From: Plasmodiophora brassicae
Taxonomy: Eukaryota
Assembly: GCA_036867785.1 (NCBI GenBank)
Contig: CP145410.1
Span: forward strand, 1-64,000
Direction: 5' to 3'
Length of the DNA stretch: 64,000 bases
The notes beneath the pieces were generated by a model. The model searched no databases and was not told the origin of the DNA. It worked only from the letters and a program-made list of their open reading frames with translations. This document shows positions 1 to 64,000 of the stretch, piece after piece; within the stretch, counting starts at the first letter, position 1, and the number at the start of each line of letters is the position of its first letter. Both the position numbers and the translations under genes were made by a program.

Positions 1-395
1 CCCTAAAAACCCTAAAACCCTAAAAACCCTAAAACCCTAAACCCTAAAAACCCTAAAACCCTAAAACCCTAAAACCCTAAAAACCCTAAAAAACCCTAAA
101 ACCCTAAAACCCTAAAACCCTAAAACCCTAAAACCCTAAAACCCTAAAACCCTAAAACCCTAAAACCCTAAAACCCTAAAACCCTAAAACCCTAAAACCC
201 TAAAACCCTAAAACCCTAAAACCCTAAAACCCTAAAACCCTAAAACCCTAAAACCCTAAAACCCTAAAACCCTAAAACCCTAAAACCCTAAAACCCTAAA
301 ACCCTAAAACCCTAAAACCCTAAAACCCTAAAAAAACCCTAAAACCCCTAAAAAACCCTAAAACCCTAAAAAACCCTAAAACCCTAAAACCCTAA
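1..395 (+). repeat. Telomeric tandem array (CCCTAAAA)n = (TTTTAGGG)n, chromosome end
   Basis: Continuous 8-mer repeat from base 1 with variable A-run lengths near both ends of the array; ends abruptly at CCTAA 391-395. Confidence 0.98.
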
Positions 396-3203
396 GATAA
401 CCTCCAGTCGAACTTCATACGGCCGTCGCGTTCATCTGCCGGCGCGCCGATCCTTTTCGCGAAGAAGAAGGATGGTTCGTTACGGCTTTGCGTTGATTAC
501 CGAGGCCTGAACTCGGTCACCGTGAAGAACCGTTACCCACTTCCGCTCATCGACCAGCTGCTTTCGACACTCGGTCAAGCAACGGTCTTCTCCAAGATCG
601 ACCTTCGAAGTGCGTACAACCAGATCCGCATTCGCGAAGGTGACGAATGGAAGACAGCATTCCGGACACCGTACGGATTGTTCGAGTACCTGGTTATGCC
701 CTTCGGGCTTGCCAACGCCCCGGCATCCTTTCAAGCCTTCATGAACGAGACATTCAGCGACTTCATTGACCGTTTCGTTGTTGTTTACCTTGACGACATC
801 TTGATTTTCTCCAAGAATGCTGAGGAACATGAACAGCACGTGCGTTTGGTGCTCGAACGTCTACGCTCCGCGCGCCTGACGGCCAAACTGTCTAAGTGCT
901 TGTTCGACGCACCGGAGGTCGAATTCCTCGGCTACTTAGTGTCCAAGGACGGCCTCCGGTTGGATCCCAGCCGAGTAGACACAATACTCGCGTGGGCCCC
1001 GCCGCGTGACCTCCACGGGCTGCAAGTCTTCCTTGGGTTCGCCAACTTCTACCGAAAGTTCATCCCGCATTTCGCGGAGATCGCACTTCCCTTGACGAAC
1101 CTTACTCGCGGGGAAACCGAATTTATCTGGAACGAGACTGCTTCGACCGCCTTCGCAACTCTGAAGAGCGCGTTCACACGCGCTCCGGTCCTCGCCCACT
1201 TCGATCCTAGCGTGCCGTGCGAGATTGAAACGGATGCCTCCGACTTCGCCATTGCCATGGTCCTCTCACAACGGGGCCGTGACGGGGACTTACACCCTCT
1301 GGCGTTCTTTTCGAGGAAACTGGACCCCGCTGAGATCCGATATGCGGTCTACGACAAAGAGCTCCTGGCCGTTGTTGCGTCCTTCGAGAAATGGCGCCAG
1401 TTCCTGGATTCGGATGAACATCAGACACTTGTGCACAGCGACCACCGCAACCTCAAGTACTTCATGACGACCCACAAGCTTAATCCGCGCCAAATCCGAT
1501 GGTCCCAACTGCTTAGCGGCTTCGACTTCATGATTCAGCACCGACCGGGCCGCTTGCACGGTAAACCTGACGCCTTGACGCGCCGCCCGGAGTACGTCCC
1601 GACGGCGTCTGAAGAAGGCATCCTGCAACAATCTCTCCAACTGCTCCCGCTTCATCGCCTAGTTCCGTCCCCCGTGGTGGACGCGTTCACCGTCCACGCG
1701 GAGGCGGCTCCGTCCGAGCCTCTCCTAGACCGTATCCGACGACACCAAGCGAGTGATCCGTTCGTCGCCAAGATTGCCGGTCTGCTCGACCGACCTCAAG
1801 GTAGGAAGTATTGCCTGAGAGACGGCCTCCTGTACAAAGGACGCTCCTTGGTCGTCTCCGGAGACGAATGCAAGATCGAGATCCTCCGGCAACTCCACGA
1901 TAATAGGGCCTCTGGTCACTTTGGTATCCGCAAAACGCTTGGGCTTGTCCAGCGTGAATTTTGGTGGCCTGGCATGAGGGCCTTCGTCAAACTGTACGTC
2001 TCATCCTGCGACATTTGTCAGAGAAGCAAGTCTCCGCGCCACAAACCGTCCGGGCTCCTGCTGCCTCTTCCCTTGCCGAGTTCTCTGTGGTCATCGATCT
2101 CAATGGATCTAATTGTCAAGCTTCCAGTTTCCGACGGCTACGATTCGGTCCTCGTCGTCGTCGACCGGTTTTCGAAAATGGCCCACTTCATTCCGTGCAA
2201 GGAGACCCTCACAGCGGTCGAGCTGTCCGACCTGTTTTTGCAGCAGATATTCCGCCTGCATGGCCTACCGGACGACATCGTCTCCGACCGGGGGCCCCAG
2301 TTCGTGTCGGCCTTCTGGAAGCACTTACTGGACCGTCTTGGTATCCAACGGAACTTGTCTTCATCCCGGCACCCGGAATCCGACGGCCAGACGGAACGCG
2401 TGAACCAGATCCTCGAACAATACTTACGCTGCTATGTTAGCTACATGCAGGACGACTGGCTGCAACTTCTGCCTATGGCCGAGTTCGCGTACAACAACGC
2501 CGACCATTCGGCCACCGGCATGTCGCCGTTTTTCGCCAACTACGGGTTTCATCCAAGGGTGACGGAGCCTCGACCCAGGAATGGCCAAGTCTGTAACCCA
2601 GCCGCCGATGAGCGTGCCGAATTCCTTGAGAAGGTTCGCCGCTACTTGAAGGGCCAACTGCAACGGGCGGTCGACGCTATGAAGCGCTCTGCGGATCGCC
2701 GTCGCCGCGAACCACCACCACTGCAGGTGGGCGATCTCGTCATGCTCAGGCGTGGAACCTTATCGACTGGCCGCCCGTGCGGGAAACTGGATGACCGTCT
2801 GCTGGGACCCTTCCAAGTTGTTCGCACAGTTAACCCCGTCGCATACGAAGTGAAGCTGCCTCCTACCTCGCGCCTACATAACGTCTTCCATGTGTCACAG
2901 CTGGAACCGTATACGCCTAATGTCCTTCCACATCGCCAACAGCCACCGCCGCCGCCCATTGTATTGGAAGATGACGACCAGCCCCTGTTCATCGTTAAGT
3001 CGATCTTGGATTCCCGATACCGGTCGGGGCGGTTGCAATATCTCATAGATTGGGAAGGATACTCCCCGTCCGATCGCACCTGGGAACCCGCGGGCAATCT
3101 CCATGGGACAGGAGGCCTGGACCAAGCGATTGCTGAATTTCATGCTCGATATCCCGATAAACCTGGCCCTCGCTCCCGAAACCGGCGGAGACCCAATCGC
3201 TAG
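396..3203 (+). mobile_element. pol: 5'-truncated Ty3/gypsy chromovirus pol (RT-RNase H-integrase-chromodomain)
   Basis: Open frame from 396 ([34 protein letters not shown]). Motifs: RT YLDD, RNase H TDASDFA, integrase HHCC (LHD..SGHFG..CDIC) and DDE (SMDLI, SDRGPQF, GQTER), GPF motif, C-terminal chromodomain ([20 protein letters not shown]). No gag or protease. Confidence 0.96.
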
Positions 3204-3303
3204 AAGAGGACTATTCTGTGATAACTGAATAAATCCCGAACCCCGCGACGGACTTCGCCAGTCCGTCAAAGCGTTCGTTGCATCAGCTTGCCTGATCGTG
3301 ACA
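3202..3303 (+). mobile_element. Polypurine tract and candidate short 3' LTR of the retrotransposon
   Basis: AGAAGAGGA overlapping and following the pol stop, TGTGATA at 3217, AATAAA, 8-bp hairpin GACGGACT/AGTCCGTC (3247-3267), possible end GTGACA at 3303; right boundary uncertain. Confidence 0.5.
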
Positions 3304-3894
3304 GCGTTCGCATGTCGATCGACGGTAACGGGCGATGGCGGGCGCTGCCGTGCTGGACGATCTGCAGGGGGGCAGCTGCCTCTCGACAGGCAGACGGGGA
3401 CCTCGGCGAGGCCTTTGTTTGTTCGGCCCGCCATCGTCGCATGGTGCAGGACAGAGGCGCGCGCGACTGATTGCAGCGATCGGCGGACGTCCAGGTCGCC
3501 GCCTCAGCTGAGAAGCATTCCGGCGCAACGCTGGACCAGCCCGCCTAGACACGACGACAGCTGCCCTGCAGGTGCTCATGCTGGACGGACGACGGCAGGC
3601 GACGGCAGGTGTGTCCTGCCCAGCGTGTTAGAGGGCCTGCGCGCCTGTGCATCAGACGACAACATGTACCAGTGCTGCAAGTGCAGGGCATTCACAAAGA
3701 CAGATCGGCATGTCGCCAGGCGTCCAGCAGGACGCGGTGGGATCGTCGTGGGTCCGGCGGGCCGTGCCGCTTATCTGCGGCGCCGTCGCCGCGGGAGCAG
3801 GCACGGCAGACAGGCGCGTCAGGGTGTCGACGACCTGCGAGGTGCGAGGCCGAACACAACGGCGTGTCCGGCGGGCGTGTACGACGATGCAGTG

Positions 3895-3968
3895 GGCGGC
3901 GTCGGCGACCGGCAGCGTCGGCGACCGGCAGCGTCGGCGACCGGCAGCGTCGGCGACCGGCAGCGTCG
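3895..3968 (+). repeat. 16-bp minisatellite (GGCAGCGTCGGCGACC) x ~4.6
   Basis: Direct tandem copies starting at 3895, 3911, 3927, 3943 and partial at 3959. Confidence 0.9.
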
Positions 3969-4359
3969 TCGGTCGCGCTGGCGACACCCACCATGGAGTC
4001 GACGCCTGCTTCACGTTGATCGGCGTGTACATCAACGACGTATACCGTCCTCCAACGGGCATGCGCGTCGTGACGTCATCATGCAAGGGACGTCGGAGGA
4101 CGGCGTACGCTCCATGATGTATCGCATCCGCCCAGGCGCCGGGACCGCCTGCAAAAAATCATGTCGGTCATATTTTGGGAACCGCTCGCCGGTTTTTTGC
4201 CTAAGCCAGACCAGGCGGACCCCTGTCATCTCCAACATGCCGTTCAGGAGAAATGCCAATTTGGGGGGCTTGCAGCCAAACGAGTCCTAAATATAGTAAG
4301 GCGCGAGAAAGTCCGTGTCCGCTCCAAATTCACCAACGTCATTGTTGACGAACCGTGCG

Positions 4360-5061
4360 ATGCGCTTTGAACAGGTCGTGCTGCTGGCGACTGGCGTTGC
4401 GCTTTCCGCGTGCCTTCACAGTGCTCGCGGAGCGGGTCTGGCCGGTGGAATGGTCACATCCGCGGCGTCCTATACGCTGTGCCGCATTGTATCGGGTCCT
4501 CGCCTGCCGGCAAGGTACACCCTGCCTGGCAATGGTCGCGTCCCCGCACACCTCTGTCAGAATCAGGTCATCAACGCCATCGTGCGTGCGGATCAACGAA
4601 TCGTCCGCGAGCAGCGACATGCGAAAGACCCGCAGGAAGCACGACGGTTGGCGGCCGGCCGTCTCGAGTTCCTGAACGACATTCGCATTGTGTTCGGTGC
4701 CAATGCCAGTTGCGCATTGGAACAGGAAAATTACGTCAGGTTCAATGAGACCCTGATGCGTGGGGACAATTTGGCACCAACGACGCTGGCCGACGAGGCG
4801 CCGTCGCGCTCCGTCCGGATTCGTCGCCAGCTGACACAGGCGGCGACGTTTGCCCTGTCCGTAATGGCCGGGAGTGCGACCTACGCTGCGCTGCAGGATC
4901 GATACGGGTTGATAGTGTCGATCTTGACTGCGACTGCATCCGGGGCGGCCGCCTGTAAATTGGACGGGGTCCTCAACCGTCGACTGTACGCGTTCCAGGA
5001 GTCCGTGTCCCGTATTGTGAAATGGTCCAATCTCGATGATGTGTTTCGCCGCCAATCCTAA
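4360..5061 (+). CDS. Intronless hypothetical secreted/membrane protein, 233 aa
   Basis: ATG 4360, hydrophobic signal-like N-terminus MRFEQVVLLATGVALSACLHSARG, C-terminal hydrophobic hairpin, AATAAA just downstream of the stop. Confidence 0.7.
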   Translation: MRFEQVVLLATGVALSACLHSARGAGLAGGMVTSAASYTLCRIVSGPRLPARYTLPGNGRVPAHLCQNQVINAIVRADQRIVREQRHAKDPQEARRLAAGRLEFLNDIRIVFGANASCALEQENYVRFNETLMRGDNLAPTTLADEAPSRSVRIRRQLTQAATFALSVMAGSATYAALQDRYGLIVSILTATASGAAACKLDGVLNRRLYAFQESVSRIVKWSNLDDVFRRQS

Positions 5062-5559
5062 CTGGACGCAAGAACGCAATAAACAGCTTTGTGATCTGTC
5101 TTCGACTGCCCGTGTTTCCATATTTACGTTATGTGCCTCTAGTTTCTCTGTCGGCAATGCCCGGGTGCATCTGCGGCGAACAGCGCGCTGTCCTTCGTTG
5201 CACTCCATGGGTCTGTACGTACACGATGGTCTTATCGATCTTGGTGGCGGTGCGAATGCTCTCCACCCGAGACGAACCGGGGGCCTGGCCGGCTAGACGA
5301 CGACAGGGCACCGATCTGCTTCGACGGTTCTCGGCGCTGGTTTCGTCCGCCGTCGTACGCGTCTGTCGTCACCGGTCGACGACGTAGTGGCATTGCTCAC
5401 TCGCACCGGGTGTGGCCGGCACAAGGTGCCTACGTCGCCGAGCGCGTTCGAATTTCGCCTGCCCAACTGGACTCGCACGTACCAGGGCGTCGACGTCGCT
5501 CTTGGGACCTGGGCGCATGGCCGGGTGAAACAGTCGACGACGTGAACACTTCTCGAGAT

Positions 5560-6382
5560 GGAGTCAGTTCTGCTGTGGCCGCCGGCCGAAGTTTCTGTCG
5601 TAGACGTAGCCCCAATTTTGATAACTGTCCAGAGCCAGCCGGGCCCTGCGTGCATGTTTGTCGCCAGGCGAACGTGGAAACGAGGTCGCGGAAGAGCTCG
5701 CACTGCCGTTGACGGCTGGAAGCGCTACCGAACTATCTCCAGTCCTGCCCCTTCAATCAGTGGGTCCACGTTCAGGAGAGGTGCTAGGGTGCTTCCCGTG
5801 GATCGTAGCGCCGTCCCGCTGATGATGACCGTCAGCTTTGTCAGTCTGTTCCGGGTTTGCGATCTCCTCGTCAGTTTCGTCAAACAGGAGGCCGGCGACC
5901 ACGAGCCGCGCCCGGCTGCTCCCGAGCCTTGTACAATCTGCCGAACCTCATATCGAAGTGGACCATGTGTCACCATCGCCGAAGCTCGCTCGTGGATGGT
6001 TTGTTCGTTGCCTTGGACGTCGGGGGCGTTGCCATAGTGGATGTGGGTAGCGGCCAGGCGGAGGTGGGCGTTCGGCGACCCAGGAACGCCACGGTCCATC
6101 GGTGTGAGATGACCGGACGTCCAGCTCGATCGTTCGTCCAGTGTTGATGAGTTCGCCTTCGAGGACCGCCTTTTTCTTCTGCCCAGGTACATGGCAGATC
6201 TCGACCCATGGTCTTGTCCACGATCACGTTGCGTAGAGGACGATAGGCGACTGGCGACGTCCGCCGCATTGCGAGTTCGGCAACATCGACCAGGAGTCCT
6301 GGTCGAGGAACGTAAAGCTGCCGATTTCCCCGACAGCGACCGACACGAGGCCGGCCACGAAAATGGACAGGACCCGGTTCAT
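5560..6382 (-). pseudogene. Frameshifted secreted alpha-carbonic anhydrase
   Basis: ATG 6382 MNRVLSIFVAGLVSVAVG (signal) then FTFLDQDSW..QCGGRRQSPIVL*; in successive frames LINTGRTIELDV, HLRLAATHIHYG..GNEQTI, HMVHFD, LVVAGLLFDE. No GSLTTPPC segment found; 3' end approximate. Confidence 0.8.
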
Positions 6383-6768
6383 GAGGTAGCGGGCGATTAT
6401 CTCTTGGGGCAGTTCAGACGATCACCCGCCGTTGTCGAGGTTGATCGACTCTGACTTCCTCGGATGGACGCCGCTGTGCCACGACTCGGGATCGACGTCG
6501 ACGGCGTCGGAAGGCAGCGCCGAAATGGGAAACGATTCGTCTGTGCCGTGCCCATCGCACAGGCCAACATCCGGGATGGTGGCACGTGCCCGGTGCAGGA
6601 CGGCAAAGGCATGCACCGCTCTAGATACCGCTGAGGCTGATCGTGTATACTAGGAAAGCATCGATTGTTTCGCGACTAATCAACGTTGACACTCTGCGAT
6701 ACGAATGCCACGCGGCACCTGTCAGCTCGGCAGCGAATACCACTTGTCAAGGAAGCCAAATTAACGTT

Positions 6769-8085
6769 TTATACGAACAATCGAGCGAAGGTGAGTACGA
6801 TCAGCGAAAAGGCGGCGGAGGCGGGCAGAGTGACGACCCAGGACATTGCGATCTTCTTCAGCGTTTGCTTGTTGACTTTGTCGGCACCCTCGACAAGAGC
6901 GAGTCCGGTGATGGCACCGATCAAGCAATGCGTCGTGCTGACACTAATGCCCAGTATGGATGCGGTCAGTACGGTCAGAGCTGTGGCCAGCTGAGCAGCA
7001 AACCCTCTGGAATAGGTCAAACGCGTAATGCGCTCACCAATCGTAGCCATAACCTTGTACCCGTAGGTGCCCAGGCCAAGTACAATGCCGAGACCGCCGG
7101 CCACCAGGATCCATAACGGGACCGGATCCATGCCATTAGCTGACCCCGTAGTGAATACCTCGACAATGGCTGCGAACGGTCCGATCGAGTTCGACACGTC
7201 ATTGCTGCCGTGCGCGAACGATACGACACAGGCCGTCACAATCATCAACCGAATGAACATGGCCTCACATGCCTCCACAGGCGATGCCGCATCTGACGCG
7301 ATCGGATCGGGCCCGGGGCCAACCAGTTCGAACAGGGACCCAGCCGAGTTGCCGGGCTGCATCTTGGCCAGCGCCACAACCAGAACGAAGACGACCAGCG
7401 AAGCGACCAGACAGGCGGCGGGCTTCAGGCGCAATACAGCAGGACCCGCAGCCGTCAGGAACCCGGTCAGCGTACTCAGGGTGAAGGCCCAAAAGTACGG
7501 GATCATGATCGATGCCGCTCGGGTTGGCCTGGGATCCCTGCAACCGCACCAGATGTCAGAAATAGAGAATCGGACAGCAGGGACAAAGCGGACGGACATG
7601 AGGATGCCTCGGTGAATGGTGCTGAAGACGGCGTAGGCGATGACGGCGCCGAGGAGCGGCGATACGACCCAGGAGACGACAATGGTCGACAATATGCCGA
7701 CATTTAATGCGGATGGGCAGACGACCAGGCCTAGACCGACCAGCGACCCGATCATGGAGTGCGATGTAGAGACAGGCAACGCGTAGATGGTGGCGATGAG
7801 GAGCCACAGAAACGCGCCGGCCAGTGTGCAGAACATAACCAGGCAGTATGTGAACGCTGACCCAGCCTCATCGGGTGCGATGATGCCTTTTGAAATGGTT
7901 GTCGCCACATCGCCGCCCAGCAATGCGCCCGAGAATTCGCAGACGGCGCCGATCAGAATCGCCTGACGTACCGTGATGGCCTTGGATCCAACAGCGGTGC
8001 CCAGCGCATTAGACACGTCCTGCGCGCCGATGGCCCATGCCATACAGAGCGCAACGACGCCCGACAGGGCCAGCAGGACCAGCAT
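6769..8085 (-). CDS. PHO4/PiT family inorganic phosphate transporter
   Basis: GAQDVSNALGTAVGS and HGSNDVSNSIGP signatures, PVSTSH/SVSTTH, many TM segments; in-frame 60-nt intron 7538-7597. Confidence 0.95.
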   Translation of the reverse strand: MLVLLALSGVVALCMAWAIGAQDVSNALGTAVGSKAITVRQAILIGAVCEFSGALLGGDVATTISKGIIAPDEAGSAFTYCLVMFCTLAGAFLWLLIATIYALPVSTSHSMIGSLVGLGLVVCPSALNVGILSTIVVSWVVSPLLGAVIAYAVFSTIHRGILMSVRFVPAVRFSISDIWCGCRDPRPTRAASIMIPYFWAFTLSTLTGFLTAAGPAVLRLKPAACLVASLVVFVLVVALAKMQPGNSAGSLFELVGPGPDPIASDAASPVEACEAMFIRLMIVTACVVSFAHGSNDVSNSIGPFAAIVEVFTTGSANGMDPVPLWILVAGGLGIVLGLGTYGYKVMATIGERITRLTYSRGFAAQLATALTVLTASILGISVSTTHCLIGAITGLALVEGADKVNKQTLKKIAMSWVVTLPASAAFSLIVLTFARLFV

Positions 8086-8474
8086 CGGGCCAGGGGATCG
8101 GGCCCAGGTCCCGCGCGCTCAGAATCAGATCAACTGAACAGGCAGCGCAATGCGCGGACCCGGACGCGGCCACCCACACACAGACACGTCATCTGAATAG
8201 GTATGTCGTCACACACCAGGCCGTGAACCGCAACCCGCTACTGGTCTCTATAGTCGGTCCATTCGAGACCAACATATGGAATCACGAACGCAGGGGCACG
8301 AAGCTGCGTTCGAGGCGTTGGGGATCGGGGGAAGGGGGCGGCGCCCACCCCCGACCGACTCAGTGTCAGCGACGGACCCGAGCTGCAGCGGCCAAAAAGC
8401 CCGCACCGGCGGAAAGTGCGCCACACAACGGCGCAGGTCACCTGCACTGATCCAGCTCGCTAACGGGCGGGCCG

Positions 8475-10373
8475 ATGGACGGTCGGCGTCGCCTCTACGT
8501 GCATTATGGGGCGTCGCGCAAGTTCGTCCAGGTCGTCCACAAGGGCGACACGGTGACGGACCTCTGCTGGACGATCGCGTCCAAGGCCGCCGTCCTATAC
8601 GGGGAATCTGCGCGAGGCAGCTGCGTTCGCGCTATCCGTGATCGCCATGGGTTCGACGTTGATCCTGACGATATCGTGTCCGACCTGTTTCAAGACGGCG
8701 ATCACGTCTACGTCCACGACGACTGTTTGGCTGTCCGCGTGGCGGATGGTTTGCCCAGGAAACGCCCGAAATGTGACAGCCAACGACATGGTCTCCCTGA
8801 TACAGCGGAACGTCTCGCCGCGTCGGAAAGGGCATCGTCAACCCACAGTGCCTTGGCGCGGGATTCAGCGCAACTCGACCCGAGGGATATGTCACCTGTG
8901 TCTGCGCCTGCATTGCATGAGCGGCGCGCTGCCCAGTCCGACTCCCCTGCTGATCAGTTGCCATATATGCAACCGTTGCCAGCCGCCGTCCCTGTTCCTT
9001 CGTTCGATGTCCCCTCTGGCAACACCATCGCCAATCGGAGCGTCGTTGATGATGTCGTCACTGGTACGGGCAACAAGCAGAATGTTATGGATAAGGATGA
9101 CGTGGGCGAACGCGACGTTGACCATCATGGCACTTCGAACGTCGACATGGACAATCGGGAGGATGATAGTGACGACGAGGACGATGATAACGGCAAGAGC
9201 GATGTCGAAGAAGACGTTGCAAGCGACGACGAAGAGGAGCAGAAGGGCATACAGGACAGGTCGCAGGATGGCGACGAAGACGACAGCGTCGAAATCATCG
9301 AAGATCGGGAACCCGTGTCACCACCTGCTTCGCCTATGACGCCTACGAGACCCTGCACGTCGGTGGACTCGGTTTCGGATGCGCATATCGTCGATGGCGT
9401 ATATGCCCGCGCCGATGCTGATGCGGCCAGCCAGACGGACACGTCTGATGATGACAGCAGCACCGTATCGTCGTCCAGCGCATTGTCTTCATCGCCTGTC
9501 GAGGAGAGTGGTGATGATCAAAGCCGCTGTGACACCGACCACGCCAGCGGGCTCGCGTCAAGGTCGATGATGAGCTGTCCTAACGATGAGGGTGTACCAG
9601 TCTCTGATATCGCCGTCGATCCCGATAACGACTCGTCATCGTCGTCGTCATCATCCAGCGACAGCTGTAGCAGTGGCGACGACGATTCGGACAGCGACGT
9701 GGACGAAGACGAGGGCGTGCGGCCGCCTTCTGACAACGGCCAGGGCGCTGACGCGGGATCGGCACCTAGGGCAGACCGTGAGCAAGTTGGGAAGGCGGGT
9801 TCAGCAACGGCGAATACGTCTGGGAGTGACAGCGATTCGTCGTCGTCGTCGTCGTCATCGTCGAGTAGCGGACATGACAGTGGCCCCGTGGAGAGCGCTC
9901 AAGCGGGTGGATCCCCTGTGGAATTCGGCGAGTTTCGCGCCCTGGTGAACAAGAAGGCACAGGGCCCGCGCCAGTCGACGTCAGCTGCAGGTGCCACGCT
10001 AGTCGCGTCCCTGGCGCGAGGCACGGGGACGCACAAGGCACTCGTTCACGCCGACTACCGATCATCAGCAGCCCCCGCGACGTCACCAAAGCAGCAGCCA
10101 TCGTCGTCCTCGTCCTCGTCTTCGTCGGCCTCATCGGGTGCGACTGATGCTGGCGGTCAGCAGCAGCAGCCAGGCTCGCCTGCTCCTCAGCCGATGCGCC
10201 AGTCTGTGAATCTAGCGTTCCAGGCACTCGCCGCCGTTGCGGCGCCGGACGCAGCAAACAGCAGCGGGCAGCGAGCGACACGCAGGAACAGACATCGTCC
10301 CAAGCAACGCGCCGTGCCAGCGGACAAGACAACGATTGCATCCGTGCTTAACGCCAGAACAGCCGCAAAGTAG
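8475..10373 (+). CDS. 632-aa protein: Net1/Tof2-like (ubiquitin-like) N-terminal domain plus long Asp/Ser-rich disordered region and basic tail
   Basis: Long ORF; N-term RKFVQV..DLCWTIASK..LY..FDVDPDDIVSDLFQDGDHVYV is paralogous to the ORF at 48668-49585. Confidence 0.7.
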   Translation: MDGRRRLYVHYGASRKFVQVVHKGDTVTDLCWTIASKAAVLYGESARGSCVRAIRDRHGFDVDPDDIVSDLFQDGDHVYVHDDCLAVRVADGLPRKRPKCDSQRHGLPDTAERLAASERASSTHSALARDSAQLDPRDMSPVSAPALHERRAAQSDSPADQLPYMQPLPAAVPVPSFDVPSGNTIANRSVVDDVVTGTGNKQNVMDKDDVGERDVDHHGTSNVDMDNREDDSDDEDDDNGKSDVEEDVASDDEEEQKGIQDRSQDGDEDDSVEIIEDREPVSPPASPMTPTRPCTSVDSVSDAHIVDGVYARADADAASQTDTSDDDSSTVSSSSALSSSPVEESGDDQSRCDTDHASGLASRSMMSCPNDEGVPVSDIAVDPDNDSSSSSSSSSDSCSSGDDDSDSDVDEDEGVRPPSDNGQGADAGSAPRADREQVGKAGSATANTSGSDSDSSSSSSSSSSSGHDSGPVESAQAGGSPVEFGEFRALVNKKAQGPRQSTSAAGATLVASLARGTGTHKALVHADYRSSAAPATSPKQQPSSSSSSSSSASSGATDAGGQQQQPGSPAPQPMRQSVNLAFQALAAVAAPDAANSSGQRATRRNRHRPKQRAVPADKTTIASVLNARTAAK

Positions 10374-10431
10374 AACCAGCCGTTGTCGAGATAAACCAGT
10401 CGGCCTGGGTGCTATGTATTGGCGGGAACGA

Positions 10432-11340
10432 TCACCGCCGATCGTCGTCCTTGATGAAGGGTATGCCACAGGGTACCCGCTTCTTGTACTGGTCGTACTC
10501 CCTGCCGAAGAATATGCTCAGGTAGTGCTCCTCGTACGGGATACGCGCCCTGAAGAAATGCCATGCGAACACGGCGAAGGCGACGGTGCAGATCGGGTTG
10601 CCCAGGACGATCTGCGTCCCGATGCTCCAGTAGAAGAACCCGACGTACGACGGGTGACGCACGATGCTGTGCAGGCGAGGTCAGGTCCGGTGTCCGTTGT
10701 CGTGCGACGAGCGTCGAACGGGCGATACGTACGAGTAGATGCCTGTCTGGACGAGCTTGTGGTCGGCGGCGCGCTGAGTCGCGATGACGTGCGCGAAGTT
10801 GCGCCCGGCCTGGCACATGGCAATCGTCCGCATCGCCTGGGCCAGAACGCAGACGGTCAGACCGACCAGCGGCCAGAGCCAGTGCGACTTCCAGGTCGGC
10901 CACGACAGGCCGTACGACTCGAGCAGGAACTCGGCAACGGCCAGGGCGTGTGCGCCGCCGTACTCCCAGCTATGGTTCAGCATGGACGCTGTACACATTC
11001 GACAGCGTCAGGCGTCTGTGCATTCACACGGGACCCGCTGATGAGCATTACAGTCGAAGCTGAACGTATGGGGCTGGTAGATGGCGGTGACGGCGAACTC
11101 GGCCGTGTGGAACAGGGACAGCAGGGCGACATAGATGCCGAACGGGCGATACCGAGCACCGGCGCCGACAAGGATGCAGCAGGCCAGGCCGGTGGACAGG
11201 CCCAGGGCGTACCCGGCCAAACCGAGGTCGGCAGGTTCCCTCGATCCGGACAACCTCGACGCCCACCAGCGCCATCTGGCCAGCCAGCCCCGGTCGGCCA
11301 CCGCCGCCTCGCGATGCGCGTCCACGCACGCCGATTCCAT
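10432..11340 (-). CDS. STE14: Isoprenylcysteine carboxyl methyltransferase (3 exons)
   Basis: FHTAEF, LNHSWEY, AMRTIAM..AGRNFAHVI, HKLVQTGIYS|IVRHPSYVGFFYWSIGTQ, RIPYEEHYL..FFGREY..Y. Confidence 0.95.
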
Positions 11341-11881
11341 TGCCTGAGCACCGACCGTGGCCTCCGTTGCCGGGGTCGCCGGCCCCCCATTGCCGCATGC
11401 GATGACTGGCGCCCGCCGCCTGCTGCATTCGCCTGGGCGATCCACGAGCCGTGGACCCCGACCCGTGTCGGCTCTGTTCGACAGGGACCCGCCTACAGTG
11501 ATGACGTCATCGTCGCCCATATAAGTTGGGCAGGCCTCCACAGCAAACCCCGACCCGCAGTAGGCAGCGGGCGTTCCTGCGCAACGTGGACGCACAAGGA
11601 CCCGTGTGATGCTGGACGGCGCCGCCGCCGGCGATGCGCCGCGGTGCAGGCTGCACGCCGCCGACGGTTCTATTTTTGTCCTGGTTGCCGTTTGTAGTCA
11701 CGGGAAAGTGCGCAACGTCGGCGAGCGCGCGTTCCCGCAGGGTATTTTTGCGTCGCTCGACAGCCTCCGACCGGCCCTGCCCAACCGCACCGATTCAACG
11801 CAGGTATCCAGAGCGCGCGCGTGGCTCTGCGGGGCAGACGCTTCCGACCCGGCCAGACGTGCAGGCAGCAGCGCCTTAGTG

Positions 11882-13213
11882 ATGGGGCTCACCTGGCCCA
11901 AGGCCTGGCGCCATCGCACGTCGTCGCCGGGGAAGGCGCAGGCGGGGCGCCGGCGCACGAGCAAGGACGATTTCCTGGTCGGGCAGCGCCGCCGCACGGA
12001 GCAGCCCGACCCGCCTGGCAAAGTGTCTGTCGACGATTTCGAATTACTGTCCGTCATCGGCAAGGGATCGTTCGCCAAGGTCCTGCAGGTTCGCAAGGTC
12101 GACACTGGCAAGATCTACGCCATGAAGGTAACGCGTCGCGCCCGGTTGCCTGAGGGTCGCACACGAACCCAGACTGACCTGAGTGGGTGTGCCCAGATCC
12201 TGAACAAGCGCCAGATCGTGCAGCGGCGCCAGGTGGCGCACACGCGTACTGAGCGGAACGTGCTGGCGGATGTCGTCAAGGGGCACCCGTTCCTGGTCAC
12301 CCTTCGGTATGCGTTCCAGACGCCCGCCAAACTCTACCTCGTCCTGGACTATGTCAACGGCGGCGAGCTGTTCTACTGGTTGAAAGTGGAAGGACGATTC
12401 CAGGAGGATCGCGCCTGTTTCTACGCCGCCCAAATCGTCCTGGCGCTGGAGCACCTCCACCTGCAGGGCATCATTTACCGCGACCTGAAACCGGAGAATA
12501 TCCTTCTCGACCGGCGTGGGTACCTTCGCGTCACCGATTTCGGTCTGTCGAAGGTGCTGGAGCCGGGCGAGAAGACGTACTCGTTCGTTGGGGTAGGACC
12601 CACGTCCGCGGGCTGTTCATCGCTGCAAATGTCCCTAACGGTCGTACTGTGTTAGACGTCGGAATACCTGAGCCCCGAAGTTCTGCTCGGTCGCGGGTAT
12701 ACGCATGCGGTGGACTGGTGGAGCCTGGGGACGCTGCTCTTCGAAATGATGGCCGGCCTGCCCCCGTTCTATTCCAAGTCGACCAACGTCATGTACGATC
12801 AGATCCTGCATGGCGACATCCAGTTCCCGAAACAGTTTTCCCCGGACGCTGTTGACCTGTTGAAGGGCCTGCTGGAACGCGACCCGGACAAGCGCCTGGG
12901 GCATGACGGCGCCCAGGCCATCAAGGCGCATCCGTTCTTCGCGTCGATCGACTGGGCGGCGCTCTACGCCAAGGAACTTCCGGCGCCGTTCAAGCCGCCT
13001 GCCTGCAACGATCTCGACACGACCAACATCGACCGCGAGTTCACCATGGAGCGCCCGTGCGATTCCCCCTGCGACTGGCGGCCGCTCGGGCGGGCCAATT
13101 CCACATCCGACCCGTCGTCGAACAACTACCTGTTCGACGGCTTCACCTATGCTGAACATGGACTGGAAGGTGGCCCAAAGCGACCCATCAGTGCCTCCCT
13201 ACCTGACCGATAA
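11882..13213 (+). CDS. AGC Ser/Thr kinase (PKB/SGK/S6K-like), 3 exons
   Basis: GKGSFAKV, YAMK, YRDLKPEN, DFG, TYSFVG|TSEYLSPE, hydrophobic motif FDGFTY; introns 12128-12196 and 12593-12655. Confidence 0.95.
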
Positions 13214-13286
13214 CGATACAACCTTATTATTCTGTCGCTACCGCTGTGGATCCTCTCGGCCTGGGACACATACCGGCCCGCCGTGC

Positions 13287-14458
13287 TCATTGCTCCAGGA
13301 AAGGCATAGAGCGCTCCCTTTCCCGGTGACCTTGTCTGGCCCGTTCGAGTTCGTCGAGAGCACGCCTGATGCGATCCGGAACGGGAACGGCAGATCCGGT
13401 TGCACTGAGCGCTCGTTTCCACGTGCCTGATCCGACCGTCCCGCTGAACAGGTTCAGCAGCGGCATGATGAGCGGGACAATGCCTCCTCGCCGCGTCGCG
13501 CTCGACTTCAACTCCATGTCCACGAACTCAACGTAATCGAGAACCACACGAGCCCGACCCTCAACGTCATCGCTGGCATGTTCGTTGCTGGTACGCCGCC
13601 ACCTTCTCAACTGGTACGGGTCGTCGCGAACGCTCCTGCCGATCATGACGCCGTCCATATTGGCGTTGGCATGCGCTATGACGTGATCGTCCGTCAGATG
13701 CAGGCCGCCGTTGATGACAATCTGCAGGTCGGGGAAGTCGCGTTTCAGCCTGTGGACGACGTCGTAGCGTAGCGGCGGGATCGACCGATTGTCTTTGGGC
13801 GTGCGATTCAGCAGGGCAGTTCGGGCATGCACGACGAACCGCTGAACCCGGGCGCGACTGTGCACACGATCCACGAACGAGTGGATGAAGTCGTACGAGT
13901 CAAACTGGTCGACCCCGATCCGGCACTTGACCGATATAGGAACATCGACGCATGACGCCACCGTCTTGACAGTGTCGGCTACGTTGTCGTCCAGCATCAT
14001 GGCCGCCCCGAACCGACCCGACTGAACCGCTACCGATGGGCTGTATGACGATCGGCGTGTCAGTGACCGGCGCGTACCAGCGGCTGGACGCCCACGCTCA
14101 GGTCATTTACCAGCCGAGGTTTAGGTTGATTTCAGGGAACCGCCCAGTTTCCTGGCAGTGCTGGGCGGCTCGACAGAGGAGATCAGGGTCGGACCCACCG
14201 AGCTGGACCACGACTGGATCGTCGTCCGGCGTGCGGCGAAGCAGTCGGGCGCGACCCGCGGAATCGGCTTCAACGAGAGCGCGAGCACCGATCATTTCCG
14301 TGTACAGAACAGCTTCAGGATTCAGCAGGCGGCACAGGTGACGGAACGGCGCCGTCGTCACCTGCAGCAGAGCACGTGCGGTCAGTCGTTGCTCGACGGC
14401 AGCTCTGTGCAACAACGCGAACCTTCATCATGGGCGCGACATGGACCGGCAGCGTCAT
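13287..14458 (-). CDS. dusA: tRNA-dihydrouridine synthase, DusA type (3 exons)
   Basis: VAPMM, LYTEMI, QLGGSDP, EINLNLG|CPS, FGAAMM, VKCRIGVD, VHARTA, NRSIPPLRY, INGG, GVMIGR. Confidence 0.92.
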
Positions 14459-14714
14459 CTTACAGGCAGACGATGCACGTGGACAACCAGCATGGGCCTC
14501 CCGTGTGGGCACGTCGGTGTGTGACAGATCGCTCTGCTGGTGGCGGGCGGCGGCCGAAACCCCGTCACGGCCCACGCGGCGTTCGAGGTGTGCTCAGTGG
14601 CATTGCCTGACCCACGTGACGCTGGACAATGTCAATGCGACAAACAAGCGAGCGTTTGCGTCAAGCAAGTAGAAACACAGTGACATGACGGTGTATGCAT
14701 CAGCGAACGTCCTC

Positions 14715-17700
14715 CTATTGCCTATTGACCTGGTTGTTGTACAGTTCGGCGATCTGCTCAGAAGTCGTCGCATCCTCAGGGCGTTTGTCCGGCCGCACTT
14801 GAACGAAACGAGGGAACCGCAGGGCCACACCTTTGCTGTCGTGAACGATGCCGACAGCGGCCTTATGTGCAGGGCTAATAGAAATGTCTGCCGCTCTCAC
14901 TTCCCAAACCTTCCGACAACGCACCCTCAGATGACGCTATGCCCACCGGGTCGACAACGACGCGTACCTGGTGCCCGTCCAGCCACACATCCGGGACGTC
15001 CTTGTCGGAATACCGATAGTACGACCGGGGGACCTGACCATAGCGCGCGTTAGAACAAGCAGCAAGCAGATGAAAGGGCTACCACGCAGCACTGACCTCC
15101 AGAATATGGGGTTCCATGTCGGCAGTGAGTTTCTGCAGAACCTCGTCGGAGAATCTGAGGCACAACCATCAGCAGTGGCGACATCAAAGCCACAGAGGAG
15201 AGTACCCAGTTCCAATCTTGCAGACAGACTGAAACTCCTCGCTGTCCGCGTCGTACACAGCAAGCAGGTAGCCACCGTAACTTCCTGTCCGCTTCCCCTT
15301 GCCGTGATACGCTCCTAGATGGACATTCAGCGCGAGGTTCGTGAACGATTGCATAGGGCAGATCCCTGCATACCAATCGGGACAAGATCGAACGAATCCG
15401 TCAGACCTTCCAGGTAGTCCTTCTTCAACTTCCGCCAGGCATGGCTGCGCTTGTCGGGTTCATAGTGCGATAAAGCGGCATCGCCGTCCAGGCATTTGAC
15501 CATCAGTCCTTCACAGTTGTCGGCAACAGCTTCGTCCAGGAACGTCTGGATATCGGCTTCGTCCGAAGTGCGCTTCTCGATCACAAAACGCAGCTGGTCG
15601 TCAATCTCGGCCAAACATTCCCGCATCTTGGATCGTCGCTCGACTAACGGATAGTCCAGGAGCGACTATCAGGAAGTCAGTCCGAGAGACATTCGGGAAT
15701 ACGACGAAGAGCCGACCTCGCCGTTCAGGTATATGATGTCGAACACGAAGACACAGACGTCGACTTTGATGCTTTCTTCAGTGACATCCTTGCGTTTCCG
15801 CGTGGACAGGATCTATGGTCACAAAGTTGAGCTTATCGTGCTACACCTCATCAAGCCGGAGCGATCACCTGAAAGGGGCGAATTTTCCGTGTAAGACGGT
15901 CGAACGCGACAACCTCGCTGTCCAGAATACAGGACTTGACGACATCGGTTTTGAATGCGCGAGGTAGCATGGAGACAAGATCGGGGTACTTGTTCGTCGT
16001 GCACTCGGCGTTGCGGCTGAAAATCTGAACAGAGCCGTCGTCCAGGTAGTGGATCTGCGCACGCTCCCCGTCGTACTTGTACTCCAGAACGAACTCATGG
16101 CCCTCGAAATTCGACAGTACTTCCGAGATGGACTTGGAGGGAGCGGCAAGCATGGACTTGATCGGGATGCCGGGCGTTAGATAACAGTGCTCGCGCAGAT
16201 GCTCAACGCCATAGGCTAGAATTGCCGACACGATTTTGTCCAGGTTGGGCACTTCCACCCAGACGCGGTTAACGATCGACGTGGCAGTCTGTATGGCCCT
16301 ATAGCGACGGGTCAGTCACCTGCGCGAAACAGCGATGATCAGAAGGGCCATACGTTGACAGTTTGGTGTCACTCCAATGAAGGCTTCTGTCCAGGCGCGT
16401 CTCTTCCAGGGAGTTCAAAGGTTCGGATCGCTCCTCAGCTAAAGAGGGAACGCGCATGTCAACAGCAGCAGAGCAAATTTGAGGCGAGACAAACATACGT
16501 GTAAGCGGTGGCGTCACGGTGCATGCTCGCGCCAGCGACGGCAGAACAGTACGCAGAGAGCACCCGATCCTAGTGTTGCACCGATAAGGCCAGGACAAAC
16601 CGAAACGCCTGAAGCCTGCCTCCCTACCTGAGGTTGCCCTGAAACGACCGCGTAATGTATCGCGCCTCGCACTCGCGACTGCTGACGAGCAGCTGCTTGA
16701 TTGAGCCCATTTTCTTATCAGGTTTCTCGCTAGCAATTCTGCGAAACGTTGCCAGGAGTTTCATCACTGTCACAGGAGTCCATTAATTAAGCAGCCGCAA
16801 ATGAACGGTGTGGGGAGTACACATACCAGTGAGAGGTGGGGGCGGAAAGATCGTCCGCTGCGTAGAACGGCATCTTTCGGCAATGAGACCGAGATCACCA
16901 CTCTCTCTCAAATCTTGCTGTATAACTTTGGCAGAGCGCCCGGTACTAATGGGAAGTACCAAGCGGTCAGTCGCATTGCATACCCGATTGCATGCGCCAG
17001 TAACCTTGATGCAAGGACCTTAACAAGCAACCCATCGCCAACGCCAATCTCGAGGCCTTCGTAGTCTGGGCCCAACTGGTGCCGCCCACGCATATGTGAG
17101 CGGAAATACGATGATCGAGGATTAACAGAAACGGACCTTGTTAACGCACAGGTAGATGACGGCTGTCAGAGCGTCGGGTGTCTTGACTATGACAGATCGC
17201 AGGACTACATAGCAACGATACTCAGGCGAGCAGCAGGAAGCCGCTATGTAACGCAACCCGACAATTGGTTACAAGGTCGATCTTCGCCAAGCGGCTGCTT
17301 TCGTTCTCAAGCTTGTTGAAGAGGCGGGCCAGGTGAATGTACGGCAAGCTGTACGAGACGCGCAATTCGTTACGTTGCGCACATAGAGCGCAACAGCATG
17401 AATGGTTACTCTTTGCCTGCTGGCCAGTCCGCATCCGCGATGGGGTCGTATTTTGACCTAGAACCAGGAAGCGTCAGATCTACCTACACAAAGAGACACA
17501 CCTTGCCTACACGCGCACGGGTACAGAGCTTGCCGACAGCTCCTTCTTCGATGATACAGTGGACTTCCTCTTCGTCGTAGACGGTTCGACAGGAGAGTCG
17601 TCCTCAGACTCAACAACTTCATCTCCATCGCTGGCGACACCTGCACTGCCCTCGTCATCTATTTCACTGTCTGTTCGCTCCGCCGTTTGTAGATTGTCGG

Positions 17701-18338
17701 CCTGGAGATCATCAACTTAACAACCGGCATAAACTGGCAACACGATATACCTCTGCTCGCGCATCGCCACCGTCGTCATCGTCGGATTCAATTACGCGGC
17801 GTCTCAGCTTCTGACTGGTACAGCGTTAAACAATGAAACAACGTCGTCGGCTAGGGGTGTCGAGCAAACCCTTTGGCAGAAGACGTTTGCTCCGGATGAT
17901 CAGCAGGCGCGCCCTGAAGCCTATTGCACGCGACAATCAGCCAGCGGGTTAGTGACGGGTGCCCCTAACGACGATGACTTGGCCCGTTTCGGAGCAGGTT
18001 CTTCGACAGTGGCGTCTGGCTCTGATCGCTACTCATTACACGGATGATTAGCACCAGCCATCACAGAGCGGCATGTCAAACAGCGTACGTCGCCCGCGTT
18101 AATCGATACTGCCTTGGCCGAATCGTCACTACAGGTCTGTATAAGCACCCAGCTGTTGACGACTTCCTAGACGCGTTACATACGTGGCGGTATCTCCTTC
18201 AGCGCACTGCTCACTGGCGTTACCCTTTGCGCTGAAGAACGACCTGCACAACCATAAGCCGTGGCGGACGTTCCCCGCGTCGCTGGTCGCATACGCAAGG
18301 CTGGCCTGCTTCTTCTTCTTTGTTGCCGTCGTCGTCAT
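14715..18338 (-). CDS. LIG1: DNA ligase I, intron-rich
   Basis: [59 protein letters not shown]-terminal PIP box QASLA|SFF split by the first intron (ATG 18338). Confidence 0.93.
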
Positions 18339-18710
18339 CGGCGACCCCGCGCGCAAATCCCTCTGCCGCAAAATGGACCTCTTCTGGCTGCACGCCGATC
18401 TGCAGCCGCCCTCCGATGCGCATCCATACCGCCTGCTGTATGGCTGCTCTCGGCCGACAAACGCGATACCCCAGCGCGCTGTCATGGGTTGCCGTTTCCA
18501 TTCCTGAGTGCTGGCACATGTCTTCGACCGCTGCATCTTGTATTTCGCGAGGTCTCTGGCCGGGGACGTATAGGTCTCATCGACAGGGCCGCGGGTGCCG
18601 CCGACAAAATCCGCACCAAAATAGGCGGTGGTGGCCTTCGGGCGCTGGCGGCGGCCTGCCTCACCCCATCTGCGTCGTCGGCAGGCGCCCGGGGCAGCCG
18701 CGCGTCCGTC

Positions 18711-19945
18711 ATGTCGTTCAATTTCAGGGAACCGCTCAATGCGATCCAGTCCGATGTCGCCAACAAGGTCGCCGTCGTCGGCACTGCGGGCGCTCCGTCG
18801 CCACAGCTCTGATTCCGCCCATGCAGACCTGCGTCGATTGCGACCGGCCGAACCCGCAGTGGGCGTCCGTCTCCCATGGCACCTTCATCTGCATCGACTG
18901 CTCCGGTGTGCACCGGTCCCTGGGCGTGCACATATCGTTCGTTCGTTCCGTGACCATGGACTCGTGGAGCGAGAAGCAGATCAACATGCTGCGGCACGGC
19001 GGCAACGAACGCATGCGACGGTTCTTTCAGATGCAGAAATTCCCGCCTAACCTGTCCCAAGCCGTACGTCGGGTATGCGTCGCCTCCTCTACGCATCTGC
19101 CCTGACACGCGCCCCGCTTCCGTGGTTCACAGGAGAAATATGGGTCGACAGCAGCGGGCGCCTACAGGGACCGCCTAAAGGCATTGGCCGACGGCAGGGA
19201 TCCAGGCCCAGAGATTGCCTTTATTGGGTACGTGCCGCCGCCGGTAATGCAATCGGCACCGGCACAGTCGCAGTACATGGCGCCGCCTGCGTCGTCGTCC
19301 TCGTCCCCATACGTTGGCTACGGCAGCATGGGAAGCCAGTCGCGTGCGCCCGCGCCTCAGCCGTCTGGCGACCTCTGGGGGTCGGTCAGCAGCATGTTCA
19401 ACTCGGTGGTCGACACGTCGCGATCGCTGGCTGAAAAGTCGCAGCCGATGCTGACCGATGCCAGCAGCAAAGGATGGGCGGCGATGCAGTCGCTGTATTC
19501 GAAGGCGCAGGAGGTGTCGACGAACGTCATCGGCGGCACATCGTCCATGCCCGTGCTGCCGCGCGATGCTGACCGGCCGAAATCCACCTACCAAGGCATC
19601 TCGTCCGACGCGTACTACCAGTCGCAGCAGCAGTGAGATAGGGTGCCCTATGCAGTCCATGGCGACGGGTCGTAACTGTTCTGTTATGTACCTAGGCAGT
19701 CGGTCCAGCCCCAGCAACGGCAGCAGCAGCAGCAGGCGCAACAGATGGCCCCTCGAGTGTCGGATCCGATCCCCAGACCGTCATCAAAGCCGTTCGCAGG
19801 GTTCAACGATGACCAGCTGGTCGACGCGCCTGCAGCGTCAGCGCCGCGGAGAACGTCTCAGCCCAGGCCACAACCACCGGCAGCAGCACCGGCGAAGGCG
19901 GAGGCCAAGGTCGACGACTTTGACGAGTGGGGCTGGGATGACTGA
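18711..19945 (+). CDS. ArfGAP1/Gcs1-type ADP-ribosylation factor GAP (4 exons)
   Basis: CVDC..NPQWASVSHGTFICIDCSGVHRSLGVHISFVRSVTMD; C-terminal DDFDEWGWDD. Confidence 0.93.
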
Positions 19946-20154
19946 TTACTAAACTGTTCTATCCAATGCCAGTGCCCTGTCGTGACAGCATTGATCGTAC
20001 AGACGACGTGCAGTGGTGGCCGGCACCAGTTTTATTTGGAGTAGTATTCTGGAAGGCGGTACTACGACACTGACAGGGTGTTCGAGAGCGGCCCTCGCCG
20101 TCAGCGGCAACGCCCAGGTCGGCCGATTGAGCGCGTCGGCCGATTCGTGCCACG

Positions 20155-20998
20155 ATGGCGGAACTACCGCTTCGGCATCGGGAGCTGCAGGAGTCGCTGC
20201 AGGCGATCCGGGCGCAGCTCGATGGGGTGTCCACGATGAAGAAGGCCGACCAGAAGACCCAGGTCAGGACCGGTGGCATCGCCCGACGTCGACAGCACGA
20301 CTCTGACGGGTCGGCTGTCTGCGTATCGTCAGGCGGTCGTGGAGCTGGACGAGAAGGTGTCGAAGGCGAAACGGGACCTGAGGATGGTGGAGATGGAGAT
20401 TCGCGGCCTCGATACCGATCAGCGCACGATCTGGAAGGGACGCATTAAGAACGAGGTCGGCATGTTGAAGGACATAACGAGGTCGTGTGCGTTGCCGCGC
20501 GCGACACGCACCCGCGCTGACAGGTGCCGCCAGGGACCTGGAGTGGGCGCGAGGCACCGAGGGCGTCAGTATCGAGAAACCGAAGGATCCGCTGACGGTC
20601 ACCGAGGACGACCTGCTGAAACACGGCAAGAACCTGATGCAGGAGACGACCGAGTCGGCCGACACCGCCATCCGAATCCTGGAAGACACCAAAATCGTAC
20701 GCGCGCCAGAGCGCAGCGATCGTTCGACAGGTGCTGACAGCAGGACGGGTAACAGACCGGCCTGGAGACGGCCGCCAAACTGAAAGCGCAGACCGAGCAG
20801 CTGAACCGGATCCACGACGAGGCGTTCGAGATCGACGACACGCTGACGCGGGCGACCTTCATCGTCCGGCGCATGCTGAGACGCACGGCCACCGACAAGT
20901 ACATCTGGTGCATATCGCTCCTCATCCTGCTCTGCATCATCGCCATCATCGCCATGCGCATCGTCCTGCACCAACAGAACCGCATGACGTTCGGGTAG
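20155..20998 (+). CDS. Qb-SNARE (NPSN/VTI1-like), multi-exon
   Basis: Habc-like helices, SNARE helix GLETAAKLKAQTEQLNRI..IDDTL, TDKYIW followed by a C-terminal TM segment. Confidence 0.85.
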
Positions 20999-21420
20999 GT
21001 ACGGGTAGTCAGTAAACCTTGGCGTTCGCCCCCAGGACACGTCAACCCTAAGCGACGAGACACACCCGGATGATGCGCGGTCGTCATGGCCCGGGCGTGT
21101 ACGCGGCGTCGGACGGTGGTTGCGCGAGCCCGGAACCCTCTGGCGTTCGGCGGGCACCGGTCCCGTCAGTACACGATGATGACGGGACGGGCGTCCAGTC
21201 ACAGGTCGAATTCGACCAATCCGCGTCGAATTGCGGCCCGGCCCAACCTATAGGGGCGCCGTTGCCTGCGAAACGACGACGGTCGGGCCGGAACGTACGG
21301 CGCCGCGTCGTCGTTCGGCCTGTTATAGTGCAAGAAGTGCCGCGCCGGCGGTCACTCTCTGCACCGGCAGCGAGGGCTCGCCTCGTGCCCCTGCGCGACT
21401 CTAGTCACCGCACATCGCCC

Positions 21421-22044
21421 ATGACGCTCCCTCGTCGGACCGGGTACCACTGCGGGTTGGACCCGGGCCCGCTCGACCGGGACGCCATCCGTCGCCTGAT
21501 CGACAAGCCGCTGGACGGATGGTCGTCGAGCCAGGCGGTGCGGCCCGAGGCGCAGCGGTACCTGACGCAGCTGGTCGACCGGTACCACGAGGTGTGCAAT
21601 GACCTGCAGGCGCGCGCCGGCGATGTCCCGATCAGCGCCGTCGCAACGTGCATCGTGCGGATCCGGCGGCGGTTCGCGGAACTGTTCCAGCTGATGCTCG
21701 CCGAGGTGCTGCTGCACGACGCGCCGCCGTCGCCGCCCGCGCAACCGCTGTCGACGTCCGGCGCCGGCAACGTCATGAAGCGGTGGTTCCTGGCGAACCT
21801 GTCGCACCCGTACCCGACGAACCAGCAGAAGGAGGAGCTGGCGCGCGAGGCCGGCCTCACGTTCAACCAGGTCAACAACTGGTTCGTCAACGTGCGCATG
21901 CGCGTCTGGCGGCCGCTCGTCAAGAACTTCGGCTACGACATACGTTCCAGGCAGGAGGGCATCTTCCCGATGACGCGGACCCAGGAGTCCCTGCCGCCCG
22001 ATATCGTCAACGAAATCATCCAGGAGCTGCAGAAAGTCGACTGA
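21421..22044 (+). CDS. TALE-class homeodomain protein, BELL-like (TALE-A)
   Basis: VMKRWFLANLSHPYPTNQQKEELAREAGLTFNQVNNWFVNVRMRVWRP (PYP loop; BELL-like WFxNxRxRxWxP); upstream helices resemble the POX/BELL domain; start uncertain (ORF open from 21070). Confidence 0.92.
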   Translation: MTLPRRTGYHCGLDPGPLDRDAIRRLIDKPLDGWSSSQAVRPEAQRYLTQLVDRYHEVCNDLQARAGDVPISAVATCIVRIRRRFAELFQLMLAEVLLHDAPPSPPAQPLSTSGAGNVMKRWFLANLSHPYPTNQQKEELAREAGLTFNQVNNWFVNVRMRVWRPLVKNFGYDIRSRQEGIFPMTRTQESLPPDIVNEIIQELQKVD

Positions 22045-22375
22045 GTCGTGTACGAATAGATACAGAACAGGCACGCGCGCGTTATTTATCCATTGTCCAT
22101 GCGCCCATCGGGTGCACGCGTGTGGGCGGGCGATGCGGTATGCGGACGCGACGCTACGGTACGTGGCACACGGGCGGTGTCGCGTCGTCGCCCGCCATGT
22201 GTAGGTCCAGTCCAGTCCCGCCGCAGCCCGTTCGGGCACACCACGGTGCGCGCCAAAGAAATTGCGTAGGGCCGCCCAACCTACGCGGTGCCATCCGCTC
22301 GACGCTGCCGTCATCCGTCGTGCCGTACCCTGTCGTCCGTCCGCGCCCGCCTGTCGAGCGTGTGCCGCGGGCGTG

Positions 22376-24016
22376 ATGGGCGCCAACCAGTCCGACACGC
22401 GCAAGAAGGATCGCCGCCGGCAACGTGTCGTCGTCCATGATTCCGACCTCGAGGATGACGATGTCGTGGGCGTCTTCGCCAACGGCGACGGCAGCGTCGT
22501 CGCCTGCGCGTCGTCGTCGTCCGTTGCGGACCGCGACGAGAGCAGCACGCGTGACGACGATCGCGCGCTGACGATCCTGGGGTCGCGCATGCCGTCGTCC
22601 GCGCATACGATCCTGTCGCCGCCATCGTCGACCATGCTGACCGATGACGACATCGAGGAGATCGTGTCGATATACATGGGCCCGAGGCTGGTGACCACGA
22701 CCGGGACCATCACGCAGGTGGCGAACGAGGCCCTGTCGACGACGTCCGCATCGGCGACCGTGACGAGCGCGGCCATGGCGCTGTCGTCGGTGCAGCTCGA
22801 GCAGATGGTCATCGAGTCGGACAACTACTACGACGAGTGCGAACGACGGCTGTACGAGATGCCCAGGCCGACTGCGTCGGTCGCCGATCCGGCCCCGTTC
22901 ACCTGGCAGCGCGGTGAGCTGCTCGGGTCGGGCGCGTTCGGCTCCGTCTACCTGGCGCTGAACACGGACGAAGGCAAATGGTTCGCCGCCAAGCAGGTCG
23001 CCCTGTCGGTCGACGACGCCGACCGAGGCGACGACACGAACCAGTTCGTGCAGGCGCTCGTCCAGGAGATCGCCGTCCTGAAGACGCTGCAGCACGAGAA
23101 CATTGTCCAGTACTATGGCACAGAACGGACCGCCGACACGCTGAACAGTACGTACGCCCCCCTGCCGTCGCGTGTTGTACAGCCCGTCTGACCCGGTCTG
23201 CCGCGTATAGTTTTCCTCGAGTACGTCCCCGGCGGGTCGATCGCGTCGATCATCAAGCGGTTCGGGAAGTTCAACGAGAACCTGGTGCGCGTGTACACCC
23301 GGCAGATCCTGTACGGGCTCGAGTACCTGCACCGGCACCAGATCATGCACCGGGACATCAAGGGCGCCAACATCCTCGTCGACACGAACGGCGTCTGCAA
23401 GCTGGCGGATTTCGGCGCCGCCGCCCGCCTGGCCGACATCACGCAGGCGCAGCGCCGCGCCATCCACGGTACGCCCTACTGGATGGCGCCCGAGGTCATC
23501 AAGCAGGTCGGGCACGGCCGCCAGGCCGACATCTGGTCGGTCGGGTGCACGGTCATCGAGATGGTCACCGGCAAGCCGCCGTGGCATCAGTTCAAGACGC
23601 CCGTGGCCGCCCTGTTCCACATCGCGGGGACGACGTCGCCGCCGGCGCTCCCCGACGACCTGTCGCCGTCGCTGCGCGACTTCATCCTCAGCTGCATGCA
23701 TCGGGATCCGTCGAAGCGCCCGAACGCCATGCGCCTCCTGGAGCACCCGTACCTGAAGAACGGCGCGGACCCGCCGTCCGCAGCGACGCCGAGCTCGCCG
23801 GCGTCGGCGGAAGGCGACGCCGTTGCCGACCAGGCCAGGATCAGCGATTACCTGTCGGCGCGGCGCGCCTCCCACCTGGACTCGATGCGGCGCAGCCTGG
23901 TCACGAGGCAGGGGGCCGACGACGCCCCTGGCCCCGGCGACCTGTCGCACGACGTGGCGGGCGACCTGGCCGCCGACAGCTTCAGTCGAAGCCAGAGCAG
24001 GCGCCACTCGGAGTAG
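22376..24016 (+). CDS. MAP kinase kinase kinase (STE11/NPK1/MEKK family), 2 exons
   Basis: WQRGELLGSGAFGSVY, AAKQV, IFLEYVPGGSI, HRDIKGANIL, GTPYWMAPEV, DIWSVGCTVIEM; intron 23148-23210. Confidence 0.95.
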
Positions 24017-24076
24017 TAGATAGCATATCATCCCTGGATAAATTATTGGCTTGCGACGTTCAGTGTGCCGGGCGAC

Positions 24077-24720
24077 TATGGAATTGTTGTAATAAAGGGG
24101 TGTTTTTTACAAGCCTGTTTTTTACATGTAAAATACACCTCTCAGGAACCAACTTTACACTGTAAAATACAGGTAACGTAAGGGTTTCCCGATCCATCCC
24201 AGAGCCTTCGTTGTGCGTGCGTGTCGTCGTCGTCGGGGGCGAGCGGAATCACAAGTCCTGCAACCGCGTGCACTCCCGGCTACGCGCTCGACTATCGGGA
24301 TGCAACGTTGAGCAAGGAACTGGGATCGCATTCAAGTGCCCAGATGAATCGCCGTACAAAGATACGCGAGATGACCCCCTTCACACGTTGAACCGGGTCG
24401 CTTGGTTCGGAAGTACGTGACTTTGACGAAGAGCCAGACGATGATTCCGATGACGAAGACGTAACTTCGACTGGAGTTCGCAGGGTTCGTTGGCATTGCC
24501 GAGCCAGGCACACTTGCCGAGGCGATTTCGGGCACACATTTGTACCCAGTTGGTGACGAAGAGATCATCAAATCTGGTCAGGTTGTCAGGACCGTGACCA
24601 TGGTATGAAGGCGTACTGCGAGGGGGGCGCAACCCCCTGCTGTTTTAAACATGTTTTTTACGTGTAAAATACATGTATTTTACACTCCACCAGCCATTCT
24701 CTGTTTTTAACAATTCCATA
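24077..24720. mobile_element. 644-bp non-autonomous DNA transposon (hAT-like MITE)
   Basis: 12-bp TIR TATGGAATTGTT (24077-24088) / AACAATTCCATA (24709-24720); 8-bp TSD CGGGCGAC at 24069-24076 and 24721-24728; repeated subterminal TGTAAAATACA motifs; AT-rich ends. Confidence 0.9.
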
Positions 24721-24917
24721 CGGGCGACCCTGGGCTGGGTGGAGGACCCCTCCGCTGGCGCGCCCTTCGATCATTGCGCATCCCCCAGTCACTGGGAACG
24801 ATATCTCTGTGCCTGGCGGCGGCCCACAGCAGCCATATCCAGAGTCTGTGGTCCCGGTTCCTCTCACTCCTCCACGGAACGTCTTCCGTTCGGACGAGTT
24901 CGGTCATTCGCGCGTCC

Positions 24918-25586
24918 ATGTCGCCGGTCGTCCTCGTTGTCGTCGTTGCGCTCGTCGGTGGTGCCACCGCTGCCGGCGATTTCGTGTTCGGCTACGGCAG
25001 CCTGATCAACGACGCTTCTCGGCAGCGCACCTGCCCGGGCAGCACCATAGCGTACCCTGCTCGCCTGTCCGGGTACCGGCGAGCTTGGCGGTACGCTGCC
25101 GAGAACATGACAGCCGTGGGCGTCTACCCTGCTGACAGAAAGTCGTCCGTGCACGGGGTCGTGTTCCGCGTGAACCCTGGCCACCTACCGGCGCTCGATC
25201 ACCGCGAACGGCACTACGCCCGTGTCCGGGTCAAGCACGGTGACCTTGTCACCATTGGCCTGGACCGAGATGTCGTCGGCGAACGCGATCGCGTCTGGCT
25301 GTACGTGCTGGTAGAAGGACATTTCCCAAAGTGCGATCGACCCATCAGGCAAGGGTACGTCGACGTCATCATGCAAGGGTGCCTGGGGACGCTCGGTGTG
25401 CGATTCGCCAGGGAGTTCGTGATACAGACGGAAGACTGGGATGGGTGCTGGGTCAACGATCGCGACGACCGTACAAACAGGCGCGTCCCCATCGACAAAG
25501 CCACCTTGCAGCTGGTCGACATGATCCTGAGCGACACCATCCCTCGGCAGTTTGCTAACCGTTTAAACCACATAGCATCCTACTAA
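24918..25586 (+). CDS. Secreted gamma-glutamylcyclotransferase (GGCT/ChaC-like), intronless
   Basis: Signal peptide MSPVVLVVVVALVGGATAA then FVFGYGSLI, GYRRAW, GVVFRV, LDHRERHY. Confidence 0.85.
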   Translation: MSPVVLVVVVALVGGATAAGDFVFGYGSLINDASRQRTCPGSTIAYPARLSGYRRAWRYAAENMTAVGVYPADRKSSVHGVVFRVNPGHLPALDHRERHYARVRVKHGDLVTIGLDRDVVGERDRVWLYVLVEGHFPKCDRPIRQGYVDVIMQGCLGTLGVRFAREFVIQTEDWDGCWVNDRDDRTNRRVPIDKATLQLVDMILSDTIPRQFANRLNHIASY

Positions 25587-25727
25587 AATGACGCTTTTAC
25601 TCAAACGCTGGCATAGCTACGCATGAACGGTGCCGGATTGCAAACCACCCGTCGGCACGTCGTCGACACATTCGCCTGAACACACTCTCCTGATAATGGC
25701 CATGAACGTACTACCGGTGGCAGGTCC

Positions 25728-26482
25728 TCAGACGATACGTCGTCGTCGTTTGCCCTTTGTCATCCCTAGCCGCTTGCGTGCATTGGCGAACCCTGCAACA
25801 GCATCGGGTTAGATCCGCGAGGCTATGATGACGACAGAGGAGCCACGACGTACAGGTTGACACTCGCTTCTTCGTTACCGACGGATGCATCCGTGATGCC
25901 GAGGCCACCCACTCATCCTGAACACGCGCCCGTTAGCTATTGTTCGATGGCCGTCCCCAAACCCTCTCCTGGAGTACCTTCTGCTCTTCGGATGGGTACG
26001 GGTGGTCCATGTGCTCTGTGTACCAGCCCTGCAGGGTTCGCACCAGGTCCCGGGGCAACTGCGGCCAAGTGTCAGCGGCAGGCAACGATCTTGGCATGAA
26101 CGAGCTTTACCCTGGCGCGCTGCTGGGACGCGTGAGACGCAACAGTGCCGCGCTTACGCTTGGCTTTCGTATTGGTGCAGAGGTCGCAGTCGGCCATGGA
26201 CGCTTCGATCTGTCGAATGGCATCGTTGACGAGGTTATGCAGGCCGGGATATCGGAATATGGACGGGACGCCCTCAACGGATACACGTGCGACCGTGACG
26301 GCAACGTCGGCCGCACCATTGCCGAACTTGACTGCCATCGGCCCAGTGTCCGCTCTGCAAATCCGCTTGAGATTTGCGGCCGTTGACGCCGACCCCGACA
26401 GGGCCGGCCGACCAGGATGACTGACGTCCATTGACCTGGACGACGCCGATGATGTTGACGGGTACAGAAATGCGCTGCACAT
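25728..26482 (-). CDS. Second TALE-class homeodomain protein (TALE-B), 4 exons, ~193 aa
   Basis: Exons 26482-26111, 26058-25978, 25917-25854, 25792-25728 with GT-AG introns splice to RARLPRDLVRTLQGWYTEHMDHPYPSEEQK|DEWVASASRMHPSVTKKRVST|WFANARKRL; start codon uncertain. Confidence 0.88.
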
Positions 26483-27399
26483 GCGGGAGCCGGCGAGCAG
26501 GTCGGCGACGCTCGGCCGCGCGGAAACGCGTTGCAGGGAACCTCGTCACCAGCGCTGCCAGGGAATGCCGGGAATTATTACCGCGAGTCCCGCACTTTAT
26601 TTTGGTGACAGTAGGGCCTGGTACGTGCCCCTGAAAATGCGTGCGTGCCGTACGAGGCGCACGCCACCAGTGGGGTGCACCATGCGGCAGCTCCGCAAGA
26701 CAAAGTCGAACGGACTTTGTCGCAGAGCAATGACCGCCCCGACGCTTAGCGCCTGAAACGAGGCCCGCTTGCCGCCGCCCCGCTCAACCGCGGATGCGGG
26801 TTGCACCGGTATGACGTGGGCCACATGACGGGTAGGCGTAAAGTGCGTAGCGGCTGCCTCGATCATCCCAGAGCCCCATGACGTTTACGACCGCTGCCTG
26901 TTTGACATTACAGCGTTCGCAAACGCAACGCGTCATTCAGTGAGACTGTCCCATCGGGCACCTTTGTAACAAACGCGCACGCGTCGGGCCATCACTCTGA
27001 CGTCGTCCACGGCGACGCCCGCATGCCTTACAAGAGGACCGGTCACCAGCGGAAGCACTGGTTGGTGGGATCGACTCCTGCGACATCCGCATCGCCAAAC
27101 TCAGCATTGTTCCGACCTTCCCGATCGCGGTTCACTGTACATCCGGGTCGCCCTTGCCCATAAACAACTGCTTGCTGGCGACTTGAACTCTTGTCGATAT
27201 GACTGACGCATTCCAACGTAGGATCAAATGGGTTGCCGCAGCCGCTCCGTGCCCACGTGGCCAACAGCAGCAGCGGCATTACGTTGCTGCAGGTGGTGGA
27301 CCGCGACGCGCGCTTTGAGCAATCGATGTTGTTGTTCCCTGCGGCATTTTTTGGTGTGTGGATTTTTGCAGCGACGTCATCCGCCGTGGTTGAGTCGAG

Positions 27400-28262
27400 A
27401 TGAGCCCAGGCGGCGTTGCGCTCGTCGTTGCCGTCGTCGCCAGCAGCGCCCTCCTGCGTTGCGATGCATTGTACTTTATGGTCACCGAGGGCGTCACCCG
27501 GTGCTTCCTGGAGGATGGTTCGCAGGGTGATTACGCCGCGGCCTCGCCCATGCACTGACTCGCTTGCCTTCGGCAGTACCCGAGGACACGCTCGTCGTCG
27601 GCAAGTACAAGAACTTTGATGCTGGCATCGCCGTGGGTCAGACACAGGGCACAGTGGAGTCCGTGCCAGGCATTGAAATCTACGTCGAGGTCCGGGGGTC
27701 CATTGCTCATTGGTCTGCTGTCGCGCACGCTTGCTGAAGGGCGTGTGTCCTGCAGGAACCGACACAGGGCGCCGAGATCTATTCCGGCAAAGCAGATCGC
27801 GAGGGACGATTTGTGTTCACATCCCACGGTCGGGCTCGTTCGGCGGCCCATGCCCGTCGTGTGTCGGCGCGATGCGACTGACGACCCGTGTCCGCAGACG
27901 GAGGCGAGCACAAGATCTGCCTGTCCGTCTCGTCGTCGAACTGGTTCGGCATGTCGCGCAAGTTCAAGTTCGAGCTGCACCTGGACGTCGGCGAGAGCGC
28001 CGTCGACTACAACGAGATGGCCAAGGTCGAGCACCTGACGGCGATCGAGGTCGAGATCCGCAAGCTGACCGACATGGTGCGCGGCATCCGCTCCGAGCAG
28101 TCGTACCAGCGCGCCCGCGAACGCGCCTTCCGCGACACGAGCGAGAGCACCAACTCCCGCGTCATGTGGTGGTCCATCGCCCAGACCGTCTTCGTCGTCG
28201 TCACCGGCGTCTGGCAGGTCTTCTACCTGAAATCGTTCTTCAAGAAGAAGAAGCTCGTCTAG
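27400..28262 (+). CDS. p24/emp24 GOLD-domain cargo receptor (TMED4/9-like), multi-exon
   Basis: Signal peptide, LYFMVTEG..RCFLE, GEHKICL, RERAFRDTSESTNSRVMWWS, TM, KKKKLV ER-retrieval tail. Confidence 0.93.
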
Positions 28263-28550
28263 GAAGGGGCAACGGCACCGACCGGCCGCCCCCCGTCCCC
28301 CTCGCTCAATACAGAACGTACACCGCCAGACGGGACGGGTTGGTCGACAACGGCGCGCGCGTGAGTCTCGACAGCCCGCGGCGTGACTCAACAGGGCGCG
28401 ATGGACGCGCACCAGTTGAATGATGACGCCTGCCACGCGTTCGTGCCTGCCTGTCCGCTGCTCCATTCACCAATATTCGTCGCTCATCCTCGATCAACAA
28501 CCTCCTATATCCCTCGTCGTTAACCGGCGTCCTCGCTCGCAGGGGCTGAC

Positions 28551-29198
28551 ATGTTCTCCGCGCCGAACATCGACGAACACCTGAAGCACCACACGTTCGG
28601 CAACCTGTTCGTCATGCACCCGGCCGCCAGCCCGCTCGTCAAGGCGCCGCAGCGCCTGGCGGTCGGCCCCGCCATCGGCCAGCGCAGTCCCGTGCTGGGC
28701 GACGTCGAACGGCAGCCATGGGAGGCGACGAGTTCGCCGCCCCGCCTGCAGATTCGGGTGCCGCTGTCGCCGCCCCAGGACGACGCCCCGCGTCGCAACC
28801 CGCTGTTCAAGACGAACTTCTGCCGGGAGTTCAGCATGACCGGGTCCTGCCCGTTCCAGGACAAGTGCCATTTCGCGCACGGCGAACGCGAGCTGCGGCC
28901 GTTGCCGGCCGGGGCCGTCCTGGCGCCCGCCACCCACCGCCCGTCGGCCGTCGGCGCGCTGGGCGACCACGTCTACAAGACGGAGCTGTGCACGGTGTTC
29001 GCCCGCGAGGGTTCCTGCCGGTACGGGATGCGGTGCCATTTCGCGCACGGGTTCCAGGAGCTGCGCCCGCGCTCGGCGACGGCCAGCAGCAGCGGCAGCA
29101 GCAGCAAGGCGGCCCGCGTCGGCCGATGCATCCAGTGGGACGCCACGCGCACCTGCAGGTTCGGCCCCGATTGCAGGTTCGTGCACCAGCAGGACTAG
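28551..29198 (+). CDS. TTP/TIS11-type tandem CCCH zinc-finger RNA-binding protein (3 CCCH)
   Basis: [36 protein letters not shown], and a third CCCH at the C-terminus. Confidence 0.92.
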
Positions 29199-29246
29199 CC
29201 AGCCGGGCCCATGTAAGCCAACCAACCATATATACAAATTAGTGCA

Positions 29247-29277
<31 letters not shown>
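29247..29277 (+). repeat. (GTC)n microsatellite
   Basis: About 10 tandem GTC units. Confidence 0.85.
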
Positions 29278-29281
<4 letters not shown>

Positions 29282-29480
29282 GAACGCAGGCACAGCCCGG
29301 GGGACTGCGCGCCGGCGCCGGGGCAGGCCGCGCACCATGGCCCATGTCGCATTCGGAGACGGGGGCGGCACGCGCCAGTTTGCGTGCGTGCGCCTGTGCG
29401 TGTGTCTCCTGGATGGACGATGACCAGCGCGTGCGCCCGACGCCGCAGTGTTATCAGCCCAGCCGTCGTCCAGGTCGGCC

Positions 29481-30068
29481 ATGCAGCTGGACGAATCAGC
29501 GATGGCGGAGGCGAACCGAGGCGCGTCGCCCGCGTTCCCGCCGCTGCGCCCGGGGAACCCGGTCCCCATTGCCTGCGGTGACGAGGAGGCGCAGGCGCCG
29601 TTCGAGGCGCCTGCGTTGCGCGTGTGCTCGCCCGCCGTCAGACCGTCGCGAACGCCGCCGTCGTCGTCGGCTCAGCGATCGCCGCTGCTGGTCCGCGTCG
29701 CCACCGTGGTCCACGTCCCGAGGGAGTACTGCATGGCCCGACCCGTCCTGATCCTGTTCCTGTTCGCCAGCGTCGCCCTGGCCGCAGTCATCTGCGTGTT
29801 CGCGGTCACCAACGGGTTCGGCCTGCTCGGCCGCCCGTCCGAGGCCGCCTTGACGCGCGCCCCAGTACCGGCCGCCGCCGCATCAACACGACGGCCGGCC
29901 TTGGCACAGGATCAAGCCGCACAGCTGTCGCCCCCGCTCGGCATCGTGGCGCCTGCTGCCAGGCCGACCAGCCGGGCGCCAGCCGCATCGTCCGGGGCGG
30001 CGCCCACGATCACTCAGCAGGCGCCGACAAGAAGACGTGCTGGGTCCACGAGCCGACCCCAACGCTAA
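29481..30068 (+). CDS. Hypothetical single-pass membrane protein
   Basis: ORF with one strong hydrophobic segment (VLILFLFASVALAAVICVFAV) between Pro/Ala-rich regions. Confidence 0.5.
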   Translation: MQLDESAMAEANRGASPAFPPLRPGNPVPIACGDEEAQAPFEAPALRVCSPAVRPSRTPPSSSAQRSPLLVRVATVVHVPREYCMARPVLILFLFASVALAAVICVFAVTNGFGLLGRPSEAALTRAPVPAAAASTRRPALAQDQAAQLSPPLGIVAPAARPTSRAPAASSGAAPTITQQAPTRRRAGSTSRPQR

Positions 30069-30285
30069 AGATGACAACCCGTCCACGTCAGTAATGTACG
30101 CTTTGAAGACGTAGGGCGCGCGACACTGGAGTCGGTTCCTACCTGTGACGCGTTGGGAGCGACGCGACCGGATCGTCGGGCGGGGTGAGTGATGGAGCCC
30201 GAGCCCCCCGCTCTGTGTCGGGGCGCGCCCTGCCCATTGTGTGGGGCGGGGGGGCCGTGTTGTGACGCCACCGGAAACGTCCGAT

Positions 30286-31956
30286 ATGACGTTCGTCAGC
30301 GAAGGCGCGTTTGCACGGGACGGCCTCGACTGGCGCGTACGATGGGCGTTCGCCTGCAACATCCTGCTGGCGTGCGCCAGCTTCGCCATCGTCATGCCGT
30401 CGATTGCCCCGTTCCTGTTCTCGGTCTGCAACGCCCTGTGCGGCGCACCGGTCGTCGCTGAACCCTAATGCCGTCGTCCAACAGATGGGCGGAACGAGTT
30501 CGTTCCTCGCGTGGGTGATCTCGTCGTACTCGATCGGGGAAGCCGTCGGCGCCGTCGCCTTCGGGTACGCGTTCGCCCGGGTGCCCGCGCGATCCCTGCT
30601 CTTGTTCTGCATCGCCCTGGCCTGCGCCGGCAGCGCCCTATACGCGGCGGCGGGCGCGCTGCCCCCGGTCGTCAACGTCACGTCCCTCCTGGTGGCACGG
30701 TGCGTCCAGGTTCGCCGCTCGACTGATCCGTTGGTGGTGGTGCGCCGCTGAGCAGCAGTGATTGGCGTTCAGGGGATCGGATCCGGCGGTCAGCAGGCCA
30801 TCGAGCAGGCGTACGTGGGCGAAGCGGTGCCGAGCGCGTACAGGACGCAGGTGACGGGCATGCTGAGCTCGTGGGCCACCCTCGGGTTCCTGGTCGGCCC
30901 GGTCGTCGGCGTCCCGCTGAGCCTGCTGGACCTGCGGGTCGCGGGTTGGCACATTGACGGGAACACGTCGCCCGCCGTCTTCATATGCCTGTGCTTCCTC
31001 GTGATGCTCGGCGCCACCTGGGCCCTGTTCGATCCCGAACGACGCGGCCGGGACGCCCCGCCCGACTCGGCAACGGCGCCGCTGTCGATCGACGTGACGG
31101 TCCCGGAGGAGGAGGAGGAGGAAGGCGCCGACGAGACGTGGAAGACCCCGGAACGGGCGCCCGACGACGTGAACCAGCACGCCGTCCTGGCCTGCCTGCT
31201 CGTCTTCTTCGTCCACTTCGCCGGGTTCGCCGTCATCGAGACCATCTGCACGCCGCTGATCGCCGCCGAGTTCCAGTGGACGACGACGATGTCGTTCTAC
31301 CTGTTCACCGTATCGGGCGCCGCCAGCCTGCTGTCCCTCGTCAGTCGTCGTGGATCGCCCGCCGGGCGCCGTGCTCGCCCGTGTCGTAACCCATCAATAG
31401 GTCATGCTGGGCCAGTTGACCCTCCGGTACAACGACATCACGTTGCTGCTGTTCAGCCTGCTGGTCGCCCTGCTCGGTAATGGGGCGTGGCCGGTCCTCC
31501 AAGCGCCGATGGCTCACGTTCGTGGTGTGCGCAGGGTATGGGGTGATGGCCCCCGACCTACACCGATGGCGCGGCCCGGAGCGGTACGTCGTCGGGTTCA
31601 CGATGGTGTCCATGGCGTTCCCGCTCGGCCGCGCCCTGTCCCTGTCGTTGGTGTCCAAGCTGGTGGGCAGGTCGCTGGACCAGGCCAGGTACCTGGGCGT
31701 GGCGTTCGCCGTCGGCGCCATCGCCAGGATCGTCGGCCCATTCGTGGCGGTGCACGCGCACCCGCCCGTCCTGTTCGCGCTGGCCGCCCTCATGTTCGCG
31801 GCCGCCACCGTCGTCCTCGTTGCCGCGTGGCGCACGTTGCACGCCGAGGACGACTTCGAGCGCATCCTGCCTTTGCAGGCGGAGACGGTCGTGAAGCTCG
31901 CCAGGCGCGTATCGTTCGGACGACAAGGGTCCGTTACCGTCGTCGTCCCAATGTAG
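30286..31956 (+). CDS. MFS transporter (MFSD8-like), multi-exon
   Basis: AIVMPSI, VISSYSIGE, ARCVQ|GIGSG, GFLVGPVVG, GAIARIVGP; multiple TM segments. Confidence 0.88.
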
Positions 31957-31982
31957 CCGCCATCGGCACACACGTGTCGCTT

Positions 31983-33968
31983 TTATACGGACGGGAACGG
32001 CAGCGGCACGACATCGTATCGCAGCAGGCGAAGAACGGCGGCGATGCCGAACACGAGGAAGGCGATGACAACGCGGGCGGCCACAGAGTAGGAGCGGACC
32101 GGGGCGCGCTGGCGCCCCTCGATGGACCCGCTGATGACATGGCCGACCATGTGGAACCTGTGCGCCTCGGTGATGCGCACGCGGAAGCACCGCCCCATCA
32201 GGCGCTCGTCGTCGGGCACCAGGATCTGGTCGTACGATTTGTTGTGCGCCACGAGGTGAACGTCATCGGCGGCGCGCTCCGTGCACAGGACGCGGTACAC
32301 GCGGCCGACCTTGTGCGCGTGCGTCTCGTAGCTGGCGAACACGGACGAGATCAGGCGCGAACGCGACTTGATCACGTGGGATGGGACACGGGCCATCCTG
32401 GCGGCAGGCGTGCCCTGGCGCGCGTAGAACTGCGATATGTGCACCGCTGGGAACTGGTACTGTGGCGTCCGTCTGTCAGCACGTGCACCAGGTCGAACCC
32501 CAACCAGCAACAGGCACAAACACACACACACACCTCTCGGATCAGCGACACCGTCTCGCCGAACTCCTCGTCCGTCTCGGTTGGGAATCCACAGATCACC
32601 TGCGGGGCGGGAAGGGGAGGCGACGTTCAGAACGCTGCTGCATGAGCGCGCGTGGCGCCGACGTACATCGGTAGCGATTTGAATGTCGGGGACCTGACGC
32701 CTGAGAATGTCGACCAGGGTGCGGAAGTCGTCCACCGAGTAATCGCGCTTCATGGCGTCCAGGACGCGCGTGCTGCCAGCCTGCACCGGGACGTGCAGGA
32801 ACGCATAGACACGCGGGTGCCGCAGTATCTTGCACATCTGGTCTGTAGGCAGAGATCAGGACCTGTCGGCACACAGCGACGGCTGGCACGCCAGGCAAGC
32901 AGCGGCAGACCTAGATGCGACATGATGTGCGGCGGGTTCGTCATTCCGATTCGAAGGAAGACGCCATCGGGGAGGACATCGATTACGCGCCTAGGGGACA
33001 CAATCGTCAAGACAGCATGCACGCATCGTACCGTATGTTCGGCGCCGACTGGCCTACCACAGCATGTCGGGTAGGGACGTGCCGATATCATGGCCATAGG
33101 CGCCCGTGTCTTCCGACGAGAGCCAGATCTCGCGGACACCTTCGTCGATGGCCTGTCGGGCGCGTTCGACGATCTCGTCGGGCGGGTAGCTGGACAGTTC
33201 GCCCCGGGCGTGCTTGGTCTTGCAGTACGTGCAATTGTTCAGGCACCCGGTGTTGATGGGCAGGATCTCGATGAACCGGTTGCGGCGGATCTTGGGCAGG
33301 GCCAGTCGGGATCCGCCCCCCGACTTCTGACGCGACATGATGCGAACGACGTTGCCTTGCAGTGTGTGCTCGACAACCTCGACAATCCTGTACCACTCGG
33401 GTGTTAGCACACGACAACTACTGATGGGTGCCACGTCAGCGGGACCGATCGATCTGCTGGACACCGATGACACTGAGCTCCTTGTAGACTGGGTTCGACT
33501 GATCCGCCTGCACGCCATGCATGAGATACAGGCACAGCGCAAGGGGCCGTCAATGTGGTGGGCGGCGACCTGTGGGACGCAGCCGGCCAGGACGACCTTC
33601 TTGCCGGCGGCTTGCGCCTGTCGAATGGCGTTACGGAACACCATTTCCGACGGGTCCTTCACCGTGCACGAGTTGAACACGCACAGATCGGCCTCGTCGA
33701 CACTGTCGACTAGCATGTACCCGGCATGGGCGAGCTGCCCCTGCATGTATTCGCCGTCGCTGTTGTTATGCGAGCATCCCCAGGTCTTCACCAGCACCCG
33801 CTGCGAACGCGTCAGGAACGGCGACAGGCGTACCTCATCGGCCCGATCGTCCCCGGGTCGCCGTCGGTGCTTCCAGACCACCGACGCCTGTACGTCGGCA
33901 CGGCGCACGTTCGCATCGCCGTCGTCACCAGCAGCAGCCACGATATCCTCGATGTCGTCAGGTGCCAT
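31983..33968 (-). CDS. CDKAL1: Threonylcarbamoyladenosine tRNA methylthiotransferase, multi-exon
   Basis: TWGCSHNNSDGEYM, NSCTVK, radical SAM GCLNNCTYC, SEDTGAYG, ICGFPTET, TRAM domain, C-terminal TM. Confidence 0.95.
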
Positions 33969-34325
33969 GGAAGACCGCGACGGACTCCGCCACGGCTTCG
34001 GGCCGGCCCTCCGGAAGCGTAACAGCTATACTAACATCCGTCGGGGCCCGGCCATGGCGTCGCCCTAACCTATAGCAAACCCGTTGCAGGGCCTGTTCGA
34101 CAGGACAGGTCCGCAATGCGGTCGAGCTGACGTCTACAGGGCCCCCGCCAGTCATACGGGGGGACGCATCGTCCGGGTTGGTCTGTCCGAAGGCGGCAGG
34201 GGCAGCGTCTGTATTTTGTGCGCACGGCACGCGGCGTCGTTCGACGGGGCGCGCAGCGGCGGCACCGATCGCGACCCGGATTTGGGGGGAGGGGGACCGG
34301 TTCGGCGCTCCACGTAGCTGGCCCA

Positions 34326-35913
34326 ATGTCGAGCGATGTGTCATCGGATCGACTGGTGCGACTGGCCGTCGAGTTTCTGCAGCGGCAGGGCCGGCAGGTC
34401 ATGGAGGTGTCCGCCGCCCGGCAGACGCCAGCGCGCACGCCGAGCGACTCGGCCGTGCGCGCCGCCGTCCTGCCCACACCGCCAACGTCGTCGTCGCCCC
34501 TTCCGTCCTCCGTCGAAGCGTCGTCCGACACCCGCGACGGGTACTGCCCGCGATGCAAGTTTCGCCGCATCAACTCGGTCTGCTCGAACTCGCGCTGCAA
34601 GGGCTGCTGCTTCCTCGAAGGGCAATGGGCCTGCTCTGTCCACAAGAAGGACGGGTACGTGTCCTTGTTGCACGCACGGGTCCACGAACGTTCCTGACGT
34701 GGCCACGCCCGATCCATCGTAGGCCTCCGCGACCCGACTCGCCGTCGGCCATAACGGCACCAGGCACGCCAACGGGTGGGCCGGTCGGTCCTGGTGGTGC
34801 GGCGCAGCGCCCCGTCGTTCAGCAGGCGGCGCCTGGCGTGATCCCGTGCGCGTTCTGCAATCGCCCACAATCGGTGCACGGCATGCAGCTGGCCATCCAC
34901 ATCCAGCAGTGCCGGCCGACGTTCTTCGAGCAGTACCCGCATGCCAGGAAGCTGAACGTCACCGGCCTGCACCAGTTCAGCTGGAGCGTGGCGCGATCCG
35001 GCCAGGCGCCGCCTCCCATCATGCTGTCGTCGGCCGTGCCAGGCGCGTCGTCGGCCCCGGGTGGCCATATGGCGGCCGTCACCCGTTTCGAACCAATCAG
35101 ACCTGGGACTGCTGGTAGCGTCGCATCTACTGTGTTCGTGCCGCCCCCAATCCTGATGCCGTCTGGCAATGTTAGGGCACGCCCCGAGCGACATTGCACG
35201 TGCGATGGCGTGGGAGCAGGCGATCAAGGACATGCCGCCCGAGATCGAACGCATCCTGCCGATGCCGCTGCAACGCCCTCCCAGGACGTCGCAGCGGGAA
35301 CGTCGCATCACTGACGACGAGTTCGAGCGCTTTTCAGCGGAGGCCATTGCCGCCGACCGCAGCAAGGCCGACGAGCGGTGCGACGCTGCGATGCAACGAT
35401 ACCGGCGGACGGTTGGCAACCTCGTTCAGCTGTTCGATCCGGCGCGTCCGCCATCGGACCGGCATGAGGAACGATCCACGAAGCAGATGCTGGCGTACTG
35501 TCGTGCGGCCCTGCTGTACCGGTGCGTATATGAGCGCGTCGAGCTGAGCGTCTGCTGATCGGCTGTCAGGCGCCAACGCGAGCGTGAGTCGCTGCTGGCG
35601 ATGCGCGCTGAGCACGACGCCGTGATGGCGAGGACCAGTGACCTGGGCGACAAGTCGTACGCTCTCCTGTACAATCTGCGGCTTGTCATGACGCCGATCC
35701 AGCTTAAAGGCGTGCGTGCCGCGAACGCTATGCCTCGTGGACGCGCCCAGACTGATCGGTGTGCCGTTGCAGATTGCGGGCAAGTTCACCGAACAGCACT
35801 GGCTGGGTTGGCGCGCGCGAATGCCCAGCCACGTTCAGCGTCGAACGCGCCCGCCGTCGGGCCATGTTGGCGATGGCATGGTGTTGGGCAAGATGCGACC
35901 TCGGGCAGCATAG
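34326..35913 (+). CDS. Hypothetical multi-exon zinc-finger protein (SHI/STY- or DUS1L-like Cys cluster plus C2HC finger)
   Basis: CPRC-x8-C-x4-CKGCC-x7-CSVH in exon 1; CAFC..HIQQC in exon 2; 3' exon structure uncertain. Confidence 0.6.
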
Positions 35914-35992
35914 ACGATGCTGGGTCGACTGCGGTTAGCATAAACACCCACGCTTCGGCGATGTGCAGTGCTCGTTAGAAATCGTGGTTGTA

Positions 35993-36597
35993 CTAGTGCG
36001 ACGTGCACGTCTCGAGGATGTTGCCTACCAGGAACGGGACCAGTCGTCGCTGGGCGAGCTCATAGTCGTTCGTGTGGACGGACGCGTCGAACTGGAGCTG
36101 GTCGAGGACGTTGCGCTCGAGGGCGTTCAGGACCGGCAGTGGGATGCGGAAGTGGTCACCCCAGTCCCTGTTGTCCAGGCAGTCGTCGTCGACCCACTTG
36201 GAGCTGATCATCAGGGCGGCCAGCAGCCTGCGCCCAGCGGATCGCGGCGAGCAACGCGCGCGTAACGACACCGATGCCTGGTGCAGGACCTCGTAGTACA
36301 CCAGACCGACGGTCACGATCTGCACGGACGCGTCGAACTGCGTCTCCACGAACGACACCAGCGATGATATGAACTCTGCGTGTCGTATGAGACCGGGACA
36401 GGCGCTGGTGAACGGGCGGCACAGCAGCCAGCCGTACCTGGGAGCATGACGGCGAACGCCGCGGACGAGTACAGGGGAGCGTACGGGCAGAGGCGCCCCA
36501 GCGACGACGACGACGGCGACCGCTTGCAGGCGATGGGCCGTTCGATGGTCGTCGTCGTCGGGCACTGGCGCTTCCGGGACCTGGACCGCGCGTCCAT
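35993..36597 (-). CDS. PHO80/P-type cyclin (2 exons)
   Basis: RRLLAALMISSKWVDDDCLDNRDW..LNALERNVLDQLQF cyclin-box signature. Confidence 0.88.
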
Positions 36598-37009
36598 GAC
36601 GGTGGGCAGCCAGCAGCTAGCGGCGGGCCGCCGGACAGGATGGCGTCTGCCAATGGCAGAGGTGCGCGGCGCAACGCACACCAGTCGTGCAGGCGCTGGT
36701 CAGCGCGGTCTGCCTCCCTCGCAGCGGACCTACCTTGGCAGCAGACCTCCTGGTGAGAACCGCACCCGTGTTATCGTTGTCGACCGGTTGAAACAGTGGC
36801 GGCACGTGCGCTGGCCTGGTCCCCGACGGGGCAGTCTTTGACAGTGATTACCGGGCGACAGGGACAACACCCGGAGCTTGTCACTTGTCGCCCAAACAGG
36901 TCACACAGGGTGTCCAGGCGCGCAGCGTGATAACTTCCAAATTAAAGGTGGTTGAACCCTTCCCTCCCCGTTGGTACGGTCGACGTGTGGGGTAGTTGGT
37001 ATAGGTAAA

Positions 37010-37718
37010 ATGGCGAAGGACCCGAAGACCTTGTCGCGACGGATCCTGCATGAGCACCTGTCATTGCGGGTCGACCCGGTGCCCGGGTTCAGCATCGGCT
37101 CGATAGGCAGCAGCCTACGCCACCTGTCGGTGGTCATGATGGGCCCGGAAGACAGCGCCTACCAAGGTCCGCGTGTACGCCGATGCGACTAGGTCAGCGC
37201 TCGCTGACCCTCTGTAGGCGGCACGTTCCATGCGGAGGTCTTCCTGCCGCCCGAGTACCCAACGTGCCCGCCCAAGGTTCGCATCCTGACCCGGATTTAC
37301 CAGTACGAGGGGGCTCGTACAACTCGTTCGCCACTGCCGCTGACACGCATGCCCATTGCACAGTCCCAATATTGACCATCTCGGACGCGTATGTCTGGAC
37401 GCTCTCGACGACACCGTCTGGACGCACGTTCGTATAGTCCCACGTGGCTGCGGCGCGTCGCTGTTTGTGACACGCCACGACAGGAATGCGACCTACGAGC
37501 TGTTCTTGTTAGTCTACAGTGCCTACTGGTCAGTCTGCTGGTTGGGGCCGTCGGCACACACCCTGCGCCGCTGTGCACTCATCGAGCTCTGTGTGTTTGT
37601 GCTCCAGCACTCGGCCGTGCTGGACGACCCGATCGCCGCCGATGTCGCCGAGCACTGGCGGGCGTCACCTGCCGACGCCCAGCGCACGGCCAGGAACTGG
37701 ACCAGGAAATACGGTTAG
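37010..37718 (+). CDS. Ubiquitin-conjugating enzyme E2 (UBC13-like, divergent), ~5 exons
   Basis: GPEDSAYQ|GGTF..FLPPEYP..PPKVRILTRIY|HPNID..GRVCLD, DDPIAADVAEHW, ARNWTRKY. Confidence 0.9.
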
Positions 37719-38116
37719 AAGGTGCCCCCGTTTCGTACATGAGCATGCGCTCACGTTTCCTGTTGGCAACGCTAGCAATGTCGTGACCGTCTCGCAGGCG
37801 GGTGTGCACCAGGTGGGCAGGTCCGACTATTATCATCACCGGGCCCGTACGCCCCCCGGGTCTCAGCCGCTTGTACACGTCTGCGATACATTCGACAGCG
37901 TCACGCTCGCGAACGAACATACGTAGCAGGCGTCAGCCGTACACTGCACGCGGGCGACCGACCGGTCGGAAGACGATGTCCAGAATTGTAGCCAAGAGCG
38001 CCGACCGACAGCAGCGGCGTCGGGCACTTCGACAGCAAAGGCCGGTCGGTGGGTTGGGGCGCGCACCCGCCGGCGCCGACCGGCTAGTATATCCCTATTC
38101 ACGTCGGCGCGCGCGC

Positions 38117-38959
38117 ATGCGGATCGCTCACCTGACGGACCTGCACTTCCAGAGCCTGGCGTCGGCGCGCTGGCGCGATCTGCTCGGCAAGCGGGCCATC
38201 GGCGCCGCCCACCTGCGCCTGTTCGGGCGCCAGCGCCACTTCGACAACGACGTCGCCCGCCTGGCCATCCAGGCCGTCCGGGACGTGGCGCCCGACTTCA
38301 TCGCCGTCACCGGCGACATCAGCGCCCTGTCGCTGGACGATGAGTTCGCCATGGGGCGCGACGCGCTCGCCCCCGCCCTGGACGCGACCCCGTCCCTGCT
38401 GATCGCCGGCAACCACGACATCTACACGCAGGACGCGCGGCCCCGGTTCGAGTCGTTCTTCTCGTCGTGGATGGGGTCCGCCACCGCCACCGGCCTGCGC
38501 ATCGCCCGACACGACAACGTCACGTTCGTCGGTTGCGATGGCGCGCGCCCGACCCTGATCGGGTCGCGCGGGTACATCCCAGGCGACCAGCTCGCCGACC
38601 TGGCCTCCATCCTGGCCCGCGAGCGCCCCGCCGTCCTGCTCCTGCACTACCCGGTCGTGACGTTCGACGGGCGGCCGTACCACGCCCACCACCGCTGGCA
38701 CTGCATCGAGAACGCCCCCGACCTGCTGCGGATCATCGAGCGGCACCCGCCCGCCCTGATCCTCCATGGCCACGTGCATCGCGGGTTCTCCGCCGCCTGC
38801 TATGGGGTGCCTGTGGAGAACCCGGGCGCCGCCGGCCATGCCTTCCAGGTCGCCCCGGCCCGCGCCGCCGCCTTCAACGTCTACGACGTCCGCGACGGCG
38901 ACCTGATCAGCGTGCAACGGTATGCACACGACGGGCAACGGTTCGTTGCATCAGGGTGA
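38117..38959 (+). CDS. Calcineurin-like metallophosphoesterase (Icc/CpdA-like), intronless
   Basis: Motifs TDLH, TGDIS, GNHD, LHYP, HGHVH. Confidence 0.9.
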   Translation: MRIAHLTDLHFQSLASARWRDLLGKRAIGAAHLRLFGRQRHFDNDVARLAIQAVRDVAPDFIAVTGDISALSLDDEFAMGRDALAPALDATPSLLIAGNHDIYTQDARPRFESFFSSWMGSATATGLRIARHDNVTFVGCDGARPTLIGSRGYIPGDQLADLASILARERPAVLLLHYPVVTFDGRPYHAHHRWHCIENAPDLLRIIERHPPALILHGHVHRGFSAACYGVPVENPGAAGHAFQVAPARAAAFNVYDVRDGDLISVQRYAHDGQRFVASG

Positions 38960-39008
38960 CATAAAGCCGGTCGCAACAGGGGGGACGGTGGTGTATGGGG
39001 TTGCCGGG

Positions 39009-39584
39009 TTACTGGGCGTTCTCGTCGGCGTGGCGCTCCTCGGCGACCTTGGCCTGCTCCTCGGCGAGGACCTCGTTGATGGCGTCGATCTGGGCGAGGT
39101 CCGCGTCCAGCATCGACTGGAACAGGCCGGCGACCTCGTCGTCGCCGGCCTTGTCGGCGGCGTCGACAGCGTCGGGCAGGGCCGTCTTGGTGTCGTGCGT
39201 TTCGCTGGCCAGCGCCGCCTGCAGGTTGTCGACGGTGGACCCGATCGATTCGGTGGACATCGTGTCCGTCCCGGTCGACATCTCGATCATGTCCATGGCG
39301 GACATGGCGTGGCGCTGCTCGCTCTTGGCCAGGGCGCGGAACAGGGTCGCCGCCTTCAACTGCCCTTCGTCGTCGGCGCGGTCGGCGAACCACGCGTACC
39401 GTGAGGCGGCCGCCGACTTCTCGAACAGGATCTGGCGCAGGTTCGACAGCGACTGATCCGAGACCGTCGGCTCCTCATCCGCGTCGTCGTCGTCGACGAT
39501 CTCGGCAGGGGACGACGTCGACATCAGCGCGAGCGACCGCGCGCGGGACACACGTGCCAGGACGCGACGGGATACGGCCAGCAT
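39009..39584 (-). CDS. Rubrerythrin-like (ferritin-like) protein with a mitochondrial-type presequence, degenerate diiron site
   Basis: Arg-rich MLAVSRRVLARVSRARSLALMSTS; NL..RYAWFADRADDEG..LFRALAKSEQRHA..IGSTVDNLQAALASETH. Confidence 0.8.
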   Translation of the reverse strand: MLAVSRRVLARVSRARSLALMSTSSPAEIVDDDDADEEPTVSDQSLSNLRQILFEKSAAASRYAWFADRADDEGQLKAATLFRALAKSEQRHAMSAMDMIEMSTGTDTMSTESIGSTVDNLQAALASETHDTKTALPDAVDAADKAGDDEVAGLFQSMLDADLAQIDAINEVLAEEQAKVAEERHADENAQ

Positions 39585-40018
39585 GGTTGATGGACGACTC
39601 TCGGGCGGGGCGACCGGAACAACAGCGGCAAGTCGAGTATGGCGGCGGGGCGGGCCAGCTGCGTACGGCGTCGCGTGCGGGTGCGGGTGCGACCCCCGGG
39701 GACTGCTGGGCAACGACTGGGAGCTGCACCGCCACGGAGTTGCCCTCGTGTGTCGCACACCGCCACCGGGCAAGAACGCGTGCCGGGCAATGAGCTCATG
39801 GAATTGGATCACTTCTCGGTGGCCTCTGCCCTGTGGCGTCCCGAAACATACAGAGCGTTGACGGATCTTCGGCGGGCGTTGGGGAATGCGCCACGTCTCT
39901 AGCGCTGGCAGGTTTGAACGGCGAATACGTGCACGGTTGGATACCCGAGAGGGGACTACGGGCAAGGTTACCGTGTGATTAAGTTCTGCCTCGGATTCTG
40001 CAAGAAGTACGATCATTC

Positions 40019-40190
40019 GCGGCTGGACGGATGCCGACTACTTCCATACGGTGTATTTGCCGTTCATGGCAGCGTGTCTCGTGCATGGAGAGAGTTCCCT
40101 TTCGCGTTGTCTTGCATGACTGGCGGAGCCCCATGCGCGCCATGGACGGCAAATACACCGTATGGAAGTAGTCGGCATCCGTCCAGTCGC
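40019..40190 (+). ncRNA. Candidate hairpin / pre-miRNA-like RNA (52-bp stem)
   Basis: Arms 40019-40070 and 40139-40190 are reverse complements with only two mismatches, both G-U pairs on the + strand; intergenic; no TSD. Confidence 0.55.
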
Positions 40191-40932
40191 AAAGGTACAC
40201 GTCGACAATATGTGAGGCTTCCCTGGGGTGTCGGGTCGAGCGCACTCGCCATGCTGCAAGTGTTGATCGATTCAACGGTAGCGCGGTGCAGTAGACCCTG
40301 CTCCGACGGGTCGACGAAGACCATCAGCAAGGGTGAACATGGCGGCGAAACTGTCGGGCGCGTGGTCCCGGCGAGGCGGCAGGATTGCACGATCCTTGGG
40401 CGCCCCCGACGTCGTGAAGCACAACGCGACGAATCGCCTGGTCGACTAGACCGCGTACTTCTGCCGAGGACGACGGCGACGCTGACGCTGCCCATCGCAT
40501 TGTGTCTCACGATGCCGGGGCAGCGTCCAGGTCCGCCGCTGGTCGAATTACAGTTACCCGGTAGACATAAACTGAGTTGCGCGTGAAGGACGATCAGGCC
40601 CAACAGCCACTATTTTTCGCACTCGGTAACGAGGGCAATCGCATCCAGCTCGGACATTTCCCAGCTGTTGATGATGCCGCCACGGCTCATGACCATTCGT
40701 GGGCGCGCAGGGTTCTCAACCTGGGTCTGCCGACGTTGGCCATCCCTTCCAGCGACACATCCCCTCCTCCGCACCGCCAACCGACAGCCGGTCGCTCATG
40801 CTCAGCGGCACATCGCGAGGCGCAAAATTCGGTGGCGAGTCGCTTATTTGCAAGCGCAGGTTGACGTTCGGCGGTTTTTCGTGTCCGCCGCACCCCACAT
40901 ACCGTCGTCCCGTACGTCGGTACGTGGCAGTC

Positions 40933-41884
40933 ATGGGCCAAGGTCCATCGTCCCAGGCGAACCTGCCCGATGTCAACAATGACTCGTCGAGCAGCGCGCT
41001 GAGCAATGTGGCGTTCCCGGCGCGGTCGCCGTCGACGGCGCCGACGCCGCTGAAGGAGAACGTGCTGGCGTGCCTGGCGGATCAGGGCGCGGATGCGGGG
41101 ATCGACTCGCCGGTCAACGGGCAGTCGGGGCCGCCGGTCGACCTCGTCCCGTCCGTGTTCACGTGGTCGTACGGCGGCGAGAACGTCTACATTACCGGGT
41201 CGTTCAACCAGTGGAAGTGCAAAATCCCAATGCAGCGATCCACCGTCGACTTCTCCGTCATCATCGAAGTCCCGCCTGGCGTCGTCCAGTACAAGTTCAT
41301 CGTCGACGACGAATGGTAGGCGGGGCTCCCGTGCCCTTTCTTCGCGTTTCGGTTTCATTTGCGAAGCCGTTCGGCGTCGTGTTCATCATCGTGTATATAT
41401 TCGCCATTGCCTATGCGAGCTCTTAACGTTGGTGCTGCACAGGCGGTTTGCTCCCGATCAGCCGACCGTGATGGATCCGCAGGGCGTCGTGAACAACCTA
41501 GTGGAGATCGTACCGCCACAGGACACGGAAGCCGTGTTCGACAGCGATGATGGCGAAGTGAATGTCGCGTACGGGCAGACTGAGCCGTCGACGAACGAGT
41601 ACACGAAGGAGCCCCCGCCATTGCCGCCGCACCTGGGCATCATCCTGCTGAATTCGGAAGATACCCCGGGGCAGAACGATGCCGTTATCCTACCCGTCCC
41701 GCAGCACGTCACCCTGAACCACATCTACGCGTCCAAATCCGACTCGAAGGATGTCTGCGTTCTCGGCATGACGCAACGGTACAAGTCCAAGTTCGTGACC
41801 ACCGTCTACTATCGACCGAACCCGACCATCAACGCCAACGGGGTCATCGCATCGCGAGAGGCAACACCTATGGCTGTATCGTAA
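40933..41884 (+). CDS. SNF1/AMPK beta subunit (2 exons)
   Basis: MGQGPS myristoylation motif, CBM48 (FTWSYGGENVYITGSFNQW..YKFIVDDEW), ASC domain (PPPLPPHL..HVTLNH..RYKSKFVTTVYY). Confidence 0.95.
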
Positions 41885-41928
41885 ACACAGATTTATGAGC
41901 ATCGCCGCGGATCGATCGTTGGCATCCT

Positions 41929-42807
41929 TCAGACCGAACGCGGCGTAGGTGACATCATGAAATACGGCAGCTGAGGTTCGACTTCGACCATGGCGGGTAC
42001 CATGACCGGGGGTCTCGTTCTCAAATGCTCGATTTGCCCTTCCCGCGTGACTTGCAGTGCCAACAAGTAGGCGGTCATGAAGAGCGGCGGGATCAGGGTG
42101 GTGAACGCGTTTAGCAGTCCGACCATGTTGCTCGGTAGAGTCGCGAGCAGGATCATGTAGACGGTTTGGCAGACCAAGGAGATGGCCACCAAGGCCTCCT
42201 GGTTGCCCATGACATAGCCAATGACCTTGGAAGTCGGCCTATCCGTAAACTGACCGTTCTTCTTCTTCTCCAGGTACAGGCGCCCGATGACGGCGACAGC
42301 GACGCACACGTCAAAGAGAAGGTCCGATGCCTTTTGCCAGAACCCGATCGCGTCGATGATGACGGTCCGGCAGACACCGTTCGGGGCGAGCTCAGAGCTG
42401 TTTGTGGCTACGTAAACCAACTCTACGGCCAGTCGGTACAGGAACAGGAGTGCAACACCTGGAATAAGGAAGTGGTCGGCAACGGACGTCTTGTTGAGGC
42501 TGTACACGAGGAACAGCTGGAAAGCCCAGACGGACGCGTTCATGATCATGATCGACGGGTAGATGATGTGGTTCTTGAGCATGCAGTTTTCGAGCAGGAA
42601 ATAATCCCAGATGAAGGCCGTGTTCTGAATGACGATCATCGCCATGACGACGATCCACGATGCGTACCAGTGCCACCGCGTTTGGATGCGCCGCGTATTG
42701 AACACCACCATGGCGAGGCAGAGCACGAAGCCCAGCGGTATTGCGCGAACATAGTTGTTCAGTAGGTCCGTCGATGTGTAGGGCGTTGTCAGTGACGTCG
42801 TCGACAT
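41929..42807 (-). CDS. Intronless 7-TM GPCR-like membrane protein
   Basis: Seven hydrophobic segments, Cys at the top of TM3 (ENCML) and in ECL2 (NGVCR), basic ICL3 (EKKKN). Confidence 0.7.
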   Translation of the reverse strand: MSTTSLTTPYTSTDLLNNYVRAIPLGFVLCLAMVVFNTRRIQTRWHWYASWIVVMAMIVIQNTAFIWDYFLLENCMLKNHIIYPSIMIMNASVWAFQLFLVYSLNKTSVADHFLIPGVALLFLYRLAVELVYVATNSSELAPNGVCRTVIIDAIGFWQKASDLLFDVCVAVAVIGRLYLEKKKNGQFTDRPTSKVIGYVMGNQEALVAISLVCQTVYMILLATLPSNMVGLLNAFTTLIPPLFMTAYLLALQVTREGQIEHLRTRPPVMVPAMVEVEPQLPYFMMSPTPRSV

Positions 42808-43302
42808 GGTCGCGATCCGAATGGATGTCGAAACGCCGGATACGGACCGGGTACCCCCCTCGTGCTGTCCGTCGCACACCGGTCCTGCGCAGTAAATAGG
42901 GACAGGTGTCGCACCGGGCGGTCTGCGCGACCGTCACGCGCGCGCACCCCCAAGTCATCCCCTGGAGCTATATTCGGTAGCCCCCCGCGTCCCGGACCTG
43001 CCCGTCCGGGCATCAGCTCTACCGTTGGCAGCAACCGCACGCGTGCACGGTTGCCCGGGAGCTGCGGGAACCGTCATACATTACGAAATCTGCTACCAAT
43101 AACAATAATTGATCAGAACCCAACAATGATAATAAATCTGCATCCTTGTGACATCGTAGAGTATGGACTTAGTAACACCCGGTAGTAATTTCCATATACG
43201 AGAGCTGGCAAAGCTGCTGGCGCGTTGAACTGAAAGCGTTTAACAAAATGTTGGGGAATATGCGCCATATGCTCAGTGGTGATCGATGCATATGCTGTGG
43301 GA

Positions 43303-44214
43303 TCATACTGGTTGGACACTAAATAATGGTTCGCCGTTCTGCAGCATCATTTGCACAACGTTGGCGACCGCATGCATGCATTGCGGATGGCGATAGCGCG
43401 GATGTCGGAACGGCTGGTTCAGCACTTCGAACACCTTCAGACGCTTGTTGACCGTTTCGTGTCGGGCCAAAATGCGTTTGATTATGGTGTTCATTGGATC
43501 ATCATCTTCAGGCCACTTGAAAAAGCCACGATCACGGTAACCTTTGTCCGCAATCGTTACTTCCCCTTGGCGAACATGTGCCAGGTAACCGAACCGTGCC
43601 AGCTTTAGGTCGGGCCAATCACCACAAGGAACACCCCCGGAGACCCAGACAATTCGACCAGTTCTAATACATATTCCAACCTCGTACCGGACCCCTGGCC
43701 CATTGATTTTGTGGGAATACCATTTTCGATCGAACGGCGACGGCTCCTGTATGGGGCAATCAGTCGCGTCCAAAGACACGAAACAATTGCAATGCCTTGG
43801 AGCACCGGCGAAGCGGTCTTTCCATTGGATCTGAATGCACAGGTCAACCAGGAATTAAACATGCCAGTTGTATGCGAATAATACCACTGCAAGATTGGCA
43901 AGCCGCTGTATGAACGCCCATACCCATTTCCGGAACGTTTTTTCATCGGCTCCCGTTATTGCTCGGTTGATGTGCTCAGTATCGTACCGTTTTAAGAACA
44001 GAAGCGACCACAATAAGTGAATCGGCTTCGCTGTTTGCGGCAGGTCACCTCGCAATAATGCCCACAGCAGAGAGCAAACGTCTGAGGAAACACCAAACAT
44101 CGCCCGGAACCGACGATGCCCGGTGGCTCTTCCATGCGATACCCGATGCCGGGTCAGGGTATGTCCCAACTCCCAGAAGTCGTCGGCTGTGGCAGCCTCC
44201 GCCAAAGTCGACAT
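43303..44214 (-). CDS. DDE_Tnp_4 (Harbinger/ISL2EU-like) transposase, 2 exons
   Basis: HLLWSLLFLKRY..ADEKTFRKWVW HTH; intron 43831-43884; SLDATDC, YSHK, ADKGY, RHETVNKRLKVF. Confidence 0.9.
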
Positions 44215-44895
44215 TTGCGTGCGGCCAATGTTGACGTTTGGCTTGACGCCAAATACGACTTTGGCGCCATGCAAAACGTCCGTAGGTTGATGAAACGTCG
44301 GTACTACACCAATTCCAGTGCCAATATCTCGTCTATAGCTTCGCGATATCTTCTTCTTTGATAGTTGCCGGCTGCTACGTACATTCGACTTTCTTTCAAT
44401 CGTGACTAATTCTGTTCCACATAAATGGCTGTGTTATAATCAGGTTCACAAATGGTCGGGGCACCGGCATAATGTTCAAGTTCAAATGCCCGCATTTCAA
44501 GAGAAATCCTTCATTATCGATTCCGCAGGGTACGTATAAGGTGTTCACGATATGGTGTGTTAACTTACTCGCTAACCAGGGTCATAGACCGTATCGTCCA
44601 CACAGGGTATGACGGAGAAGTCGTATGAGTAGACGTTCCTGCGTTACGTTACAGGCGCCAATGACGTATTTGGCGTGCTGCAAAAGCCGTCGATTGCCTT
44701 CCCGCCAAATACGTCATTGGCGTAGAGCCCCGATCCGACAAACGGGATGCCGGGTGCCAGATCCGACGAGGGGGTCGCCCGACCCGACGAAGGGGGCCCA
44801 ATCCGAAACGGGGCCCAATTAGACGAACGGAGGGAGAACTGCGTTGAAACATCTGGTGACCGATGTTGCAACGTGAGAACGCGACACACCCTAAA

Positions 44896-45801
44896 ATGAA
44901 GCGTTGGACCCAGAAGTCTGCGGCGCAACGACTGCTGGACAGGCTTTGCGCCGACGGGACGATAACCTCGACGACTCGGCCGCAGGACGTATACAATAAG
45001 TATCCAGATTTCCAGGCGTACACCATGGACAAGTTCCGGCGTCATTTTAACGAGACGAAGCTGAAGCAGGGCACTTTCCGTAAGCAACGTACACCATTAC
45101 GTTTATTTATTCTAATATGTACTCCAGTGCGCTCGTCTGAAGAAGGCAAAGAAGGCGACAATGAAGGAGGTGATACAAGCGCGCCAGAAGACAAGAGCGA
45201 GGACAATGATGAATCGAATGGCGATGACTCGGATTCAAAAAGCAGTCGGAAGAGGTACAAGCTTGCTCTGCCCAGCGAGTCGGAGACCCGTACCGGCGTG
45301 GATATCGACAATCCTCCCGTGATTGCCGCCGTCTACCGGGATGCAGCGACAAAGACGGACCGCGTGGTCATCTGTGCGGGGATGTTCGGCATTCCCGACG
45401 CCAAGGACGTCCATGTCGATCTAGATGAGGACGACGCCCAGACCGCCATCATTTCCTATGGCTGGCCGGCTGCGTTATTCTCACCCCAGGTCATGTGCGC
45501 GACTTGGGCATCGACGGACGAACCGCAGACATACTACGGACGCCTGAATGCGCTCGATGAAGAACTCGCGCACCACCGTCCATCGTACAGTCAGGCGCCC
45601 CGAACGACATTTCGCATAAGACTCCCCATTCCTGTCAACCCCGACACGTCGACGTGGAAAAAAGTGGGGGTCAATTCGGCGACGTCGGGTCGGTTCGTGC
45701 TGTGGGAGCTCGCGGCGAATAAGCCGCCGTATGCAGTTCCATTGGCTGACAAAATTGTGTCCGAATTTGTCGAACACGAGCCAGCCGAAACAATGCAATA
45801 A
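44896..45801 (+). CDS. Transposon accessory protein (putative DNA-binding ORF2)
   Basis: Lies inside the TIRs, divergent from the transposase; N-term W..KSAAQRLL..P.DVY..YPDFQAY..DKFRRH, acidic linker, beta-rich C-term; probable in-frame intron ~45080-45127. Confidence 0.7.
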   Translation: MKRWTQKSAAQRLLDRLCADGTITSTTRPQDVYNKYPDFQAYTMDKFRRHFNETKLKQGTFRKQRTPLRLFILICTPVRSSEEGKEGDNEGGDTSAPEDKSEDNDESNGDDSDSKSSRKRYKLALPSESETRTGVDIDNPPVIAAVYRDAATKTDRVVICAGMFGIPDAKDVHVDLDEDDAQTAIISYGWPAALFSPQVMCATWASTDEPQTYYGRLNALDEELAHHRPSYSQAPRTTFRIRLPIPVNPDTSTWKKVGVNSATSGRFVLWELAANKPPYAVPLADKIVSEFVEHEPAETMQ

Positions 45802-46249
45802 ACTGTCACATATTTGAAAGGCGTCAGGTCAACTAGAATGTCCAGATATGGCGAACGCACGCGTTCCCGCAGCTCCCCGCAGGGAACACAGCACTGCATT
45901 GGTGAACCTCCCAGTGCCGATCCGAACACGCTAAGTTCGCATGAGCCTTTGTTTACAGTGTTAAGCTTTAGCCCTGTCGCGACGTTGTCAACCCCCTTGC
46001 GTACGTTTGATCTTTGGGTGCGGCAACCAAGGCAATGAGTTCCTTTCAGTGAGTCGGAACTGGCCTTGGCGTTCATAGGTGACGCCTGCTGCCTCGTCGT
46101 CATGTGCCCGATGCGCCCCTAACAGCATGCGAACGTGCGCAGGCGAGCAGGCGTGCGACAGCAACATCGGGGTGGCCATGCAGCCCCGTGCCTATATACA
46201 GGCCTAGGTACAACCACTACCTGCGTAGGGTGGGCACCTGCAGGTCGAC

Positions 46250-48595
46250 ATGGCTGGCGCGGCAGTCAGTGCAGCACGGACGAGCTGCGGATTGCGGGCG
46301 GCGGCGCGGGCCACTGGTCGGCCTCCGTGGCGGTGCGGTCATCGAGCCCGCCGACGCACAAACAGCCACAGCATGTTTGGGGCGCCGACAGCAACGACGG
46401 CAGGGGTCGACGTCGCCCCGGACCTATCCAGGTTGATCACAGACTGGCAGAACTGCCAGCGACGGATAAAGTCGCTCGAGGATGAAATCGCTGCCGAACG
46501 GTGCGCCCGCGTCAAGGTACGCGGCGACTGATTTGCAGCATGCGACCGCTTGATCGTTGACCGGAATCGGCATGAACAGGCGGAGGCGAAATTGCATGCG
46601 CTTGAATGTCATCTGCAGGGGCGGCGCCCAGCCGTTGATAACCTCGGCATGTTCGTGAACGGCGTCCTGACGTTGGCCGACGAGATGCGATCCATGGCGC
46701 AGGGCATGCTCGGCAAGAAGCCATCGGACCCAGCACCAGAATTTGGCATAGCTGCACCAGTGCCTGCAACGGCAGCTGTACCACCAGCAATGCCCCCGGC
46801 AGTCCCACCAATGCCCACGATTACAAGACAGGCGGCCGTGCCGACCGCTGACTCGTCGTTAAGCTCTGCGATGGGTCGCGTTGACGGATCGCCGTCAGCG
46901 TTGTTGGATTCACTGCTGGTGGCTGCACCCCGTCAAGTCCCTGTGCAACATCAGCCTGTTTCTCGGCCAGCTCCACTTGCTCTTAACAGGTTGCATCAGG
47001 CCGTTGACCCGGCGCAGCACGACGTCGTCACAGCGCCGCTGATGTCCCATTTCCCAGCAGCAGTGGCAGCAGCAACTCCCAACCCAGCACACATCGTGTC
47101 GGATATCCCGGATGTGTCCCGTTATTCGTCACCGTCGCCGTCGCCGTACATGCAAGTGGTTCCTGACCTGTACGCCCAGATCCAGGCGCACCACCTTCAG
47201 CAGCAACAACCACATCAGCAGCAGCAACAGCAGCAGCAACAACAACAACAAGCACAACAAGCACAACAACCTCAAACACAGCATCCGCAGCACGGTCGAT
47301 CGGGTCTAGACGAGTCTCATCGTGCCTTGCTGTCGAACTCCTTTGGGCACCATGACGACACCGGGTCTGTGCATTCGGATTCTTCAGATCGGCATGCCGC
47401 CCTGTCGGTGTACTCGTCTGCCGAGACGCTGTCGCCGATGGCCCTCGAGGAGGAGATTGTACAGCTCCTGCAGACCAAGTCGACGTCGACCTGCTGTGAC
47501 ATCAAGACCCTCCCCGCGGTTCGTCCTCATATTTGGTACGCTGTCGTGGTTAGCATTGCTCATGCATCTCGGGACACTTGTAGATGTATGAAGCCAAATA
47601 CCACCGCGACTTCTCCAAGCGCCTGCTACAGTGTGGCCTGTCCGACCTGGACACATTTGTCGCCTACTTCAAATGGTACCTGGCGCGTGCTGACCCTGCA
47701 CGCCTTTTAAGTGGTTGATTGTGGGTCGCCGCGCGTAGGCAGTCGGATGTACAGAAGTCGTCGTTGGTCTTCACCGAGAAGGTCGTCGACTCGCGCTCCT
47801 GTGTCTTCGTTTCCGTCCTGCCGGCGTCGTCGGGTCTGCCTGCCGCGGGGGAAAGCAAATTGTCGAATGCGCAGCACCAGCAGCAGGGCCCGTTCGATCC
47901 CTCTCATCCATCGTCTCGCGTAGTAACCGCACGCTTGACGTGCCTGTCCTCCCTTCTGACATTGCGCTTCCCAGCACGGACACAACGTGTCCCGGTACGA
48001 GGATCGTGACGTTTCGCCGCGTTCGTCACGTCGTGATGGCCGATCGTCGACCTGTCGCGTGTCGTCGCGGTCAATGTCTCCTGCGATGAGGAGATCGTCG
48101 TCGCATCGCGACTCGTCGCCCGCCGTACACAGGTCGTCATCGCGGCGCGACAGCGTCGATTACAGGGACCGGGAGCGAGACCGGGCACCGTCGCGTTCTG
48201 ATTCGCGTCGCCCATCGTCAACGGCGACGACGTTCTGCTACCATTTCAACAACCAGGGCAAGTGCTGGCATAACGACCGTTGCTATTATCGGCACGCCTG
48301 CTCGACGTGTCGGTCCACAAGTCATGGCGCTTCCAAGTGCCCGCTGAAGGCGTCGTCGAAGAACCAGCCGCTGGGGTCATCGTCGGTGGTGGCGTCGAAC
48401 CAAGGTGGTGGGTCAAGAAGCGCGACGATTGGATCCGCGAAGACGCCCACCGGTCATCTGCCTGCCGACGCTCAGCCTCGTCATGACGCTCCAGATGCGT
48501 CGAAATCGGCAGTCGTGTCGGGCAACCAGGCGGAATCCATGGAGGAAGGGCAGATGCTGGCGTCGCAGCCAGACAACGACGTGCAGGCCAGCTGA
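46250..48595 (+). CDS. Multi-exon protein: coiled coil, polyQ, LOTUS/OST-HTH-like domain, RS-rich region, CCCH + zinc knuckle
   Basis: EEEIVQLL..IKTLPA|MYEAKYHRDF..GLSDLDTFV; SR repeats; FCYHFN..CWH..CYYRHACSTC..HGASKC; start uncertain. Confidence 0.65.
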
Positions 48596-48667
48596 TGCTC
48601 CCCGCCGACGAGCATCAAAACATGACAAACGTTTCATAACTGTGTATATGAAGTGGGAAGATGCGGA

Positions 48668-49585
48668 TTACTGTGCCTTGTCGCCTTCCTTGTGCGTCTT
48701 CTTGATGTGACGCTGCAGCGTGGTGTCGTTGGCGAACATCTTGGAGCACATGCCACAGGGCGTTGTGTTGTGCGTCATCTTGTGCACCGACATGCTCTTG
48801 CGCGGGACCTCCTTCGAGCACACCTCGCATGCGATGACCTCTTCGGGGTCCTTCTTCGCCTTCTCAGCAGGGGAACCTGGTTGTGCGGCCGCCGCCACAG
48901 GAGCCTGAGCAACAACGGGAGTTGCATCGCTGGTTTCGACTGGCGCCTTTGGATTCTTCTTCGGTGGCTTGTCACTCTTCGAGGCCTTATCCTTGTGCTT
49001 CCTTGACTTCTTCTCCTTTGATTTAACCGGTTCGCCGCCGCTTGGCGCAGGCATCTCTGGTTCCCCCGCTGGAGCCTGTTCGCCTGGAATGACGTTGTTC
49101 TCGATGACGACAACGGGCAGTTCCGATGGCGAAGGCGCAACGGGAGCTGGTGCAGACGCCGGAGTAGACGGTGCGGCAGAGGGCGCTGAAGGTTCGGCAG
49201 AAGGCGTCTTCTGTTCAGCAGGCGTTGGCTGCTTGGCGCCACGCGCAACCTTGGCCTTCTTCGGCGCCGGCGTGGCTGGTGCCTGAACGGAATGCTCGGC
49301 GGGAGCGGCAGAGGCACTCGTTTCACTGAATGAGACAAAGACGTGCTCGCCGTCGTCGAACAGGTCACAGACGGCGTCGTCGAGATCAACGTCGAACTCC
49401 TCGGCCTTCTGCAGTGTGGTGCTGTGCAGCGTTTGCAGGTGCGGTTCCGCGTAGAGCTTGCCTAGTTTCGCGAGAATCGCATCGAGAAGCTCGCGAGCAG
49501 ATTCGGACGGGCGCGCGAGTTGCAGAAATTTGCGTCGCTGGCAGTGCACGAACAGGCGCACCAGGGCCCGGTTTTCGGATGCCAT
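48668..49585 (-). CDS. Protein with Net1/Tof2-like N-terminal domain, Pro/Ala/Lys linker and two C2H2 zinc fingers
   Basis: RKFLQL..ELLDAILAKLGKLY..FDVDLDDAVCDLFDDGEHVFV; CEVC..HKMTH and CGMC..HIKKTH. Confidence 0.8.
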   Translation of the reverse strand: MASENRALVRLFVHCQRRKFLQLARPSESARELLDAILAKLGKLYAEPHLQTLHSTTLQKAEEFDVDLDDAVCDLFDDGEHVFVSFSETSASAAPAEHSVQAPATPAPKKAKVARGAKQPTPAEQKTPSAEPSAPSAAPSTPASAPAPVAPSPSELPVVVIENNVIPGEQAPAGEPEMPAPSGGEPVKSKEKKSRKHKDKASKSDKPPKKNPKAPVETSDATPVVAQAPVAAAAQPGSPAEKAKKDPEEVIACEVCSKEVPRKSMSVHKMTHNTTPCGMCSKMFANDTTLQRHIKKTHKEGDKAQ

Positions 49586-50492
49586 TGTAGCAAACGTACG
49601 TTCCGCCGAAGCTGTTGTCGAACGTGACGCTGAACGCAGCAACCTGGTGCAATGCGCGAAGTCCGCACGCAGTCCGTGACGGACTTCCGAGACCGTAAAT
49701 AACGCTGGAGCAGGTCAGGCCTGTATGTATTGATGGCCATGTTCAGGGAATCAGGGTAGGGGTCCAACTCGGGTTGCAACACGCTCCTGCTCGCCAAAGC
49801 CGCATGCGGACAGTGCCCGTACCTTTACACCATGTGCGACCTCGGCGGCGCTGCATGATGATCCTTCGACAGGCAAGCATCGGTAGGCGCCTGCCTGTAG
49901 GCCGACAACGGGCCGCTGCCGTGAACCGCTTGAGGTGCGCGGTCCAACCTTGAGGCGGCGGCGAGCGCACGTTGCCCCGCGGCTGACCGAACTGGACGTC
50001 GCCCTCAGATCGCCTTATGGCGCACCGCCATTAGTCGAGCGGGGAGGGCCTCTGCCGACGCAGCAGGCACGAACGCCACTGACCCGATCGCGCATGTAAA
50101 AGTTGAGTTCCGGTCCGTTTCCGTTCGGGTATGTCAAAGGAAGCATTGGCCTTCGTGGCAACTTCGCATCTGGCTGCTTGTGCTTGTGCTTTAGATGCGT
50201 CATGCGGACACAGCCGCCGTCGCGCTGCTTGAAGTTATGGTTCACGGACCTGGCCCTGGTGAAAGATGAAGATTCATGCGGCAGGTGCGCTCTACTCCGC
50301 CCTAATGCCTCGAATTATAACGTCTCGCATCGCATAAATAACGAAGACATTACGTTTATGAACAATTTGCACAGTATAAAACGACTAGACCTATACGTAG
50401 GTCCCGGCCCACATGAGCTTCGCTCGTCGCAGCCCAAGCGTATTTGACAGGGGCGCGTTTCGTCGTTTACAACCTCCTTCGCGATGCAGTCC

Positions 50493-50678
50493 TGTAGACC
50501 GGACCGCCAACTAGGCCACGAGAGCAGCTGCTCTGCGAGTCGCCCACAACGGTAGGCGGCGGACATCGCTCGACATCGAGGGGCTTGAGCTTCCTCGGTG
50601 AGATGTTTTGTAGACCGGACCGCCAACTAGGCCACGAGAGCAGCTGCTCTCGTGGCCTAGTTGGCGGTCCGGTCTACA
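50493..50678. mobile_element. 186-bp TG...CA MITE (Ginger-like) containing a perfect 70-bp palindrome
   Basis: 42-bp TIR 50493-50534 / 50637-50678; 4-bp TSD GTCC at 50489-50492 and 50679-50682; perfect palindrome 50609-50678. Confidence 0.8.
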
Positions 50679-51101
50679 GTCCACATCAGTATTCTAACTC
50701 CTCGATGACGAAGGGCTCCTGATAACCGGCTGCCTCGTCGTCAGCAGCGGGACGTGTTCGGTCATCCTGAGGTGTCCATGCGAATGCGCGCTTCATTCGG
50801 GCACAGCTTCTCATCAAACGCGTTCACTCTCTTTGCAGCCAGCTTGACCACCATCTTGCCGGCAGCCCATCCTGCCATTCTTCTGCGGCTCAGCTAGGCT
50901 CGTGTCGAGTTCGGCATGGGGGTCCCGCACAGCTCGCTATGACTAGCAGGGGTTTCACTTTGCACGGGCATTCGGGATCAGAGTTTATAAACGACAGAGG
51001 AGCATCCGCAAAGCGATTCAGAGGAGGGCGGCAACAGCGAGGGCGCCCAGGGCGTCAGCTGTCCACTGTCCACCGTTCGCCTTCGCCTTCGACGGGTCCA
51101 C

Positions 51102-52838
51102 CTAATTGTCCGGCAGGGAGGTCCCTGTCGACGCATTGGGGAACGCTTCCCGAGTACGGCGTGCGATGATCATGCCCGTGGCGGCACCGATGACAGCAAT
51201 ATTCAGCGCCGCCGTCACCTTCACCGACGTCCGGACCAAATCTCGGTTTCTCTCGTCTACCATCCCCGACTGCATGGGGTGTTTGCGATTCTTCCATATG
51301 ATGAATGCAGCATTTAACGCGTTCGCCAAAGCGCCAGTCGCGATTACCGCCTTGATGCTGGTGGGTGGCCAGAGTCGCGAGAGCAAACGTTTGAACTGCA
51401 GCCGGTGGATTGGATCATTCTTGAATCGGTCCAGCACGAAGCGACGGAAGCGTTGATTGGAGAGCAGAAGCCACGGAAGCCGTTTGATGACACCATTATA
51501 GACCGCGTCGGGCGATGCTGTAGACAGGATCAACAGCATGTCATCGTCGTACGTGGGACGGTCCTTATGTAGGAGATTGACCAGATCCGACAGATATACT
51601 TTCAGATCGTCTTCTGGCATCGCGAAGGTGGCCGGAATGACCAAGTCGGTGATATTGGTGGCGATGCTTCTACAGACGGATCGCAGAACAACGGCACGCG
51701 CTGGTACTTTGGGGAACTGGTAGCGGATCACATCAACCAGCGTACGGATCACATTGGATGGGATGAAACAGTTCGGGAAGGTTCGCCCGAATTGATCAAG
51801 AACGTGCTTAATGTTTTGCTCAGATGACGCATTTGACACCAGCATGAGCAGCATGTCGAGCGCAAACGTTGGCGGCTCGACCGCGTTAACGTTCTGGTTG
51901 AAAAATGACACGGTTGTGAACGAGACGTGAGTCAGTGAAGCGCCCAGACTGAGCAGCGTGTTCAGCATGCGCGCGTCACCGTATGCGACAGCATGGTGGA
52001 TTCGGTACAGTGGTTCGCCTACGGCGGCGTCGAATACCATCGACTCGAGCGGCATACCGTGCTCAACAAGCACGCGGACAAGGTCGGCATCGATGTGCGG
52101 ATCGGGGAAATCGTTCCGCAGGGCAATGGAGCAAACCTCGATATTCACCATCGACACGTTATGCCTCCTCAGAAGGCGGTCAGTCGCGTTAATGAAGTTT
52201 CGGGAAACCGATATTTCGTCCACGAATCGCGGTTGCTGCAAAAGCACCGTCCTGACGTGCGGAGGGACAGGTCGAAACGCAATGCCACGCTGAAGCAGAC
52301 CACGTAGGATAAAGAAATAGTGCAAAACCCATCGATGTCCTCCCCATACATGCGACGCTTGCCTTGCTTTCCTCAGCGCAATAGCGATCGCATGATGGCC
52401 GGGTACGCCGAGGACATTGATCAATGTCATTAGAGCATCCATAACAACGTCAAAGGCGTCGTGCTCCATGATGCGTTCGAGGACGAGGACCTGACGGCGC
52501 AAACTGACGGACCCGGTGGAGATCTGATGGCGGCACATCCGCGACCGGGAACTGTTGCCATTGGCCATCGAGTGGATTTGCGAGACAAGGTACGTGGCGC
52601 TTGGTAAATCGGGGCGAAACAAGAATTCCGAACAGGCACGACGGGCGAGGACCGATGCAGCAGCATCAGCAGAACGCGGTGATACAGCAGCGCCCTGGGC
52701 GATGTCTGCACCCGGCAGCTCAGCGTAGACATTCCTCCAGACGTCAATGTTCAGATCACGGGAATACCCGCAGGCCAGGCAGGCTGCGACGATGACAACG
52801 ACGACGCCGAACAGCTGTGCAGAAGCGATTGGTGCCAT
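51102..52838 (-). CDS. Intronless secreted/membrane ankyrin-repeat protein
   Basis: Signal-like MAPIASAQLFGVVVVIVAACLACG; ankyrin-like IHHAVAYGDARMLNTLLSLGAS; two C-terminal hydrophobic segments. Confidence 0.7.
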   Translation of the reverse strand: MAPIASAQLFGVVVVIVAACLACGYSRDLNIDVWRNVYAELPGADIAQGAAVSPRSADAAASVLARRACSEFLFRPDLPSATYLVSQIHSMANGNSSRSRMCRHQISTGSVSLRRQVLVLERIMEHDAFDVVMDALMTLINVLGVPGHHAIAIALRKARQASHVWGGHRWVLHYFFILRGLLQRGIAFRPVPPHVRTVLLQQPRFVDEISVSRNFINATDRLLRRHNVSMVNIEVCSIALRNDFPDPHIDADLVRVLVEHGMPLESMVFDAAVGEPLYRIHHAVAYGDARMLNTLLSLGASLTHVSFTTVSFFNQNVNAVEPPTFALDMLLMLVSNASSEQNIKHVLDQFGRTFPNCFIPSNVIRTLVDVIRYQFPKVPARAVVLRSVCRSIATNITDLVIPATFAMPEDDLKVYLSDLVNLLHKDRPTYDDDMLLILSTASPDAVYNGVIKRLPWLLLSNQRFRRFVLDRFKNDPIHRLQFKRLLSRLWPPTSIKAVIATGALANALNAAFIIWKNRKHPMQSGMVDERNRDLVRTSVKVTAALNIAVIGAATGMIIARRTREAFPNASTGTSLPDN

Positions 52839-53701
52839 CCCTGCCCGTTGCGACTGTTTGCGCGAATGGGCGGTGGGTCGCCGGCCAGTGCGCGGCACAA
52901 CACTGCGGTGATTCCTATTTCTGGCAGCCGCGCAGTTCTTTGTCGACGACGATCCTTCGTCCGGAACGTTCCCTGGATCCATGTCCCGGGTCCCGCCCGT
53001 GTACTAACCACGAACCGGATCGATAACGGCATACACGAATATACCACGGTTTGATTGACGATACAAAGTAATATATGAACTTGTACCTCGTGTGCGCCCA
53101 ATAACGCATGTGTTCTGCGGACGACGCTTCTCTTTCGGCTGCAAGCACGGTAGCAACCCCTGGTTTGATATTCCCAGCCAAGGTTACACATTCGCCGCCT
53201 ATTCCGAACGGCTTTCTTTGGCCTAGTCGCAGAATGAGATCGGTTTCCGTCGACGCTTCGGAACCGGTCCGGCGTGATGCACAACGGGACTGATGTCAAC
53301 TGGTGGGAAACCGTTTTCACACCACTCGCCGATGCCGCCACCGCTGCAGGCGATTCGCCATTGGCATTGCTGTCATCATCGATGGTGCTAACGTTCTGAA
53401 TTGGGGTTCATACCTTGTCGCGCCTCCTGCCACGGGTCAGGCCTGCGGCAGACTCGGCTGGGTTGTGCGTACGACGCGAGCAGCTTCGTACCCGCTTGCA
53501 CCATCTGAGCGGTACCCTGTCCTGACGGCTGCTGCTGCTACCCTGCTGCTCAGAGCGCGTCACTGCGCCACTGGCCCCATCCAGAGAAAGTCCGTACGCC
53601 ACAGTGCGAGCTGCTGCTGCTGCTCGTGCCCCGCAACGTGTCCCTGGCGCGCCGGGGCAACCGTGTAGCGCGTCCATTGGTTGTCGCGCCGCCGACGACA
53701 G

Positions 53702-56305
53702 ATGGTGGACGGCCTGTCGGAGGTCGCAGGGCCGTCGACGACGATATCGCCCTCGGCAGCCCCTGGTAAATACTCGTCTGGGCACCTGGCCGCCCTCGCG
53801 TTCGCCGCGTTCGCCGCCGGCTGCCTGCATGTACATCTCCTGCTGTTCGCCATCATCGTCGTTGTCGCGCTGCAGATCGTCCCCGGCGGCGACGACGTCG
53901 ACAAGGCCGACTGGTCCGACGCGGACGCCGGTCGACCGTGGGTCGCGGACCACGGCGAATGGATCAATTCGTTCCTGTCCGATGTCTGGCCCCGGCACCA
54001 GCATTTGCTGGAGTCCCGGCTGCGTCTCGCTCTATCAACGAAGATGGCGGCGCTGAAGTCCACGGGCATCCACTCCGTGTCGCTCGCCTCGTTCCGCATC
54101 GTTCGCGGCCGCCCTCGTATCACCAAGCTGCTGGCGCATTGCATCCCGGCGGCGCCCGGTGGCACCTCGGTCCGGGCCCGACCCGGCCCTGACCTCGACC
54201 ATGCGCTCGATTTCGAGCTCTCCTACGACGGTCTCGTCGACATCCGGTTCAACGTTCGCCTCGTCGTCGGATCCGTCGTGGTTCGCGTCCGCCTGACCCA
54301 TGTTCACTCGCGTGCCCGTCTGCGCTTCTACAACCGCCTGGTAGGGCTCCTCCCCCCGACGTGGGTGTTCGTTCGTCCAGCGCTCACGTTTGCATCGGCC
54401 AGGCGGACCGCCCGTTCTTTGGCGGTTTCACCTGCGAGCTCCTGAGTGACCCGGATCCGACGCTCGACTTTGACGTCCGCGTCGGGTACGTCGATGCGTC
54501 CAAGGTGCCGTTCGTCGAGGAGTTCATTCTCAGTCACCTGTACAAGATCGTCCGGACCACGAAGCTGGATTTCAGGCTGGCGCCGAACGTCGACGAGCCG
54601 CCGCTCCCCGTCTTCTGCCCAACGGGGCTCCTGTCCGTTCGCGTTCTCGGGACGCACCACAACCTATCCGGGGTCGTCGGCGGCGCGCCCGACCTGCAGG
54701 CGGTCCTCGCGTCCGACATGGCGAACGTGACGTTCGAGATGGCGGTCGGGACGCAGACGCACACCTGTACGGCTTCGGCCAGCTACACGGAGAAGGCCTG
54801 CGTCTTCATCGTATCGCCGTTTACGATCACCGCTGACGGGTCGTCGAAACGCTCGTCGTCGGACACGGAATCCACGTTGCGCCTTCGCGTTCTGGTCAAC
54901 GGGAAGCTGTCGTGGAAGGGCAAGACGGACATCGACGACGTGTTCAGGTCGGTGTGATTGTCGGATCGTCTGACTCGGGCGCGCGTCGCCTGATCGTATG
55001 GCCATGTATACGTGCAGGTCCATGGAGCCGTCGTGCATTGACTGGGACGTGCGCATGAAGCGAAAGCAAGTCGGGTCGATCGTGCGACTGCGGCTGCTCT
55101 GGGAGCCGCTGATCCCGCCGACCCAGGCCAGTGGGCCAATCGTTCAGAAGGGGCTGGAGTCCTGGTTCCGCTCCAGGAACGCGTCGCCCCGTGATATTGC
55201 GCTGCCCTCCGAGTACGCTGGCATCGTTCGCATCACGATCGATTCGGTGACGATCGATGCGATCGCGGCCGACGGCTGGGTACCCGTTGTGCAGGTGTCG
55301 CTCGCTGATCAGCTGCGCGCGTGCACAATGGACAGCGCTGCGTCGGCAGGTCGTATCGTGTCGCAAACGGCCGACTTCTCCTCCGTCGACTGCGTCGTGG
55401 AATTCCTCGTCAGCATCGACGCGTTCGTGCAGTCGAAGGTCGTCCTGCGCGTCTTCGACAATCGTAACCTGGTGGGCGCCGTCGCCCTGGACCTGTCGCA
55501 GTTGATCTTTGTGGACGACGGCCAGTTCGAGGGCACCTTGGTCGTCGACAATGGCGCGCATGCCACGATCGTCTGCTCGGCCGAGTTCCATCCGTCCGTC
55601 TTCCTGGTCCACGTCGGCCAGCGCAACGTCTTCCTGTCCGCCCCTGTACAACAGTCCTCGCGAAGGCGCTCGTCTCTGAGCCAGCAGACGCGCCCTGAAA
55701 CAAGGCCGGACGATGCACGATGGGGTAACGCGCGTTCGTCTTCGGGTGTGTGTCCCCGCGCCTGTGGCTGACACGTCTCGTGCGTACAGCGTCGACCTCT
55801 CAGGTCCCGACGGCTCACACGACGCCCGACACGAGCGTGTCGCCGGCCCGACGACACTCGCTCCCGGTGGCCTTGTTCGCATCGCCGCCGCCGAACGAAA
55901 CGCTGGAGCAGATCGTGGAGCGGACCCTGGAGCAGATTGTGACGGCGGCCGTACAGGGCTCCACCCTGCTCAGCCCACACAACGGCGGCACAGTCATCAG
56001 TGCTGCTGCTGCTGCTGCTGGCGGCGACGACGACGACGATGATGATGGCGATGACGGCACCAACGGGGTGCGGAAAGCGAACCGGCGTTCGCCTTCGGTT
56101 TCGCAGACTGTGGAACTGTCTGGTAGGGCGAGCGAAACGTGCCTACTAGCTATATGCTCGACGCGCGCCTTCTCACTGTGTGTGCTCGGCTGTAGATATG
56201 TCGTCGAAGGGCGTGGGCAGGCGCTCGCGGTGGTCAGCGAAGCGCCGATCGGGTCGTGACCCAACGGATCCGCACGGCCGGCACCAGCAATGCGCCGTCA
56301 TGTAA
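53702..56305 (+). CDS. Extended-synaptotagmin/tricalbin-like SMP + C2-like protein with predicted C-terminal CaaX
   Basis: N-terminal hydrophobic hairpin, EWINSFLSDVWP SMP entry motif, beta-rich C2-like domains; last intron 56123-56195 gives ..RRSRWSAKRRSGR..QQCAVM*. Confidence 0.7.
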
Positions 56306-56622
56306 TGGACCCATCCGGTTCGCCTCTGCTCTATTTACAGATCGTAAATTAAAAATGCTGTCCCTTGTAATAACAAACGTCCACACGTCGGGGTCGGTCC
56401 CGTCCAGGCCCGCTCGAACAACCGGACGTGAGTGAACACTCTGGATGTATAACTGGGTGTGAGCGCCCTGCCGTCGTGGCGCCGGACAGGTCCTGCGCGA
56501 ACGTGCTCGGAGTGGTGGTGAGTGGTGACCCAGCGGACCGCGGCGGGTGCTCACTGTTCGGTCGGGCGGGTAGCTGCCAGTCGCACCGGGTTTAGACGGG
56601 GCCCGTGGCGCGGCGTCCAAAA

Positions 56623-58562
56623 ATGCAGCACGCCGCGTGTCGACAGTGGAGGCACGTGACCTGCATCGTCGCCGTCATTTCGCTATTCGCCGTCACTGTC
56701 GGGGATGGTGGCGGGTCGTCGTCGTCGTCGTCGTCGCTGGCGGCGGCGGCGCCGGGCCGCGTGACGTCCCTGTCCGATCTGGCGGACGACATCGCGGCGA
56801 TCATGGACGATGTGGGAGTCGCGGCCGGCGAGGCGCGGGACGGCATCGACGCGATGGCCATGGCGATGGACGACGGCCGGCATGCGCACCTGGGTGCCGC
56901 GGCGCGTTCCAGCACGCTCGATCTGGTCGCGTCCTACGCCGAATTGCACAGGCTGGCCGGGCGACTTGCGCGCTCCAGGTTCGCGGACACGTTTGCGGCC
57001 GCTCTTCACGACGGGAACGCGCCCCGAGCGCTGGCGTTCATGCGCGTGCAACAGGTGACACGGTCGTTGCGCGAACGCGTTCCCGCGCGCATCATTATCC
57101 TCGGCAGACCGTAACCCAGTTCGCCTAGGTGCACGTCACGACGTTCGTCAGTGAGGAGCGTCGCGCCGTATCGCAGTGGCGTCAGCTCTGCGACGAACTC
57201 GGCCGGAGCGCCAGGGACCCGCCTCCCGACGGCAACGTCGCCGATGACGTCGCTGCTGCCGTTCTCGACTGGCACTGGCGCGTGCTGGTCGCCATTGCGG
57301 CGGTCTGTGCGACCGCGTTCGGGCTGCGGCGACGCGCCGTCCTCTATGCCGCCGTGTTCGCCTCCGTCTACCTCGCCGGGGTCTACTGCTATGTCCATGC
57401 AATGTCCATGGTGTCCGGGCTGGTCGGTTCGTCCGTGATGCTCCTGCAACGCCTGCCGTCGATGGTGACCGCACCGGTGCCGTTTGTCGCGACGCCTCGC
57501 CTGACGGATCGCATGGAGCCGCGTGTCGCGCGCCTGTCCGTGCTGACGGCGGCGCTGTCGACCAACTTCCAGGTCCTGTCCAAAGGCCTGTCCATCACGC
57601 TCAGCCACGAAGGGTCGATCGTGCCGGCCATGGACGACGCGTCCGAGTCGGCGGCCCTGCGCGCCAACGCGCTCGCCGTCCTTCGTCGCAACGCAATGCT
57701 GCTGATGCCGAGGCTGTCGCTCGCTGCGCTGCGCTCACGAGCTGACGACGGCGACGCGGACGCCCGGCGCCTCGTGCGCGCCGCCGACAACGTCCTGGCA
57801 ACGGCTGCGCATGTCAACGACCAGTTCGTGGCCGTCATGTCGGATGGGCTTGAATCCATTGTCGGCGGGGACGCGCTCCTGTCCCGTATCGCGCTCGACG
57901 CCCGGTCCGACGATGCCCCGGAGCTCATGCGCCTCATGTCGACGCAGTACGGCGCCCTGGCCGCATCGTTCGACGGCGTCGTCTCCCAGATCCAGTCGCT
58001 GCAGGCCGACCTCGGCCGCCTGCAAACGGATCGCGACCTGGCGCTGAGGGCGATCAGACGGTGGCGGCTTCAGTCGGCGACGGGTGCCGGTCTGGGCGTT
58101 GCGCTCGGGATCGTCGGCGTTGCCGGCGCGCCGCTTGCCGCGACGTGGACGGCCGTCGCCGGCGCCGCTGGCGTTGCCACGGTTGGCGCTGGCGTCCTGG
58201 TCCGGTCGGTCGCGTCGGTGGTGAAGGCGCACAGGTTCGCGTCGGCGCTGGACGCGCTCGGCGTCGAGCTCCGTTCGTTTCGCAACGACGTGGCGCGCGT
58301 CCGTGACGCCATGACGGGCGCCAAGACCCAGGTGCAGGGCGTCGTCAGCATGCTGGCGCTGGCGCAGCAGGAGATGAACGCGCTCGGCCTGGCGTACGAG
58401 CCCGTGTCGGCACGTGCGCGCCAGGGTCTCGACGTCCTGTACGCTGCCGCCCGCGATGAACAACGGGAACTGCTGCGCGTCCTGGGCCTTCTGAGGACGT
58501 TCGAGCTGGCCACCGGCGACGGGCGCAACGTGCCGCTGACATCGTCAGACCACGTAAACTAG
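56623..58562 (+). CDS. Hypothetical helical membrane protein with coiled coils and a Gly/Ala hydrophobic hairpin (2 exons)
   Basis: N-terminal hydrophobic segment, intron 57055-57128, internal TM segments, GAGLGVALGIVGVAGAPLAA..GAAGVATVGAG flanked by heptad helices. Confidence 0.65.
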
Positions 58563-58659
58563 GTGGTGCACGGCAACGCGCTTGCACCGACAGCAACAGC
58601 AGCAGCAGCAGCAGCAGCCGCACGGTTGTGTTTGCGCCTTCTGTGTGTATCACTGTCGT

Positions 58660-60139
58660 TCACGTGATGCGTGGCTCGACGCCCTGTTCGAAGTCGACGA
58701 TGGCGTCGGGCCACCTGGTCTGGATGACTTCGCGCAGGCCCCGCTCGGCGCTCTGCCCCTGGGGGATGCCCTCCGCGTCCATGACCGTGACGCCGACCTG
58801 GCAGCAGGTCGCCGTCGCACCCGAATGGTTCTCCATCCCGTTGTAATGGAACAGGACGAACTGGTCCGGGGCTCGTGCCGACCCGGATCCCTGCTGGGCG
58901 CCATTGCCGTCGGCGGCGCCGGCAGCGGCAGCACGAGGCGGCCTGGGCGTCATGCAGATCTCGCACTGGTCCGGTTCGTTGGCGTTGACGAACGTGCAGG
59001 CCGCACACTGCCACGGCTCGCTGGCGTCGTCGCCGACGAGCGTCGCCTGCAGGACGCCCCACAAGGACGACCAGAGGACGATGCCCAGGCCGTCCGGGTC
59101 GACCAGGCCCCGGACCCGGTCCAGGTCGCGGGCGAGATCGTCCCGGTGCAGGCGGTGGAGGAGCGGGCCGAGGTCGTCGCCTGCGATGAAGTTCGAATCG
59201 GTCGTGTCGAAGGCGGCGAACTCGGCGTGGGCGACGTGCTCGGCGACGTCGGCGTCGGACAGGTGGGCGACGGTCGGGTCGGTGGAGAACAGGACCGTGT
59301 AGTGTGTCGCGCTGGCCACGATCCAGATCGGCAGCAGCGGGCAGCGCAGGAAGTTGCCCACCTTGGTGTACTGGAGGACCTCCATCTGCGACAGCAGGCC
59401 GATTCGGCATCGCGATGGCACGCCGCACACCTCGACGTCCGGCGCCAGCTGCCTGCGACCGTCGAACAGGTGCGAGACGGCCCTCCCGAACAGGCACAGG
59501 TTGACGAGCTCCTGGGAACCTGTGCCCAGCAACCGGCGCACGTCAGCAAACGTGCACGGGGACAGCGCCGCCAATTCGGAACGAGGCCGACGACCACCGA
59601 CCGTGGCCGAACCGGCTGACGAGCGGCTCCGTGTCGTAGTTCAGGCTGTGTGCATAGGCGCGTCAGTCGGGAACGGGCGCGTGTGCGCCGCGCGCTCGCG
59701 GGACGTACTCGGTCTTCACGCCGTCGATGGTGCGCGTCCGCAGCAGCGACTTGACGAACTCGACAATGGCGCCGGGTTGTTGCAGGTCCGACCGGCGGAT
59801 CGTATCGCGTAGGGTGTCGAGCGACGCGTGGGCGGTTGCGCCCAGGAACGCCGGGCTGGTGGTCGACGGGCGAGCGTGCCACAGGATGAGCGCCAGGGCG
59901 CCGACCAGGGCCTCCTGGCACTGTTCCGGGGTGGCGTCAAACACGGAGCTGACGGCCAGCAGCTCGGCGATCAGGAACGCTTGGACGGGGGCCAGGACGG
60001 CGCATGGCCCGCCCTGGCGCTGGCGCAGGCCCCAGGGGACGGCCGCGGAGAACACGAACCCCTCGTCGGCCCACCGCCGCACATCATCCGGGTCGGGCGA
60101 CGCACCGAACAGGATGGAGGTGATGTCGGCATCCGACAT
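58660..60139 (-). CDS. MINDY3/4 (FAM188) deubiquitinase with EF-hand and RanBP2-type zinc finger, 3 exons
   Basis: GLRQRQGGPCAVLAPVQA (catalytic Cys), QELVNL, PIWIVASATHYTVLF (His), WQCAACTFVN..CEIC, LFHYNG, IQTRWP. Confidence 0.92.
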
Positions 60140-60721
60140 GGTGCCGCGGCGACGGCGGGCGCCCTGATGCCAACCACGATGGGTCGGGGTCCACACACAC
60201 CCCCGGTCTGGAAGATGTGACCCACGTACGGGCGCCGCCGCGACTCTCTCTGCCCCAGGGGCCATTTTATCCGCAACCGTCCAGGCCCCGCCTACCGCTT
60301 TTTTGTGCGTCAAACGGACGTGGCCTCTGCGAACCTCGTAACGGCACTGGAACAAGGATTTGCGTGCTTCGTCCTGTCGGTAGCCGCTCAAACTGTTTCT
60401 GACACAGTCCTCATCGATCATCAATTCGTCATTCATCAATCAACACCTTCCGAAGAAGAACGTGAGCCAACAAGTGCGCTGCGATCTGTCACAACGCCCT
60501 GTGTTGCGGCCCGGCCCGGGCGCGGATCGTCATTACAGCACCCACGCACCGGGGAATGCGATACTTTACGCCACTGTTGGGCGGGTGAGTCAACAGGGCG
60601 TGGGTAACAACGGACGGGATGATTCACGTGTGACGGCACATGTGCTGGGTATCACATTCGCTGCACATGTGCGTTCATTGTTGAACTGGTGCCCATATTG
60701 TCATTGACGAACCCGTACAAG

Positions 60722-61063
60722 ATGCGTATTAGCGTCATTCTCTTGGTCATCATGGTCCTGCTGGCCTATATCGCCCAGGCCGGCGACGTCGAACTCGAAG
60801 TCGAGGTACGTTCCCGTGAGAGTCCATCCGCAATGTTGAGGTCTGACGCCGGCGACGGGTAGCACGGTGACGGCCACATTGATCACCGCGAGGAGAGCCA
60901 CTGTGAGTAGCCAGCGCGCGCACCTGCATCCCTGTGAAATCCCATGGCACTGATTCCAATGGCACCCTGTTCAGATCACGGCCATCACGGTGACGACGAC
61001 GACGACGATGACGACGATGAAGATGATCACCATCACCATCATCACCACGGCCACCACGGTTAG
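60722..61063 (+). CDS. Small secreted His/Asp-rich peptide, 70 aa, 3 exons
   Basis: Exons 60722-60805, 60863-60902, 60975-61063 (GT-AG introns) splice to MRISVILLVIMVLLAYIAQA-GDVELEVEHGDGHIDHREESHYHGHHGDDDDDDDDDEDDHHHHHHHGHHG*. Confidence 0.8.
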
Positions 61064-61399
61064 ACTCGCAATGATCGCCTGCGGTTTCAGCTGTTCGCTT
61101 ATGCACTACCGCTTCAGGGCACGACGATTAATTGCACAGCTGCCTGCCACAATACATGCCTATTTGCCGTCCTCCCACTTTGCTGGCTTGCGTCCCCGAG
61201 TAGGACGCGGCAACGCGCATGTCGAGTGCCACCTGGGCGACCGCTGGACTGGCCACGTTAACGGCAACAACAGTCTACGCTAGCGATCTATCCCTAGGAT
61301 ATGGATAGAATATGACACGAAGGCGCGGGTGTGATGTGATACTAGCAGCACGTTGGCGATAAACTCGCAACGGAGCTCTCCTGAATAGATCTGTATGCA

Positions 61400-64000
61400 C
61401 TAGGAATCGCGTGCATTGCTGATAACGAACAATCGGATCGAGCTCGGGTCGAACAGATGGGTTCGCTGGTGTCGCAGGAAGATGACGCCCCACAGTAACG
61501 ACGAGAACCAGACGGACTGGGAGCGTGTCAGTTCGGCGACACCGTTTCGCAGAGCAGCAACCGATCTACCGTGTATCGCGATGGGGAATACTGCCGAACG
61601 GTAATCGGGTGCGGAAGCGGCAGTACGCCGACGAGCGTGAGGTCTTTGAAGAAGGCCATCACCTGAGCCTCGTTCTGGTATGCACTGCAAGCGTGGTTAG
61701 ATCACACAGCGGTGGGGCCGCACGAATTCGCAGCAGCCGTCTACCCAGATTCGTAGAGCGAATTCATGCGGGGAAGAAGGAACTCGAGCGTACGCCTGAT
61801 CGGCAAGAGCGGGAACTTGCCCAGCCACGACTGCACCTGTGCAGAGAATGTCACTAAATAGACGGTTCGGGGACTGACAAACAGAACAGAACCCGTTACC
61901 CAAGCTTTTCGGGATGCTGGCGACATCTCGGCCAGCACGTTACTTGATCTCCTCCTGGGTATCGTGCCGTCGTTGGTGACCGCCGGATGGTCATCGGAGA
62001 TGGACGCCGCTGTTTCCCTCCGCACGGGCGATGACGGCTGTGACGTCACGTCATCGTTCTCGACTGCAGCTGACGCTTCTACCGGATTGTTAACAATGAG
62101 AACCAGACCGCGATGATGTGCGATGGAACGAATTACCGGTCGCCGGAGCCTCCGCCTGGGCATCCGGACGAGGCTCCGACTCTGGAGACAGTTGCTCGAC
62201 GGTCGGCGGGCCCGCGTCGGCTCGATTCGCACCTTCCCTTGATTCGTCCCCATCAATGCAGAGGTTCAGGAACGAAGACGATTTCCTAGTCATCGCATAG
62301 ACGAGACGCGGGTTCCCCGAATACTGGTACTGGAGGACGTTGTTAAACGCCTCGATCAACAGCACTGAAGGCACGTTAGCGAGATGAAGCGCGTGTCGTC
62401 GGTTGTCGACGTACGGAGGTACTGCGGCACTGACCGACTGGACCATAGGACGTCCGGCTTCGAGAAGTGCTCGAACAGGTCAACGAGGGCGCTGCTTGAT
62501 GCCCACGACAAGTCGCGGACATACGGCGTGACATTCGTGATCGTCGTCAGCAGCATGTGATTGAGCGATTCGATTCGCATTGACCCAAACATGATCTCGC
62601 AGCTGACGATGACAAGCAAGTCGGCGTAACTGCCGTTGAACATCGACAGGTTTCCGGGCGCTCCGAGCACAACTGGGCAGGAGCCACACGATGCGTTAAA
62701 CGCCAGCGCAAACTCCCGATTGCTGCTCAACTTCAGCATCAGCATGGCACATGTGTGCACGATGCCGATCTGCGTCATATCGTGCTTGCTCCGGGACATG
62801 ATGTAGAGCAGCGGCTGCAGCAAGGCGCTCGAATCGGCGCGCGTGACGACAAACTCGCGGAACGCCGGGCAGATGTCGATCAGCTTCCACAGCAGGATGA
62901 ACACTTCTTGGTAGCAGTCGAACTCCTGGACGGATCGTGACAGGTAGGCCGTCGCGGCAGAGACAGCGTTGCCGAGCAGAGACGTCAGCGCCGAGTACAC
63001 GCGCGACAAATTCGACGGCAACCGCATTTGGGATAGCGACCCCAACAGGGGGTTCACTGGATCGTCGTCTGCCTCCAATCGCCGGTAGTCGAGAATGATT
63101 AGCAGAGCGTGCAGGGATGCGAGCACGAGCTCTTCCCGGGCGTCGAGTGCTGTCCCCCACGACATGAACGAGAACGTGCCAGACGCAGACGGCAGCGGTT
63201 CGGTGATCGTGTGCAATAGCGAACAGAGAAGCGTCTCGGCAAGCGTGTCGTCAACGGCAATCTTCAGAAGGGGGTTGAACTCGTGGGCGAACTGTTCTGA
63301 CGCGCGAAACAACCCCACAGCGCTGCATGCGATCAGGAGACGCAGCAGTTCGACCCTGTGCGCGTCGATCTGCGCCATGTCGCCGAATCCCCAGACGAGC
63401 TCCGCCGACACGTTCGGCAGCTCGAAATGGGTCGACGGGGCCGCGGGTTGGGCCTGGAGCGTGAAGCCGGGGACGAACAGGAGGTCGATCAGCACGCGCA
63501 TCAACCTCGGAGACGGCGCGTCAACGCGGTCGACTGACAACGTGACGCACGACGGCGAGGACGGCTCGCAGACGCCCTCGGCACTGCTGGTTGACGGATG
63601 CACAGGCGATGTTTGCTCACGCGACGACGCCTGTTCCTTGACGTCAACGGCATCGGCGTTCCCGGATGAGGGGATGACGGAATCCGCAACGTCGCCCTTG
63701 GGAGCGCCGTCATGATCGTCCAGCGCGTATGGGTGCTCGGAGAGCGAACCCGATACGGCCGGCTGCACCTTTCGAGGATGGTCGGCATCCTTGTTGTCTT
63801 GCACTACACGAAAAGCGACTACACGTCGTCAATGGAGACATTGCACACACGGGTTGGTTCACAGCGCTGCACCCACCGCGTGGCAGAACGCCTTGCGCCA
63901 TGAAGCCGCGATTGAATTCGTCATCAGCGTCCTCCAGCGTGACGGGAAGGATTCTAGTCAGCAGTCGTACAATGTGAAGAATATCGTCCGGCTCGGCTGC
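61400..64000 (-). CDS. HID1: HID1/dymeclin-family Golgi protein, 5' end outside the window, multi-exon
   Basis: ELLRLLI, QEVFILLWKL, MLKLSSNREFA, YADLLV, NVTPY, EAFNNVLQYQY.GN..LVYA, W...FPL..I, WGVIF..IRLF. Confidence 0.88.

Follow-up and report, generated by a model that had tools for sequence, protein, structure and literature searches.

The first 64,000 nucleotides of contig CP145410.1 of Plasmodiophora brassicae (hereafter the window) contain two TALE homeobox genes, TALE-A and TALE-B, that belong to different sub-classes and lie unusually close to each other. Both genes are intact and spliced where introns exist, and transcripts of both come from the same samples of infected roots. They are already annotated as PBRA_001805 and PBRA_001803, respectively, and a literature search returned no publication on either. 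An earlier note on this DNA had described TALE-B as hidden; indeed, its homeodomain is absent from the track of open reading frames, but NCBI already holds the same 193-aa sequence (CEP00749.1/PBRA_001803; the protein is identical in two NCBI records). On balance we favour, by a little, a reading in which the two are ordinary, fixed and non-allelic members of the TALE family, one per class, with roles in a dyad and not as a mating-type locus. The pair makes a good candidate for the switch into the diploid stage.

TALE-A (21421-22044, + strand, 207 aa, intronless) is supported by Pfam, by RNA contigs that span the gene and by identifiers in isolates e3 and eH. TALE-B (26482-25728, - strand, 193 aa) faces it, with the two stop codons 3,682 bp apart. 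Pfam and the coordinates thus agree with the original description of two convergent TALE genes about 3.7 kb apart, with a MAPKKK, a MITE and a GGCT gene between them. More specifically, the order from TALE-A to TALE-B is a MEKK/STE11-family MAP3K (22376-24016, + strand, 525 aa, with a spliced intron of 63 nt at 23148-23210), a MITE without strand assignment (24077-24720, 644 bp, recognized by its repeats and an empty site; 24069-24728 in the feature list) and a gene for a gamma-glutamylcyclotransferase-like (GGCT-like) protein with a hydrophobic N-terminus (24918-25586, + strand, 222 aa, GGACT match at E 9.5e-9, gene g00753 in eH). The gene order of the locus is kept in isolates e3 and eH. The locus had been called subtelomeric, and a telomere repeat does occupy positions 1-395, but the genes lie 21 kb inward from the contig end, among housekeeping genes.

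The four exons of TALE-B are separated by three introns, and their structure, together with the splice joints in RNA, bears out the proposal that introns interrupt the homeodomain. Exon 1 (26111-26482, - strand, as are the others) encodes the N-terminal region with a basic cluster and is followed by a 52-nt phase-0 intron. Exon 2 (25978-26058) encodes helix 1 and the PYP loop and ends at a 60-nt phase-0 intron after K31, whereas exon 3 (25854-25917) covers helix 2, a 5-residue insertion and the start of helix 3. A 61-nt phase-1 intron then splits the W48 codon, and exon 4 (25728-25792) supplies the end of helix 3, a basic tail and the stop. The check on splicing suggested in the note had a clear outcome: all three introns, 52, 60 and 61 nt long, are removed in each of three RNA-type runs (X7, X17 and X19, from three studies; taken as RNA by guess, backed by the spliced joints) and retained in X11, the sole DNA run compared (0/1 spliced). 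In the eH annotation TALE-B is shortened to 88 aa, without the homeodomain.

The TALE-B protein matches Homeobox_KN with 44.1 bits (Pfam, cut-off 24). Its homeodomain is divergent and, since the exon running from HPYP to WFAN has 21 codons, carries five additional residues between helix 2 and helix 3. The protein has two basic clusters, and its N-terminal region holds one helix in common with a paralogue on contig 17 (C17). Pfam gave no match for KN-A, KN-B, ELK or Meis_PKNOX_N in TALE-B, where a diverged domain is possible, and a two-sequence MEIS profile scored at chance level (206 of 1000 shuffles as high). The label 'MEIS-like', which like 'POX-like' for TALE-A had begun as a lead from a motif, was therefore dropped. 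Moreover, TALE-B does not have the 48(2/3) intron of KNOX/MEIS genes, its W48 intron being of phase 1. An orthologue of TALE-B was not found among proteins of 106-338 aa.

TALE-A gives a stronger Homeobox_KN match (66.2 bits, cut-off 24) and consists of an N-terminal helical region, a TALE homeodomain with V50 and M54 but no basic N-terminal arm, and a conserved C-terminal tail. Its orthologue (P0002) is 62% identical. The note had taken TALE-A for a BELL-like gene with POX-like helices upstream. Neither label holds: Pfam gave no POX match (PF07526) at E up to 0.1, 1 or 10, and the BELL intron 24(2/3) is absent from the intronless gene. Likewise, no PBC, POX, KNOX or MEIS domain was matched by Pfam in TALE-A or TALE-B.

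A paralogue of TALE-A, A2, has its sole homeodomain intron at 48(2/3), a position that also occurs in PBX genes of red algae and cryptophytes (Joo et al. 2018, PMC6219170). With a three-sequence PBL profile, 22 of 1000 shuffles scored as high as TALE-A, 5 as high as the orthologue and 605 as high as A2, and an eleven-sequence PBL profile gave 87 and 105 per 1000. A profile of the region before the A-type homeodomain placed a red-algal TALE protein first among the 105 other proteins of a pool that had itself been retrieved by an A-based profile (7.0 bits, 7/1000 shuffles as high); this protein has a sub-threshold Pfam PBC match (E 8.5e-5). TALE-A alone compared with it at chance level (1623/2000 shuffles as high), and the B-type C17 also scores with the A-type profile (5/1000). 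The A-type genes may thus carry a weak, transitive PBC-like signal. Searches of the Atlas gave feature matches all below 0.9; for the N-terminus of TALE-A the top one was a fungal HD1 cluster at 0.77, a level often exceeded by shuffled proteins.

The 10 Pfam matches in the genome of P. brassicae include at least six TALE loci, which can be divided into two A-type genes (TALE-A and A2) and four B-type genes (TALE-B, C17, C6 on contig 6, and C8). TALE-A and TALE-B both have the PYP loop and the WFxN helix 3 of the TALE superclass. Residue 54 separates the classes, being M in the A-type and K in the B-type. Introns are common to the B-type as well: TALE-B, C6 and C17 have two in common, and TALE-B, C6 and C8 the phase-1 intron at W48. 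In the homeodomain tree, which took in 40 of 43 rows (three reference proteins were lost when the homeodomains were cut), TALE-A, its orthologue, A2 and a foraminiferan protein form one branch with support 97/88, although a clade uniting A and B is not rejected (p-AU 0.084, 59 columns). Residue 54, the introns and the tree place TALE-A and TALE-B in different TALE classes; within the genome the two stem from separate lineages. The models of A2, C6 and C17 were made by hand from the sequence, whereas an automatic search for gene models found TALE-B and C8 among five loci; for the acceptor used in the contig-6 model there is an equally plausible alternative 6 nt upstream.

The foraminiferan protein, P0147 of Nonionella stella, groups with the A class (97/88) and has M54 in common with it. 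Its pre-homeodomain region ranked first of 106 against the TALE-A orthologue (4/2000 shuffles as high). It differs in its length of 435 aa and its long branch (1.52), and its match to the pre-homeodomain region of TALE-A is not significant (451/2000). Two metagenome scans returned no plasmodiophorid locus: the first gave no relatives among 56 pattern matches, the second 13 loci, all at the level of the homeodomain. A sequence search of the PDB with a MEIS protein gave homeodomain matches only.

Among the zygote switches of eukaryotes the TALE dyad is the best conserved, and our literature search found no rhizarian case. In Chlamydomonas the dyad GSM1/GSP1 controls the switch from haploid to diploid. 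Compared with the KNOX/MEIS and PBC/PBL/BELL dyads to which that pair belongs (Joo et al. 2018, PMC6219170), P. brassicae likewise has two TALE classes and, in A2, the 48(2/3) intron, and the region preceding the A-class homeodomain may hold a weak PBC-B-like signal. It differs in the lack of Pfam-detectable KN-A/KN-B/ELK, MEIS, PBC and POX domains and in the phase 1 of the W48 intron of TALE-B. The nearest precedent at the supergroup level is the Ectocarpus pair OUROBOROS/SAMSARA. According to the available parts of the respective reports, this pair (PMC6368402) and the KNOX/BELL pair of Galdieria (summarized in PMC13353863) control the haploid-to-diploid transition without being specific for mating type; in those parts neither pair is described as neighbours, unlike the adjacent TALE-A and TALE-B.

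By analogy, the two classes would be the halves of a dyad network with 2 x 4 possible pairs, the A class on the PBC-like side and the B class as its partner. The heterodimers would assemble through their N-terminal helices or through the homeodomains, move into the nucleus and activate stage programmes; the programme of the diploid secondary plasmodium or that of sporulation is the most plausible, as in algae. Since both genes are present in every nucleus, the switch would be set by the timing of expression and not by mating type, as has been reported for Galdieria. That A-class and B-class proteins heterodimerize somewhere in this network we hold to be slightly better than an even bet; that TALE-A and TALE-B themselves do so is a more doubtful proposition. 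TALE proteins also act in roles unrelated to ploidy, which speaks against a dyad.

The second haplotype of the locus bears directly on the mating-type cassette that the note had proposed as a candidate. A truly heterothallic locus of the basidiomycete kind would have TALE genes that are alleles or idiomorphs, with STE11 linked to them. Fungal mating loci do contain adjacent homeodomain genes and STE11 (PMC7898863), and the DNA runs fall into two haplotype classes (word shares of 0.95-0.97 versus 0.79-0.82), with a diverged block of about 9 kb between flanks that do not differ at any of 2,417 bp. The HD1 match of the TALE-A N-terminus points the same way but is within the range of the shuffles. 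The comparison covered 4 runs (one DNA, three RNA-type) of the 20 that contain the stretch, all of them chosen for containing it. In X11 both TALE genes are present, with 57 substitutions in 8,841 bp (0.64%), against a published dxy for P. brassicae of 0.47-0.71%; these substitutions and the missing MITE account for the lower word share of X11. All five coding changes checked between the haplotypes are synonymous. The coding sequence of TALE-A shows no differences in X19 and at most one in X11, whereas TALE-B is about 1% diverged, its two listed changes being synonymous. The block is also what bears on suppressed recombination around the locus, but blocks of zero and non-zero divergence occur genome-wide, 30.6% of windows being identical between two lineages, and balancing selection on the diverged block was rejected because its divergence equals the genome-wide values. 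Thus the check for idiomorphs or hyper-divergent alleles, in two haplotypes and in the gene order of e3 and eH, revealed none. In the fungal pair, HD1 is TALE-like and HD2 a typical homeodomain protein, and the genes lie head-to-head. The P. brassicae locus has in common with basidiomycete HD1/HD2 and the Tremellales/Cryptococcus MAT locus (PMC7898863) the adjacent homeodomain pair and a nearby STE11-family kinase, but both of its genes are TALE, its alleles are at background divergence and its kinase is without SAM and Ras-binding domains. A mating-type locus is therefore not supported, and we regard this explanation as very improbable.

The proximity of the two genes can be read in two further ways. 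They lie within three gene ranks, and under random placement the chance ranges from 0.3% for an A x B pair, counted in bases, to 0.9% for any pair, counted in gene ranks, figures that are rough and post hoc but argue against pure accident. Moreover, the other four TALE genes have no TALE neighbour within about 10 kb. The two might be obligate partners whose linkage selection has preserved, forming a homothallic (self-fertile) zygote cassette that could be what is left, in fixed form, of an older mating locus. The absence of a basic N-terminal arm in TALE-A and the two basic clusters of TALE-B fit such partners, as do the disease caused by single-spore isolates and the zoospore fusion described in the literature. 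Against it stand the post hoc nature of the chance figure, the TALE-B orthologue not found among 106-338-aa proteins while that of TALE-A is 62% identical, and the eH data, in which TALE-A is up (5.9/13.0) and TALE-B down (71.8/51.4), each relative to condition H but in a separate comparison. The genes also share no promoter, being tail-to-tail with two unrelated genes between them. We consider selected linkage unlikely. A little less unlikely is the absence of any functional link, with two independent monomeric or homodimeric transcription factors that have no ploidy role and are adjacent by chance. This would agree with the lack of a recognized dimerization domain in either protein, the housekeeping neighbourhood, the divergent, 5-residue-extended homeodomain of TALE-B and the expression of both genes in bulk infected roots, not confined to a brief stage (the supplements of published studies gave bulk values only, none resolved by stage). 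It is at odds with the two-class structure, with the weak PBC-like signal and with the finding that the Archaeplastida non-KNOX proteins tested all bound KNOX partners, even those without a detectable PBL (PMC6219170). We return to the ordinary pair with dyad roles; for it, a linkage that is old or arose by accident is more probable than one that is needed. The boldest version, in which a TALE heterodimer, the first known from Rhizaria, sets off the programme of the zygote or of the secondary plasmodium, with A as a Rhizaria-wide PBC-like class including the foraminifera and with the linkage selected as a self-fertile cassette, seems improbable to us; if true, such a cassette would account for single spores completing the cycle.

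How and when the nuclei of P. brassicae fuse is described as unknown in the literature, yet part of the population recombines, and this bears on the breakdown of resistance. The outcome of the analysis is a list of six candidate TALE genes, sorted into two classes and with their models corrected; a dyad role, if true, would bring Rhizaria into the range of the TALE switch.

The MAP3K, the GGCT-like gene and the MITE are most likely bystanders. The note's STE11-like assignment stands as far as the MAP3K-type kinase domain is concerned (top PDB matches MAP3K2, E 4e-55, and MAP3K5, with STE20 kinases lower). A SAM domain is the N-terminal mark of fungal Ste11. A Ras-binding domain is listed for it in PMC3564526, and Pfam matched neither in the first 173 residues of the window kinase. 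At least two further kinases of this type, of presumed subfamily, occur in the genome, one of them 8.6 kb from another TALE gene; these copies and the lacking domains weaken the argument from STE11. The idea that a TALE gene and a MAP3K had reached contig 6 together, through a segmental duplication, was rejected, since the kinase domain there is N-terminal and encoded in multiple exons (the gene is presumably CDC15-like) and the shared paralogues are limited to kinases and TALE genes.

The MITE has terminal inverted repeats of 12 bp and a target-site duplication of 8 bp, and the second haplotype is without it, an X11 contig connecting 24068 directly to 24721. An 8-bp target duplication is a mark of hAT elements. 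As a possible autonomous partner with a hAT transposase, an element of 2.7 kb whose ends are the same was examined; of its three long frames, none has a Pfam match at E 0.01. The short inverted repeats, the duplication, the empty site and the 19 near-full-length copies in the genome (92-100% identity, including that of the window) identify it as a hAT-type MITE.

The stretch begins with a CCCTAAAA telomere array on contig 2, one of the 20 contigs of the 25.28-Mb genome, and the two TALE homeobox genes that an earlier note had placed around a MAPKKK, a MITE and a GGCT gene are real. TALE-A (21421-22044, + strand; PBRA_001805, PMC7415369) is intronless and encodes 207 aa, with a Homeobox_KN match of 66.2 bits, and TALE-B (26482-25728, - strand) consists of four exons, the spliced protein of 193 aa scoring 44.1 bits. 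Between them lie a 525-aa MAP3K, a 644-bp MITE (24077-24720) and the GGCT gene. The homeodomain of B is indeed cut by introns, as the note had read it. In a comparison of four runs (out of 24 listed, 20 of which contain the stretch) X7, X17 and X19, which we take to be RNA, join the exons across all three B introns and across the MAP3K intron; the DNA run X11 retains these introns. RNA contigs cover A as well. The identical 193 residues of B are present in NCBI (CEP00749.1/PBRA_001803), next to an entry with a shorter first part (SPQ93770.1). Isolate eH has kept the gene order (g00752 for B, cut to 88 aa; g00753 for GGCT; g00755 for A), and expression values have been reported for all three in infected roots (PMC7415369). 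In B, five additional residues separate helix 2 from helix 3 of the homeodomain (exon at 25854-25917, - strand); its paralogue on contig 17 (C17) has two, together with an unusual F at position 50.

A division into two types emerged from a comparison of the TALE genes. Homeodomain position 54 is M in A and in its paralogue A2, at the far end of contig 2, and these two have the start motif and the C-terminal tail in common; in B and the genes on contigs 6, 8 and 17 (C6, C8, C17) it is K. B, C6 and C17 have in common an intron ahead of helix 1 and another following K31, and B, C6 and C8 a phase-1 intron in W48; the RNA check of TALE introns covers B alone. A2 has a phase-2 W48 intron, the 48(2/3) intron of Joo et al., described for KNOX/MEIS genes in green plants and animals and for PBX genes in red algae and cryptophytes (PMC6219170). 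The phylogeny that had been suggested (homeodomain tree, 40 rows, 59 columns) grouped A with its orthologue P0002, A2 and P0147 (97/88), separately from the B type, with a p-AU of 0.084 for an A+B clade, so that the tree does not reject the latter. P0147, a long branch, is from the foraminiferan Nonionella stella, and because it branches with A, the A class may be rhizarian-wide. A and B are both intact and fixed, are expressed together and belong to different TALE classes.

An exon-wise genome search gave 10 Homeobox_KN matches at six TALE loci (A, B, C2:1.788 Mb, C6, C8 and C17), which is a lower bound, and an added Homeodomain search gave four more loci that resemble typical homeodomains. 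Around each of the other four, a distance of about 10 kb holds no second TALE gene. Under random placement, the post hoc chance of some TALE pair this close is 0.5% when computed from bases or 0.9% when computed from gene rank (gene count from 10.64898/2026.10.14.759018), and that of an A-type adjoining a B-type 0.3% or 0.5%. The C8 gene (C8:22027-22900) is likewise close to an end, some 22 kb into its contig.

The description of A as BELL-like with POX-like helices did not hold: Pfam found no POX domain, which defines BELL, and no PBC, KNOX1/2, ELK or Meis domain in either A or B; a PBC profile search of the genome gave no candidate. A pre-homeodomain profile of A, P0002 and P0147 ranked P0155, of the red alga Rhodochaete, top among 105 other proteins of a pool retrieved by an A-based search (7.0 bits, 7/1000 shuffles), and P0155 has a sub-threshold PBC match over the PBC-B half. 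A is a weak PBC-like candidate, because A alone against P0155 is at chance level, other candidate PBL proteins are not significant (173, 163 and 400 of 1000 shuffles), the B-type C17 also scores (5/1000) and the pool was A-based. B and C17 have an N-terminal helix in common (1/2000 shuffles) that shows no measurable similarity to MEIS, and B is assigned to none of the named TALE classes. A metagenome contig (L025:1241-2209) encodes a single protein with two TALE homeodomains, and many multi-homeodomain proteins occur in the A-based pool too.

On present evidence, the locus is not the candidate mating-type cassette that the note had proposed. By word share, the DNA runs containing the stretch separate into a higher group (0.95-0.97) and a lower one (0.79-0.82). 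X11 belongs to the lower group and has no MITE here; it shows 57 substitutions over 8,841 bp (0.64%), and 2,417 bp of flanking sequence are free of substitutions. This block is ordinary, considering the published between-lineage dxy of 0.47-0.71% and the 30.6% of windows in which two clonal lineages do not differ (10.64898/2026.10.14.759018). Both genes are present in both haplotypes, and no idiomorph was seen among runs picked as containing the stretch. X19 matches the coding sequence of A exactly and X11 departs from it at one position at most, and the coding changes in B, MAP3K and GGCT are all synonymous (5/5) among the 40 difference rows listed; 72 further rows, and three differences in B's region of X11, fall outside these. 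Single-spore isolates are reviewed as implying that two mating types are unnecessary (PMC9180986). The 62 window frames scanned hold no gamete-fusion or HMG gene, but housekeeping genes and a retrotransposon instead. An isoprenylcysteine carboxyl methyltransferase gene (10435-11007, - strand) is found 10 kb away from TALE-A; in yeast, the homologue of this general enzyme processes a-factor. Upstream of A (21040-21282), the second haplotype has nine clustered substitutions and two small indels beside a nearly unchanged coding sequence, a cluster that could alter A expression. No published discussion of these TALE genes or of a plasmodiophorid mating locus was found in literature mostly outside subscription journals, and the gene identifiers and 'homeobox' had no match in the supplements of PMC4471660, PMC13547706, PMC9751365, PMC8595600 and PMC6282348.

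A TALE life-cycle dyad of A and B is plausible but unproven, by analogy with the switches of Chlamydomonas (PMC6219170), Ectocarpus (PMC6368402) and Galdieria (PMC13353863). An A-class and a B-class protein would dimerise and turn on a stage programme, the timing of which would be set by expression, since each nucleus carries both genes. The basic N-terminal arm is missing from A, and B carries two basic clusters, a combination that would agree with nuclear entry or DNA binding that depends on the partner; candidate partners of A are B, C6, C8 or C17. The candidate dyad comes from a lineage whose sexual reproduction is little understood.

The STE11-like label of the intervening kinase stands at family level (MEKK/STE11), but Pfam found neither a SAM nor a Ras-binding domain. 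The presence of STE11 at Tremellales mating loci is borne out by a review (PMC7898863), but nothing links the present kinase to the TALE genes. A LIM-domain kinase of similar, MAP3K-like type is encoded at C6:1087594-1089390, its kinase part preceded, as judged by eye, by several LIM-like zinc fingers, and another STE-group kinase is encoded 8.6 kb away from the TALE gene on contig 6.

The MITE, directly behind the MAP3K stop, is polymorphic between isolates, and almost identical copies of it occur on four contigs, so that its family moved recently. A 2.7-kb element (C2:1463443-1466151) with both ends as in this MITE is the probable parent of the family; its three long frames, which have no Pfam matches (0/3), resemble an intron-split hAT-type transposase. 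The pol frame of a retrotransposon (RT, RNase H, integrase; 396-3200) begins exactly where the telomere array stops and is apparently truncated by it. Finally, two window genes (8451-10370, + strand; 48671-49714, - strand) encode a Cytokin_check_N (Cdc14-binding) domain.
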